NCBI GenBank assembly: GCA_013265495.1 | Contig: MU058153.1 | Coordinates: forward strand, 684,001-748,000 | Length of the DNA: 64,000 bases | Direction: 5' to 3' | Source: Vicugna vicugna | Lineage: Eukaryota | Shown here: positions 1 to 64,000 of the stretch, piece by piece | How positions within the stretch are numbered: position 1 is the first letter of the stretch | How the letters are laid out: every line of letters starts with the position of its first letter | The notes under the pieces: model-generated | The model's database searches: none | What the model was told of the DNA's origin: nothing | What the model saw: only the letters and a program-made list of their open reading frames with translations | Program-made: the position numbers and the translations under genes

Positions 1-553
1 GTTCACCTTGGGGTGTACGTGCGTAACCCTCTTTCTGAGCGAGGACTTTAATTTTATAACTGAATGGCCACAGTTACCGCTTTACTCCCCGAGTACAAAG
101 CATATATAGGTCACCTTTTATTTACTAAAATCCTGCTTGTGTCTCAAGTACTTCACAAAAATGTTAATATCAAAATTACTTTTATTTAGCTTCCGTGTGC
201 AGCTAGGTTGCCATGATTCATTTTGGAAGAATGTGAGATTTATGTCAACTGCTCCTTCTTCTACATCCTTTAATTTCTATTTGTAAATCAGGTCATCCCT
301 TTAGAAAACAGTGTGTGTTTGCCTTTTTCATAGAAATATTTTCACAGTCCTACTGTAACGTTTAACATTTTTCTTTTTGTCAAATGTCACTATAAAGAAC
401 AAACACACAAAGACCAAGTTGTATCTTCAAAAAACTATCACATATTCAAACCAAGATACACGTTTCCTCTATGTAAAAACCTATGAAATGGTTCTTTGAA
501 CTTTAATGACTGGAATAAACTTAGCAGTATATAAATGTGGGCTTTCTTTTTGC
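1..553 (+). terminator. Probable 3' end (3'UTR and polyadenylation site) of an unidentified + strand gene lying upstream of the window
   Basis: AU-rich sequence with no recognisable repeat; TGTA at 282, 354, 420 and 472; AATAAA at 514-519; GU/U-rich TGTGGGCTTTCTTTTTGC at 536-553, then a long T/G tract. Gene not recognised. Confidence 0.5.
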
Positions 554-590
554 ATTAGTTCATGAGAGCTTTATAAATTTCACAGGTCCT

Positions 591-660
591 TTTTCACTTT
601 TGTTTTTATTGTTTGTTTTTGGTTTTGGGGTTTTTTTGTTTGTTTGTTTTCTTTTGTCTG
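591..660. repeat. T/G-rich low-complexity tract, (TTTG)n-like
   Basis: Directly visible: ttttgtttttattgtttgtttttggttttggggtttttttgtttgtttgttttcttttg. Confidence 0.85.
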
Positions 661-1389
661 TTCATGGTTATTGGGAAGTTAACAGCTAAGGTTTATAATC
701 AGTGCCAGAGATTGTCTCAAACTCCTTTTTTCATGATTTGGGATAGTCATTTCACCTCTGTCAGTTAAAATTTTGTTTTTCTGTGGGATGTAGAGATTCA
801 AGAAGTGGTTAAACAAAAAGCAGCCACACTCTCCTTAAAGAGGCACCCGGAGGGGGCCATTCAGGCTGTCGCTGCCCCTTGATGCCGTCAGCGGCTCAGG
901 CCCTTCCTGTCCACCTTCTCTGAGATTCTTAGTTCAGGGCTTTCTTACCTGAGATCGCCCCATGGTTAGCGGACGGAACGTAAGTCTCCGGCTGGCCTGT
1001 CTGTGTTTCACAAGGATGGTGGTAGAAAGGTGAGAGGTAAAAGTCCCCATTATTAAAAGTGCTTCCCCAGAATTTTCATCCAGAAAAGTCCAGTTCTGTT
1101 CCCTTGGATAGAGCTTAAGAAAATAGCCACTTCTACAGGTATGGGGTCCTGGGAAGTGGAGCCAGGCATGTTGCCCCACACCAATTCTAGATTCCACGAG
1201 GAAGACGGAAGAGGGAAATGGTCATAGGACGGGCAACTGGAATATCTACCTCGTCACCCTTCCTTCCTTGCCTCGTATTTTTTCATTTTAATTTCACTAG
1301 TTTTAAATTTGTCCTTTCATTTTATTTTCCTTAAATCTGTTTTTGAAGCAGGTGGTATCTAAAAAAAAAAAAACCCTAATAATTTACTA

Positions 1390-1595
1390 AATAATAGCAC
1401 TAATAGCTCAGGGATGCTAAAGCACTATGCTGCATGTATTACCTACATGTTCTCAGGTAGTCATTTTAGAAGCATGATGAGCTGGTTCTATCTTTATCTT
1501 CATTCTACCAGTGAATTCATTGCTACGTAAGAGAGTTTAAGTACCTTACTGAGGTCACCCGACTAACACATGAGAAATATGGATTTCTAACTCAT
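1390..1595 (-). mobile_element. MIR SINE remnant
   Basis: Antisense MIR core: tatcttcattctaccagtgaa...agagagtttaagtaccttactgaggtcac. Confidence 0.65.
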
Positions 1596-2019
1596 ATTTC
1601 TTCATTGACAGGCTCTTATGTTCATCAGGTTAAACATTCTCCCATCTGCATATGAATGAGTTGATCCATATCTGCTTACATCCTTAGATGCGGGGAGGAA
1701 ATGTTTTCCCCTCCAACTGTGGCTGAGCAAGACAAAAACTTTTCAGCATTTCTTCAGCTTTTCTCTCACGTTTTCTACCTGTACCTTCATTTCGTGTGAA
1801 AACCTCAAGCCCTTGACATCTGGGGGAAGGTAGCCCGAACTGGAGGTATCATACTATCATTTAGCATATTTGGATCAATGCCTGTAAACCCATCATGTGT
1901 GTAATTGTTCAATATCTAACCTTCTGCCATATTGGATTCCCTCAGAGAGCAGTGATGGTGTTCGTGCTTGTCACAGATTTGGATTCCATTCTAGGTCCAT
2001 AACTAGTGTTTGTTTTATA

Positions 2020-2400
2020 CTTTCATTCACTCAGCATATTGTTACTGAACAGCTCGTAGGCTTCCAGCACTATCCTGGACACTGTGAACAAAGTCTTTAC
2101 ACAGAGTCTCCTAGCAGGGAACCAAGTCTTTATCCTCATGAAGCTTATGGTCTGCTGTGTGGATGGGTGAAATGTAGGCTAAAAAATAGATGTGTAACAT
2201 GTCAGACGGTTACGATGATAAGGAGAAAAGAAGTGAAGGGGAAAGAGAGGAAGTGTTGGGAGGAGATGGCTAAATTTTCTCATTGTTAAGGTGACATTTG
2301 ATGATAGACCACAAGGACATAAAGGAGCAAGCCGTGTAGCTCTCTGAGAATAACATTCCAAGAAAAGGGAGCGGGAACTGTAAATGCCCCTTGGGGAGAG
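2020..2400 (-). mobile_element. L2 LINE 3' remnant
   Basis: Antisense L2 tail (ttcattcactcagcatattgttactgaac...ccagcactatcctggacactg) and the typical aaggtgacatttga segment. Confidence 0.65.
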
Positions 2401-3274
2401 TATGGTGTGAGAGTGTTCAAGGAACAGCAGATACAGAGAATATTGTCAAAACCCCATTGATAAGCCCAGGTAGCAAGTGTGAAGCTTTAAAGGATAAGGG
2501 GGAAAAAAAACCAAAACCCAGTTGTGAGGTTATTATTTCTAATTCCAGTCTTCACATAGACTCCAAATCTTATCTTAGAAATAATGTAAATGATGCAAAA
2601 GATAGAAGCAAATGAAAAAACCAAAAAACAGTGCCTAGAAATCTACCTTTCAGTCTCATGTCCTCAGGCAACCACTACCTTCCTCACTGGAAGGATCACT
2701 TTTGGCAAAGAAGGGGAGACTTTCCTACATGAGTGGCATAGCAGATAAGAATCGCCATGTTAGGGGCTTTGTATGAAATCATTATCTCAAAAAAAAAAAA
2801 AAACGAAAAAACAAAAAACCTTTCAACAAACCTGCAAGCTAAGGTAGTTTCCTCTCTTTTACATTTGGGTTCAGGAAAACTCTTGCTCAAGGTCATGAGA
2901 AAATATTAGCTAGCAACATAAAAATGTCAAAAGTACAACATTTTGAAAATTAAATGTTCTCCAAATTTAAGACAGTGTTATATAGGGGAATTTTCAGGGA
3001 AAAAAAATAATTTAAGACATAAAACATAGAGGTTATTTTCTGTGGCTGTTACTTTCACAGTTACGGATAGCCAATTTTTTAAGAAAAACATGGGAAAATA
3101 TAGATAGTATGGAAATATGGAACAGAGAGAAGAAATGCGACTGAAAATTAAAATGATAATGTCAAGATGGGGGTCATAATGGACTCATCAAATCTACGCC
3201 ATAGAGTTGAGTATGATATAACAAAGTCACCACTGTATTAATGCACGCATTGATCCAGTTGTATCTGTGGGATC

Positions 3275-3680
3275 TTATCATTCAATATGTGTCTATCGAG
3301 CACCGACTATGTATCGGGCAGTTTGCTGAGAGCTGGGGATGCACAGTGCATACAGCAGATGAGGTTCCTGGGCTTGTGGGGCACACATTCAGGAAGAGAA
3401 CTGAATCGCAAGCAGAGAACTTGATATTGTTAGACATCAGTTCTCTATTTAAAAGAAGTAAGCTGAATGGATAGAGGTGGATGAGAGTGTTTTTATTTTT
3501 TTTGTTTTGGTTTTTAATAGAGTAGCCAGAATACACTTTACTGAGGAAGTGACCTTTAAGCAGAGACCTGAGGAAATGTAAGGGCAAATAATGTGATGAT
3601 CAGGAGGAGACGGCTCACGCAGGGAGCACAGCCATCACGTAGGTCTCGAGTCTGGGGTGTGTTTGATGTGACACGTGTTT
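3275..3680 (-). mobile_element. L2 LINE 3' remnant
   Basis: cattcaatatgtgtctatcgagcaccgactatgtatcgggca...gctggggatgcacagtg...ctgaggaagtgacctttaagcagagacctga. Confidence 0.75.
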
Positions 3681-5712
3681 GGAAAGGTTAGAGTCCAATG
3701 AATCAACCTTTTTTTCTTTAACATTAAAAATCTCTGGAAAAAAAAATGTTTTTGAGAAGGTCTAAATCCTGGAGAAAGAAATAAAATTAGGTCTGTAATT
3801 TTAGGTCTGGTGTAGTTATAATTCCATAATCTGCTAAGAGTTTATTTTCCTGCCTTTTATTAAGGTTTGTCATTTCTGTAACCATTTTTTTTTTCTATGT
3901 GAATACATTCTTTCAAATATCTATTAGATGTCTGTCTACTGTTTAAAAGGCACTGGCTATTTGCATATGTGTTACTTTTTGTTTTTCAATAGTACCTACA
4001 ACATGCATTCAGCTCTCAAGGGGGTTGAATGAAAAAAGTAAACGATTCCATCTGGATATTTAAGCAACTCCACTGGGAGGCAGAACATTTACACATATAA
4101 CTGCCATATAAGAGACACATGATGTGAATCATCCAAGTAAGGATGTTACCAGTTTAGGCTCCGGTTATACCAAATTCTTCCTGGGAGAAAAGCGATTTAA
4201 GCTTTTGTCTATGTTGCCTGCATTCCTACTGTTTTTTCAATCTTGTAACACAATTTGTAATCAATTTTCCAGACACATTTGTTGGTAGATAGATGAGTGA
4301 GTGCTTTTTAAGAACTAAAATTTAAGGGGTGGAGGGAAGACTATGACAATTTCAACATGACAGTTTTCAAATTTATTATTTCTTAATTATACATGCTTTA
4401 CTAAGTCACAATCTATAACCATTTAGCAAAATATAGAAATAAAATTTGACGGAATTTTTTTCCCCTGTATCTGAAACTTCTGTCAGAATAATAAGAATAT
4501 ATGACAAATGAAATAAAGGAAAGCCTTTCTATATTTGCAAATCTGAATAGTCAAAGAATGAAACTTTGTATAGCATATCAGTTGTGCCTATAAAAATAAT
4601 ACACAGTTACTGGAGATAAATTTAAAATACTGAGATATCTAAAAAAAGAAATTGTATTGCCCTTGTCAGTCCTGCGTTCCAGAAATAATCATTAACATTG
4701 CCATGCGTTTTCATCCAGGCTTTAATCCTTATGAAAATGCGTTTTACACCTGAGTCTTCTGTAACTCAAACTGAATGCAAAATTCTGTTTCCTAATGTTA
4801 TTATTTAAATATAGGGCGTGCTGGTTTGCACAGTATTGCAGAATTTTCAGAACTAAAATTTTCAAATGGAAGTAATGATTCAACTGCTAGTTACTATTAA
4901 TATTTTCTATTTTTGGTATTATCATAAATAATGCTGTGTTAACAACATTTTTTCCCCTCTAAGGCCAGAATTCCATGCTGTGTTTTCTATGATTTTTCCC
5001 TTGATTTTTCCAAATGAAAGGGGTTGCTCTTTCGCTTGAACGTGCTTGAATTAACTTCTTTAGGCTATTTGCATGCGTGAATTGTCTCCTGTAGTAGGGT
5101 CTTTTTGTTTTCTTCGATTAACTGGTACCTTCTAAGTATTCTCTAAATATTTGTTAAACAAATGTTTAAAGAAAGAACTGTTAAGGAATATAATGATTTT
5201 TTTAAATTAGCTTTTATATCTAGAACTCATTGTCAATATAGTCACTTGCCCAGGAGATTATGTTTCCTTCAGGTTAAATGCAGAGTTGTTGAAATTCAAT
5301 CATAAGCTCATTCAATGAAAGTTCTTACAATTGTCAAAAACATCAACTTAACTAAGCATTAGCCTTGGCAAAATAAATTTGAACTGGCAGCCACTTCACA
5401 AAATTGCTAATTGTTCTTAGTTGACTGTATATCTTAGTGGGCATTTGAGCTTTCACAATGAAATGCATATACATAGTCAATCTTAGGTTCTTCTAATATT
5501 ATCTTAGCTCCCTGAATTACTCAAAAGTATAATTCACAAGTCAAATATTTTATGTTTCATTTATTTAAAGTATAACTTATACTAACCTATGTATCTATAC
5601 TGTCTGTTGATAAATAATATATTTTTATTCATTATGCAGTTAACTAGTATTTCTGGAATGCATGTGGTGGCCTTGAACACAGGACTTTGGAAATATGGTT
5701 CCTGTCTTAAAG

Positions 5713-5941
5713 CGGTGATTCTCAGCCAGGGATGTTTAAGACCCCACCCCTCACCCTTCGGACATTTGATGATGTCTGGAGACATTTTTGGTTGTCATGT
5801 CTGGTGAAGGTTGGTAGCTACTAATGTTTAGTGGCTAGAGGTCAGGGATGCTGCTTCATATCCTGCAATTCATAGGGAAGCCCACACTACGAACAATCAT
5901 CTGGCCTAATGCATCAGTACCACGGAGGCTGAGAAATCCTG
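5713..5941 (+). mobile_element. MER20 non-autonomous hAT-Charlie DNA transposon, full length
   Basis: Termini CGGTGATTCTCA...TGAGAAATCCTG; diagnostic ggacatttgatgatgtctggagacatttttggttgtca and gtggctagaggtcagggatgctgct; 8-bp TSD tcttaaag (5705-5712) / tcttaaat (5942-5949). Confidence 0.9.
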
Positions 5942-6074
5942 TCTTAAATGATCTCATGATTTCAGAGTAGAAGGCAGGCGTGTTGTTAATGGAATTGAGA
6001 TTCTAACAAGTAACTTGTAACAAGGATTAGTATTTCTGCCAGGGATACAAAGGGGGATGGTGTCATGTTTCCCT

Positions 6075-6750
6075 GTAAAAGACTGAAAGATTTGAGAAAG
6101 TGATGTTGAGCTGAGGAGGAGGAGGAGAGGGGACAAGGAGAAATCATTTCAGGAAGAGGAAATCTTTTGAGCAAAGTCACAGAAACATGACCCTACAAAT
6201 AGCTTAATTAAACTGGAGTTCAAAGTTGTGGTGTGGAATAAGTCTGGACCTGCAGTCAGAGGTTCAGTTATGAAGACTTGGTTTTGCAGGCTGAAGTGTT
6301 TGGACTTTATTCTGTAGGCAAAGGAAATCCATTGAAAAGAACTGTGGGATTAAAAAATATGAATACGTTACTTTTTTCCGATGAAAGAAAATACTTCTGG
6401 CAGCCCAAAGAAAACTGGAGGAGAACAAGAACGATTAGAGGCATGGACGTCACTTTGGCTAATTATGAAGTAGTGCACGTTGAAAGTCCTGAGAAGCTGC
6501 TCTGTCTCACTAGACGCTGCATTTGGTGGTTGCCTCTGTGAAATGGTGATGCTAAGACGGCTGGCTGGATTTGCTTCTCCATCAAATGTGGGGGTTGAGA
6601 TATCAAATAGGAGTTTTCAAAAATGAGTTACTTGTAACATTGGAAGTAGACTAGTTTGTTCAGTGAGAATATCAGAAGAGGAGACTGATCTCTGAAAATA
6701 CCGATATTTACCTGAAGTGGAGGAAAAGACATTAGCTTTTGTAAGTTATA
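6075..6750 (-). mobile_element. L2 LINE internal remnants (degraded)
   Basis: gtgatgttgagctgag...tttcaggaagaggaaat...gcaaagtcacaga and gtgtttggactttattctgtaggcaaaggaaatccattgaa are typical antisense L2 segments. Confidence 0.65.
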
Positions 6751-7388
6751 ATAGGTAGTCAAAGATATGGTAGGGGTGAGAGAGGTGGAGTAATGACATT
6801 TAAAGGGCATAAGAGACACCTGGCCATTACTTGAAATTAAGCTGATGCTGAAGGATTTCATTTCCACTGCAAGTCAAATTATGAAAGAAGTATTTTTTGA
6901 AACACTTAGCCTGGGCAAAAATCAAGAAAGGGACTCCTTAGTTTCCAGAGTGAAGAAAAAATGTCAAGATCAGATCACTAATCAGAGGCCCACATTTTCC
7001 AGCTATCAGACCTGGGAAACAGACTTTAAAGGCAGAATCCGATATTTTCATGCCCTCAGAGGAGCGCCCAGTGCACAGGCTGCATACACAAGGAGACTGA
7101 ATGCGTATTACCCACAGAAAGCTTCGAGGCAAGCAGGTATGCTACTGTGTCCTTGAAAGCAAAATTCTGACCACTATCATTGAGTCATTTTTGAGAAACC
7201 TGCAATGGGAAACAGCTTTAAGCAAATTTGTGAGTTCCAAATTTTATTACTTACGTGATGTAAAAACAGAGGGTAGAGAAATTAACAAAATTCTAATGTA
7301 AACTCAGAAACCACAACAACAAGGAAGCAGTGGATATGAACTGGCATTCAGTGAGTGTTGCTACAAACCAGGGCTCCTGACACACCCC

Positions 7389-7765
7389 TGTGTAAGTCAG
7401 CTGAGGCTGTCATTACGGAATACCACAGAAAGGTGGCTTAAACAACACATATGTATTTTTCCTCACAGTTCTGGAGGCTGAAATTCCGAGATCAAGGTGT
7501 TGGCACTGTTAGTTTCTGGTGAGACTTCTCTCCTTGGCTTGAAGGTGGCTGCGTTCTCACTGTGTCCTCACGTGGGACTTCCTTCGTATGCGTGTTTCTG
7601 TTCTCTCCTCTTATGTGAATACACATGCTGTTGGAGTAGGACCCCTGTTGTGTGACATTGTTTCACCTTAATTACCTCTTGAAAGACCCCCATCTCCAAA
7701 TCCAGTCATACTGAGGGTTAGGGCTTCAACACAAGGAATTTGAGGAGACGATGCGTTTTGTAACA
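7389..7765 (-). mobile_element. ERVL-MaLR solo LTR, MLT1A-like
   Basis: TG...CA ends; taccacagaaaggtggcttaaacaac, ctcacagttctggaggctg...gagatcaaggtgttggca and ccccatctccaaatccagtcatactgagggttagggcttcaaca; 5-bp TSD acccc/acctc. Confidence 0.9.
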
Positions 7766-7849
7766 ACCTCCATGAAGATTACCTAAGAGTGAAACATTCA
7801 AGTTGCCTGTGGGGACTCATGATTAAAGTGAATCAGAAAATTCAACAAA

Positions 7850-9300
7850 TAGAATTTACACCCTAGAACTGGAAATAATAGAACTATCCAGAGGAGACAT
7901 GAAAATAAATTGTGTAAAAGTTTAAGTACGTAAAAGAAGAAAAATCACCACAGCCATCATACTTGAAGGAGAACGCCAAACTTGAACTGTGGGGCATAAG
8001 AGCTGTACTATTTGGAGATTGTGAGCAAATCCATTTGGCAAAGATGTAGATAAGTGTAAATAAGTGTTAGTAACTTGGAAATAGATCTGGTTAAATTAAT
8101 CAGATATGCATCACAGATGTAAAGATATAAAGAAGATAAAATAACAGACTACAGAAAACGTACAAGAGAATTTTTAGAAAAGGAGGATAGGGAAAAATGA
8201 AGGCGAGAGCTCAGAATTTTCCTGGACTGAAAAGAGATATCAGTCTTCAGAATGCCTGAGTACACCATATCCTTGACGGGATAATCAGAAACAAATCTAT
8301 ACCGAGATGCATCGCTGTGAAACTTCAGAACTTGCACAATCAGAAGAGATCTTGAAAGCAATCAAAGATGAAATATCTATTACAATCAAAGGAATGAAAA
8401 TTAGAATTACAGAAGATGTCTCACAGTCATAATGGAGATGAGAAGCCCAACTGAATGGTAACTTTACAGGGTGGGTGAAAAGTACTTGTCAACTAAAACC
8501 CTATACTTAGCCAAAACATAATTCAGGGGGGAGTCTAAATTTTAAAAAAATGTTCATAAAAATACTGTGACAATTCGTTAATTCATAGACTCCCACCAAA
8601 ACCAAAAACAGAGCATGAACATTAATAAGAGGAAATTGAATCCCCTCCTCCCAGAATAAGGCTGGGATGGTTTGGAAATACTAAACTGTATGTTTATCAA
8701 GCATATAGGTGAATGCAAGCAAACTTGGACTGTAAAAAATGATTGATGCACAGATAGATGATAGATGATTCATATTACTAATTTCTTGGTCATTTTAGAC
8801 AAAGCATTTCATAAGGCACAAACAAGACAACATAATGTGGTAAATTACAGAAAGAAGTTCAGTGTGAATATGCTCTAAAGCCTCTCCTGGTTTGAGAGGG
8901 GATTAGACGTGTTTATGATCTATAGATGCTCAAGTGTGTATGTTTAAAGTTTATTAGTGAATGCCAACAGGAAAGAGATTTAATATCCAGACAAAGGAAA
9001 AGGAAAGGCAGGAGGAATAAAGACGATTGTATCAATCTAATAGTAGGATTAAACATTTGGACGTAAAAGATAGAGACCAACCAGAGTATAATGCTTTCCT
9101 CTGGGCAGGAAAGGGAGTAAAATTGAGGAGAATTACAAACTGGGCTTCAGCGCTTTCTAATATATATGTTCTGGAAAAATAAATTAGTCCAAATTGTTAA
9201 GCAAAATGTTAACATGTTAAATCTGCGACTAGAGGAGATGTTTTAGTTGTCACAATCAGTTTATTTCTGTCTGTTTGAAATACTTAGTTATGATATTAGC
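7850..9300 (+). mobile_element. Ancient L1-family remnant with decayed ORF1 and 3' tail but no visible ORF2 (HAL1-like or deleted L1ME)
   Basis: About 8212-8430 translates, with a stop and a frameshift, to QNFPGLKRDISLQ...NKSIPRCIAVKLQN / EEILKAIKDEISITIKGMKIRITEDVS, resembling the L1 ORF1p RRM-CTD; 9100-9300 resembles an old L1ME-type 3' end. Confidence 0.7.
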
Positions 9301-9339
9301 AAGTTTAAAAATGTACATTGGTGCCAGATAAAGCTGCGT

Positions 9340-9510
9340 TCTCATCCCATTCCTCGTACATCCTATGTACCTTGGGCAAAATTATTCAATTTCTTTAGGT
9401 TTCACTTGCTTAATTTTTAACTGTGTTCAATATTATAATATTGCCTACATTTCAGGGCTGTTTTAACAGTGTGAAGTGTGTGGCACAGTATTTGTAGAAA
9501 ATATATTGTA
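9340..9510 (+). mobile_element. MIR SINE remnant
   Basis: tgtaccttgggcaaaattattcaatttctttaggtttc...tgcctacatttcagggctgtt...tggcacagta. Confidence 0.7.
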
Positions 9511-9544
9511 ACTAGTGGAAATAAAACAGTTTATTTCATGCAGC

Positions 9545-10100
9545 GGAATGCAACCAAAGAGAGGAACGTTTTTAAAAGACGAAAGGCAGTATCATTAGTT
9601 TCCTATGCAAGCAAAATATTCAAATTACTGATATTGACCATGGGGTTTAACTCTAATGAGGTCACTGATGAAGTTTACGTGAGCAATTTGGGGAGATCCG
9701 TGAGAGCAGCCAACTGTGGGCGTGTGTGGAAGAGGGGAAATGACAGATACAAACCTTGCGGTGTATTGTTTGAAACAAGAAGGCGACAAAAAAAAATCAC
9801 CCACTTATTTATGGAAGCAGGAGAGAAAACAAGGAATTTTGAAAGTGGAAGGCTGCCAAAGTGAACTATTTAAAGTTTGGTTGCGGAGAAAAATAGGTCA
9901 GGGACTAGAGGCAGACAGAGGGGTGTGTGTGTGTAGTGGTAAGGATTTGGGCATGTTTACGGAGTGAGAGGAGAGGTCCAGTAGCAAGGGGGAAGGTGCA
10001 AATGTAGGAGCAAAGGTAAAGCACTGGTGGACCAAGGTCCTAGAAGAGATGGTAGGGGTGAGACTCAGGAGCACAGACGGAAGTGTGGAGAGAATCAGTT
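9545..10100 (-). mobile_element. Probable degraded L2 internal fragment
   Basis: Purine-rich; aaccaaagagaggaacgttttt and tgaccatggggtttaactctaatgaggtcactgatga resemble antisense L2. Confidence 0.45.
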
Positions 10101-11039
10101 GTCTGAGGTGAGGAGAAAGCTGCACACGAGTGCTGGCGGTCCTAGTGTTTACGTGCGCGTGAAGGACAATGCGGGGCTTATGGCTCTGAGCTTCAGATTG
10201 GTCTGTGGAAGATACGAGGCCACGTCCTCCACTGGGGAAGAATGTGTGCTTTGGTTATCGTAGTTTGTGTGCCTTTCCCCGGCCAAGAAGAAAGACTCAG
10301 GCGTTGAAATTCTCTGGAAGGGATGCTGATGGGAAAATTGGATTCAGGCCCAAGTCTCCCTCTCAAAAGAAGGGTTTTGTGTACGCGAACAATCATTGTT
10401 TGAGACTTCAGATCACCACACTCATTTCAGAAAGTCATGAGCTGTCCACAGAGGGGACCGATGGGCGAGAGTTCCTGGCTAAGCCTTTTGGGACATAAAC
10501 TGCAGCCAAGACTCCACATTTCCATGTCCTCTACAAAACCAGCTTTCTCAAAACAGACTCATACAACAAGCTGCAGTCACAGCCGAATGCCATGTTTCTA
10601 TTATTGTGATGACATAAAATCATTAAACCACTGCTAGTAGTAAAAGCAGTTGTGTCTGGCAATAGACCTGCTCTGTGCCCATTCAGAGGGAATTGCATTT
10701 TAAATGACCCCTAGAGAGCAACGACGGGAGAGGCGCGGGACCGAGGTTTGACTTCCACGGTAATTTATTACATGTCCTCCTTTGGTCTTGCTGCCGTACT
10801 CAAGCTCTTTGTTCTGAAAAGTGGGTCATACTGGCTGGAGTGCATGAGCACAAACTGTAATGAGGTTTCAAATTTTTGTTGGAGTCATATACTAATTTTT
10901 AAATAATATTTCCCAAATTTAAAGTCACAAAAAATAATTAAAAGGTCCCGATGTCAAGACTCAACTCCCGCGTCCCTAATCGCACAAGGTTCTCATCTAG
11001 ACTTCTTTTTACACCATATATATCACATAAGCAGAATTA

Positions 11040-11195
11040 CAACTACCTACGCCATGTCAGGCACAATATCTCAGTGAATCCTCATACAACCCAATGAGGT
11101 AGAAATTATTACCAGGGACAAATGAGTACGCTGACATCTCAAGACTGAACTCAAGCTTTCCAATATCAATTGGGATTCAAATTCAGGTCTGAATT
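11040..11195 (-). mobile_element. MIR SINE remnant
   Basis: catgtcaggcac...tctcagtgaatcctcatacaacccaatgaggtag...tgggattcaaattcaggtctga. Confidence 0.75.
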
Positions 11196-12322
11196 TTAAA
11201 AATTGAGGCTGAAAAGAGACACTGCATCAAATGTCACTTTTAAATTCTGAACCAATTGAAGAATGGACAAGGAAGCTTTGGCTTCCTTAGATGTTAACTT
11301 TATTATCAGTAAAGCTGTATTGAGAAACATGGTACATAAGGTCAAAACAGACTTTCTATCATACCCCGCAAACTGGCCCCTGGCCCCTGAGACCGGTTAA
11401 TTGCATGTAGGAACAGAGCCCGCCTCTCACCTTGCAAGAGCAATTGGTACAGGTGCACTAATCTTATACAGTAAAGCCGCTCCTCTTCTTGTGGGGAGGG
11501 AAATGGTCAGAGGTGTAGGATTGGATTCTGACCAACACCTCCAAGAGAGCCAGAGGTTTATCAGTAGAGGGAATAAATTATTCCCCTGGGACATGGCACA
11601 GACTTCCCATGGCAGCTTGTTCTGTTAATTTTATTTGTTTAATATGCTTAAGAATTATATGATCTTCTATGTAATAAGCTTCTTTAGAGTAGCAGGTGCA
11701 TTGATCAAACCAGGACAAGACACCAGGAAGTTCACACACTAGGAATGATGACAGAACATTATATTGGAGACATTCACAATGGTAGAGGTCTGTGCTCTCC
11801 AATTTCCCATTGTATTCTGGGAGAAGCACATAGGAATCTAGCAAATCTAAGCATTGGACAGCAGAAGGCTTTTACGAAACTAATTAGCAAAGTGATAGTC
11901 CCTCCCTGGAATGATTAAGGGCTGAATCCATCAACTCCGTGTAAGGCGTAGTCTCAGCTCCTAGTCCTGTTCTGCCAAGTTTGACATCCCTGGTTAAGAG
12001 CACAAGACCTCCTCCTTGACGGAATCAGTGTGCTAACGTGTAAACCTTAGAGTCCCGGCTCTTTGACGTTCTTGAACATGCTTGAATCTGCTGCATCAGC
12101 GTTTTACCAGAATTGATTGCTTAAGCATTTTGCTTTGACTTCCAGGTGATCTGCAGGAGGCCAGCTCCTACTTTGGGAGACTGGCATGTAGGGAATAAGT
12201 TTTGGACAAGCTGATTCCTACTTCGCAACGATGGCCTGGTTTTTGTTTTCTTGACACACCGTGGTGTTTAGTACTGTGTATTGCAATATGTGACTGTTGG
12301 ATAAAGGAAATAATGCAGAGAA

Positions 12323-12347
12323 GAATGAATGAATGAATGAATGAATG
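12323..12347. repeat. (GAAT)n short tandem repeat, probably an L2 3' tail
   Basis: gaatgaatgaatgaatgaatgaatg directly visible. Confidence 0.85.
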
Positions 12348-12696
12348 ATTATGTAGGAAAAAAAATGTCGTCACTTGGGCTGTCTTTCTCTCACACCCAC
12401 CTCTCCATTCCTCGTCTATTGAGAAGTACAAACAGATGCCCAGACACTAATTAGGAATGGAAGCCTAACTCTGTTTTATGTTATAAATCTCTCTTCTATC
12501 TAGCTGAAATTCAAAATCACTTTATTGTCATATAATCCTTACCACATTAACAATGGAATCATAAACTATAAAATAACAGTTCTCTAAGTCTCAATGAAAA
12601 CCCTCAAGTCTATCTTTTAGTTCCTTTTGAGACATGATTGTTAAAAATCTCCCTTATTTGTATTAAAAACTCCCTTGGAATTAAATCCTAAATTCT

Positions 12697-12875
12697 AATA
12701 ATAGCTGGCATTTTTGAATGTTCACTATGTGCGGGTGCTGTGATAAACACTTGACATAGATTATCTCATTTAATCCTCACAGAAACCAAATGAAGTGTTT
12801 ACTGTCATTATCCCTATTTGATGAAGAGGATACTGAGGCTCACAGAGAATTAGTAACTTGTCCAAGATCATCTAA
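12697..12875 (-). mobile_element. MIR SINE, well preserved
   Basis: aataatagctggcatttt...cactatgtgc...ttatctcatttaatcctcac...actgaggctcacagagaattagtaacttgtccaagatca. Confidence 0.9.
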
Positions 12876-14154
12876 TGTTGAGTAATCAAGAGTGAATGAC
12901 CTGAAAGCACACACAACCAGCCGGGACCAGCCTTTTATCGAGGCGAAAATTTGCAGAGACAGAGCAGCAGCAGGTGAGCAGTCTTCTCAATGCCAGCTGC
13001 ACAGGGAACTGGTGAGCGAGACGTCATACTTCAGAGGGGTCCCAGTTATGAGCTGTGGGGGTCATAAGCTTCATGGTTGGGGAAACACCGGTAGCCCTTC
13101 CTCTAGGACGGTTTGGGGCTGATGTTCAAACTTTGTGGTTACTGTTCTGTGATGTAGCAGAATCATAGCTTCCAGCTCTGATTTTCAACCCCAGCGTTTA
13201 TAACTGAGAGCTCATCGGCTCCTCCCTTGTTGTGATCAGAGCCCAGGACCCAAGCCTTGTGTTTAAATTATTGCCCTTCAGCTCTGTTCTATCTCATCAG
13301 TATTCTATCAGTATGTCTGCCTTAAGTACTCAGTTGTAGCCAGTGTCCATGTCTTCTGGGTTTTAATTTCGGAATGATGCTGCTCTTTGAGGGAAGGGAG
13401 ATGACAACTGGTTTTCTGGGATCCTAGCCTCTGGGTATCCAGGTCAAGAAGATCAAGCCTTGCCTATCACTTAGCCATTAAGTGGTGGGACCTTTCTTCA
13501 AGTGCTGCAGCCTGACACCAGAGTCTTCCTGGTCTTTAATGATTTGCAATAAGAACTTGATACAATTATCTGTATGTGCATTTCAAGTAATATCAGAGTT
13601 TATAGTACTTACTTTTCCTGTCATATATATTTTTTCTTGTGTTCCTAGTTGGTCATTTTAAATACTCATGTGTTATTCATCTATTTCTGTCCTTTATAAC
13701 TCCCCATTCTTGTTCTCTCTGCTCTGTTAGAGTGGGAGATTTAATTTGTCTGTGAACCATCTAAAGAGGATGTGTTGTTGAGCATGGCATTGATTGACGT
13801 GTATACCAGGGTGTTTGGGATTGGATGACAGGGAGATCTTAAGAGGTAGGGTTCCTTAGAAGAAATGAGAAATCCAAATTCAGAGTTTGTGATTTCTGTG
13901 CTAAGTATAGGTGTCTTTAGGAGATTTTAAACTAGAACTAGTGATATTAAGAACTTGTCTCTGTGTCAGTTAGATTTTGTGGTTACAGAGTTATTTGTTG
14001 TCTTCAAATCTATTTGTTTATATCACAATGTCTAATTTTACTCTTTCAAATTGCTCCTACTTCAACTTTATACATTCATAAACTTCATAAATATAGAATG
14101 CACTGAACTAAGAGGAAACACTAGTGTAGTAGTGATAACGTCTTTACCGCCAAA

Positions 14155-14280
14155 TACAAGGTCAGAGGTGTGGTCTGTTTCATTGATTGCTATATGTACT
14201 CCGTGCATAGATACTAAAATAGAGCAAAGTTGTTGCTCAGTGAACATTTATTGTTTTAATAAGAAAAGTAATGAATGACT
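14155..14280 (+). mobile_element. L2 3' terminal remnant
   Basis: aggtcagaggtgtggtctgtttcattgattgctatat...gctcagtgaacatttattg...aatgaatga. Confidence 0.65.
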
Positions 14281-14764
14281 CTTTTTCTATGAAAATTAAT
14301 TATTAAATTGTTTGACTTATCTTGGGATAGCAAGGTATTGTTTTAATTGTGTTTATTAATTAAATTAGAGGTGAAAGGAAGGCTTTTCCTTACCCAAAAT
14401 TCTTTGTCTATGAATGTAATAAGAAGGGAAATGTGATTATCATTTCTTACTGTACCACATCCAAATTGTTTGGTTTTCAAAAGGGAAGGGCCAATATATC
14501 CAAAATTGATTTTTTAAATCTTGCCATTGTTAAGTCCTTCCAGGTGTGTATAAGGATACATGTGTGTATGTGTGTATGGGGAGGGGGTTAATGATTTGAA
14601 AAGTATACTCATTTCTGGTAATCATCTATGGGTTTGGATATATAGCTCCCCTCTCAAAAAAAAAAAAGAAAAAATAATATTAAATATGAAGAAACCAGAA
14701 AAATTCCTGCTTGCACGGCCCTCCCTTGCAGACAGTTATTACATATTATTTAAGAGATGAGGCA

Positions 14765-14950
14765 TTGTCTGCTAGTTGTATGTCCTTGAACAAGTTACTT
14801 CATCTTCCTGTGCCTTGTTGTCCCACTGACAGAAAGGGAATAGTAACAGTACTGAGCTCATAATTTTGTTGTGAAGAACCAGCGAATTAGTACATGTAAA
14901 GCATGTGGAACAGTGCTTGGTGCAAAGTAAGCACACAATAAACATTAGCA
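14765..14950 (+). mobile_element. MIR SINE
   Basis: ctagttgtatgtccttgaacaagttacttcatcttcctgtgcct...tacatgtaaagcatgtggaacagtgcttggtgcaaagtaagcacacaataaacattagc. Confidence 0.9.
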
Positions 14951-16059
14951 TGACTTTTACCTTCACATGTTGTTGCAGAAAACATCACCTTACCCACAAC
15001 AACCTATGTAAGTGAGGAATGGGTGACCTCTGATTTTGGCTCCAAAGTTTCATGATCCCTTAGACAGTCTTTAAGACTCCCTTGTTGTCTCTTAATGAAA
15101 ATCTAGGTCAAATCAAACCAAAATGCAAATAGAGGGACCAGGCCTGTTATGTCTCAATGAAACTGTATTTCCTGGAGTCCCCCAGTCCTCCTCGATACGT
15201 CTTCAAACTCTGAGTGTGGCCTGGCTTCCTATGTAGTGTTTTTTTTTTTAAACTGGACTAGCCTGAGACTGACCAGGGTGGTAGATGGGGGAATATTCCA
15301 GCTCTGCATGCAGTCCCAATTCAGCAGAGTTTGGGAGGAGCAGGATGAGGTGAACACCTGATTTTTCTCCCCTGTCAGCATTTCCAGTCTGATATTGTAG
15401 GCAGAATATTAAGCATGGCATGTGATGGTTCTGCTAGGCAACAGAACCATGGCAATGAACAGAAACTCCTTCAGGCCACGAAAAATGAAGCTTTTAAAAA
15501 TGAAAAAAAAAATACGGCTGTACCTTTATATTGAAATACACATACCCAGCCAACTGGATTTCAAGAAGGTGTGTCGAGTTCTTGAGTAGCAGTGGAAGGG
15601 CAGTCTTCTGATTTAGACTTCTGTAAACGTGCCCCACTGCCCTTCTCTCTCTCTTCCTGGCCCTTATCCACTTGACTTTCTTCCCAATGATCTGCTCTCT
15701 GACTTCTTTAGATAACTTGAAAATAGCGATGGTACAGAGGCCAGAGGTCAGAGCTCTTCATCACCACTGAGCTCCAAGTAGCAGCCTTCTTTCCTCATTC
15801 CCAGAGGAATCTCTGTAGTCTTCTTGGAAGTATTTCTGCTGTACAGTCATGTCCACGGAAAAGGATAATGCACAAAGCTTCTCATTAACTACATTTTAAT
15901 GGGCTTTGTTAAAAAGTCAGCTTACCCCAGTCTCAAAGTGAAAGCAAAAACAAAATTTGATTTTACAAATGAAATACACACGTGAAAGTTAAGATGTTTT
16001 TAGTCAAAATAATATGATGAAGACAATGTAGACTCCATCATTGTGATTTAAAGTTTGTA

Positions 16060-16230
16060 AATCCCATGGCTTTTTTGAATAAAAAATGAAAGTCCTCTCT
16101 CCTTACAAAATAAACATACATACAAATAAAATGTATAAAAATTTTTGAAGATACTTCCAAGAGATGTATTTGAGGAACCCTATGCAGGTGTATCACATAG
16201 AAATTACAGATCTCACATTAAAACCCCTGC
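16060..16230. mobile_element. Possible ancient non-autonomous hAT DNA transposon remnant
   Basis: tgaaagtcctctctccttacaaaataaacatacatac...attaaaacccctg resembles small hAT/Charlie elements ending in AACCCCTG; family not assigned. Confidence 0.3.
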
Positions 16231-16489
16231 ATTAACTCACGTTATTGCCAGACCCTTGCGATCGGTCCATGACAAGACCTTACTGTGCAGTGAGTGACTT
16301 ACAGGTGTGCCAAGATCATAGTCCCTTTCTGTCTTCAAAGCAACAAGATGGAGTCAAGGGTAGCTAAAACCTCAGTTTTCCTCTATCGTTGTGAGCTAGC
16401 ATGATAATTTCCCCCAATCAGCCATAGAACTCTTATTCTCTACATAATTTTTAGCATGAAATGGGTTGAACACAGTGCTAAAGAATTGT

Positions 16490-16700
16490 TCATTTATTCT
16501 TTCAGTGGATGTTTATTGAATTCATATTACCTATGAACCAGTGTGCTAGATGTGAGTGGGGTCATAAAGGTGACTAAAGTTTATTTTCTGACCTTGTGGA
16601 AGTCACTGCCTATGAGGGGAGACAGTAATGTTGAAGTATACCGCCATATGCCATATACTGACCTACGGGAACACAGAGGGGAGTCAGCCTAATTTTATTT
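16490..16700 (-). mobile_element. L2 3' remnant
   Basis: catttattctttcagtggatgtttattgaat...ttctgaccttgtggaagtcactgcctatgaggggagacag. Confidence 0.65.
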
Positions 16701-16814
16701 GGAATGAAAACCAGAGTGAGGGCACATCCCATTGAACTTCGCTGGTTAAGTGAAGCTCACCAGAACGAGTATATGTTGTAGTATTGTTTTGGCGACAAAT
16801 AATTTTGTTACAAA

Positions 16815-17090
16815 AATTTTAATGGTTGCATACTATGCCACAATGTGAATAGAACACAGATAACTTAATTGAGCACTTGTTTTTTGTTTTTTGTTTTTTG
16901 TTTTTGTTTTTTTGTCATTAGGCTAGTTCCAATTTTTGGGCAACTGTGAATAGCACTGAGATAAAGATTTGTGTGGGGAAATTATGGTACAGGCCTGTAA
17001 TTCTCTTCTCAGAATAAAGTCCTAGATGTGAAATTACTGGTGCAAAGGACCAGCCCATTTTTAAAACTTAAATACATTTTCTCAAACTAA
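16815..17090 (-). mobile_element. Old L1M (L1ME/L1MC-type) 3' region fragment containing a (TTTTTG)n expansion at 16880-16914
   Basis: tttttaatggttgcatactatgccacaatgtg...ttaggctagttccaattttt...tcctagatgtgaaattactggtgcaaagg. Confidence 0.75.
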
Positions 17091-17092
17091 CA

Positions 17093-17232
17093 TGAAAGAG
17101 TGGGTCTTTGAGGTCAGACCGACTTGAGTTCAAAATGAGTTCAAAACATTATTATTGACCTTGGCCAGTTGCCTGTGCTTCATTACTTAGTTTCTTCCTT
17201 CATGAGGATAATACTTACCTTAACTTGCTGCT
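17093..17232 (+). mobile_element. MIR SINE remnant with an 11-bp tandem duplication (TGAGTTCAAAA x2, 17125-17146)
   Basis: gaaagagtgggtctttgaggtcagaccgacttgagttcaaa...tgaccttggccagttg...aggataatacttacct. Confidence 0.75.
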
Positions 17233-18555
17233 TTAAAAACTGTAGTAGAGTTTAATAAATACTTACTGAATCATTCTTATTTTTTGACAGTAGATCCCAG
17301 ATCATTGCTAACCCCTAGCAATATAATGCAAATGTTCTAAATATTTGAGGCTGGTAACATTAGTTAATTTCTAACAGGAAATGTGCACTGTGTAAATAAC
17401 TGTGTGGTATGGTTACACTCAATTCATTATATGGCCCACATTTCAAAAACCCTGACTCATTGTCCCTGTAATTAATTTTAAAACTGCTGGACTCCAATCT
17501 GAAATTTTCTCCTAAAAACAGGAAAATACCAGAATTGGATGAAGTGACAGTACCCTGGAATAAAATTCTTATTTCCTGTGTCATTTAATCTCTCAGACCC
17601 TCAAAATTATCATCTGAAAAAGGAGCCTAAGCTACACTTTCTTTCTGTGTCAACAAATCAAATGAGTACTATGAATAAAAAAGACAGATAGGTCTCTAAA
17701 TTGTTATTCTGGTATAACCCATGATTCACATTGGTTTTTAAATCTACCGTGAATCTTTTTACTTTCTGCAAAAGAATGGGCATCATGCAAACTGAATATT
17801 TCTCTCATGCTTGTCAGTCTGTTACGAGTTTTTTTCATATTATATTGATGTGGGGCATGGGCTTGAAGGATCTGGATTTATTTTTGAACTCTTGTCAGCA
17901 CTCCATAATTAACGTTGCCCAGAAGAGAAATGCTATTTTGCCTCCTGCATCATCAACACAACTGTCAGCAAATAAGGAAGGCATCGTCTTTACCATTATT
18001 ACTGCTAATGTAAGAAGCAGAGAAGAACACCTGGATGTTCACACCCTGGGCTGTTAGAAGCCCTGGAATTTAGCGAAATCTGTTTGCAATATCTACCTAC
18101 CTCATGTTGCTTTAAGAATGTATTTAAAGGGAAAAATACCATTTTTATCCCAAAGACTATTTTTAAACTCCTAATTTGGGATATTTACAGATATCAACGT
18201 TGTTTATCTCAATGTTATTTTTCCTCCTTGACACAAAAATGCAAAGTTAAACGTTGATTTCCTGGTGGCTGTTTTACCTCTGCTTGTACTACTCTGCGTT
18301 CTCTGTGTCCTAAATTCCCTGTTATGTTTCAGTTTCTCTCTGCTCTCCAATTTTGCTTAAATTTATAATGGCAATGAGTGGAAATAATCTTTTAAAATGA
18401 AGAATCGCAAGGGCGAAATCTTGCTACAGAAAAGGGCAATGCTCTAGCGTAGACATTTGCTCTTTATAAAGGCAGAACAACCTCCACAGTTACAGTGTGC
18501 CAAAATTAGTTAGTCTGTATGGTAATTTTGTTAAATCGGTTTTTTTTTATTGCTG

Positions 18556-19145
18556 CATATATGGTGGGATTGTGAAATCGTGCACCCACTTTGTAAAGCA
18601 GTTTGGCAGTCCCTCAGAAATGTTAAACATAGTTACCATATGATCTAGAAATTCTGCTCGTAGGTGTATACCTAAGGGAGTTAAACATATTTCTACACAA
18701 AAATGTGTACATGAATGCTCATGGCAGCATTATTCATAATAATCTAAAAGTAGAAATAACCCACATGTCTACAACTGATGAATGGGTAAATGAAATATGG
18801 CGCATCATTAAATGGAACATTATTTGGCCACTGAAAAGGAATGAAGTGCTGATACACGCTATAGCATGGGTGAACTGTGAAAACACACGGACAATAAGAA
18901 AAGATAAATACAAAGGGCCACATGTCATATCATTCCTTTTATATGAAGTGTCCAAACTGGGCTGGAGGCGAAGGAGACTGAGGAGTGATTGGAAATGGGC
19001 GTGGCATTATCTTCTGAAGTGATGAAATGTTCTTAAAATTAGATGTCGGTGATCATTGCACAAGTCTGTGAATATGCTTAAAACCACTAAATTATGTACT
19101 TTTAAAGGTGACCTCTTGGTATGTGAATTATATCTCAGAAAATCT
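18556..19145 (+). mobile_element. L1MB-type LINE-1 3' end (end of ORF2 plus 3'UTR), 5'-truncated
   Basis: cactttgtaaagcagtttggcagt...agttaccatatgatctagaaattc...gcagcattattcataat...aaaaggaatgaagtgctgatacacgcta...gtgatgaaatgttcttaaaattaga...ggtatgtgaattatatctca. Confidence 0.9.
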
Positions 19146-20691
19146 CATATAAAAGGTAACATATATTCACTGATAAAAAAGAGAAATTGTGCATGGTGGA
19201 AATAAATGGGGAAATCAGGACTAAACAATTGATCATCACAAGCTTTTCATGTATAATATTTTTCATGAACGTTTCCCTTTTTTTAATGACTTTGGAATGC
19301 CTTTTACCTAAAGGAACCAGAATTTACTTTTAGTATTTCTTTGTTTCAAGTGTAGGTGATTGCCAACTATTCGCTAGTTATTTTTTTCTCTTCTTTTGAG
19401 AACCAGGCAAGGTGTCTGTGGTCACCGACACACGCTTGGTATAGTGGTCAGCCTTCTAGGGCCTGGACATATACTCCAGGAAAGAACTAGCAACTGGCAG
19501 CCTAGTGACCCCAGAGGCTCTCGTTCTCTCACCCGAGTCACTGCTGTCACTGCAGCTCACTTCAGGAACAGACGCAATGACACAGCATATGAAGATGTCC
19601 TTCATATGCTCCTTATTTGGGGGAAAATGTGGATGTGCATTTTTTTTTTTCTCATTGGAAATAGATTTCAAGGCTTCACCTCGCTACACATAGCAGGCAG
19701 GTAATTCACAGACTTGTCATTCACAAACACTGATAGTCTAGGATGGAGAATAGGACAACAGATCAATTGAAAAGCTTCATGTGTCTTCTCACTAATGCAA
19801 GATTTAGTGCATTTAAGGATATTATAACAAGATCAAATCAAATTTACAGCAGAATGAACAAATGTGAATAACAAATGGAGGTCAGGATGTGCTTTCAGAG
19901 CTCCATGTCGCACCAGTTAGATCTGCGGGGAAGGGACTTAATGCAAGTTGATGTGTGATTACTCCAGTTTTAAAAGAATGTAATTCCGTTTACATCTGGT
20001 TTCATTAAGGCTGTTGAGATACCACTTGAGGAATTCAAAGAGAAGAGAAATGTGAGGTGCACATTTGTGAGTGTGTGAGTGTGTGTTTACAGAAGTGTGT
20101 ATCAATCCTGCACTTTGTTATAACGTGTGAATCTATTAACTCTTTAATGTGCAAAGTCTGCTATGATTTCTTCTTGTATAACTGAGAGCTGGCAGCTTTG
20201 CCACGCAAAGAAGTCATGTGATCTCTCCCACTAGACCTTTTCAGTGTGACACATTCACTGTGTGGTTGACAGGATTCCGAGAGTAGACAGAGACTTACGG
20301 GCATGTGACCTGTTTGTTAAACTAAATTAAAATGAATGTGTTAACACTTCATCAGTTTTCATCTCTTCAGCCTCACAGCTGTTTATAAAAGGAAGATGTT
20401 TGTGTGAGAAAAAGTCTACATAATTTTACATAAAATAAACAAACATTATCATAGTACTTGATATGCCACCAAATCATTTCATGGACTAATGAACATGTAT
20501 CTGGTTATAATCTTATGGGAATGTTTATATTGTATAGTTTACAGTTTGTAGAAACTGGGAATCAAAGTGATTTTAACTTTTTAATAATTAAAGTATAGAA
20601 GCAAGAGCTGAAGGAACTAAGAAAATCAAATCAAATCACAATTATGAAGCCCCTATTCTATCACTATTTGAGAAGATTCTAAATGTCAATA

Positions 20692-20830
20692 TATTTAATT
20701 CTTCAGAAATCATAGGAGGTGGACTTTATTATCTCCATTTCACAAAGAAACCTGAAGTTTCCAGGTCACATGCCTAGGTCTCAGCAGATTTTCAATTCAG
20801 TGCAACAGGTTTCAGAGCTTACATTTTTAC
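20692..20830 (-). mobile_element. MIR SINE remnant
   Basis: atttaattcttcagaaatcataggaggtggactttattatctccatttcacaaagaaacctgaag...aggtcacatg. Confidence 0.7.
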
Positions 20831-21289
20831 TTTGGGCAACATACTCTAAATACCATCATGATGCTGGGGAGATAGTCTGCTTTAGCTTTTGTTATGAAAA
20901 TGGAATCATCACTGTCTTGCAGCCCTTGATTAATCTCTTAATGCTGTAGCCACCCTCATGTTTGATTTGCCACATGTGTTTTCAAAAAGGTTACAACTCA
21001 TTATTTGGTCAGGGCACTGGGAAAGCCCAAGATCAAAAGTAATCTTGATTCAAACAAAAACATGCTGTGGAAAGGAAGGCTGGGCTTCCTTCACATACTC
21101 AGTATTGTTCCCAGTGCAGGACCAATTATAACTCTCCCTGATCCTGCACCTGCCACACACACACACATTGTCTATTCTATAAACTGTTTATTACACTTAT
21201 TTAAATCTAAACACTGTATGATGTGACATAACAGAAAACATTCTATATACTATATATATACATCGTATACTTAGAAATGCAAGTGCAAG

Positions 21290-21460
21290 ATAGTAGGCAA
21301 AGTTCTCGAATCAGACAGCTAGGGTTTTAATTCTGATTGCATGACCTTAACATTCCTAAGAAAAATAAGAGTGGTAATAATTGTTTCTACCTTTGTTATT
21401 AGATTAAATGAGATTATATATGCAAAGTTTCAAATAATCCATCAGTGCTATTATTAGCAA
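21290..21460 (+). mobile_element. MIR SINE remnant (degraded)
   Basis: gaatcagacagctagggttttaattctg...tgaccttaa...agattaaatgagattatatatgcaaag. Confidence 0.6.
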
Positions 21461-22295
21461 TAGTCACAAGAAATCAGGTTTGAAGAACCCAAAGTGTCTA
21501 TTCCCATTTATCTTCTCTCTGAAACGCGAAGATCCTAGGTTTTGGAGCAAGAGATTCAGCAGTGTATCCTCACAAAGCCTAAACTGGCTACATTTTACAT
21601 ATCAAAGTGGTGGGACTTGGGGCAATCAAAGGGCATATGAAAATAGCAGAGTAATTTTTAAACTGTGGTTAAGTTCACCATAGAGATGCTGGAAAAGCTC
21701 TGAGCAAACTTCTAGCTATTGGAGGTGATTTTTGAGTTCTGTGAGGATGTTGCTAGTGCCCTAACAGAGAATGAAGACAGCCCTTTTTAGGTCACTCCTG
21801 TTCTGTTGGAATATTAGATTTTTTTGTCATTAATTTTTAGAATCCGCAAACACAACTTGCTGAAAATTGTCAGAAGACATCAAACAAATGTGTTTTGAGT
21901 TGAAGCTGCCCTATGTTTCTCAGCTTTTTCTGAAACTCTGAGCAGTTCAGTTTGGCATTTCAATCTGTCTCCTCTTACATTTATATTGGAAAAAAAGCAA
22001 ACCTGGTAGAAATGTTGATTCCGAGCCTGGAGAATGGTTAAAAGATAAATCTTTTGTTCGCTTTCTTTTTGAGATGTTTCCTTCTTCTCATCTGAAGTGT
22101 GTGGGAAGCCTTGCCTGTCTAATCTTTAGCATTTTGATGAAATTGCCATGAAAAGCTTTTCTGTGTTTTGTGTGAATCTTTATCTTAATTGGAGGTTGAA
22201 AGGAGGTTAAAGGGGGCTGTCTTCCCGGGTGTGTTTAAAGTATACCGCTCCGGCATATTGACGCTGGCCAGCTAAGGCGGTTTCTTCTTAAATTG

Positions 22296-22515
22296 CTTAG
22301 TGGTTAAATGCGTAGCCTCAGAGCGAACCTGCCCGGTTTGAAATTTTGCCTTTGACATTTACTAGTTTAACTTCTCTAAAACTCTGATTACTCATCTGCA
22401 AAATGAAAGTAATAATAGCACGTGCTTCATAGAGTTGTCACGAACAGTAAGTTTGCTACTGCCTAGGGAACACGTAGAACACTGCTGGGTCCATGGCAAG
22501 CATCACTACATGTTC
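22296..22515 (+). mobile_element. MIR SINE
   Basis: tagtggttaaatgcgtagcctcagagcgaacctgcccggtttgaaat...ctcatctgcaaaatgaaagtaataatagcacgtgcttcatagagttgt. Confidence 0.85.
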
Positions 22516-22579
22516 AGGATTCCTGAAGCTTATTTTAAGCTTCTTTTGCCAAACTCACTAAAGACGCACTAAAGTCTGT

Positions 22580-22790
22580 GAGAAAGGAAACTCGCCTCTA
22601 AACCACACTGGTCTGGGTTTGGATTGGGACTCCTTCACGCAGGAGCTGAGTCATTTTAGGCCATGAGCACGAGTAGCCTTTGGTAACTCATCTCTAAAAC
22701 AGCAATGATAAGGTCCCCTTTGTATAGTCCTGTAAAGATTAAATGAGATGAACTTACACTGTCACTGTGAGTTGAAGCCACTGTTATTAC
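22580..22790 (+). mobile_element. MIR SINE remnant (second, tandem copy)
   Basis: ctgggtttggattgggactcc...ctcatctctaaaacagcaatgataagg...tgtaaagattaaatgagatgaa. Confidence 0.7.
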
Positions 22791-22804
22791 CTTGCTTTCA
22801 GGGT

Positions 22805-23440
22805 TGCAGGAGCCTGTAATTGGTCTCACAGCCTCCGTTCTTATCCACTTATAAGCCACTCACCATGCAACAGTCTAAATAATTTAAAATATAAATTAAA
22901 TTATGAGACTGTCCTGCTTAACAAATTTATTGGTTTTCTATCGTTTTGGGAATAAATGCCAGTCTTACCACCATGATGTATGTGTCCTTGCAATGATCTG
23001 TCCTTGCCTGAATTTCTAAGCTTATCTTGAACACTGCCTACTCCCTTGTTTAATGTATTCCAGTCACACTTGCCTTTCCTTATGATCCTAGAACATTCCA
23101 AATTACTTCTACCCCAGGACCTTTGCACATGTTTATGGCCATCAAATTCTGGGCTCTACAAAAAGTTGGTGTTCGTGCATCTCTGCTGAAAGTCACCTCT
23201 TCAAAAAGTCCTTTTTACCATCTACTCTAAAGTAGGCAACCCTCCAGGATGACCTACATCATATTTCATTGCTTTAGTATGTGTTGTCATGCTTTATAAT
23301 TATCTTAGTTATTTATCTCTTTACTTATGTATCTGATGCTTGCAGGCAGAATCTTGTCTGTGTTGGTTGTCATTATATTCATAGTGCCTGGCACATAGTA
23401 ATCCTCAATGTGTATCTTTGGAAGGGAAAGTGAGTGAAAG
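22805..23440 (+). mobile_element. L2 LINE 3' portion
   Basis: gcctgtaattggtctc...tattccagtcacacttgcctttcctt...ccccaggacctttgcacatg...atagtgcctggcacatagtaatcctcaatgtgtatc. Confidence 0.85.
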
Positions 23441-23499
23441 GTAAAAAGAATGACAGCATGAAATGTGCTCGACATATTTGAGCAGGATTAAAGAAAAAA

Positions 23500-23595
23500 T
23501 AATCACATTGTGCACCTTAAATATACATAAGTTTTATTTGTCAAATATTCCACAATAAGCTGGAAAAGTTTAAAAAAAGAAAGAAAAATAATAAA
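23500..23595 (+). mobile_element. Very short L1M 3' terminus with A-rich tail
   Basis: atcacattgtgcaccttaaatatacataagttttatttgtcaaatattccacaataagctggaaaag followed by an A-rich tail. Confidence 0.75.
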
Positions 23596-24514
23596 GACGA
23601 AGATTTATATGGAATAGGCAAGTCTTACTAACAATTAGAGAATGCCGTTCATCAGAATCTGGACTCTGGAATGGACTTCTGGGAAGGAAAAATGGAGTAG
23701 ACCTTTTAAAGCTGAGTCTGAGAGCTGTCTCTCAGGAGGAAATCAGTCTCTCTCTCTCTATCGAAGGGGTGTTGCTTGGCTGTCAATCTCTCGACTTGTC
23801 CATTAGGTAAGCACCAGGCTGGATGAAGGTTAGCCACTGTGCCAGGACTTTGGCACCATGCTACTTCTGCCACAATCACACCACACTTAAGACATTGAGT
23901 GTTCAAAGCAGGATGTGGTACCCAGTTAGGTCTCCACGGGCTTCAGCAGGCTAGTTGGTCAAGTCAGGATTTGGCAGGGCCATCTCTGCTTTATAGTCTC
24001 CATCATTTCCTCTTTTACTGAGCAGCAAAGTGTCTGCATGGATAATCTTATTTCTTTGCAGTCTGCATCATGGCACTTCTATTTCTAGAAGACCAGGATA
24101 ATACTTTCTCTCCAAATCTGTTCTTGAAGACTCTTGTCTCACTGAAATTTCTTTTCCTGTCTCCACCAGCTGGACACTCAAAAAACATTATCTCAAGAGG
24201 ACCTATTTTAGTTTTGCTATCCATCATCTGGAGAAAAAAAATGTGAATATTCTGGTCTAACAATTGTGTGTGGCTGCTTCAGAGAGAGAGAGCATGCCTG
24301 GTGCAATGCCTCCTGTTTCTCACAAATGTCACCTGTGAGTGACTTCTCTGGAAGTCACCCTCCCACAGGCTGCCTGAGGGGGCAGGCATTTGGGGCTGTG
24401 AAGGTAGCGTGTATGCATATATTGTCAGCAATACCAATGCTGATATTCAGTTTTCATGGCTGACCTTATTCTGGGTACCATTCTCACAGCCTCCCATATT
24501 TAGTTCACTTACCC

Positions 24515-24645
24515 TCACATTCACCTGATGAAAAAACTGAGGCACAGAGAGGTCGATGGCAGTGTCCAAGGTGACCCAGGAAGCTGCACAGCGGAGATGG
24601 TAACCAGATGATCTGGCTTCAGGTGGTTTGCTCCTAACCACTGCA
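24515..24645 (-). mobile_element. MIR SINE core
   Basis: tgatgaaaaaactgaggcacagagaggtcgatggcagtgtccaaggtgacccagg...gctcctaaccactgc. Confidence 0.85.
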
Positions 24646-25379
24646 GGCTACACACTTGACGGTGGTAGTCTCACAGCGTCTGTGTTTCTAACCTGGGTCC
24701 GTGGGATGCAGGGTCTGTCACACTTATCAAAAGAAAAGTTTACAACTGTATTTTTAAAATGTTAATCATCTAAGAATAATAGTCTCTGAAAAAAAAATTG
24801 CTTCCTATTTGCTTCCAAGCAAAATTTCAGGCAAATTACAATTCGACATCTAAAGCTGTCCAGTGTTTGAATCCTTGTTACCAAAGCAACTGCCTTTTCC
24901 TCAGCATCTTAGATGACATTTGCGAAACTAAAAGATTTATATTGACTGTATTCTAGAATTCCTGTGGGGTTTTCAGGTATATGGGATCCTCAGAATGGCA
25001 GATACATAGAGTGAACCACCCAGCCTGTCGGTCCGATTGTCTGTCTGTATCTCATTCTCAAGATGACAAGAGCAACGAAAGATAAAACAGTAGAAGGGCT
25101 GAGTTTAAGGACTCCCTGAAGAAAGGAGGCCTTACGTGATGAGTACAGTCCAAGAAACTGATAAAAGTAGTCTATTTTCAAAGCAAGAGTTTCTGATAAC
25201 TTAGAATCAAAGTTATATAATCTCATACCCTTTTGATACGTTATCAGTTATGTGTGCACGTGTGTATATAGTATGAGTCTCTGAGAGGCTCAGTTTATTA
25301 TTAAATAGCCATTTGGGAGGAAATCATCTTTATGCCACAGAGTTTCCATTTCAAAGAATATTGGAGACAACAACATTTC

Positions 25380-25568
25380 TATCCCAATTCTGCTAGTTAC
25401 AAGCTGAAGTCGATTAAGGAAGGCACTGAACCTCAGTGGTCTTGTATCTGAAATGGGAAGAGAAGAGCTCTACTTTAGGGCTCTTTTGAGGATTCATTAA
25501 AAAAATGCATGGAAAGTGCTTTTCAGTGCCAGGCCTGATACATAGAGGACACTCAGCAAATGGCATTT
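25380..25568 (+). mobile_element. MIR SINE remnant
   Basis: atcccaattctgctagttacaagctg...ctgaacctcagt...tttgaggattcatt...tgcatggaaagtgct...acactcagcaaatggc. Confidence 0.75.
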
Positions 25569-25775
25569 AGTAAAAGGGAGTCACTATGCAGATAAAACAA
25601 AATCCTTAGTTTCAGGCTGATGGTTTAACTTGAGAGAGGCCAGCAGAATTAAGTCCCTAATTAACAGGGGAGCTAGTACTCACCCTGTATAGATGGACTA
25701 TGAAGAGATGGTGGGAATTCCAAATAATTCCCTACAGTGCTCCTCACTGGTACTCTGTGTGTCAAACAGAAAGCA

Positions 25776-25803
<28 letters not shown>
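25776..25803. repeat. (AC)14 microsatellite
   Basis: Directly visible. Confidence 0.97.
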
Positions 25804-25806
<3 letters not shown>

Positions 25807-26119
25807 AATTCGGTATCAGCAGAAGACCAGTTCTATTTTATTTTATCCCTGAACTCAGCATTTTGGGCCTTTTCATCAATTCATTCGTGGTGACTTGATT
25901 CAGTTAGGTAGGAAATAGAGAAAGAATGGAACATTGGACACTGTCCATTCAGAGAAGAGTCAGGGTGCCCAAGAGGACATCAACAAATTCTGGAGGGGGC
26001 CCAGGATGATGGGGTACCAAGTGTGGAGCAGAAAGCCTCCTGGGAGGACACAGTATCCTATAGCTAATTTTTTTCCCCCACTTTGCTCTAAAAATTATAC
26101 TACAGTTGCTGGAGTTGAG

Positions 26120-26121
<2 letters not shown>

Positions 26122-26160
<39 letters not shown>

Positions 26161-26165
26161 CGCGT
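26122..26165. repeat. (GT)15(GC)6GT compound microsatellite (alternating purine-pyrimidine)
   Basis: Directly visible. Confidence 0.97.
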
Positions 26166-26727
26166 AGGTGGAGCAACCAAAAGCATCCTGGGTGCTTGAA
26201 GAAACTCAATTTAGAATCAAAACACCCCAAATGTACAAAAGCAAAGAAAACCAGCATGGCTAATTTTTGTAAAAACAATTCTGAATAATTAACATTTTTC
26301 AAGAAAATTTATCCATGCTAACATCTTAAAAAAAAAAAGCAATGTATAATCTCCTTCTGAGATGTTTATCAATTTGTAAAATGGAAAAGTTGTCAGTTAG
26401 CATACCAGAGAAAGAACTTCAGGTCTTTGAATTTGTAAATTGGAAGATATTTGTAGGGGGTGAGGAATATTCACAGATTCTCAGCAAGAGACAATTCATT
26501 CTAAATCAGAAAACAAAACAAAACAAAAAACAGCTTGGATATCATCTTCAAAAGTATAGTTTATCATTTTATTCTAAAGAACCTCTTCTAATAATTGACT
26601 TTTCCCGGGAAATAAATACATTTTCCTCCCACAGAAGTGAACTTAGCGTTCTCAGAAATGAAGGTTTTGAAAACCTTGTAAATGGGTATTTTTTTTTTCA
26701 GGATCTAAAGAGTTAAGCCTGGAGCCG

Positions 26728-26741
26728 CCACTAGGTGTCAG
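26728..26741 (+). promoter_or_regulatory. CTCF-like core motif
   Basis: CCACTAGGTGTCAG versus consensus CCASYAGRKGGCRS (1 mismatch), preceded by GCCG, in non-repeat sequence. Confidence 0.5.
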
Positions 26742-27879
26742 GTTGGGATCGCTTTTGGAAACACAAGCTCCCTCACTGGTTCCAAACAAGAAGAGGCTCC
26801 TTCTAGGTTAATTTCAGCTACTGTTCAGTTTCTTTAAATAGAGATTCTTACTCTGCACATGTCAAATCTTCAGAATCCTTTGCTTTGTCTTACAGGTATT
26901 TACAGCCATTTAAACTTTTCACCCCACCACGCAGGCCTAGCAGGGAGCAGATTTTGAACTAGGGAAGGTTTGACTTCATGGGTCCATGTTGCAGAGAGAG
27001 AAGGCTCTCTTAGCCTTGAAACCACCAAATCTCCTTTAGTTCCCCCATCCTAGGATACCTGAAATTAACATTCAAGCTGACAAATAATCTTGCTCTTACT
27101 ATAAAAACTGCAGCAGGGAGGCAATTGATTGCTACCCCTAGATAAGTTCCATACATGGAAATTCTGGGGCTCCTGCTGGCTTTCTTCATCACACCTCCTC
27201 ATCTCCCTCTCTCTGTGCATCTCTTTCCCAGCTCAGGTCTTCAGCATTCTTCTCCTTGGGTCATTCAGTTAACTTAGAAAAAATTTCACCAATAAAATGG
27301 TCCAAACTGGATTGTTAATCTTTCAACAGTTTGCCAATTCCAGGAACACTGTGTTTCAAAAGAAGATAGTTTAGGAAGGCTATGTTTTGACCACGTAGGA
27401 TGGCAATTTAGCACAAGTAAACTAGGTGATGACGGAGGAGGAAGGATTGTTTGAAGCCCAGGGGGTGGTTTCCACATTACTCTGATTTGGAAATATTTCA
27501 CATGGCTCCCTATCCTGCTCTGTCACTAGGCATGCACAGGTATTTAGTCACAGTTGTTAATACAACCTGAAGCCTTTTTTTTTTTTTTTTGGAATTGGAT
27601 AGGTTAATGCTACCTGAAACAAAAAAGTAAAATAACAAAAGGAAATTATGCCAAAGAAACCCCCTGTTTCTGGAGGAGAACAAGTCTCTGTCTGAACTTA
27701 TAAAAGAAAAGCCATAAGAAACATGCAGAACCAGATAAAACCCTAGAGGAGTCACATTGCAGCAAAGCAGGCACACATTGCCAGGATCTGAACACCGGTA
27801 GAGAGCCTCATTCTACTGTGAAGGGACTGTATTTTCCCTTCCTGGAAAATTTCCGATTTTTAATACATTTCTGAGCAAT

Positions 27880-28440
27880 CCATTCATACATTCCTTCCTT
27901 CAAAATTTATTTAGAATACCTTCCAATAGTCATCATTATTCTAGGAACTCAAGACATGACACTAAACAAGATGGGGATTGACAGTGTCCCACCTCTGTGA
28001 AGCTTACATTCCAATCGGCGAAGCAGGCATCAAAGAACTGAGAAAAATACATAACTTACTTCAGGAATGAGAAGTCTATGAGGAGAGTCAAGCAGGATTA
28101 AGAGCTGGAGATTCACAAGACAACAGGGCTTTTCATATAAGCTTTTATAGAAGTAAATGGGATGGAAACAAGCCAGAAGGTTTAGGCTCGTTGGCTGTAT
28201 AATCATGAGCAAGTCCCAGAAGCTTGGTTTACTCATCTTTAAAATGGGAATGGTGCTGAGGGATTTCTGTGAACTCTGGAAAGACCTCCGAGCAGGAGTT
28301 TCAATTTTAAGGAGCCAGACATGAGGTCTATGAAAACACTTTGCAGAGAGAAAGTCCAGCATGTGGAACTGTCTCAGCCAGGAATCATGGGAAAGCCAGC
28401 ATGGCTGGAGTTTCATAAGCGAAGGGTGGAGACGAGGGGA
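27880..28440 (-). mobile_element. L2 3' remnant interrupted by a + strand MIR fragment (about 28170-28272)
   Basis: L2: cattcatacattccttccttcaaaatttattt...gaagcttacattcca and ggaaagccagcatggctggag. MIR: catgagcaagtc...tttactcatctttaaaatgggaat. Confidence 0.7.
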
Positions 28441-28699
28441 GGTGAGTTCACTGAGAGATTATAAAAAATTGTAGAAAATGCTCCCAGTGAACATTTCTAG
28501 CACAGATCACAGCCCATGTGACTGTTCAACAAACCTATCCAAACAGTCCCCATTGTACCTGGAGTCAAATTCAAATCCCTTACCAACTCCTTGCCACAGA
28601 GCCCTATGGATCTTTGCCTCCTAAGGTCAAGTCGTACAAATGGAGGTGCCCAGAATGTTCCGTTGAGTGAGCGTGTCAGTCTGTCCAGAAGAGGAATCA

Positions 28700-29130
28700 C
28701 ATGATGGCAAACTCTGCGAGCTGCCGTTCAGCCTTTCCCAGCGCCTCCATTCCTGTTGGCAGAGCCAGCGTCCCACTATGGGGTTGCAGCCCCCGGGGTC
28801 CCCAACTGCGGCACCTTGGCGGGTCACCCAGTTCTGGCCAATAAGACAGGAGAGAATATATGAGAGCATTTTTCTTTCCTGCTAAAGAGACACGCGAGGC
28901 CTGCCAACCCCTTCCTGCTTTTGAGCACTGGAATGTGTGGTTGAGGCTCTGGGAGCTGCTGCAGCCGTTTTCCATCAAGGGGAAAACCATCCAAAGCTGA
29001 GGATAGTGGGAAGATGGAAAAACCCCTAGGTTTTTGGAGATATGATGTAACCATTGAATAAACTAGGGAATAATCATCTCTTGATTTACTGTTTTAGAAA
29101 TTACTAAGTGCCTTACTATTCAAATCTTTT
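28700..29130 (+). mobile_element. Ancient ERVL-class solo LTR (LTR33/LTR16-like)
   Basis: acccagttctggccaataagac...tgggagctgctgcagccgtt...aagctgaggatagtgggaagatggaaaaacccctagg are hallmark segments. Confidence 0.65.
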
Positions 29131-29559
29131 TTCTTTTTAAATTCTCATAGTTTTACAGAATGTATGGTAGCTGATAAAGTTGTCCTTTTTATTGCTATGT
29201 AGTCGGTGCCGTGCAAGGACATCAAACCACACTTAGTAAACATTTGTTTGTTGAGCGAATTTATCAAGATGTAATTCTTCAATAAACAAAGGCATTCATA
29301 TCTTACACTTTTAGAGAAATTTTAACCCAAGAAGGGAATAACTAGAACAGTAGTCAGGACACCTGAGCTCTAGATTTTACTCAGTACTGAGCTAATTAAG
29401 AGTGGAGGGCACATGGGGGGTCCCAGGAGACTGGCTTCTACTCTTTGATATGCGTGTGAAGTTTGAACTACATGTTTGTCTCCCTATTATATCTCTGGGA
29501 CTTTTACTGCATCAAGTCACCCTCCTCACCAATATCTCAGCAGCTGGAGCATCTGGAAT

Positions 29560-29579
29560 AAAAAAAAAAAAAAAAAAAA
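29560..29579. repeat. A20 homopolymer
   Basis: Directly visible, preceded by ggaat. Confidence 0.95.
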
Positions 29580-30399
29580 CTCTGAAAACAGACTCTTTCC
29601 CATAGGCCAAAGTTGGCCGTATTTTTTACTTCCCGTGACTCCCCTCCACATCTTGTTTAAAATGCTCTTTTCAGAAAGGCTCACCTTGCCCGGAAGAGGT
29701 TCACGTCCCTTCTCTGTTTGGATTCCAGTTTGTAATTAGATTCTGAAATGCTTGTATGACTTTCTCTTTGAAGCAAATGCTTCACTTTACATTCAAAATG
29801 TGTTTATTGACATTTTCTAAATCCTGAAAATGTTGATGTTGATAACAGATATTTAAATAGTTTCTTATTTTTTACTTCCTGAAAAATTAAAAAGATTACT
29901 ATCAATTATACCTGGGTAACTGTTATATAAAAATATTTTTAACCTGAATAACTGTCATAATTATTCATAGTAATATAGATTTCCATCATAATACTATTTT
30001 TTAAATGGAGGACGTTAATAAAGAATCTTAGAATGAAGTATAGTACATGAGTATATTTCATGTTAGGAATCGGATAGCAGCTGAGGCATATACAATGGAA
30101 GAATAATATAAATTTCATTATTCAAACATCTATGGAACCATCCATTGCCAAAATTGTTTACTAGTCTTTTGTTACTTTTGTCATGGATTCTCATAAATGA
30201 CTTATAACATACTTAAAAATAATGAGCATTTTAAATACCACCCAACTTTTTTTCGCAGAAAGTTTCTACCCCTATCTTTCTCAGGTAGGAAATAAAAAAG
30301 AGAATGATCTTGAGCTCAAGATGCTTGGTGATGATGACAGCAACAGAGGTAATGGCAGTGATGGTGGAGGTTGTGGTGAATTTTATTATTATTGATACC

Positions 30400-30530
30400 A
30401 GTTCTCATTTATTGAGCACTTACTATATGCCAACATTGTAGTGAGCTGTTTACTGGTCATACATCACTGTTATTCCATGAATTAGGTAATATTATTCTCA
30501 TCTTATCCAAAACTGACACCTGGAATGACT
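30400..30530 (-). mobile_element. MIR SINE remnant, preceded by a GAT/GGT low-complexity tract (about 30326-30380)
   Basis: catttattgagcacttactatatgccaa...ccatgaattaggtaatattattctcatctta. Confidence 0.8.
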
Positions 30531-31534
30531 AATGGAACTCCTTATTTTAAATTGTTTGATGGGAATAAATACTGAGAGAAGTCACTTCAGTGAGGGCTGG
30601 AAACCAGTGAACAGTGAAATGGCTGAGAAGAATTCATCATCTAATATGGCAAATGATAACAGAAAGAAGTATCTATTGTCAAGGAAAGGAAATTCTATCT
30701 CTTTCTGGAGAAAAAAAACCAGTTTCTGTATTTTGCTAGTAAGGAGTTCAGGAGGAGCCCTACAAATTTCCCTCGAAATACTAAATTCTCTAGGGAACAG
30801 AACACAATGATGTGTAGGACAAGCAAACAGCTTTTCCTTTCTTGTTATTTTCTGGAAGGTATTTTTTAGCATGGTACCAGTTGGGTTGCAGAGTCCAAAA
30901 AAAACCTGATAAGCCTGTCTTCCCAAATGTCAGGATAAGTGTCAGGATCCACCACCTCAGGCATCTCTTAGCAATAGAAAGATCTGAACCTGGGCTGTAT
31001 CAGCGAAAGAGCTTATTTTCTATAATAGTGTTGTCTTATATTGTATCCGTGTAGGGTGCTGGTGTGCATTGAGATCTGCAGGTGAATCCACTGACAAACA
31101 ACAGCAACAAATCCTTACTTTATTGCAGTACACCACTTAGAGTTAAATGCGACTAACTTGACCCCAGAGAAATGGTCCTTCCATTACAGAAATTCCTCGA
31201 TTCAGATCAAGGCTCACTGTCTTATTCTTAAGGTTTAGGCCAGGGAAACAACAGAAGGAATTTCAAGCTGAAGAATGAAGAATCAGCTTTAAGACTTTAA
31301 TGTGCATCTTCCTTTCGGTCCTCTGTGCTTACCACAAGATAATTAAGGTGTCTCACCAGACAGTTAATTTTCTACCTGCAGAAAATTGGGGACAGGAGTT
31401 ATTAAAAATTGTTATCACTGAATGATTAATTAGATCCTGGCGTTAAATGAACGATCAGTCCCTGGTGAAGTTGAGTTGAAATCTCAAAGAAAACTTGAGA
31501 CCTGTTGGAGAATAACATGAGCAGACATGTGTTA

Positions 31535-31690
31535 TCCCATCCGTCCAACCACCCAACCACCCATCTATCTATCCATCTGTTCATTCTTGCATTCATTTAT
31601 TCATCATTCATTATTCAACTCCCAAAACGGAGACCTTCTGATAAGTGTTAGGTAATTATTAGTGAACAAATACTGATCTCCCCTCTATTT
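31535..31690 (-). repeat. Degenerate (CCAT/CCAA/CATT)n tract grading into an L2 3' tail
   Basis: cccatccgtccaaccacccaaccacccatctatctatccatctgttcattc...cattcattattcaac...agtgaacaaatactgatc. Confidence 0.6.
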
Positions 31691-32384
31691 AATGATGTGG
31701 TTTTAATCTTTCATCCTCCCAGTCTGTATGCCCTATGAATTTTGATGGACTCAACTAAGAAAATTGCAAATTGTTGTTGTGGTTCATAATATAGATTCTC
31801 ATCATCACACTACTGTTATGTTGATGAGTCTCTTTGGATGAGGCGTTTAACTTTCCTCTTCCTCATCTGAAAAATGAAAGAGCCAGCCTAGTTGATTTCC
31901 GACCAGTGTTCTTGTTTATAAATGCTGCTGTTGCTGTCCTTTCCTCCAAAGTTAGCTGTGAGCCCAAGGAGTGTTTCTCTCTTTGAACAAAATGCTCCAT
32001 ATCATCAAGAAACACTTCACTTGAGGGAGAGGCGTCTTTAAACTTCATATGGACCTTAGGTGGAGGTGCTGGTACACGGAGAGTAGTAGGTTTTGAAAAT
32101 ACTCACATTGGCATTTACAAATGTCATAGAGATAATATCACTTGAATATAGAGTACATGCAACACGTGTTACTCTAAAAGCCCAGGAAAAAAGAAGCTGA
32201 TTTAAATGAGCAAACCGGGGCACTTGGAGAGCTCGGGTAAGAAAACTGAGCAAATCTGTGATAGAAAAGTAAATATACATACAGATACACAATTCCCTAA
32301 TATCCATGAAAGGAACTTATTATTCCTAGGCCCATTTTATGGATAAATAATAAAGAGGCTGGTAGCCTGAGGTTGAGAAGAGAG

Positions 32385-32645
32385 ACCCCTCCACCTTCAT
32401 CTTCATGTCCTCAGACTCATCTAAATTCTAAGACCCAGCTGAAATTCTTACTCTCACAAAAAAGTACCTTGGGAGTCACTCCCCGTAAAGGAAGTACTTG
32501 TGTCTCACATTTATCTCTGGTATTTTTAGTTTATGTCAGTGTTATTTTGCTCCTTCAATGAAGTATTTTTCCAGTTAATAAAGTGTCTGCATTCATCTTG
32601 TTTCTACCACTCAAGATAGTACTTCACACATAGTAGCTAGGAAAA
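32385..32645 (+). mobile_element. L2 3' remnant
   Basis: actcatctaaattctaagacccagctgaaat...tgtctgcattcatcttg...cacacatagtagct. Confidence 0.5.
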
Positions 32646-32969
32646 AAAATGACTAGTAGTTCTAGTTAGTTTGTTGTCAGAATTGCAGCCCCCACCAGAG
32701 ATTACTTAGGATGATGAAATTATTTATTGGCAGTTTTCCCATGTATATCATTGTGATTCCATGGATCCTTTACTCAAAGAATTTTTTGATGATGTCCATT
32801 AAGAAAAGTCCATAAAAAAGTGTCCATTAAAGAAGTGTGAATTTAGTGGATTTAATGGAAAACCGTAGATTTATTTTCTAAAATTTGCCTTCCTTTCTAT
32901 GCGTCTTCTGTTATTTTTTCACATTTTTTTATACTTAGGTGAGAAGATTCATGTATACAATCACAGTAT

Positions 32970-33400
32970 ATAGAGCTGGAAGAAGGTGACTAGCCGCTCA
33001 CCAAAGATTTGCATTTCCTTCCCATAGTACAGATTCTCGGTGGAAAAGGCTGCTCATACTAGAACCGTTGACTATTGTTGGCCGTGTGACTCTTTCCAAT
33101 CAACAGAATTTGAGCAGAGTTGATGGGTATCACAGTTTGTTTGAAATGGTCAAGAAATGTGAGGGCTTCCACCCTCTCTTTCTTTGTCTGCTGGCTTGAA
33201 GCAAAAGACTCTGAGGCCCTGGGAGATGGCAGAAATTACAAAATGAGAGTGGCTTAATGACTGATCCATGTTCCAAGTTTTATCCACCAACTGCTTTAAT
33301 AAACTGTTAGGTGAACAAGAAGTAAACTTCTTATTTTGTTCAGCTGCTGTGATTCTAGGGAATCTTCTCTTATAGAAGTTAGCATTATCTTACCTCATTT
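32970..33400 (+). mobile_element. ERVL-MaLR solo LTR, older MLT1 (I/J-like)
   Basis: ggccgtgtgact...cagaatttgagcagagttgatgggtatcac...actctgaggccctgggagatggcaga...gtgaacaagaagtaaacttcttattttgttcagctgctgtgatt. Confidence 0.75.
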
Positions 33401-33587
33401 AAGGACTTTGATGAAAACGTTAGGAATCTGAACCTCGGCCATGTTAGAAATTTTAAATACATTATAAGGTGCTGGCAAAACTGGGAATAGAACTCAGAAA
33501 GACTGAAATTACCCATTGTGAGGGCCTCAAGCATAGAAAGCAACAGATTAGGAGAAATTGAAAAGAAATAAAAGAATGAAAGAAGGG

Positions 33588-33930
33588 GAGGGGGTGGGCC
33601 AAGACGGCAGAGTAGAAGGACGCCTAGCTCACCCTCTCCCACGAATACAGCTAAAACCACAGCTACATACAGAAAAAATCACACAGGATACCTACTGAAC
33701 TTCTGCAGAATATCTCTTACATTGGAAATACAAGGAAATCCTCACAAAACTGATAAACAAGTTTCTAGTGTATAGCACAGGCAACTATACTCAATATCTT
33801 GTAGTAACCTATAATGAAAAGAATATGAAAAGAATATATTTTTGTGTATGTATGACTGAAACATTGTGCTGTACACCAGAAATTGACACAATGTTGTAAA
33901 GTGACTACACTTCAATTAAAAAATAAAAAT
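33588..33930 (+). mobile_element. Bipartite mini-L1: L1 5'UTR start (33588-33752) fused to the L1 3'UTR end and A-rich tail (33753-33930), bounded by a TSD
   Basis: The 5' part is a G-rich start plus ccaagacggcagagtagaaggacgcctagctcaccctctcccac...acctactgaac, matching the L1 5' end with a decayed YY1 site. The 3' part aligns to the L1 copy at 41825-41994. 17-bp TSD AAAGAA[T/G]GAAAGAAGGG at 33571-33587 and 33931-33947. Confidence 0.85.
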
Positions 33931-35119
33931 AAAGAAGGAAAGAAGGGTCAAAGAACTGTATCACTAATGATTTATTATCTAGAAGGAGTCCTTGATCAAA
34001 AAGTAGATGGGATATTCTTCCCCTCTCTTCTTTCCAGAGGGAGTAACTCCTCTGTTCTTTAAGTCAGATTTGATGCAGAGGACCAGCTTGGTAAATACCA
34101 CATGTGGTCCATTGCCTCCTCTAATTCTGTGTGTACTCTTAACTTAAAGGAAGACATAAGAAAGGAAGCTTAAAGAGATTTATTGATTAAACAAACAAAC
34201 AAACTTGCTCTTTTCACACTTGTATACGACCTGCTTACTTCATTGTCCATCTAAGGTTCCCGTCCGTTCCATGTAACATAATCTCTCTTTCTGATATTAT
34301 CCAGTTATTCTGCATCTGACCTCATGGAATTATAAAATCTGTAAGCATGCATTTCTAAGTCTATGCATATCTCTAGCACCTTGCTCTTTGGTAAATTGTA
34401 TATGCTCTATTTTGGGTGGAAATATTTTTACCCAGAGAAGTTTCCCGAAGTCAAAGCCAGAAAGACAACTGCTTATCTTCTGGCTGTACCTTTTCCCAAT
34501 TTATTGCTCATTCTCAGAAACATGCCCTGCTTGACAGCCATAGAGAGAATTGACATTTTGTGCAGTGTTAATAGTTCTGATTTTTTTGAATGGTTTCATC
34601 TATGTGGACTAATTATGGTACCTTTTTCAATGGCTAGATTGTGATTACTTACTGGCTTATGTTTTGTCAAGCCAGCATTTGTGGAAAGAGCAGGCCATGA
34701 TCTGACAAGGCTAATTTAAATAGTGTTTACATTTGTGAGCAGTTTGCAAAGGGCATGTTCACACAATGTGATTTGTTTTGTTAACCTACAAAGAAAAAAT
34801 TGACAGAGGGTAATACCTTGGGAAATGAACTTGGGACAGGAGGGTTGGAGGGGCCTGTAAGGGAGGGAACAAAAAAAACAGCAGACAAGCCAAAAAGAAA
34901 TTATATCTGAAATACATCTTTGCCTACTTTATAACAGTACAATGGGGAAAATATATGCCAAGTGAAGCATCAGTTATTTTTTTGAATCTCAACGGAGTTT
35001 ACTCCGTTACTGAGTTTTGCAAAATTAGAAACCCTGACGTCAAAGGCATGGTTAGCCCCTTGTCCTCCACGGGTATAAGGCTCAGTATGTTTGATAAACC
35101 TGCCAAAGGGAATGTTCCA

Positions 35120-35672
35120 TATCTGAATTACTTACATCTTATTATACGACAACATTACTACACATGTAGTAACTTGAAACAACACACATTCATTATGTAT
35201 AGCTTTTTATGAGTTAGGGGTCCTGGCTGGTTTAACTGGATCCTCCGCTTCAGGATCTTACCTTACAAGGCTGCAGTCAAGGTCTTAGCTGGGGCTGAGG
35301 TTTCATATGAGGCTAGACTGGGGAAGGGTCCACTTCCAAACTCACATGGTTGATGGCAGCATTCTGTTCCTGGTGGTCTGTGGGACAGAGGGCCTCAGTT
35401 TCTTGCTGGTTGTGGATCTAAAGGTAGCCCTCAATTTCCTGTCACATGAACCTCCCCAACATGGTCACTTGCTTCCTTAAAGCCAGCAAGGGAGGGGGTC
35501 TCCTAGCAAGAGGGCCATTATAATCTCATTTAATGTGGTTACGTACATCCTATCACCTTTGCTGTATTCTCTGGGTTAGAAACAAGTCACAGGTTTTATC
35601 CACATTCGAGGAGATTACACAGGACATTTAAAACAGTAGGCATGGAGAATAGGATGTATTTCTATATCATCA
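35120..35672 (-). mobile_element. ERVL-MaLR solo LTR, MLT1E/F-like
   Basis: aacttgaaacaacacacattcattat...caaggctgcagtcaaggtcttagctggggctg...gactggggaagggtccacttccaaactcac...catcctatcacctttgctgtattctctgggttagaaacaagtcacagg. Confidence 0.9.
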
Positions 35673-35889
35673 TAATCATATAATTTCAGCATCTGACCTC
35701 CCTTGATATAAGTATGCCCAAACAAGTCCAACGAGGTAAATTGACTAGCCAAATGCCATCTAGTGAGCTACCATTAACAACAGTCCTAGAATCCAGGATT
35801 CCTCAAGCTATCCAAAACCCTTTTTTTTTTCTCTCTTCTTATTTATTTGGCAATAACCACTTTACAAATTATTTTTGAAAAAAGAGGTG

Positions 35890-36220
35890 CTCATTCATTC
35901 ACTCAAGTAATATATTTTGAATGTCTGCTGTGTGTAAGCACTATTCCAGTCCTGTTGATAAACTAATAAAATTTTTTTAAAAAATTAAAAAAGGACAAGT
36001 CCCTGTTCTTCTGGAGCTGACATGAAAGAGTGAGAAGACAATAATGAATGAATAACACAGCTTAATGTGTAGCAAGTCAGTGACTCTGGAGGTAAATACA
36101 CCGAGGTGAAGGCTACAGTCATGGAGTAGAGCTATTTTAGGTGGATGTCTGTGGAAGGCTTCTGATACGTTCTGCTGTAGTAGAGAAATGAGTGAGTTGA
36201 ATGAAGTCCCATATGGCTCT
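35890..36220 (-). mobile_element. L2 3' remnant
   Basis: ctcattcattcactcaagtaatatattttgaatgtctgctgtgtgtaagcactattcc...agtccctgttcttctggagctgaca. Confidence 0.8.
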
Positions 36221-36334
36221 CTGTGATCCATAAGGGAATAAAAACTAAAAAGGATCTGATCTCCCATACAAGAAGCCAACTTTACCCATCTTCTTAGATA
36301 GACTTGGATATACCACTGGAGGTTAATGTCTGTC

Positions 36335-36435
36335 TTTGACATAGAAGTTAGAGGTCATTTCCAAAGTCAGACAGCAAGGAGATGCCATAGGTTTGAACTT
36401 GTCTGTTTGATTCCAGAATTAGAGTCCGTGCCCCA
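36335..36435 (-). mobile_element. MIR-family remnant
   Basis: atagaagttagaggtcatttccaaagtcagacagc...aggtttgaacttgtctgtttgattccaga. Confidence 0.5.
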
Positions 36436-38499
36436 GACAAGTGATCACTTCTCTTGAGTTGCAGAACTGTTTTTCAGATGTATTTCATGCATCAATAAAT
36501 AAAATGGATAAAAGTGGAGCTGCTGTGTTTGGTGTAGAAGGTAGGCAGGGGATCTCCAGGACTCATCTGGTCTACTACCCATTCCAAAGTGCCCCAGTTC
36601 CAATGCAGCAGCCCCTTAAGTTTTAAACTGAAGAGCTTAGTTTATAAACCACCCTTGTTAGACCTTCTCTGGGACTACCCTCTGCTTAGCAGGACCAAAT
36701 ATCTTAGCGATGTGTTGTTTCCAAGGCTACCTTGTTCACAGTTTAGGTCACTACAGAGTTTGGCTGTTATGATAGGAACTGGTGTGTCCTCTTTTGCATT
36801 TCTCTCCCATTTAGGGATGATCTGCAGGCTGAAAGACAGATGGACTTAGCTAAATTGGCTGCAGGATGGAAAGGACCATGTTTAATCAGGCAAAGAGACT
36901 TCTGCTATAATTGGTTAAGTCTAAGGCCAATAAAAGAACAAGAAAAGTTTTTCATGGCAAAAATAAAGTAGGGAACCCACAAGAGGCTCTTGGCACTCAA
37001 TGTAGATTATTTTATACTCAATGCAAGTTGTTAAAAAAACTGTGTGTCTAGGGAACTGTGGCTTAGCTATGTCTACCCTAATTTAAAATAAAAATAATGC
37101 ATGGGACAGAGTGCGAGCCAATTATCTTTGACATGAATTGGGCGCTATTAAGGTAAATTTCTACAGATTGCAGAATGAAAACTTTGCCCTTAAGGAAAAA
37201 AGAAATAGCTGGGGGAAAAAGAGGCCAGGGAGGGGTTAAGACAGCTTACAACAATCAATTATTAATACAGATGAGCCAAGGCCAGCTGGTGCTATCATAC
37301 TTCATCCTTCAAATTTCTCATTATTGGAATATACAACAGTACGTTACCGCACCAGTCCTTCCTTCGCCGTGGCAAGGAGCGTTAATTTCTGAGGCACCAA
37401 ACAAGTGACAGTGAGCTTCAGAGGGCTCAGTGCTAAATGATTGGATTGTAATTATTCTGAAAGGGCTTTCATCATCATTAACCCAACATTCTGCGGATGC
37501 AGCATGTTTGAAAATAAACTATGGTCAAACTGGAGTCACATCATTAGAAGCTTTAAACATCAAGCCTCTGGTTTGCTGATACATTTTTGTGTACGTGAGT
37601 GTAGATGAACACAAATGTACTCAGTCTAGTGTACATCATTTTAAAGCTGTTTAGCTGATGCATCTGCATTGGTGCAGACTAGGAAATCTGTGTGTACAGT
37701 TCTTAGGCCATGATAAATGCAGGGGAGGAGAACATTCTTCATTCATTCCTGCAACTTTAATATGTTAAGTGCCTGGCACTGTGCTCTTACAGCAGTAAGC
37801 AAGACGAGTAAAACCCTGCCCAAAGGCGTTCCCCGTCCACGGAGTTTTTCCAGTAAACGTTTGGATTCTCCTCTTGTTTACACCAAAAAGGACAAGCTAA
37901 TTGTCTGTTTGCTTTGCCAGTTTGCCTTAATTATAAGGCTTTCAAGGCCATTAGCAGATGAAGCTGTTTACATTTTTCAAGTAGGTTGGAATTTCACCTC
38001 TCTGGTCCTTCACCCCTCTTGCTCGCCACTGGGGCTCAGCTGGGAGAGCAAGAGGGCAGGACACCAGGATAAGTACTTAATCCCCATCACTTTCTGCATT
38101 AAACAAAAAGATAAAGCAAGTGCTCTTGAGAAAGTGTCAGTTGCATTGCATCGCATCACACAGATAGTTCTCAGTGTCATTTTTTACAAGTATGCATGAC
38201 ACATGGATGATGCATGGATGACTGTCAGATTCCTGTTCCTTGCCGTCTAATTATCCAACAATAGGACAATGCACACAGGAACTGGTGAACTGTAGCACTG
38301 GCTAAATTATCATGAAGAGACCCAGTGAGTGAGGCCAGCATTAAATACTAGATCCTTTCCAAGAAGGGGCGTGTCAATGTGGAGACATGGAACTGGTTCA
38401 TGACATTAGGAAAGTGTAATGGAAATGAGCTAGGTAGAATTGAAATAGGTTGAAGTTTGGGGAAAAACTAACTATTATCCTATTAATTTATTTCCTAGT

Positions 38500-38955
38500 T
38501 CCCACTTTACTTTTGTCTTCAACACCACCACCCTGCTTTCATTCTCTTCTCATTCTAATTTCATAATATTCCTTGTGTCCATCCCTTCGTCTTTATCCCT
38601 CTACCACCATCTTGGTACAGGTCATGATCTTTGTTAGAGCTGCCTCCTAGTGGGCTTCTTTTCCTTTATTCTTTATATCCTTGACCTTTCTGCTGTGATC
38701 TTAATATTACAGCCACATTTTTTAAAACATGTAAACAAAATCACATCAGTCTTCCATTTAAACCTTCCCATTGCACGTAAATCCAATCTGCTTATCATGG
38801 CTGGCAGACATCACATGATCTCATCCCCTAGCAGGCTGTCCAGACACAGTTTTGTCACTTACCCCTTCCTCCATACATCCTAGTCCCACTGGCCTTCTCT
38901 TTATTCCTGTAACTCACTAGGTCCTTCCCATATCAGAACCTTTGTCTTTGCTGGA
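38500..38955 (+). mobile_element. L2 LINE 3' portion
   Basis: ctctaccaccatcttggtacaggtcatgatct...gctgcctcctagtgggctt...cttccatttaaaccttcccattgcac...cccactggccttctctttattcc...cagaacctttgtctttgctg. Confidence 0.8.
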
Positions 38956-39154
38956 TAGTATTAAATTTGTAATGCTGTATGTAAAATGATACTTAAATAC
39001 ATCATGGGAGTCAGAATGCTTGAGTGTATTTTGAAATTATTGGACAGGTGAAAATTGCATCTATATTGTACCCCAGGGGAATTTTTGAAGACATGATAAA
39101 TGACTCAGCTAGATTACCCAACTTCTAATCACAAATTCTAGAGATCCTTGCAGG

Positions 39155-39312
39155 ATGCTTTTACTTTCATAGTATTTTCAACCATGACATAGGTTATTAT
39201 TATCAAGAGTGTACAGATGAGAAAACTGGTCCAGAAAGATGAAGTTGCTTATCCATGATCATACCCCTAAGGCACTGGCAGAGTCAGACTTGGAACTTGG
39301 GTTTTCTGACGT
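39155..39312 (-). mobile_element. MIR SINE
   Basis: ataggttattattatc...tacagatgagaaaactggtccagaaagatgaagttgcttatccatgatcatac...ggcagagtcagacttggaact. Confidence 0.8.
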
Positions 39313-41332
39313 GATTATTTCTTCCTTGAGTTCATACTACATATACTGAAGAAAACTATTAGTTTTTATGCTGAAATTACAGAGATACTCTACTTCTGAT
39401 GTCTCTAATAAAAATTCCCCTCTAACATCGCATGGTTTCAGGTCTTTTTACCATACTGTAAGGTTGGGTAAATGAACACAGCCAGGATCCCTTTAGTAGT
39501 TGCTTTTACCTAGTAACTGTGATTGTTGTGAGTCATGTGGGGCATGTAAACGGTATCAGTTGGCCTTTTATTCTCTATCGGATGCTATTTCAATCTCTTT
39601 GGTCTATGAGTGTTACTGCTTTAAACACGGATTTTCAACGTGACTCATTAAGTGGTTATATTATCCTAAAATACTTGAAGAATACATCAGAGGTAAGTGT
39701 TAAGCAGTTGGGACTATGAACTGGGATCCCAGATAGTTCCACTTATACTGAAATCATCACTGTAAACTCCTTTGACACGTTCTAATAGCAGCTAGATGCT
39801 TTTTCAGGTAATAACTCAAAGGAAAAGAATATTTAAGTAAAAGCTTTCTTTTTCCCTTAAAAGAAATTCATTAGCATATGCTAGATGAGCTAGTCTTCAG
39901 GCTAGATAAAAATCTAATACAACTAAACTTGCACTTGAACATTAGCGAAGTGGCAAAATGATAGTGATTGGTTAGTATTATGTATTTACCTCAGATGATC
40001 TTGGAGGATGAGGGAAGGGATTGGATTGCGATAGCTCATTAGCAAGTTACAGCTCAAGAAGCCGTGCTGTGGGTATTGCGAGTTGACTCTGTTTTGTTCT
40101 ACTACTAATTTACTATAATACTCTGAGGGTATCCATTAAGGCCAGGAATTGATCCTCAGCATTGAATTGATAAGCTAGATGTCTCTTTCTAACTCATTAA
40201 GTTAATATCAAGAATACTTTCCAAAATGAGCCCAGCAGAGCGGGAAGATCCTATACGACAGCAATTGGTTCTTGAGTGTTGGGGAATTTATTCTCCCAAG
40301 GCTATTTACTGAGACCAGTTATGGTTCAGAGAAACAGGTGAACGTTGAGAATACAGATTTTTGTGCCTTTGACTTTTCTTTTTCGGGAGATCTAGTTCTT
40401 TTGGAGATCACTCTTTCAGTATGCATCAGATTTCCCTTCCTCCAAATTCAGTGTTTATAAAAAGAATCCCTAAAAAAATCTAAAGCCCATTTTGACAAGG
40501 TTGCATGTGTATGGCTGAGGCGGAGGAAATAAGGGTAGAAATCTAAAGAATCACACCAGTGGAAAGCAGAAGATATAATGTCTTGCTTTTCATATGGTTA
40601 AACCAAAGAGGAAAACTTTTAAACGGAAAGGGGAAGTTACCTCACTTATTTAATAAGGAAACGGCTCATTCTGTAGCTGTAAATATTTTATAGATTTTTT
40701 AGTGACCAAGATTCCTAAAATTTCTCCCAGTGATGAGGGCTGATAACTGAGTCTGAAAGAGATCCTGTCTCTTTGGGGATTACCAGCTCATGAGGATGTT
40801 GAGCTGAGGTCTAACCATCATTTTTTCTCATCACCTCTGAGTTAATCAAATTGGAAGTTGACTATGGAACCCTTTTCTTGGCTCTTTGCAGTAGGCATGT
40901 TCTGATAGCTCAAGCTGTCTACATTAAGGATAATAATTAGTCGTTGGATGAGGGAACTGTACATGGTCAATGTTCCTGTGGAATATGGAGAAAATTGTGA
41001 TACGATGCTGTAAGACACCAGCTCAGCCCTTGAATGACTTTAGTCAGGTCATCAGTGCTGGGCAGTCATTTTGAAGGCTTCAAAGATGACATAGTGAATC
41101 AATCTCTCATACACCTATATCGGCACGTACACACATCTCAAGTCAAATTTTACTCCTGACTCCTTTGAAAAGGGAAGGCAGAAGCAGATGATCTCCCATC
41201 CTAATTTGTTTAAATGGAGAGTAGTCTTTTTCGGCTGGCACATCTCTGGATTTAAACATCTTTTCTCTAGAGGTGGGGACAAAACAGCACTTTTATACAT
41301 GAAGTCTATGAAATTTTAAAAATGCTTTTTGT

Positions 41333-41485
41333 GATCCAGCAATCCCACTCCTAGGTATATATCCAGAGAAATCTCTAACTTGAAAAGATACATCCACCCT
41401 GATGTTCAAAGCAGCACTATATACAATAAGCAAGACATGGAAGCAACCTAAGTGTCCATCAACAGATGACTGGATAAAGAAGTTG

Positions 41486-41530
<45 letters not shown>

Positions 41531-41994
41531 CAATGGAGTATTACTCAGCCATAAAAAAGAATTAAATAATGCAATTTGCAGCAACATGGATAGACTAGAG
41601 GTTATCATTCTAGGTGAAATAAGCCAGAAAGAAAAATAAAAATACAATGTGATATCACTGAGTTGTGGAATCTAAAATAAATATGTAAATGAACTTATTT
41701 ACAGACTCAAAATAGACTCACAGACATAAAGAACATACTATGGTTAATAAAGGGGAAAGGGGTGGGGGGAGGGATAAATCAGGTGTTTGGGATTAAAAGA
41801 TATACACTACTATACATAAAATAGATAAACAAGAATCTACTGTATAGCACAGGAAACTATTCAATATCTTGTAATAACCTATAATGGAAAAGAATCTGAA
41901 AATGAATATGTATATATGTATATATTTATAATGTATCATTGAATCACTGTTATACACCTAATACAACATTGTGAATCAACTATACTTCAATTAA
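41333..41994 (+). mobile_element. Relatively young cetartiodactyl/camelid LINE-1, 5'-truncated (end of ORF2 plus complete 3'UTR)
   Basis: gatccagcaatcccactcctaggtatatatccagag...gcaacctaagtgtccatcaacagatgactggataaagaag...G-rich tract...tgtatagcacagg...caactatacttcaatt; 15-bp TSD AAAA[A/T]TGCTTTTTGT at 41318-41332 and 41995-42009; TTTT/AAAA endonuclease site. Confidence 0.95.
41488..41527. repeat. (GT)6(AT)14 microsatellite inside the L1
   Basis: Directly visible. Confidence 0.95.
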
Positions 41995-42154
41995 AAAATT
42001 GCTTTTTGTTGGCACAGCTGTTAACATTGTTATTTTGGCTTCTCTCAAAAACTACCTTACTTGATGCCAACAATCACCTGGTGGCAAGTTGGATTAAGTT
42101 CATTTTACTTGGTAAAATTAGTAAATCATGACACCTTGATCATTAGCGTCACAA

Positions 42155-42605
42155 CTTGGCCGCTTTCTCCTCTTCTGAGGTTATTTCCTGCTCTCCTCCT
42201 GCTCAGGCTCCAATCACACTGATCTTACAGCTTCTTTCCCATCTCAGGAGGTTTGCGTGCACTTTTAGATCTCTTCACAGCATTCTTTCATGCTTCCCTT
42301 CTGCCTGGTTGACCCTTACTCAACTCTTAGCTTTCCATGTGGTGTTATTTCCTCGAGGAAGCTTTTCCTGTCTCCCCCACCTCCCTGACTCGATTTCCTG
42401 TCCTGTGTAGATATGCTTGTCCCACAGCAGCCCAAGCTCTTCCTATACAGCTCCTACCACAGTTACTCATTTAATTCACTGTTTAATGTTTCTCTTCTTC
42501 ATTGACTGTGATATCCAGGAGGGAAGAATTGTGTTACTAACAGCACCTACCATTGCCAAAGATGTAGTAGGTGCTCAGTAAATAATTGTTCAGTGGATGA
42601 ATGGT
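42155..42605 (+). mobile_element. L2 LINE 3' end
   Basis: tttcctcgaggaagcttttcctg...cattgactgtgatatccaggagggaagaattgtg...gtagtaggtgctcagtaaataattgttcagtggatgaatg. Confidence 0.85.
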
Positions 42606-43049
42606 ATCTATGCCTGAAGTTAATTAATGCCACAATTGTGACTGGAGCATAGTTCCTTAGATCTCAAAAGTCATATTCATGGTGCATTGCAGGACACTGT
42701 TGCATGCCTGTTACTTGGCAATGATTTCCTACCTGTGGGAACAAAAAAAAATGGTTTGCAGTTGTTGCAAAAAATGATTTTAAATGAAGAAGAGACCAAG
42801 TGAATGTGAAGAAAGAGGCAGAAGAGAAGGAGATCTAAATGTTCGGAAAGTAAAGGGATGTGAAACTATTGTTAGGGGTAAACCAGATAGTTAATGAAGA
42901 AGAAATGAGAAAATTACTAAAAGCAACCACAGTCCAATTGGCAATTAAATGTGAGAGCAAGTGTCGTGCTTCACATCCAGGCAGAAGTCTTATAAACCAG
43001 TACTTACAACCCTCCCTACTGCTGCATTGATCCAGGGATCACTGAGGTT

Positions 43050-43210
43050 CCATCAGCCTGGATTCTTGAGCACTGGTGACCAGCAGAGCACCCCTGCTGA
43101 CCCACAGTAGACATGCAGTGTGCATGCCAAATAACATTTTATTTGGTTAAGCCACTGATATTTGGGGATTGTTTGTTCCCACAAAATAATCTGGACTCTT
43201 GGGAATGACA
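43050..43210 (+). mobile_element. MLT1 (J/K-like) LTR 3' fragment
   Basis: agcagagcacccctgctgacccacagtagacatgcagtgtg...ttggttaagccactgatatttggggattgtttgtt. Confidence 0.8.
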
Positions 43211-43238
43211 AAAGAGAAGATGTATGATATAATGAAAT

Positions 43239-43384
43239 TTTTTTAACACTTTACTTTTTTTTTTGGTAGGGGTAATTAGGTTTATTTATTCATTTAAATT
43301 ATATTTATTTATTTATTTATTTAAATGAAGGTACTGGGGATTGAACCCAGGATAAGCTCCTACCACTGAGCTATACCCTCCCCC
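43239..43384 (-). mobile_element. tRNA-derived SINE of the camelid Vic-1 type, with an internal deletion between the A and B boxes
   Basis: Minus strand reads GGGGGAGGGTATAGCTCAGTGGTAGGAGCTTATCCTGGGTTCAATCCCCAGTACC-(TAAA)n-CCTAATTACCCC-polyA; A box at 43363-43373, B box at 43338-43347; TGAAAT repeated on both flanks. Confidence 0.88.
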
Positions 43385-43975
43385 TGAAATGGGTTTTTTG
43401 AAAGGCAACTTAAGCTGTAGTGAGAAAATGAGATGGAATAAGAAAAGCCAGACACCTGCAGATGAGTTTGAGGTTGTTGTAATTTAAGTGAGAGAAGTTG
43501 CAGGAATCGTACATATTTTACAAATATCAGGTAGAAGAATGGTGGCTAGGAGCAGGACCTCGGGTATCCATAGTGGGAATAGAAAAAAATGGGCAGTTCG
43601 TAGTATATATTGGGCAGTAGAACCAAGGGAATTTAGTGACTGATAAGGTATAAGAATGTGAAAGAAGTAGAAAACATTAATGAGATTCTCAAATTCTGGC
43701 TTGTTTAACTACATGAACTCAGCAGGATACAGAATACTGACGAGAGAATATAGTCTACAGGACTGTGAGAGATAATCAGTTCAGGTTTAGATACGTTGGG
43801 TTTGAGATGCCTGCCCCAAATCCAGGTCTAAGTATAGGTAGACAGTTGTTTAGAACTGGAGCTCAGGAGTGGGAGATGTAAACCCAATATATATAGATCT
43901 GTGAAGCGTTGCGATTGAGATAATAATTCAAGCTATTGTTGTAGATGAGATCACCCTGGGAGTGTGTATTTTATG
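43385..43975 (-). mobile_element. L2 LINE internal remnant (host of the SINE)
   Basis: cagtagaaccaagggaatttagtgactgat...cagttcaggtttagatacgttgggtttgagatgcctg...ctggagctcaggag...tagatgagatcaccctgggagtgtgt. Confidence 0.8.
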
Positions 43976-45519
43976 ACAGAATGCGGGTGGGCATATCAGA
44001 GAATAGCCTTGTTTGGTTGGTTAAAAAAATGCATTATGACTGAAAACTACATAATCTTGAAAAGCAAAGTCGATAAAAAATTACCCAACGTAGATTTGAT
44101 TCCGGATAACCACTCTGAATTGAAGAGTCCAAAATAATACCTACACTTTGATTTACTATTCTTCTTACACCAATAACTAGACCAGTTATACAAGAAATTA
44201 TATATTCAATCTCCAGGGCTAAAAAAAAAAACCTTAATGATCTACTACTTTTAACCTCTGTGATTTCTACATGAGAATGTATTTGCATTTTTATTTTAGC
44301 CTGTCATTTGAATCAGTAGCTAGGAAATAAAGTCTAGAATTTTAGCTGGAGATAAATTGTTATTCCCATTTAATTATTTTGAAGAGACCTTAAGTGATAA
44401 GCTTATCTAGACTGCATAACTCATACACAAATTACTTGATAAGCTTGGTCCAAAATAAGCTCAATTATGATGTTGCTATTATGCTAAGTTTATTTGCCTG
44501 CTCTTTCAGAATCATTTTGTGTGTATGTGCCTACCATAAGGACAGCAAAATAGTCAATTTGATTTTGTCATCTGTTGTGTAATAAATTATTTTGATGTGA
44601 TGCCCAGGTATCATATAGTTTAAAAATGAAAGTTCAGTTATCATAACACATAATTTATATTCATTTGGGCATGCAAACGTTTATGATAACAGAGAAAGAT
44701 TTACCTGAAAAATACGAATTTTAAAATTTGGACATTTTCTGAGAATAGACTTCCCTTATATTATTTGTTTATATCAGTTTGGCTTATTTCATGAGACTAC
44801 GGAAAAGTCCTCTGGCGTAGTTACCAAATAAAAATAAGCATTCAACATGAGGCCACGCACTGAAGTTGGAGAGAGACACTAATTCTGTCTTGAGAACGCA
44901 GGAGGTTGACTGCTACAGAGTGATTTTCAACTTGGGTTTCGAAGGATGAGTGTGAGCTACCTAGACTAACAAGGTAACGCAATCAGGTAGAAATTTCAGG
45001 TCAAAGGCAGCATGTGCCGCAGATCTAGAATAGAATGTGGTTGATCCGTTTCAGGGCCTGCAAAGTGCCATCCCATAAAGCTGGCGGGTAGAGCAAATGC
45101 AGAAGAGCAGTAATTGGTGAGGTGGCATGTGAATGTTCACCAAATTTCAGGTTAGCTTTCACTTAAATTTAAATTGATCCCTTCGCTTCAGAGACAGGAT
45201 CGCGGAATTGGTGGTTTTGAAACCCATAGCCTCTACATTTCAAATTAATCATGGTCTCTAGTCTAGAAAGAGCTATGAGTCAATCTTATATAGTCGTCAC
45301 ACAGTAAACGGGAAGCTTCTTTATCATTCCCCATTAGTTTGCATTTTCAACATTTCTCATAGAAGGAGCTGATCTTCCCAACTGCCCCATTAGCTCATTT
45401 AAAATCAATTTAAGATGGTGCCTGGGAAACTGGGTTCCGCTCTGGAGGAGAACCACATATATTTCACGTATGTCAGAGGGTAGAGTGCTTTCTTACAAAA
45501 CCCACTGGAACTGCATCCC

Positions 45520-45675
45520 TAATGTCTGGCTTCTGCCACTAACCAGCTGGGGGAACCTGGGTTTCTGGACCTAAGTCAGCATCTCAGCCTCAGTCTCTTC
45601 ATTTCTCAAATGGAGAAGTTGAAAGAAACCATCACTAGGGCCCCTTCAGCTTCTGTATTGTGCAATTTTATGATT
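45520..45675 (+). mobile_element. MIR3/MIRc-type SINE remnant
   Basis: ctggcttctgccactaaccagctg...agcctcagtctcttcatttctcaaatggagaagttg...ggccccttcagcttctgtattgtgcaattttatgatt. Confidence 0.8.
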
Positions 45676-47884
45676 TTACTTTCCTGAAGATTCTTGATTC
45701 TCTTGGACTATGATGCACAAGGATAGAAATGATCCCTCCACTGAATCCATCACTTTTCAGTCTGCATCTTGTGTGAGGTTCAAGGAATGCAATATTGAGG
45801 GAAAACAAAATAAAACAAAAAGAAAGTGGAATTAGATTTTATAGGCAGGAAGCTTATATCCTGATTGAAGGAGAGAGATTTTAATGAGATGAACACAGAA
45901 ATAATCTGTGGGTGGAAAGCAAATGGGATAGAGCTAGGAAAGAATTTAAAAAAAAAAGCACCTGCAGGGACTGCATGAGCACACAACAGAAAGAATCTGA
46001 CATGTGGACACAGGGACGAGGGATGGATGAGCTGGGCACTGAGCCTTGTTAGGGAGAGATTCTCTGGAGAAGTGACCTTTGGAAGAAGGAGATGATCTTG
46101 AGCCTTTTCAGAATGGCTTTGTGGTTGTGGTCAGTCCTGGGGAATCAGCAACTTCCTCAGAAGCATATGGCCTTGTGGTATACAAAGGTCAGGAAAGCAA
46201 ACTACAGAGCCATATTTTATGAGTTTGCTAGAGTTGTAGGCACAATTCAAGATATGGGAGAGATTTTATTTCAGATCATGAAATTTGATTTGATGGCATT
46301 CAGACTTTTATGATTAAGAACATGAATGCAAAATTGCTTTTTTTATAGCTTGGCACATCGTGGATTCCTCCAAATTATGTTTCCAGATAGCAGGTAAGGT
46401 TGTGCATCAGGTCCCCCCTCCCTTATTAACACCAGGCTAATCTGAGTCATCGCACAATAATTACACTTGTTCACGTCTTGTCTCAGTTGATGCTCTTTCA
46501 GCGTCTGCCTTCTGCCTGTGTGGCAGGTCTGGACGAGTTTTAGGCAGTAACTGCAGTTTGTTGTACCTGAGGAGAGTCAGAATTGGGCATAATGGGATGC
46601 CCGGTACCTGGGCCTGGTGGTCATTCACTGCTTTGCGTAGTGACATAAATGACAACAGAAATGCTGCACATAGGTGGCCTTTCAGCCTACCTGTGATAAT
46701 CAAGACTGGAATCCTCTAGACTAGGTCACCTGCTAATGGTAATTAAGTAAAGCCAGCAGCTTAAGACTTAATGAAGAATATTTTCTTGCAGTTGCATTTA
46801 GAACATTCTGTGGTGTGGAGTTTGACTGACTTACAGGTTATGCAAATTAAAATATCTAGTATATAAATGGATATGGAAATTAAGTTGAAAAGCTGAGACT
46901 TGCTGTCAGTTAAGGAGTCAGTCATGTACATGGTATTTGAAGCTATGAGGATGGTTCCGATCACCCAGGTAAAGTGTATTCTTCATCATACTCATTTCAG
47001 AAATGAGCCCACTTTTGGGTAGGTGTATATATTTTTCATGGGACAGAATTACCTCATATTAAATTAAGAGAAAAGTGTCTTCTATCTGACCATTTATGAA
47101 TTAACTAAAAAAAGTTCTCAAATGTAATTATTGACCTATTTTCCATTAAATACCTAACCATGATTTTCCTATATTCACTTTAAGATGGAATTGAAAGGAG
47201 AGCAGTTAAGTATGTAGTATTTTCTTACTTTTGTCATATAAAAAGTATAAAACATACTACTTTTCAGTTGTTGTCTGGGTCGTGTGAAGGCAATAGTCTT
47301 GTCCTATTTATTGCCATCACTTCAGTGCTTTTAGTGTTGAATATAATTTAAATGTAAAAAAATCATGCCAAAGGATTTTTTTCACCATGACATATAATGG
47401 ACCAAATTGAATCATGCAAATAAAATATTATACAGCCAAATATTCTAACTAGAGAGTCTTCCTCAAATTCTCTTACAATGAAAGCCCTTAGTATTTGTTT
47501 ATATTCTGTGTTTATCGGCAGGGTATGTCATAGATTTACCACGTGGAGCAAATATGTGATTGGATGACTGAATTCTAGCACGAGCCCCTGGTATTTTAGG
47601 GTACCAGTGGGCTCCTATGGATTGGTATGCAGTTACATGTGGATGAACTAAATTAACTAGTCCTGGGATAAAACTCTTTGAAGAAAAGATAGACTCACTT
47701 AACAGTTATCTAGGCTGTGTTTTAACTTGAGAATTTTCTTTTTAATTGCTTGCCCTCAACTCTGGAAAGACCTTAAAGAATTAAGGGAAAATAGCATAAG
47801 GGATACATTGAAAAATTGTATATTCTCTTTTCATCTGGAGATTCTTATAAGAATATTTATACGCAGGGCTTGGAAAACTTTTGA

Positions 47885-48095
47885 GGGAGGTTTAAGAACT
47901 CCAAGACAATCTAGGTTTGAGTTTTAGCTTTGATTCGTACATTCTGTGTAACTCTGAGCAAGTTAGCTAATATCTCAGAGTTCATTTTCTTGTTTGTAAA
48001 ACAGACATAACGTAACTATTTCAAGAAGTCCTCGTGGGGTATGATCACGTATGTGAAGCACTGACATAGAGCGTTGTTGTGTGGAGCAGGTACTC
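47885..48095 (+). mobile_element. MIR SINE
   Basis: ctaggtttgagttttagctttg...ctgtgtaactctgagcaagttagctaatatctcagagttcattttcttgtttgtaaaa...gtatgtgaagcact. Confidence 0.8.
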
Positions 48096-48210
48096 TGTCT
48101 CATTTCTGCTCCAGCAGTGGTCTGGGATTTGTAGTGATGAAAGAAATGATTTAACTTGTATGATAGCCATTGGCTTTTTGGTCTAAACTGAGATTTCCCC
48201 GTTTAGACAC

Positions 48211-48224
48211 CTGCTAGAGGGCAT
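48211..48224 (+). promoter_or_regulatory. CTCF-like core motif
   Basis: CTGCTAGAGGGCAT keeps the central CTAGAGGGCA; three positions deviate from CCASYAGRKGGCRS. Confidence 0.4.
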
Positions 48225-48606
48225 TTCTGCCAATGGTTTCTCTATGAACTACCCCACGGAACAGTAGCCGATTGAAAATAAATCTTTGTGATTTTCTTAG
48301 ACATTTCAATTCTGAAACTACACAACTGAGATGTGTAATTGAACATTCCCTCAGTCTTCTAAGCACTTTAGATTTGGATTCATGTATTTCTGGGTCAAAT
48401 GGCAGCCAATGGCGAGGGCGTATCCTCCTTCATCCTACATTAGTCGTTTGATTGATGATGGTCCCCAAAGTCAAAGTTATGATGAACTTGATGTTGGAGA
48501 CTGGAAATAATTCTTAGATGGCAGCTTTCCTCTTGCAACAAACTGAGCATGTCCACTGCATACATTCAGCCATAAGCACTAAAAGATGGAGAAAAACAGC
48601 TTCACT

Positions 48607-48825
48607 TAATGATGGAGAGCCTAGATTTGGGAACCAGGCATCTGGGTTGATTCTGGACTTCACTGTTTATCAGATGTAAGCTGTTAGCCAAGTTACTTAA
48701 ACTCTCTGTGCTTTTAACATCTGTTTTTTTTTTTTTAAAGATAGAATTGTGTAGAGTAAATTAGTAAAACTATGTGGAGACCTTACAGCAGTACCTGGCA
48801 TATAGGTAATAAGTAGATGCTAGTG
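48607..48825 (+). mobile_element. MIR SINE
   Basis: agatttgggaaccaggcatctgggttgattctgg...ccaagttacttaaactctctgtgct...cagtacctggcatatagg. Confidence 0.8.
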
Positions 48826-49770
48826 ATATAAGCATGTTTTCCATAGTCTGCCAAGAAATCACAGAATCATAATGGGCTGATGTCTGTCCATTGGGGCCAC
48901 TGTCTTAGCCACTGAACCACCTGATTTGCATTTTTAATAGGTAATGCGTTTCTAGTGTGTACAGTCATAGTTGAGAAATAATCTCCTGTTGATTAGCCAG
49001 TCAAATTACTTGAGTCACCTCTCCAGATCCCATTCAGTACATAATTAGTGTTTATTTCAATTTTGCTATTCATTATGCAAATTCATTGCAGGCGTGCTTC
49101 ACCACTGAGTATGTGGCTCACGATTTTTTTATTGGGGGTCATTGAGATGAAAGATGGGCAGGTAGAGGGGAGCTTCTGCTTAGTTTAATTTGGTGACACT
49201 ATTCTGTATTTTGGGCAAAGCATCAGTACCACCACATTAGTTTTATTATTACTGTTAATTAGATGTGAGTGTCAGAAAAGTTTCCAGTTGTGGAGTTGAT
49301 TAAGTGATGATGCCTTTCCCCGCAGATTGATTTGTTTGGGCCAGACTGGCCAAAGTATGGAGTCAACACACCCCGGGGAGGAGTGGTATGAATTAAGCGG
49401 TAGAGTAAATGTTTTCCATTTCCTGCTACATTATTTGATAATGAGATGTGCAGCTCTGCTGGAGCTGGAGGCAGCCTGTGTTTCTCTCTGGAAAGGAGTG
49501 AGATGTTCAGATGCATCAGCGCAGCCACTGTCCAAAAGGGAAAGCACCGTGAGCAGCTACCACCTGCTCAGAGGAATCAGCAGAAAAGTCAACCTTCTGT
49601 GTTGGGTTGCAGTGCTGGGAAAGGGTTTTGCTCTTGACCCCAGCATGTCAATGACTTTGTGCACTTGGCTATTTGAAAGACCTAGTAAAGTGTTGGGAGA
49701 CATAAAGTGACCTTGCTATGGATGTGTTTTAGTTACATATTTTCTTCCAGAGGAAAAAAAAATGTGTATC

Positions 49771-49814
<44 letters not shown>
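49771..49814. repeat. (ATCT)11 tetranucleotide microsatellite
   Basis: Directly visible perfect array. Confidence 0.97.
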
Positions 49815-49815
<1 letters not shown>

Positions 49816-49875
49816 CCTACCAAAGCAAAATGTACCTCACTGGATTTCTTGCATCTATTACATAGTGATAAAAGC

Positions 49876-50070
49876 CATGGCATTGTAGTAAAATATACCA
49901 GCCTCTGAATCCAGGGTTTGTTACAACAAGCAACTGATAAACTTGGGGCATGACACTTAACCATGCTATGCTTCAGTTTCCCTTGGGGTTGGGGTATGGG
50001 TAATACTGGGCTTCATGTAGCATTGTTAGGGATGAATTGCAACCGTGTCTGTTAGACACCTAGCCTGAGG
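49876..50070 (+). mobile_element. MIR SINE remnant
   Basis: catggcattgtagtaaaa...acttggggcatgacacttaaccatgctatgcttcagtttcc...ttgttagggatgaat. Confidence 0.65.
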
Positions 50071-50124
50071 GAAGCGCCATGCACATGCTTGTTTGCCCTC
50101 ATTTCTCTAACATAGCGTGGACCC

Positions 50125-50440
50125 ATATTCAATCAACTCAACTTGACAGACATTTATTGCCTCCCAGAACTGTGGCAGATTCTAGGAAAACAGTACCGGA
50201 TAAGACAGACACGACCCCAGTCCTGTTTGACTCACAAATTATTACAAAGGCACAAAGACAAAAGGGAAATATACTGGGTGAGGATATAGCAAGGGAACTG
50301 AGAGCTCAGTGGTCAGGGATAGCCTCCTTGAAGGATTTTTCAATCTGGGATGTGAAGCCTGAGTAGGGGAGTCAGCCAAGAGAAGGAAGGGTAGGGCTCA
50401 GAAAAGAGAGTGTTTCTAGTTTCTAGCAGAAGGCACACAT
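50125..50440 (-). mobile_element. L2 3' remnant
   Basis: ttcaatcaactcaacttgacagacatttattg...ttctaggaaaacagtaccggataagacagacacgaccccagtcct...gtggtcagggatagcctccttga. Confidence 0.7.
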
Positions 50441-50749
50441 TATGGGCACCTTTGAGTAAGTGAATTTATTGAAAATAAAAATCTAATTATTTTATGGAAG
50501 CATACTCACCCACCAAAAACAATCCCATGTGCATTGTGTTGGACACTAAAGCATGAAGTTTGAAGGCATGATTACAGGTGAGTCTGCAGCCAGGGAATGT
50601 AAGTAGCAATATTTGCATGGTTCATAAACTAAATCTGTTCACCACACACTTGCTCACACTCAGGAACAGTGATAGAATCTACTCTAGGGACTGAGGGAAA
50701 TACAGTTAAACGTGTGTGACTTCACCATCAGGCTTTGAGAACCAAATAG

Positions 50750-50958
50750 ATTCACTGCATGCCTTCTGTGTTCCAGGTTATGTGCTAAACACTTTACATC
50801 TCATTTCGCTCCATGAGGTAAAGGCTGTTATTTTGCTGATTTGGGGATAAATAAATGAGCCATTAAAGTCCATTTTATCATCAGTTGTCCAAGGTGACAA
50901 AGCTAGAACACAGCAAGAGAGACTTTGGGAACTTCATCGTTAGCCATTAAGCTATACC
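50750..50958 (-). mobile_element. MIR SINE remnant
   Basis: tgtgttccaggttatgtgctaaacactttacatctcattt...ccatgaggta...ttgtccaaggtgacaaagctag. Confidence 0.75.
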
Positions 50959-51094
50959 AAACCACCAGACACCCATTCTCCTACAAGTTTGAGCCAAACT
51001 GAGCTGGACTAAATACGGCAGGAAGAGAAGGAAGAGCATTTGGTTTCCATGGAAATTCCGAGTGACCCGTGGGGAGGAGCCTGGGCCCTGGAGC

Positions 51095-51262
51095 GAGGAA
51101 TTCAGAAGCTGTGTGGCATGGTACAAGTTACTGAAACTCTCTGAGCCTCAGGTTCTTCTGAAGTGGCAATATTAATAATTTTTACCCTCATCTGTAGGTT
51201 ATGAGAATAAAATACGATATTGTAACAAGCTGGGGGCATTACTTGGCACAGAGGAAATGTCA
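51095..51262 (+). mobile_element. MIR SINE remnant
   Basis: agctgtgtggcatggtacaagttactgaaactctctgagcctcagg...ttatgagaataaaatacgatattgta...cttggcacagag. Confidence 0.8.
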
Positions 51263-51371
51263 CTTTCCATATCTACACAACCACCGGAGTTCTCTGAGAC
51301 AAGACCGTGAGCTCCTCCACGGAGCAGCATCCCTGAATCAGTACTAAAATTATGGGAATGGTCGAGGGGGT

Positions 51372-51835
51372 TGGAGCGGGTGGAAACTTTTCCTTCATCC
51401 CTTCCTGGTTTTGTGGCTGGCCTAATAATTAAATTGACGTAAGGCAGATTGACAAAAGAAAAAAAATTATTTCAGATACACAGAAGCTCCTAGAAGTATG
51501 AGACTCAAAGAGTGACCAAAGCCGGCAGTTCTTCTACCTTGTAGATAAATAAACCATAGATTTCTGAGGAATTGACAAGACAAAGAAGTTTGGGCTTGGA
51601 GGAGTCAATTAGTAAAGAAGGTTTGTCTATACAGCCTTCTCAGACCTGACTTCCCTCTCTCTTCCTGGTGCAGAGAGAGCACCTTTTCACATGGGAGATT
51701 GATTTTTTTCTTTTCAAAGGGACAGAGGAGGGTCAGAGTGGCCTTCTGGTACCAAAGGCTTCTTAAGTAAATTTTTTTAAATTAATCAATATGCCAAAGT
51801 GGCATATTTGGGGCAACCTGCCCTGAACCCTATCA
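51372..51835 (-). mobile_element. ERV1-class solo LTR (MER34/MER31-related laurasiatherian type)
   Basis: Minus strand starts TGATAGGGTTCAGGGCAGGTTGCCCCAAATATGCCACTTTGGCATATTGATTA, with the hallmark hairpin at 51788-51808; TG...CA ends; candidate 4-bp TSD gggt/gagt. Confidence 0.8.
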
Positions 51836-53659
51836 GAGTTCAGTAAATAATATCCCTCTTTTGTGCCTAAGGTCTGGACTAATTGAGAAGTAAGTCAAAA
51901 GTAAGAGAAGATACTAAGGCATAGGGAACAATAAAATTACGTCTTTCTTGGTCGTAAAGACAAGAAGGACATCTTGGTGGTGTGTCTCCTAACAGATCTT
52001 AGTCTGAAAGTGAAAGGCAGTACCAGCTGAAGCCCGTGTTGGACAGACTTGCTGTCCAGCCACAGACGGTGCTGGACGGTGAGGACCTGCAGCGCGGAGG
52101 GGAGGCAGCGGGCGCCTTCTCCCTGGGCCCCCACGTTGGAAGGGAAAGGACCACATATTTTATTCCTCCTTAGTCTAACGATCGTATGTCTCCTACCTCA
52201 CAAGAGGCAGAGTGAACAAAGTGGGTGAAGTGAAGCTGAGGATATTGCCTTGGCTTTCTGTTCAGTGGCACCAGGAGTGGGGCTTCAGTGTCCCCTTGGT
52301 GAGACCACCACTGGTGAGACCCATGAAGCCTCCTACGCTGAGACTTGAACGACCGAGCAGATTCCTCACCAGCAGGTCAGGGCTCTGGTGTGGAAACAGG
52401 AGTGTTGGGACTTCACACCCCTTTTCCTGCCCCTTGTCCTGGCATCCGGCTGACCCCCTAACGAGGGACATCTGTGGCGGTGGCACTCAGAGTCTCAGTT
52501 CCGGGAAGAACACAAGTCAGCCCCGGGAGAAGACCCTCGCCTCAAGCCCAGTTATCCTGAGTGCCTTCCTGCTGAGACTTTCGGTCCCAGGCTGGCCCAC
52601 CAGCTGTGTGTTTGGTTCTTGATCTGCCCTGTGGTCCCTGTCACCCTGTCCCTCTGACCTCAGATTCAAGTCCCTTACATGGTAGCTAGAGGCATAGGCA
52701 TTCTACACTGGGTGTCCCCCTTCCCTGCAGGAAAGTTTTCCTAACTAAAGGGGGAGCTGTGAGCTGATGGGCTGCCCCATGCTGGGGACAGGGAGTGGGC
52801 AGATCCCACACAAACCACACAGGAGGCGTCAGGTACATGCAGTGTCTGATCAAAGCTCTGGCTGACGGTGACACGAGGGTCAGCAGTCAGTAGAAGTGGG
52901 TGTGGGGACAAAGGACTGATCCTAGCCTGGTGTCCTCTCACACTTAACAGGGTGAAAGGTGGGGTTTGATGTTAATTAGGTCTCTGACACTCAGGCAGCC
53001 CTATTGGGTTGAAAAAGTAGGCCAACGTTATTACTCTAAATTAGCAATTCCCTCTGCAAAGCGGAAAGACACTGGTTATTTTCTCTTACATGCGCATAAG
53101 ATGTACCGTATTCCACTCAACACAGCTAGCAATGCAATGCAAAAGCAGGTTGTGACAGAGCATTTCAAAAAAGTTAAACTCCCACCGTCAGCATTTTTCA
53201 TAGGGTACCTCAATGTTCATGGCCGTGATTTTAACTAAAAGGTATCTTACACCTGTTGGTTTCAGTGAGCTGCCTGTAGAAATGTTGTGTAGGCAGAAGT
53301 ATTTAATATTACTGTACATTCAAGAGTAGATAAGGATCTTATTATGCATCTGGATTTAACAGTATGCCATTCAGAGAATCTTAGGTAACATATGGGTGAG
53401 GATGAGCAGTATAACATTTTTCAAAGTTCTGCTAGTACCCTGTTCTGTAAGTTGTAACAATGCCTCGGAAAACAAACAAAAAGGAGCAGGAGGCAGTCCC
53501 TGATTACATCAGTTCAGCTAATTTCTCCGCTGTATGATTTCTCACAGTCTTTCTTATGTTAACGTTTCAGCATTAAGTTTAATACAACATTATGAAACAT
53601 GTGGTATGGTTTTGCTCCACAGGACTGCTGCTTCATTTAGGTGACCTATAGCCCATACA

Positions 53660-54158
53660 TATGTTTAAAACTAAAGTCATCATTTCTTCCCACTCCTTGC
53701 AAGCCCGTTCGAGGATGCTTTTATTCCCTGCATCTTAATTAATGGAAGTAGCAAGTAGGTGTTTGGTAAGGATAACACCTGAGTCACCTTCATCTCAGCT
53801 TTCTGCCTTCTCTCTCCAGTCCATTAGTTTGGCCACCATATTGTATTGATTCTTCTTCAAAAAGGAAACTGAACTTTGTTTTTTTTTTTTTTATTACTGT
53901 GCCCTTTCCTTTCGTTCATGCCCTTAATATCTCTCTTCTCTGCTAGAACTTCCTTCTCCGTGTTCCCGTAACAATTTATACAAGCTTCTATTATAGCTCT
54001 TAAAAAATTTCAGGATAGGCATTGAATGTCCGTATTCCCAGCAAGACAGTGAATTCTGAGAGGGAAAAATACCATGTATGTTTATTATTTTTTATTCTTA
54101 CCATAGAGCCAGCCACCCGCGCCACACTCAGTAAGTTCAGTTAAACTGATGAATAAAG
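53660..54158 (+). mobile_element. L2 remnants (internal and 3' end)
   Basis: aacacctgagtcaccttcatctc...ccaccatattgtattgattcttcttcaaaa and agacagtgaattctgagagggaa...cactcagtaagttcagttaaactgatgaat. Confidence 0.65.
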
Positions 54159-54339
54159 ACCGGCATCCCATTCACATCTTTTCAAGCCTTTTAACACCAA
54201 CTGGAGAAAAGTGAGTGAATCCTCATTAGGATGTGTGGCCGCAGTTCATCGGATCAGCAACTCACAGGGAGAACAGAAATTTGTAGTTCAAATTTTTAGC
54301 ATTTTAATTCAAATGCTAAAAATGTTGAATAAATGGATA

Positions 54340-54660
54340 AAAATCTATATTGGGAAAATGTATACAAAAATCTTTGCTGTATTTTGTATTTTAGTTCATA
54401 TTTTGATGAATGCGATTATAAACGTCTTACCACAGAAGTACAGAGAGTGAAATTTGAAAGTTCTGGTCATACCTTAATGAAAAGAGAAAATTTGAGAAAA
54501 TAGAGACACAGGATGATTCTATTTATATAAAACAAAAGTGTGCACACTCACAGAGACATGCATGGAAAGGAAAAGGACTAGGAAAGTCCATGAAAAGTGG
54601 TTCCATCCAGGTAGAGGAAGGGAATGGGGAGGGTAAGGGAGGCAGTGAAAACAGACTTCA
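54340..54660 (+). mobile_element. Old L1ME-type 3' fragment
   Basis: atgattctatttatataaaa...gcatggaaaggaaaaggactaggaaag...agtggttccatccaggtagaggaagggaatgggg. Confidence 0.5.
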
Positions 54661-55239
54661 GAGTCAAACTTCTCTTCTCTCTAGATTTTTCTCTGACCTT
54701 TATCACCCTGAAACAATAGCTTTGTTCTCTTTTTCAACTACCTAATTTGCTTATCAGCCTTGTCTGTTATGCCATCCAGCCCAGTTCTATGAAAGCCTGC
54801 TCTTCTGTGGATATGATCAGTTTCTTCAGGATCTGAGAGCATAACTTTAGCTCTTTCCCAATTGTCGGTTTGCTCTCTGAGGTCTGTGGTCTTGCAGATC
54901 TTATTTCTCCTGTGCATTGAATTTGATCATTTTCCTGGTGTTGTTTTTCAAAGGTCTGGGCATTCCACATTACCTCCTCATCTTTAGACTGGAAAGCAAC
55001 TGCTCTCTGATGCCGCGATGACCTGATTTGCCTTTGACAGTGCGTGATGGCCTGAATGAGGGAGGGGAGAAGGAAGGAGAGCATTGGTTCTGCACGTGGA
55101 GCTCCCTTTTTATTCATTTTTCCTTCTCCTCCCACACCCGCTGCTTTATCCAGGGGCAAAGATGTCAGCTGCCCTTTCTTTGTATACATTTCGGAAAGAC
55201 CTCAAAATTCCTAAGGAACCGTCCTGGTTTCTAAATGAT

Positions 55240-55482
55240 GAAGCGTAGCCTGAGAGCTAAAAGTGTGAGTTTTGGAATCGGCCTGCCAGGGAGAGAATCC
55301 TAGTTCAGCTGCATCAACGTGAGCAAGTTACCAATTGTTTTTTCAGTGCCTCAGCTTCCTTACCTGTAAAATGGGGGGAAAGTAATAATATCCTTCTCAG
55401 AGACTTGTTATGGGATAAATGTGTTAACTCATGTAAACAGCACCTGGCACACAGCAACCACCCACAAAAGGCGTGGTGTTGT
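55240..55482 (+). mobile_element. MIR SINE
   Basis: ttttggaatcggcctgccagggagagaatcctagttc...gagcaagttac...cagtgcctcagcttccttacctgtaaaatgggg...cagcacctggcacacag. Confidence 0.9.
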
Positions 55483-55954
55483 CATTCCAATCCTCTTAAG
55501 ACAAAAACAAACTTACAACAACAACAATAACAACAACAAAACCCTCTTTTTTTATTTGAAGAGATTTTAGAATTGAGCTTACTTGCCTGGGCTCAGTCTA
55601 CCCACTTGGGGCAATTCTCTTTTAACGTTTTAAGTCTCATTTTCTGGATATAAAACAAAGCATGCATATTGAAAACATCATGTCAAAGCCCAGTTAGGAA
55701 ATGAATGAAGCCATGTGCTTGGTTTTCCTTCTGTTGAGATGATGATTTTGCCTGTCCTGTGCTTTGCAAGATATGTAAACTCTTGTTACAAGATTATAAG
55801 AGCCCAAACATAATTTTTTTTTTTTTGGTTACTTCTGCCAGTAGTGGCTTTAAGAAGAGCAAATCCTGCTTAGGAAGACATTGCATGGTTAGGTGCGGTC
55901 CTGGTGTGCAAGTATTTGTGTTTGGTATGGCTTTCCTTTGCTGTATCCATGCAG

Positions 55955-56450
55955 CCTTCATGGTCTGTCTCCTTTGTTTCTCTACTATCCTTTTATTCTG
56001 CAGTCCCCCTCTCTTCCTCCAGTTCAATCGCTCTAACTGATCTGTGAGCAGGTTGGCCATCCTTCCATTAAAAGGTCTTTGTTTTTGCTCTTCTCCTGAC
56101 TGGGAGCACACACCTCAGATATCTGCCTAGCTAATTACCTCGCCTCTTCCAAGCCTTGGCTCCAATCTCAGCCTGTCAATAAAGCTCATTCTGATTACCC
56201 TCTTTAACACAGCAACATCTGCCCTGAGCTCTCTCCATTTTCCTTGCCATACTTTTGCTTTTTTTAAAAAAAACTCTATCACCTTGCAACACATTAGGTA
56301 ATTCACTTATTTTTGTGTGTGTTTATTGTAATAAAAGCTACACAAATGGAAGATATTTGCTCTGTGTGCTGATGTCCTCCCAGTGCCTAAAACAGTGCCT
56401 GGCCCAAAGTAAGTGTTCACAAGGTGATTTTTGCAAGTGGTTGTATAAAT
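55955..56450 (+). mobile_element. L2 LINE 3' end
   Basis: cctcagatatctgcctagctaattacctcgcctcttccaag...ctgatgtcctcccagtgcctaaaacagtgcctggcccaaagtaagtgttc. Confidence 0.85.
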
Positions 56451-57859
56451 ATGTAGAATAGTGAGCAACTCACGAATGCCAGGTGTGAATATTTTTAACC
56501 TATTTGTGGAAAAAGATCATCAAAATGTTGACAGTGGTGACAGCTCTACCAGCTCATGGTGAAATATTAAAGAGACCGAGTCATTTTTGTTTATTTCTAA
56601 TGAGCAAAATATTTATCCCAGATCCAAGTATACTGGCAAGGAAATGAGTGACACATTGCAATTAAGGTGATAGTGCTGCCATTTGCAGTCAGTTTCAGGG
56701 GTCATGTTGGGTTATCATGTCCTCCCTCACCTTAAAAATGGCAGACCTTCCATCATACGATTGCAGCGATGCTGGGGCAGACATGCATGTGCTCCGTTCC
56801 TTCTATTCTGTGATCTCTTCTAACAAGTCTGTTTATTTTTGCTTTGCGTAGATGGATCCGTGGGTTTTACAAAGAGTCGATTCAGATCATTAAATCCTAC
56901 ACAAGGCTGAATAACAAAACAGAAAAATCTGTCCACAAAATGCTAAAATCCTTCCTCTGACTCAGAACCTTGCTTTTCTCAGTCTTTGAGTCATCACGTG
57001 GAAGATGGCTTTATTTGTTTAATTCCAGATTTATGGTGGCTCTTGCCTGAAATAAATGCATGCAAGGAGGAATAATTTATCGGGTGAGAAAGATCAGACT
57101 TTAATTTGCAAAGCCATAAAAAGCTTAAGTGGTTTTCACAACGTAGGAAGAAAGAGAGAGACAAAGAGAGAGAGATATTAGTTATATTCTATATATAATA
57201 TCCATAAGCAATTCCTAATATAAGAATAGCAAGAATAGGGAAAGGGGAGAGAGCGTTTCTGCAGAGGTCTGCTTTAGCTGCATGAGGAATGGCTATGTCC
57301 CATGGTACACTGCTCCAAAAGCTCTAAGCTGATAAGAACCCATCATTTGAGGATGGAGAGCAAGGAACTGCTTTTTAGGATTGCCATGGAGGGAGGCAGG
57401 GCAACATAAGCATCCCCAATATTTGAGTCAGGCAACCCCATCATTCTTCATCCTCCTCCTTTAATGCCACCACAAGTGAACTAAGTTAAAAAACAATATG
57501 CTTACTAGGCAATGAAGTGTCAAGATAAACGCCATCCCAATAAACATATAACATGTGTAAAATAGGTTCTTGATAAAGGAACTTCAGGTGGAATCTCCTG
57601 GCTTCCTTTCCAGGAAATCTGCTACTCCTGGGTTCAGGGTGAATAGAACTTCTGGGGCTACAACTGCCTGTGAAGTATACTTGAAGGTACATCCTGTGAA
57701 GGTATTGGTAGGGATCAAGCAAAGAATTCCCTCAAGCTGTGGTTGGCAGGAGTGGAAAGTCCCTAGGGTTTGCACTGCCCCAGAATCCAAGCTCAGGAAG
57801 AAGACAATGTTAGTTTATTTGCAACACGGAGTCACCACATCAGAATCAGCTGTCTGGAC

Positions 57860-58081
57860 TGTCTAATCTTAACTTTCCTTCACCTGTATGTCAAATATCC
57901 TCCTCCTCTTCTAAAAGGACACTTGTGATGGTACTTAGGGACCAAGCAGCAATCCAAGATGACCTCACTTCAAGATCCTTAAATTAATCAACGTGCAAAG
58001 ACTCTTTCCAAATAAGGTAACATTTACAAGTTCCAAGGATTAGAACCTGCTATCTTTGGGGCCACCATTCACCCAACTCCA
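57860..58081 (-). mobile_element. ERVL-MaLR LTR fragment, MLT1C/D-like (5' part)
   Basis: aaggacacttgtgatggtacttaggg...caagatccttaaattaatcaacgtgcaaagactctttccaaataaggtaacatttacaagttccaaggattag...ttggggccaccattca. Confidence 0.85.
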
Positions 58082-58396
58082 GTGGGCAAAGAAGGAAACC
58101 CTAAGAGTACAGGATGAAGAGCCCATCACTGTGGTAGGCATGATGTTAGTGAGAGAGAAGAACTATTATGCCACAAACTACCATTTTTAGTAAATGATTT
58201 GATGATCATGGGGAGTATTTAAGCACAGTGCACTTCCTAGCCTAAGACAATCCTGTATTTGCTTCCTAGAAATGTATTTCTTATTTATTCCAAAGCCTGC
58301 ATAGATTCCACATTGTACTTCAAATCTGAGGTTACTCAGAGTTTTTTCTTCAATTAAGTGATGAAATCTTCCTGGTCTCTGCTATAAGCTTTTGAT

Positions 58397-58810
58397 CAAT
58401 CATTCACTCATAAATTTATTCAGTACACATTTATTGAATCAACAATGCAAGCCATGTACTATATTCTAAGGATACAAAGATAAAAAAAAATTACTCAAAG
58501 AATATCCAGCTCAGTTGAGTGACGTATGCCCTCAATATCTAGCAAATGAGGAATATTCAGTGTGCTATGGCAGCTCTAAATTTGATGTAATTTAATAGTG
58601 CTCTTATGGAGATGACAGTTTTCATCAGGGTTTTGAAGGGTAGTGGAGTTTACAAGGCAGCATGGAGGAGCAGGAAATCCGGGCAGTTGGAACAGCATGA
58701 GAAACTTGTGAGTTACTAAGAATTATGGATTTGGGAATCTACAAGTAGCTTGATTCACCCAGAATGTAAAATGGGATTGGTAGTGGAAGATTAAGGTGAA
58801 GAGGCAGGCG
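58397..58810 (-). mobile_element. L2 3' remnant
   Basis: ttcagtacacatttattgaatc...ttctaaggatacaaagataaa...gtgctatggcagc...ccgggcagttggaacagcatg. Confidence 0.7.
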
Positions 58811-59439
58811 AGAGAGGCCTCTGAAAACCTTCCTCACTGTGGATAGGCATGAACCCTGAATAGCAGAAAATAAGGCGAACCTCACTCAGTCACCTCATTT
58901 TCCTGGTTGCCTGGTAGTGTGGATTGGATGACATTGCAGTCCCCCCACCCTTTCCCAGAAAGGAGACCAACACCTTTCAGATAAATGACCTTTCAAAGTC
59001 TACCTATTCTATACAGCCATCCTTTGACTTTGGTCACTCCCTTCTATATTTTGTACAATATTTTCTCTTTATGAACCATAATGACACTCCAGGCATTCCT
59101 TAGTTCGTTATTGGAATGTTAGATTATGGAAATTCCTTGAACTATCCTCTTTCATATTTGAAAATATTTAGTGGCGCAAATGGGTGGATTTTAGAGGTGA
59201 ATTACCCTGTGTACATTTTGTAGATAGCTTTTATAGCATTTTTCTATGCTAACTAGACCTGGGTTCATAAAATTGTACTTTCTCCTGTGGTGGCTGAAGA
59301 TATGACTAATGCCGCCCACTGCTCTGGGAGTTGAATTTCTTTCATTGCTCTGTGGGCCATCAGGCTATCAAGGACTTCAGAGAAAACAGGGATCGAAATT
59401 TGGATTTTGTAGGCTGGAAAAAGAGTCAGCATAAGAAAG

Positions 59440-60065
59440 CAGACTGCTGTGGGCTGTGATTTGATGTTAGGCTGGGTTTGAATCTGAGTTCTAACATTTG
59501 CTACCTCCGTGACTTTGGGGAAGCCACCGTATCTCTCTGAATATGAGTCCCTTATTTGTGAAACAACGCAGCCTGCACGATCAGCGGTGTGTATTCACGT
59601 TGGGGTGGGCGTTGTACAGGGAACCCACAAGGACGAGTGATCCCGACAGGCTTTTACTACCTGTGGACCTGGATAGTGAGTGAATGTAGTGATCATCTCA
59701 GTCTGAAATCAGAGAACTATATGGAAAGCTCCTCCTAGCTAGACCTGCCAAAGGACTCAGCCACCTGTGATCTTCGTAGAAAGGGAGCCAGGAACACAAA
59801 GACCTTGACCTTCTCTCTCCTCCTTCTGACATCCTGCCACCTTTCCATATTGTTTGAACCTAGTTCACAGCCAGAGGACAAAGGAGCTCACAGTCCACAC
59901 AAGTTCACTGATAAGAACGAGGAAGGATGGATAGAGTGACTATACCTGGGCAAACGGGCACTGTCCCCCACGTAGTGCTGCCTACTTCGTGGGAATCCAT
60001 GAGAACTGAAAGAGGTAATTCACGTGAAGCATTGTCCCCTCACCTTAATATGTTAGCCATTATTA
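59440..60065 (+). mobile_element. MIR SINE split into two halves (about 59440-59571 and 59971-60065) by an LTR insertion
   Basis: 5' half: ctgggtttgaatctgagttct...gtgactttggggaagc...ctctctga...cttatttgtgaaa. 3' half: tgcctacttcgtggg...cacgtgaagca...atgttagccattatt. Confidence 0.8.
59572..59970 (-). mobile_element. Ancient ERVL solo LTR (LTR41/LTR40-like) nested in the MIR
   Basis: ctctctcctccttctgacatcctgcc...tttgaacctagttcacagccagaggacaaaggagc; candidate 5-bp TSD cgcag/cgtag. Confidence 0.65.
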
Positions 60066-60264
60066 AAAATGTATGTCAGCCACAGCTTTCCTTTTCTTTC
60101 TACATTTTTGTTTAAATTTTTAGCTGTTAGCATGATTAGGACTTATTTAATGTTTAGATTACAGTTCTCTATCTGTGTAAGGGAGATCTGTGTATGAGAG
60201 ATCTTGGTCAGAGCCCAGAGCCCTAAGTATGATGTTCTTGTGGCAACTGTGAAATGGTTGTTTA

Positions 60265-60375
60265 CGGGATATGGAATGCAGACCGGAGGGACCTGGGTTC
60301 GAATTTGCAATTCCATCACTTCATGTGTAGGAGACCTTTGCAAATTGATTAACTTCCCCCAGCGCTCCCTTGTGA
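60265..60375 (+). mobile_element. MIR SINE 5' fragment
   Basis: gacctgggttcgaatttgcaattccatcactt...gagacctttgcaaattgattaacttc. Confidence 0.7.
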
Positions 60376-62104
60376 GTTTGACGTGGAATTCCATGAGTAC
60401 AAGCCTGTACCACACCATGCAAATTTGGGGGCTGTGTGCTCTCTAAATTGTCCATTTCCTTCCTCATGTGGATGCCCTGTCCTGTCCATTTCACTGGGAC
60501 TCTGATTATTAAGCAAGAAGCCATTGCTCTAATGCCTTCAATGCTGCATATTCCACCTAAAATCCAAAACACCTGCCGTGCTTTATCTGCCTTTTATATA
60601 ATCAGCTGTAATAAGGATTCTGCAGTAGGAATTTAGCTGACAATTTTGTTAGTGATGAACTAAGCTGAGGAGAAACTAGCTCAACTCTTTCTTAACAGGA
60701 AGGTCTCCTGTGGAGGTAATAGGTAGCAGAAACTTGTTAAATCAACAGACATATCTCAGAGACCTAAGCTGCAAAGAAATATTTTATTAGGAGGTGTGAG
60801 TAAGAAGCTTACTGATGGCAGTAAAAATGGACTAAGTTGTATTTGCTTTGTGTATGTGTGTCTGTGTTGGGAGGAGAAGGGGTTCTGGAAGGATTTCCAC
60901 CAAAATATGAACAGTGCTTGTGCCTTGGTGGTTGGACCAGGAGACATTTTTATTTGTTCCCTATCTGCATTGTTTCTCTGTTTCTCTTTAAATAATATTT
61001 TGCTTTACTAATAAGAGTAAAAGTAATAAAATTATTTTACTTTAAATCATACTTCTAGTGTAAAAAAGTTAATCGAAGGACATTCTGAAGAAACAACAGG
61101 AGAGATGTAGACTGCATTTGAGGGAAAAAAAAACTAATATTTGAAAAGTAATTGATGTTCAAAACATAGAGTAACATCATATTCTAAGAAATAAAGACTT
61201 TCAAGAACCTACTATAGCCTTGCAACTTAGAGCTTAAGTTGAAGCAGGCCTTCAGACTTGAAGACAAATGTTGAAATTATGCCAGCAATTTTTTCAGCTA
61301 AATAGAGTGGGATGAAATGGTCATGAATTTTTCCTGGATGTGTCAACGGAAAATGGCATTTTGCGAGGGGGAGCTTGAAGTACAAGCCTGATTTTGGTGC
61401 CCAAAGGAGGGGAAGGGCACTTTAGTCAGAGAGAAGGCCATAAGCAAAGGCTTGATGGCATCTGAGTGAATGACACACTAAAGGCATGTATTGTCTGTTG
61501 TGACATTTACAAAGCCTGACTTTTAAGACCCATAGTGACAAATGTATTTTTCAAGGATGATTTAATTGTAGCTTTTCTATGAAAGAAAGACAGCAAATTA
61601 ACAACTCCTCTGTTGAAAAAAGGATGCAGAAACACAGAAAATTATATGATTTTGATTTAGAAACAATAGTTCAGTTGACCTCATCTAGGCTAAGTTAAGA
61701 AGGATCTCTATGTGCAGGGTGCTTTCTGAGTTACTCTTAACTTCCCTTTCCTGATTGTTTCCTTCACTTCTTAGACCGCTTCATCGATCAAACACCCAAA
61801 GTTGTACAGCTTTAGCTTTAGCTCCAGGAAATCTCCATGCCAGAATAAGGCCAACCCAGCCAAACTGCACCTTTCCCCCTTCTCTACCCATCATATGCCC
61901 CCAGGAAGGCAGCTAGATTTCTTGAACTGGAATCAATTTTACCTTTCCCAGGGCTACACTGAAACAACACCAATTACTGGAAGATTTCTTCACCACCTCA
62001 GGTGTTTTGCTCATGTATTCCTTTGATACAGTCCCAGGACCTGAACTAGCCATGTCAGGGAGGGACACAGATCCAGCTCCTGCTGTGATGCTATGACTGC
62101 TTGG

Positions 62105-62295
62105 ATAATAAGAATAACAGTTGGCATAAGTATCATTATGTATCAGGCACTGGACTGAGTATTTTGTAGAGAACACCTAATTTAATCTTATAACCACCCT
62201 ACGAGGTAAATGTTGTTATCCCCATTTTATAGATGAGGAGAGTCTCAGCCAAGGTCACATACTGTATGTGACAGAACTAGAATTCAAGCAACAAC
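62105..62295 (-). mobile_element. MIR SINE, well preserved
   Basis: ttatgtatcaggcactggact...atttaatcttataaccaccctacgaggta...ttatccccattttatagatgaggag...ccaaggtcacatac. Confidence 0.9.
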
Positions 62296-62399
62296 TTGAT
62301 GAGTTGTACCTGTTGTAGGGCAGAGAGCTTGTCCAGAATTGAATTTTCTTGTTGTTTCTTGGGTGACTGGCTAATGGTGTATACTTTATAAGAGAATAA

Positions 62400-62640
62400 A
62401 AGACCATCAAGGTGATTTCTATCTTCAACTTTGCACACAGTTTTCCAGAGCGAGGTGTCACAAACATCACTGACTATCAAGGGCAAACTTCATACCTAAT
62501 CCTCCATGCCTCAAAGTTAAGTTGTGTATTTGATTCAGTTTGCATTTCTTTAATGAAAAATGATCTCGAGGGTCTTTCATGTGCTTATTGGCCATCTGTA
62601 TATCTTCTTGGCTGACATGTCTAATTAATGCTTTTTGAGT
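62400..62640 (-). mobile_element. Old L1M fragment, ORF2 C-terminal region
   Basis: ORF-track peptide RHVSQEDIQMANKHMK resembles L1 ORF2p RHFSKEDIQMANKHMK; DNA gtttgcatttctttaatg...tttcatgtgcttattggccatctgtatatcttct. Confidence 0.8.
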
Positions 62641-64000
62641 ATCCAAGTGGTGGTTGTGTCTGAAGTTGTAATAGTCCAAAGTGAGTGTGTTTGTAGGTTT
62701 AAGCACTGAAAGATTTACTGTAAACATCATGTCTCTGGCATCTTAAGGCTTTACGTCTCTAATTCTCTCCCAGACCAAGGAAGAGGAGCCATCAGACATG
62801 GAGTAGGGTGATATACTGGGCATGACAGTGTTCTCTCAATTTTACCAGCCAGTCACTGACCCTGATGAACAATGCAGCTAAGTGGCCTTTGTTTTTTATG
62901 TAGCTCCATGCATTTGTGATGATACTGAGGGTATTTTTCTTAGTGAGGAAACTGAATGCTCTGGAATTCATCATTGCCATTCTACAAATGAAGACATCAT
63001 CTAGGGACTTGCCAGAGAAGAGGGCATATCTTGGTAAAATTTTCTTTAAAAAGACATTGTAATTAGAAGATGAGAAACACTAGAAAGACAGTAACACACT
63101 AATTTCTACAACCACAAATTTACCTCCATTACAACAATTACTAGGTGATTGTTTTAAAAATTGAAATCACTCATGATCCGTAAAACAGAATAAAGTAAGG
63201 ATTTGGATGGGACCACACAATCTTCAGTTTGAGGAATCTGTTGTCAGCCATAAACTTAATGGAATTTTTAGAGTCAGTGGAATTGTCTTGTGGGATTTTT
63301 ATTACATGGATAAGAAAAATTTCCCCAGAGAGACCAATTTGCTATGTGGCCTTGGGCTAGCCATGTCCTAGATTGGCATATAATGCCTGGCTATTTTTTG
63401 TTGGTTTGTTTTGAGTTTCCCTGGAGAGAGCATACTTTCAAATCTTTCAAATCCATTAGTTGAGCCAAAAAAACACAACTTTACAAGATGGGCTCCTTCA
63501 CTCTTGAAGGAAAAAAAACATTTTTTTGAGGGGGGTGTATATTCCAGGATTTAGCAAATAGCTTCTTTCAGATCAGGTTCTCACTAAATATTTGTTAAGT
63601 GCATGACCTGAGGAAATACAGTGATACAGTTTCTTAAGCACATCCTTCCTTTCCTCTCCTAAGCAATGCCAAGAGTCAGAGGCTGGTAGAATTATTGGCT
63701 TCATTGCTTTTCTCTTTAGCAGCAGAGACCTTGTTAAAAAGGAATTCTATATCCAGTCAGGGAGATGTTCAGTGTGGTTTAGAACAGAATGTTACCTGCT
63801 GTGAGAAGGGAATGATTCCATGTCATCCACAAGCAGTCTGGTCAATTAAGCACCTGACTCCAAGGTGGACTGATGGAGATCCTAACCTTGAGAGCTGATG
63901 GGGAAATATTATGTTTGGTGGTTAAGTTAATGCAGAGGAAAGTTAAATGACCCAGGCTAAGATGAACAATGAGTATATTCTTCATTCATTCACTTAATGA

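Follow-up and report, generated by a model that had tools for sequence, protein, structure and literature searches.

Processed pseudogenes are L1-mediated retrocopies of spliced, polyadenylated mRNAs, and L1 proteins are believed to work chiefly on their own encoding RNA, a behavior known as cis preference. HAL1 elements (half-L1) are ORF1-only L1 derivatives described as a propagating lineage. In human, spliced L1 RNA has given rise to rare retrocopies, the SpIREs, for which Larson et al. 2018 (PMC5860796) gives SpIRE97/622, 97/790, 97/976, and 97/853. Human SpIREs make up 131 of 6609 (about 2%) annotated full-length L1PA1-6 elements; as described there, they are spliced within the 5'UTR or into ORF1, keep ORF2, and measure about 5.5 kb. 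SpORF2 (PMC2896524) is a spliced L1 transcript keeping ORF2. Short elements built from LINE ends include internally deleted non-autonomous derivatives of other LINEs, such as the R2-derived elements (PMC3414825), and a Dfam class for elements that depend on LINEs, lack a small-RNA promoter, and are described as 'mostly consisting of LINE-material' (PMC7805219); both are treated as propagating families.

The locus studied here lies in a window of 64,000 nucleotides from Vicugna vicugna (contig MU058153.1 of assembly GCA_013265495.1, positions 684,001 to 748,000), the whole stretch of DNA that was analyzed and to which all positions below refer. The element and its many relatives, hereafter called minis, most likely arose by recurrent splicing of L1 RNA followed by mobilization in trans, which would make them an extreme SpIRE type. 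The window copy is a 343-nt unit at 33588-33930 that contains UTR parts only, with no ORF retained, and is flanked by 17-nt direct repeats identical at 16 of 17 positions. Its features, with the evidence for each, are the following.

33571..33587, + strand: left target-site duplication (TSD) AAAGAATGAAAGAAGGG; sequence and chance control of the repeats
33588..33752, + strand: exon-1 part, comprising ~165 nt from the beginning of an L1 5'UTR, with a G-rich start; aligns to 38 unspliced L1 5' ends
33752..33753, + strand: splice junction between exon 1 and exon 2, with a 1-nt G placement ambiguity; motif copies genome-wide
33753..33917, + strand: exon-2 part, comprising the final ~165 nt of the L1 3'UTR and beginning ATAAACAAG; alignment to 41825-41999
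33918..33930, + strand: A-rich tail AAAAAATAAAAAT, a poly(A) remnant; sequence
33931..33947, + strand: right target-site duplication AAAGAAGGAAAGAAGGG; sequence and repeat finder (family D1)
41815..41999, + strand: comparison copy outside the element, a 5'-truncated ordinary L1 3' end; sequence and alignment

A T precedes the left repeat, giving T/AAAAG, an L1 endonuclease site of the T/AAAA type, and the original prediction of a 343-nt unit with 17-nt repeats, a T/AAAA site, and an A-rich tail was thus confirmed in the sequence. The YY1-box-like CAAGACGGC follows the G run of the exon-1 part at 33600-33608, and the alignment of this part to the unspliced L1 copies bears out its earlier assignment to an L1 5' end. 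The exon-1 part terminates in ...CCTCACAAAACTG at the splice donor, and the junction had been placed correctly. The L1 3' portion including the tail spans about 178 nt; as had been proposed by eye, it is alignable to the L1 3'UTR copy in the window, with 75% identity between 33753-33924 and 41825-41999 (183 columns, E = 2e-31). HAL1 keeps ORF1 and SpORF2 keeps ORF2; both share with the mini the loss of part of the L1 coding region, but the mini keeps neither frame. Classification as HAL1 was rejected since the element has no ORF1-like reading frame, and classification as a SINE in the strict sense, with a Pol III small-RNA head from tRNA, 7SL, or 5S, was rejected since its head is the start of an L1 5'UTR.

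Both break points coincide with candidate splice sites in unspliced L1. On the donor side, unspliced L1 5'UTRs read ...CACAAAAC(C/T)(G/A)G/GTAGGAG..., i.e., CACAAAA[AC][CT][GA]G/GTAGGAG; the 38 unspliced copies match the exon-1 part and then continue GTAGG..., the very motif that had been expected downstream of this point, and the GT was retained in 29 of these 38 5' ends, judged by reading the aligned sequences. On the acceptor side, unspliced L1 3'UTRs read ...TACTAACTACTATATATAAAATAG/ATAAAC... (context AAAATAG/ATAAAC), with the AG directly before ATAAAC in approximately 10 of 15 full-length L1s of 6.6-7.25 kb. The start of the exon-2 part, ATAAACAAG, lies directly 3' of the acceptor AG in unspliced L1, and the comparison copy retains this unspliced acceptor as AAAATAG/ATAAACAAG at 41818-41833, with the AG at 41823-41824. 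The missing segment accordingly opens with GT and closes with AG, with a 1-nt ambiguity, for which the probability of a chance fit was 0.008. By its ends, this segment of about 6.5 kb has the form of a canonical GT...AG intron, in agreement with one of the two routes of the original prediction, a single splice that took out both ORFs. Against splicing, the donor fits only 6-7 of 9 consensus positions and the pyrimidine tract of the acceptor is poor, both judged by reading the sequences. The weak tract had been pointed out before, as had the joint's 1-nt G microhomology, but a branch-point-like TACTAAC lies 18 nt upstream of the acceptor AG. Full-length L1s carry TACTAAC or a one-letter variant at the same distance, and the acceptor AG is the first AG after the motif.

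The same acceptor is also joined to a second GT donor at about nt 373. Two copies, L144 and L127, join ...CACAGAGG/ to /ATAAAC, and the context of this donor in the unspliced L147 and L053 is CAGAGG/GTC.... The census of this second isoform gave 5 pattern matches, 2 of them confirmed as 5'UTR plus 3' end; of the remainder, L205 was 5'UTR only, and L206 and L207 were without a match. Other internally deleted, 5'-intact L1s were considered as additional splice isoforms and ruled out, with GT..AG found in 0 of their 11 junctions and no junction recurring. L156 was likewise ruled out as a splice product because it joins upstream of the acceptor.

These other deletions bear on a different origin of the joint, in which a template jump of the reverse transcriptase or a genomic deletion at the G microhomology removed the segment, either once with subsequent spread or by a recurrent jump. 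Such events do occur, given that the internal deletions of other 5'-intact L1s show microhomology without GT/AG, and the single shared G at the mini joint would suit them. The 11 non-splice deletions nevertheless all differ from one another, whereas the mini joint is base-identical across several L1 subfamilies, at 34 exact sites and, net of the control, about 150 near-exact ones. Together with the GT..AG fit, the branch-point-like motif, the second GT donor joined to the same AG, and the rejection of a single origin in the approximately unbiased (AU) tests given below, this makes an origin without splicing very improbable.

Copies of the joint were abundant in this genome. The 60-mer spanning the junction, put forward earlier as a check, gave 40 scored places among 110 candidates, all of them across the joint, and the whole unit of ~330 nt aligned at 29 of 29 other loci. 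The junction recurs at many loci with different TSDs. The spliced motif TCCTCACAAAAMYRGATAAAC had 34 exact matches in the 2.03-Gb camelid-type genome compared to 0 for the reversed-pattern control, and 191 matches compared to 44 for the control at up to 2 mismatches, leaving the net of about 150 near-exact sites. For the unspliced donor motif, exact matches numbered 12, compared to 0 for its control, and with up to 2 mismatches allowed there were 147, compared to 22, corresponding to 1.2-2.8 minis for each unspliced 5' end. The unspliced acceptor motif had 5274 exact matches as against the 34 of the spliced motif, so that minis constitute a small share of L1 insertions, approximately 0.6% of the L1 3' ends with the acceptor motif. 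The excess over unspliced 5' ends requires either abundant spliced RNA or efficient mobilization in trans, although it is partly explained by the fact that an RNA of 340 nt is copied nearly to completion.

Insertion hallmarks were analyzed across the copies with the same repeat finder. A flanking repeat scoring at least 10 was present in 27 of 56 minis compared to 5 of 168 mismatched flank pairs (Fisher p = 1e-14), and the repeat of the window copy scored 15. The TSDs of the 27 minis were all different and mostly started with an A run, and the TSD-bounded copies started 8-12 nt upstream of CCAAGATGGC in a G-rich context. Full-length elements (6.6-7.25 kb) contain both the 5' part and the 3' part, and the two sides of the joint follow the order and orientation of L1. 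One of these, L125, is a 6862-nt element with the L1 ORF1 domains Transposase_22 and Tnp_22_dsRBD, detected with Pfam in a read-through translation with X at stops; RVT_1 was not scored in that read-through, although a YADD motif is visible, and Pfam on six separate stop-to-stop frames of L125 returned no family.

The relationship of minis to full-length copies was analyzed in a tree of concatenated 5' and 3' parts from 56 minis and 15 full-length L1s. The mini/full-length label needed 10 changes on this tree, minis formed one clade in 0 of 200 bootstrap trees, and the AU test against a single mini clade gave p = 0.005; the 5' part alone (56 minis and 38 full-length copies) gave p = 5.8e-7. 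Minis and full-length copies were drawn from different seeds, which biases tree ratios and leaves the rejection of monophyly unaffected. One starred clade mixed 10 full-length copies with 10 minis, and mini-only clades with a support of at least 80 had at most 3 members. Variants at both ends co-occurred in minis and full-length L1s, namely, AAGAAAATCC with TTTCTTCTG and an exon end shorter by one G. The latter state, one G fewer before the junction than in most copies, was found in the window copy, in about 8 further minis, and also in the unspliced 5' ends L041, L055, and L065, which belong to the 5' clade of the window copy. The two halves therefore co-vary as in full-length L1 subfamilies, as expected earlier for halves of one subfamily, and minis interleave with several full-length L1 subfamilies instead of forming a single lineage of their own. 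Tree resolution is low, however: the starred branches force only 2 origins, and a few founding splices, each then amplified separately, would also fit. The quick tree of the 5' part had 1 starred branch and was too poorly resolved for counting origins.

GGCAAC, a transversion carried by 8 minis including the window copy, was examined as a mini-private marker and rejected as common in ordinary L1 3' ends. It had 115 exact sites, the first 30 of which comprised 21 unspliced L1 3'UTRs, 1 spliced copy, and 8 that were neither. Only two alignment columns had a state present in at least 5 minis and in 0 of 38 full-length 5' ends; each was a transition found in 6 of 56 minis, and no mini-private marker common to more than 6 of the 56 copies was found relative to the 38 full-length 5' ends. 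The mini to full-length ratio differed by 5'UTR variant, with 30:5 for AAAAC compared to 4:7 for AAAAA (Fisher p = 0.003), and unequal splicing, age, or a degree of secondary amplification may lie behind this skew.

These observations bear on the earlier proposal of a SINE-like self-propagating non-autonomous family, in which one or a few founder minis would keep enough L1 promoter in their 165-nt head for Pol II transcription and be recopied by L1 proteins. Such a family would fit the copy number of a few hundred, which equals or exceeds that of the unspliced L1 5' ends, and it would also fit copies that begin at the natural L1 start with the YY1-like box kept, the ratio skewed to one 5'UTR variant, the two transitions seen in minis and absent from the full-length 5' ends, and the small number of origins forced by the starred branches. 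The proposal is not supported, however, in view of the rejection of a single mini clade by both AU tests, the limit of 3 members for supported mini-only clades, the restriction of private markers to 6 of 56 minis with the sole transversion candidate common in ordinary L1 3' ends, the variants at both ends that follow full-length L1 subfamilies, and the share of about 0.6% among L1 3' ends with the acceptor motif. Moreover, according to PMC5860796, human SpIREs losing 5'UTR sequence have reduced promoter activity. Self-propagation is hence considered unlikely. A related and similarly doubtful scenario is that spliced minis were an efficient L1 parasite in one L1 lineage of camelid ancestors, some of them re-transcribed and re-mobilized; a head that keeps enough promoter and a 3' end that keeps enough recognition would then account for both the abundance of minis and the six-fold over-representation of one 5'UTR variant. 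If this were true, parasitic minis would have taken over part of the niche of SINEs, young tRNA SINEs being scarce in this genome, and any minis that propagated themselves would constitute a Pol II-driven, L1-derived counterpart of SINEs. The R2-derived elements and the Dfam class share with minis the form of short LINE-end elements dependent on the proteins of the parent; minis differ in that the deletion is a canonical intron by its sequence and each new copy seems to come from full-length L1 RNA.

Under recurrent splicing, the L1 transcript was most likely spliced from the GT donor approximately 165 nt into the 5'UTR to the AG acceptor approximately 178 nt before the poly(A), presumably by the spliceosome, with both ORFs taken out as one intron of about 6.5 kb. 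Having lost both ORFs, the mini encodes nothing and must be mobilized wholly in trans; its RNA was probably reverse-transcribed into a T/AAAA site by the proteins of other L1s. Each L1 subfamily would thereby have repeatedly yielded its own minis as a by-product, and the copies were probably for the most part dead on arrival. Processed pseudogenes share with minis the copying in trans of a spliced Pol II poly(A) RNA that does not code for its own mobilization, the TSD and A tail, and repeated independent insertions from expressed source genes. They differ in their source: minis come from L1, whose many active copies bring an L1 3' end of their own, and this accounts for hundreds of copies of one isoform.

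Human SpIREs share still more features with minis. Both derive by retrocopying from spliced L1 RNA whose GT donor falls within the first 100-170 nt of the 5'UTR, and both bear TSDs, a poly(A) tail, and a target site of the endonuclease type. In each case one junction is seen at many loci across successive L1 subfamilies, and both are viewed as splicing by-products and dead ends. Unlike in human SpIREs, the acceptor of minis lies in the 3'UTR about 178 nt from the end, both ORFs are lost, and the copies measure about 340 nt. The spliced share is also far higher for minis, at 1.2-2.8 times the number of unspliced 5' ends, than for human SpIREs, at about 2% of annotated elements. No family of ORF-less L1 retrocopies running from 5'UTR to 3'UTR was found in the searched literature, a search that had Belancio 2006/2008, Repbase, and Dfam outside its range, and such elements are not mentioned in the accessible portion of the camelid TE survey PMC8605555.

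At the orthologous locus, contigs from four organism labels were all filled and carried the joined form with 0-1 differences; an empty site, a full-length L1, or a longer form was not found among these four labels. The last point, and the identity of the window joint to the family joint common to loci with other TSDs, leave next to no probability for a later genomic deletion inside a full-length L1 at the window locus. Contigs of the RNA runs X15, X16, X18, and X19 reached no further than the highly repeated 3' part and short stretches of flank, and showed neither transcription of this copy nor splicing; since the joined form exists as DNA, RNA contigs would not separate splicing from the transcription of existing copies.

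A single non-coding, probably spliced isoform left a few hundred copies, a number close to that of the unspliced 5' ends in this L1 lineage. Minis form a natural record of the frequency of germ-line splicing of L1 RNA and of the ease with which a short RNA carrying the 3' end of L1 is taken up in trans, and they are usable for dating the activity of L1 subfamilies. Their retained L1 5' start can lead repeat annotation to count them wrongly as full-length or '5'-intact' L1s. Among the exact matches of the spliced motif, a strand bias of 26:8 was observed (p = 0.003); it was gone at up to 2 mismatches (100:91) and was therefore treated as chance.

The original prediction placed in the window a miniature L1 bounded by target site duplications (TSDs), in which an L1 5' start is joined to an L1 3' end followed by an A-rich tail, and the sequence bears this out. 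The features of the element (the mini) and of the L1 3' end used for comparison are as follows.

33571-33587, + strand: left direct repeat (TSD), 17 nt, forming repeat family D1 with the right copy
33588-33930, + strand: mini-L1 unit, 343 nt, read from the window sequence
33918-33930, + strand: A-rich tail, 3' end of the unit
33931-33947, + strand: right direct repeat (TSD), 17 nt, 16/17 identical to the left copy
41825-41999, + strand: comparison L1 3' end, an ordinary 5'-truncated copy in the same window

A T precedes the left repeat, giving a T/AAAA-type site, and the unit begins with a G run and CCAAGACGGC. Its 3' part aligned to the comparison copy with 75% identity over 183 columns (E = 2e-31); at the break (33752/33753), the comparison copy reads AAAATAG/ATAAACAAG and the mini CAAAACTG/ATAAACAAG. 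No second copy of the 5' part was found within the 64-kb window. A (TA)n microsatellite (41500-41528) directly adjoins the 5' end of the truncated comparison fragment.

Searched against the genome of the window (2.03 Gb, 12,405 contigs), a 60-mer across the joint gave 110 first-look candidates and 40 scored places, all of them spanning the joint at 84-93% identity; the junction thus recurs at many loci. The whole unit of ~330 nt aligned in 29/29 other loci (77-86% identity). The 5' half alone gave 1926 first-look candidates, and the best 29 non-self loci comprised 21 whole minis and 8 loci with only the 5' part followed by other sequence. At one place (L002/L003/L118, G000:C11790:6346400-6347400), two minis covering unit positions 11-337 and 53-337 lie head to tail, ~290 nt apart, probably through local duplication.

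Loci with the 5' part only read on as ...CCTCACAAAA[AC][CT][GA]G/GTAGGAG(A)n.... A donor-spanning stretch of one of them retrieved 668 candidates, with most loci examined sharing the same 5' start, and by reading of the sequences GT is kept at the break in 29 of 38 distinct unspliced 5' ends, i.e., L1 copies running on past the donor. Across the joint the minis read ...AAAAC[CT][AG]G/ATAAACAACAAG..., and the CCGG/CCAG/CTGG variation before it is as expected from CpG decay. A matching 3' end was present 6.6-7.25 kb downstream, corresponding to full length, in only 15 of 49 fetched stretches with the unspliced first donor (L124-L172); the translation of L125 (6862 nt), read through with X at stops, contains the L1 ORF1 domains Transposase_22 and Tnp_22_dsRBD. 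In the 15 full-length L1s, the 3' match begins at the joint and is preceded by ...GATACTAACTACTATATATAAAATAG/ATAAAC..., with the AG kept in about 10. TACTAAC, which fits the classical branch-point consensus at every position, is exact in 3/15 and exact or one letter off in about 10/15, and the putative branch-point A lies 18 nt before the acceptor AG, which is the first AG after it. The donor CGG/GTAGGA (CAG/GTAGGA after CpG decay) matches 6-7 of 9 consensus positions, and the pyrimidine tract at the acceptor is poor, as the original prediction noted. A G on both sides of the joint leaves a 1-nt ambiguity in its placement, with which the chance of placing it at GT..AG is 0.008. The G/GTAGGAG donor and AG/ATAAAC acceptor of unspliced L1s support the reading of the break points as a canonical GT...AG intron, and with it the proposed splice that would have removed both ORF1 and ORF2. 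At L051 and L058, the L1 5' start is present and the sequence passes soon after the donor region into an A-rich stretch or unrelated sequence; these may be prematurely ended or rearranged copies.

At two independent loci, L144 and L127, the 5'UTR runs to about nt 373 and ...CACAGAGG is then joined to the same ATAAAC; unspliced copies read CAGAGG/GTC... at ~nt 373, and therefore two different GT donors share this acceptor. L127 (G000:C5495:7795840-7796700) has a tRNA-type SINE inserted in the 5'UTR at element positions about 353-561 (...GGTGGTAGAGTACATGCTTAGCATGC...GGGTTCAATCCCCAG..., A-rich tail), with GAACTGAGAGAAA as its flanking repeat. Internal deletions at varied break points were present in many other L1s of the sample that have an intact 5' end. 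GT..AG was found at 0 of 11 such junctions examined, several with microhomology, and none of the 11 recurred, so ordinary deletions do not resemble the mini joint. L137 and L171 both have a break point near 5670, but with different partners.

Flanking direct repeats scored at least 10 in 27 and at least 12 in 14 of 56 distinct minis, compared to 5 and 1 of 168 control flank pairs drawn from different loci and analyzed with the same repeat finder (P = 1e-14). The repeats are all different, and most start with A runs. TSD-bounded minis start 8-12 nt upstream of CCAAGATGGC and are G-rich there, like full-length copies. These sequence hallmarks support minis as independent L1-type insertions.

The proposal that the minis form a SINE-like, self-propagating non-autonomous family was analyzed in two alignments of the 56 minis, one combining their 5' parts with 38 unspliced 5' ends and the other their joined 5' and 3' parts with those of 15 full-length copies; minis and full-length copies were sampled from different seeds. 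No position in the alignment separates the two; their differences are ones of variant frequency among L1 subfamilies. On the tree of the joined parts, the mini/full-length label needs 10 changes, minis form one clade in 0/200 bootstrap trees, and no mini-only clade has support of at least 80 and more than 3 members. Ten minis share one strongly supported clade with 10 full-length copies, and a second supported clade (94/95) unites 4 minis with a single full-length copy. In AU tests, one clade of all minis is rejected both for the joined parts (delta lnL 126, P = 0.005) and when only the 5' part is used (delta lnL 174, P = 5.8e-7). No more than 2 mini origins are required by the strongly supported branches, and some secondary amplification may have occurred. 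Relative to the 38 unspliced 5' ends, a state present in at least 5 minis and 0 full-length copies occurs in just two columns, each time as a transition in 6/56 minis. A self-propagating family is not supported. Variants at the two ends co-occur alike in minis and full-length copies, AAGAAAATCC...AAAAC pairing with TTTCTTCTG, whereas AAGAAGATTCC...AAAAA has 3' forms of its own. In the window copy and about 8 other minis the first exon is one G shorter at its end (CCG/), and this shorter end is likewise found before GT in three unspliced copies of their 5' clade, L041, L055, and L065. We conclude that several L1 subfamilies appear each to have been a source of minis, as would be expected under recurrent splicing. 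Mini-private candidates relative to the 15 full-length copies were mostly scattered transitions. The single transversion candidate, GGGAAC to GGCAAC (seen in the window copy and 7 other minis; 115 exact sites), was rejected as a marker, the first 30 sites being 21 ordinary unspliced L1 3'UTRs, 1 mini, and 8 neither.

Genome-wide, the spliced joint TCCTCACAAAAMYRGATAAAC had 34 exact matches and the unspliced donor TCCTCACAAAAMYRGGTAGGA 12 (reversed-pattern controls, 0 each); counts from match listings were 88 versus 46 with up to one mismatch, and 191 (control 44) and 147 (control 22) were obtained with up to two. Of the 21 minis found via the 5' half, 4 carry the spliced pattern exactly and 11 with up to two mismatches, which puts the number of minis at roughly 200-300 or more. 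The unspliced acceptor motif CTATATATAAAATAGATAAAC had 5274 exact matches (control 0) versus 34 for the spliced motif; minis thus make up ~0.6% of L1 3' ends carrying it, a lower bound on their share in their own subfamilies because the 3'UTR motif is common to other L1s. By 5'UTR variant, the ratio of minis to full-length 5' ends was 30:5 for AAAAC versus 4:7 for AAAAA (genome-wide exact counts, Fisher P = 0.003), which could reflect age, differences in how efficiently the variants were spliced, or a degree of secondary amplification. A high ratio of minis to unspliced 5' ends is partly expected, because an RNA of 340 nt is reverse-transcribed completely whereas copies of 6.9-kb RNAs are mostly 5'-truncated.

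The closest match to the minis is the human spliced integrated retrotransposed elements (SpIREs), which likewise have an early-5'UTR GT donor, L1 hallmarks, recurrence over subfamilies, and "dead on arrival" status (PMC5860796). Human SpIRE acceptors are described there in the 5'UTR or ORF1, with ORF2 kept, whereas minis lose both ORFs in one intron. Human SpIREs account for 131/6609 (about 2%) of annotated full-length L1PA1-6 elements (PMC5860796), whereas minis match unspliced 5' ends in number. Heavy splicing is known for human L1 RNA, e.g., SpORF2 (PMC2896524). The mini RNA encodes neither ORF and would have to be mobilized in trans; minis resemble processed pseudogenes in mechanism, as processed pseudogenes of L1 itself. 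No description of an ORF-less, 5'UTR-to-3'UTR L1 retrocopy was found in the literature searched, with Belancio 2006/2008, Repbase, and Dfam outside that comparison. The splice reading and the multicopy nature are both supported; the mini is an ORF-less, 5'UTR-to-3'UTR type of SpIRE, chiefly informative on L1 splicing and trans-mobilization.

The median length of terminal branches in the joined tree is 0.12 changes per site (minimum about 0.045; full-length copies, 0.09-0.26), and the activity is therefore old, roughly tens of millions of years at the usual mammalian substitution rates. The filled site occurred in contigs of runs under four organism labels, and no contig among them skipped exactly the element as an empty site would. 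Contig sequence passes from the left flank into the element over 33300-33633/35 with 1 difference; two contigs have 0 differences, one of which bridges the joint (33721-33808), and the tail is followed into the right flank over 33904-34200 (0 differences). No more distant holder was found among those listed. In contigs of two RNA-labelled runs of one study (X16 and X18), about 33393-33395 is joined directly to 34129, and the 11 letters between the joined segments correspond to window 34129-34139. The contig is without about 735 nt (33394-34128), which comprise the entire element together with about 190 nt of flank at either end; the break ends are not GT/AG, and CT is common to both sides. It has the appearance of a deletion allele or of the state in another taxon rather than that of an empty preinsertion site.
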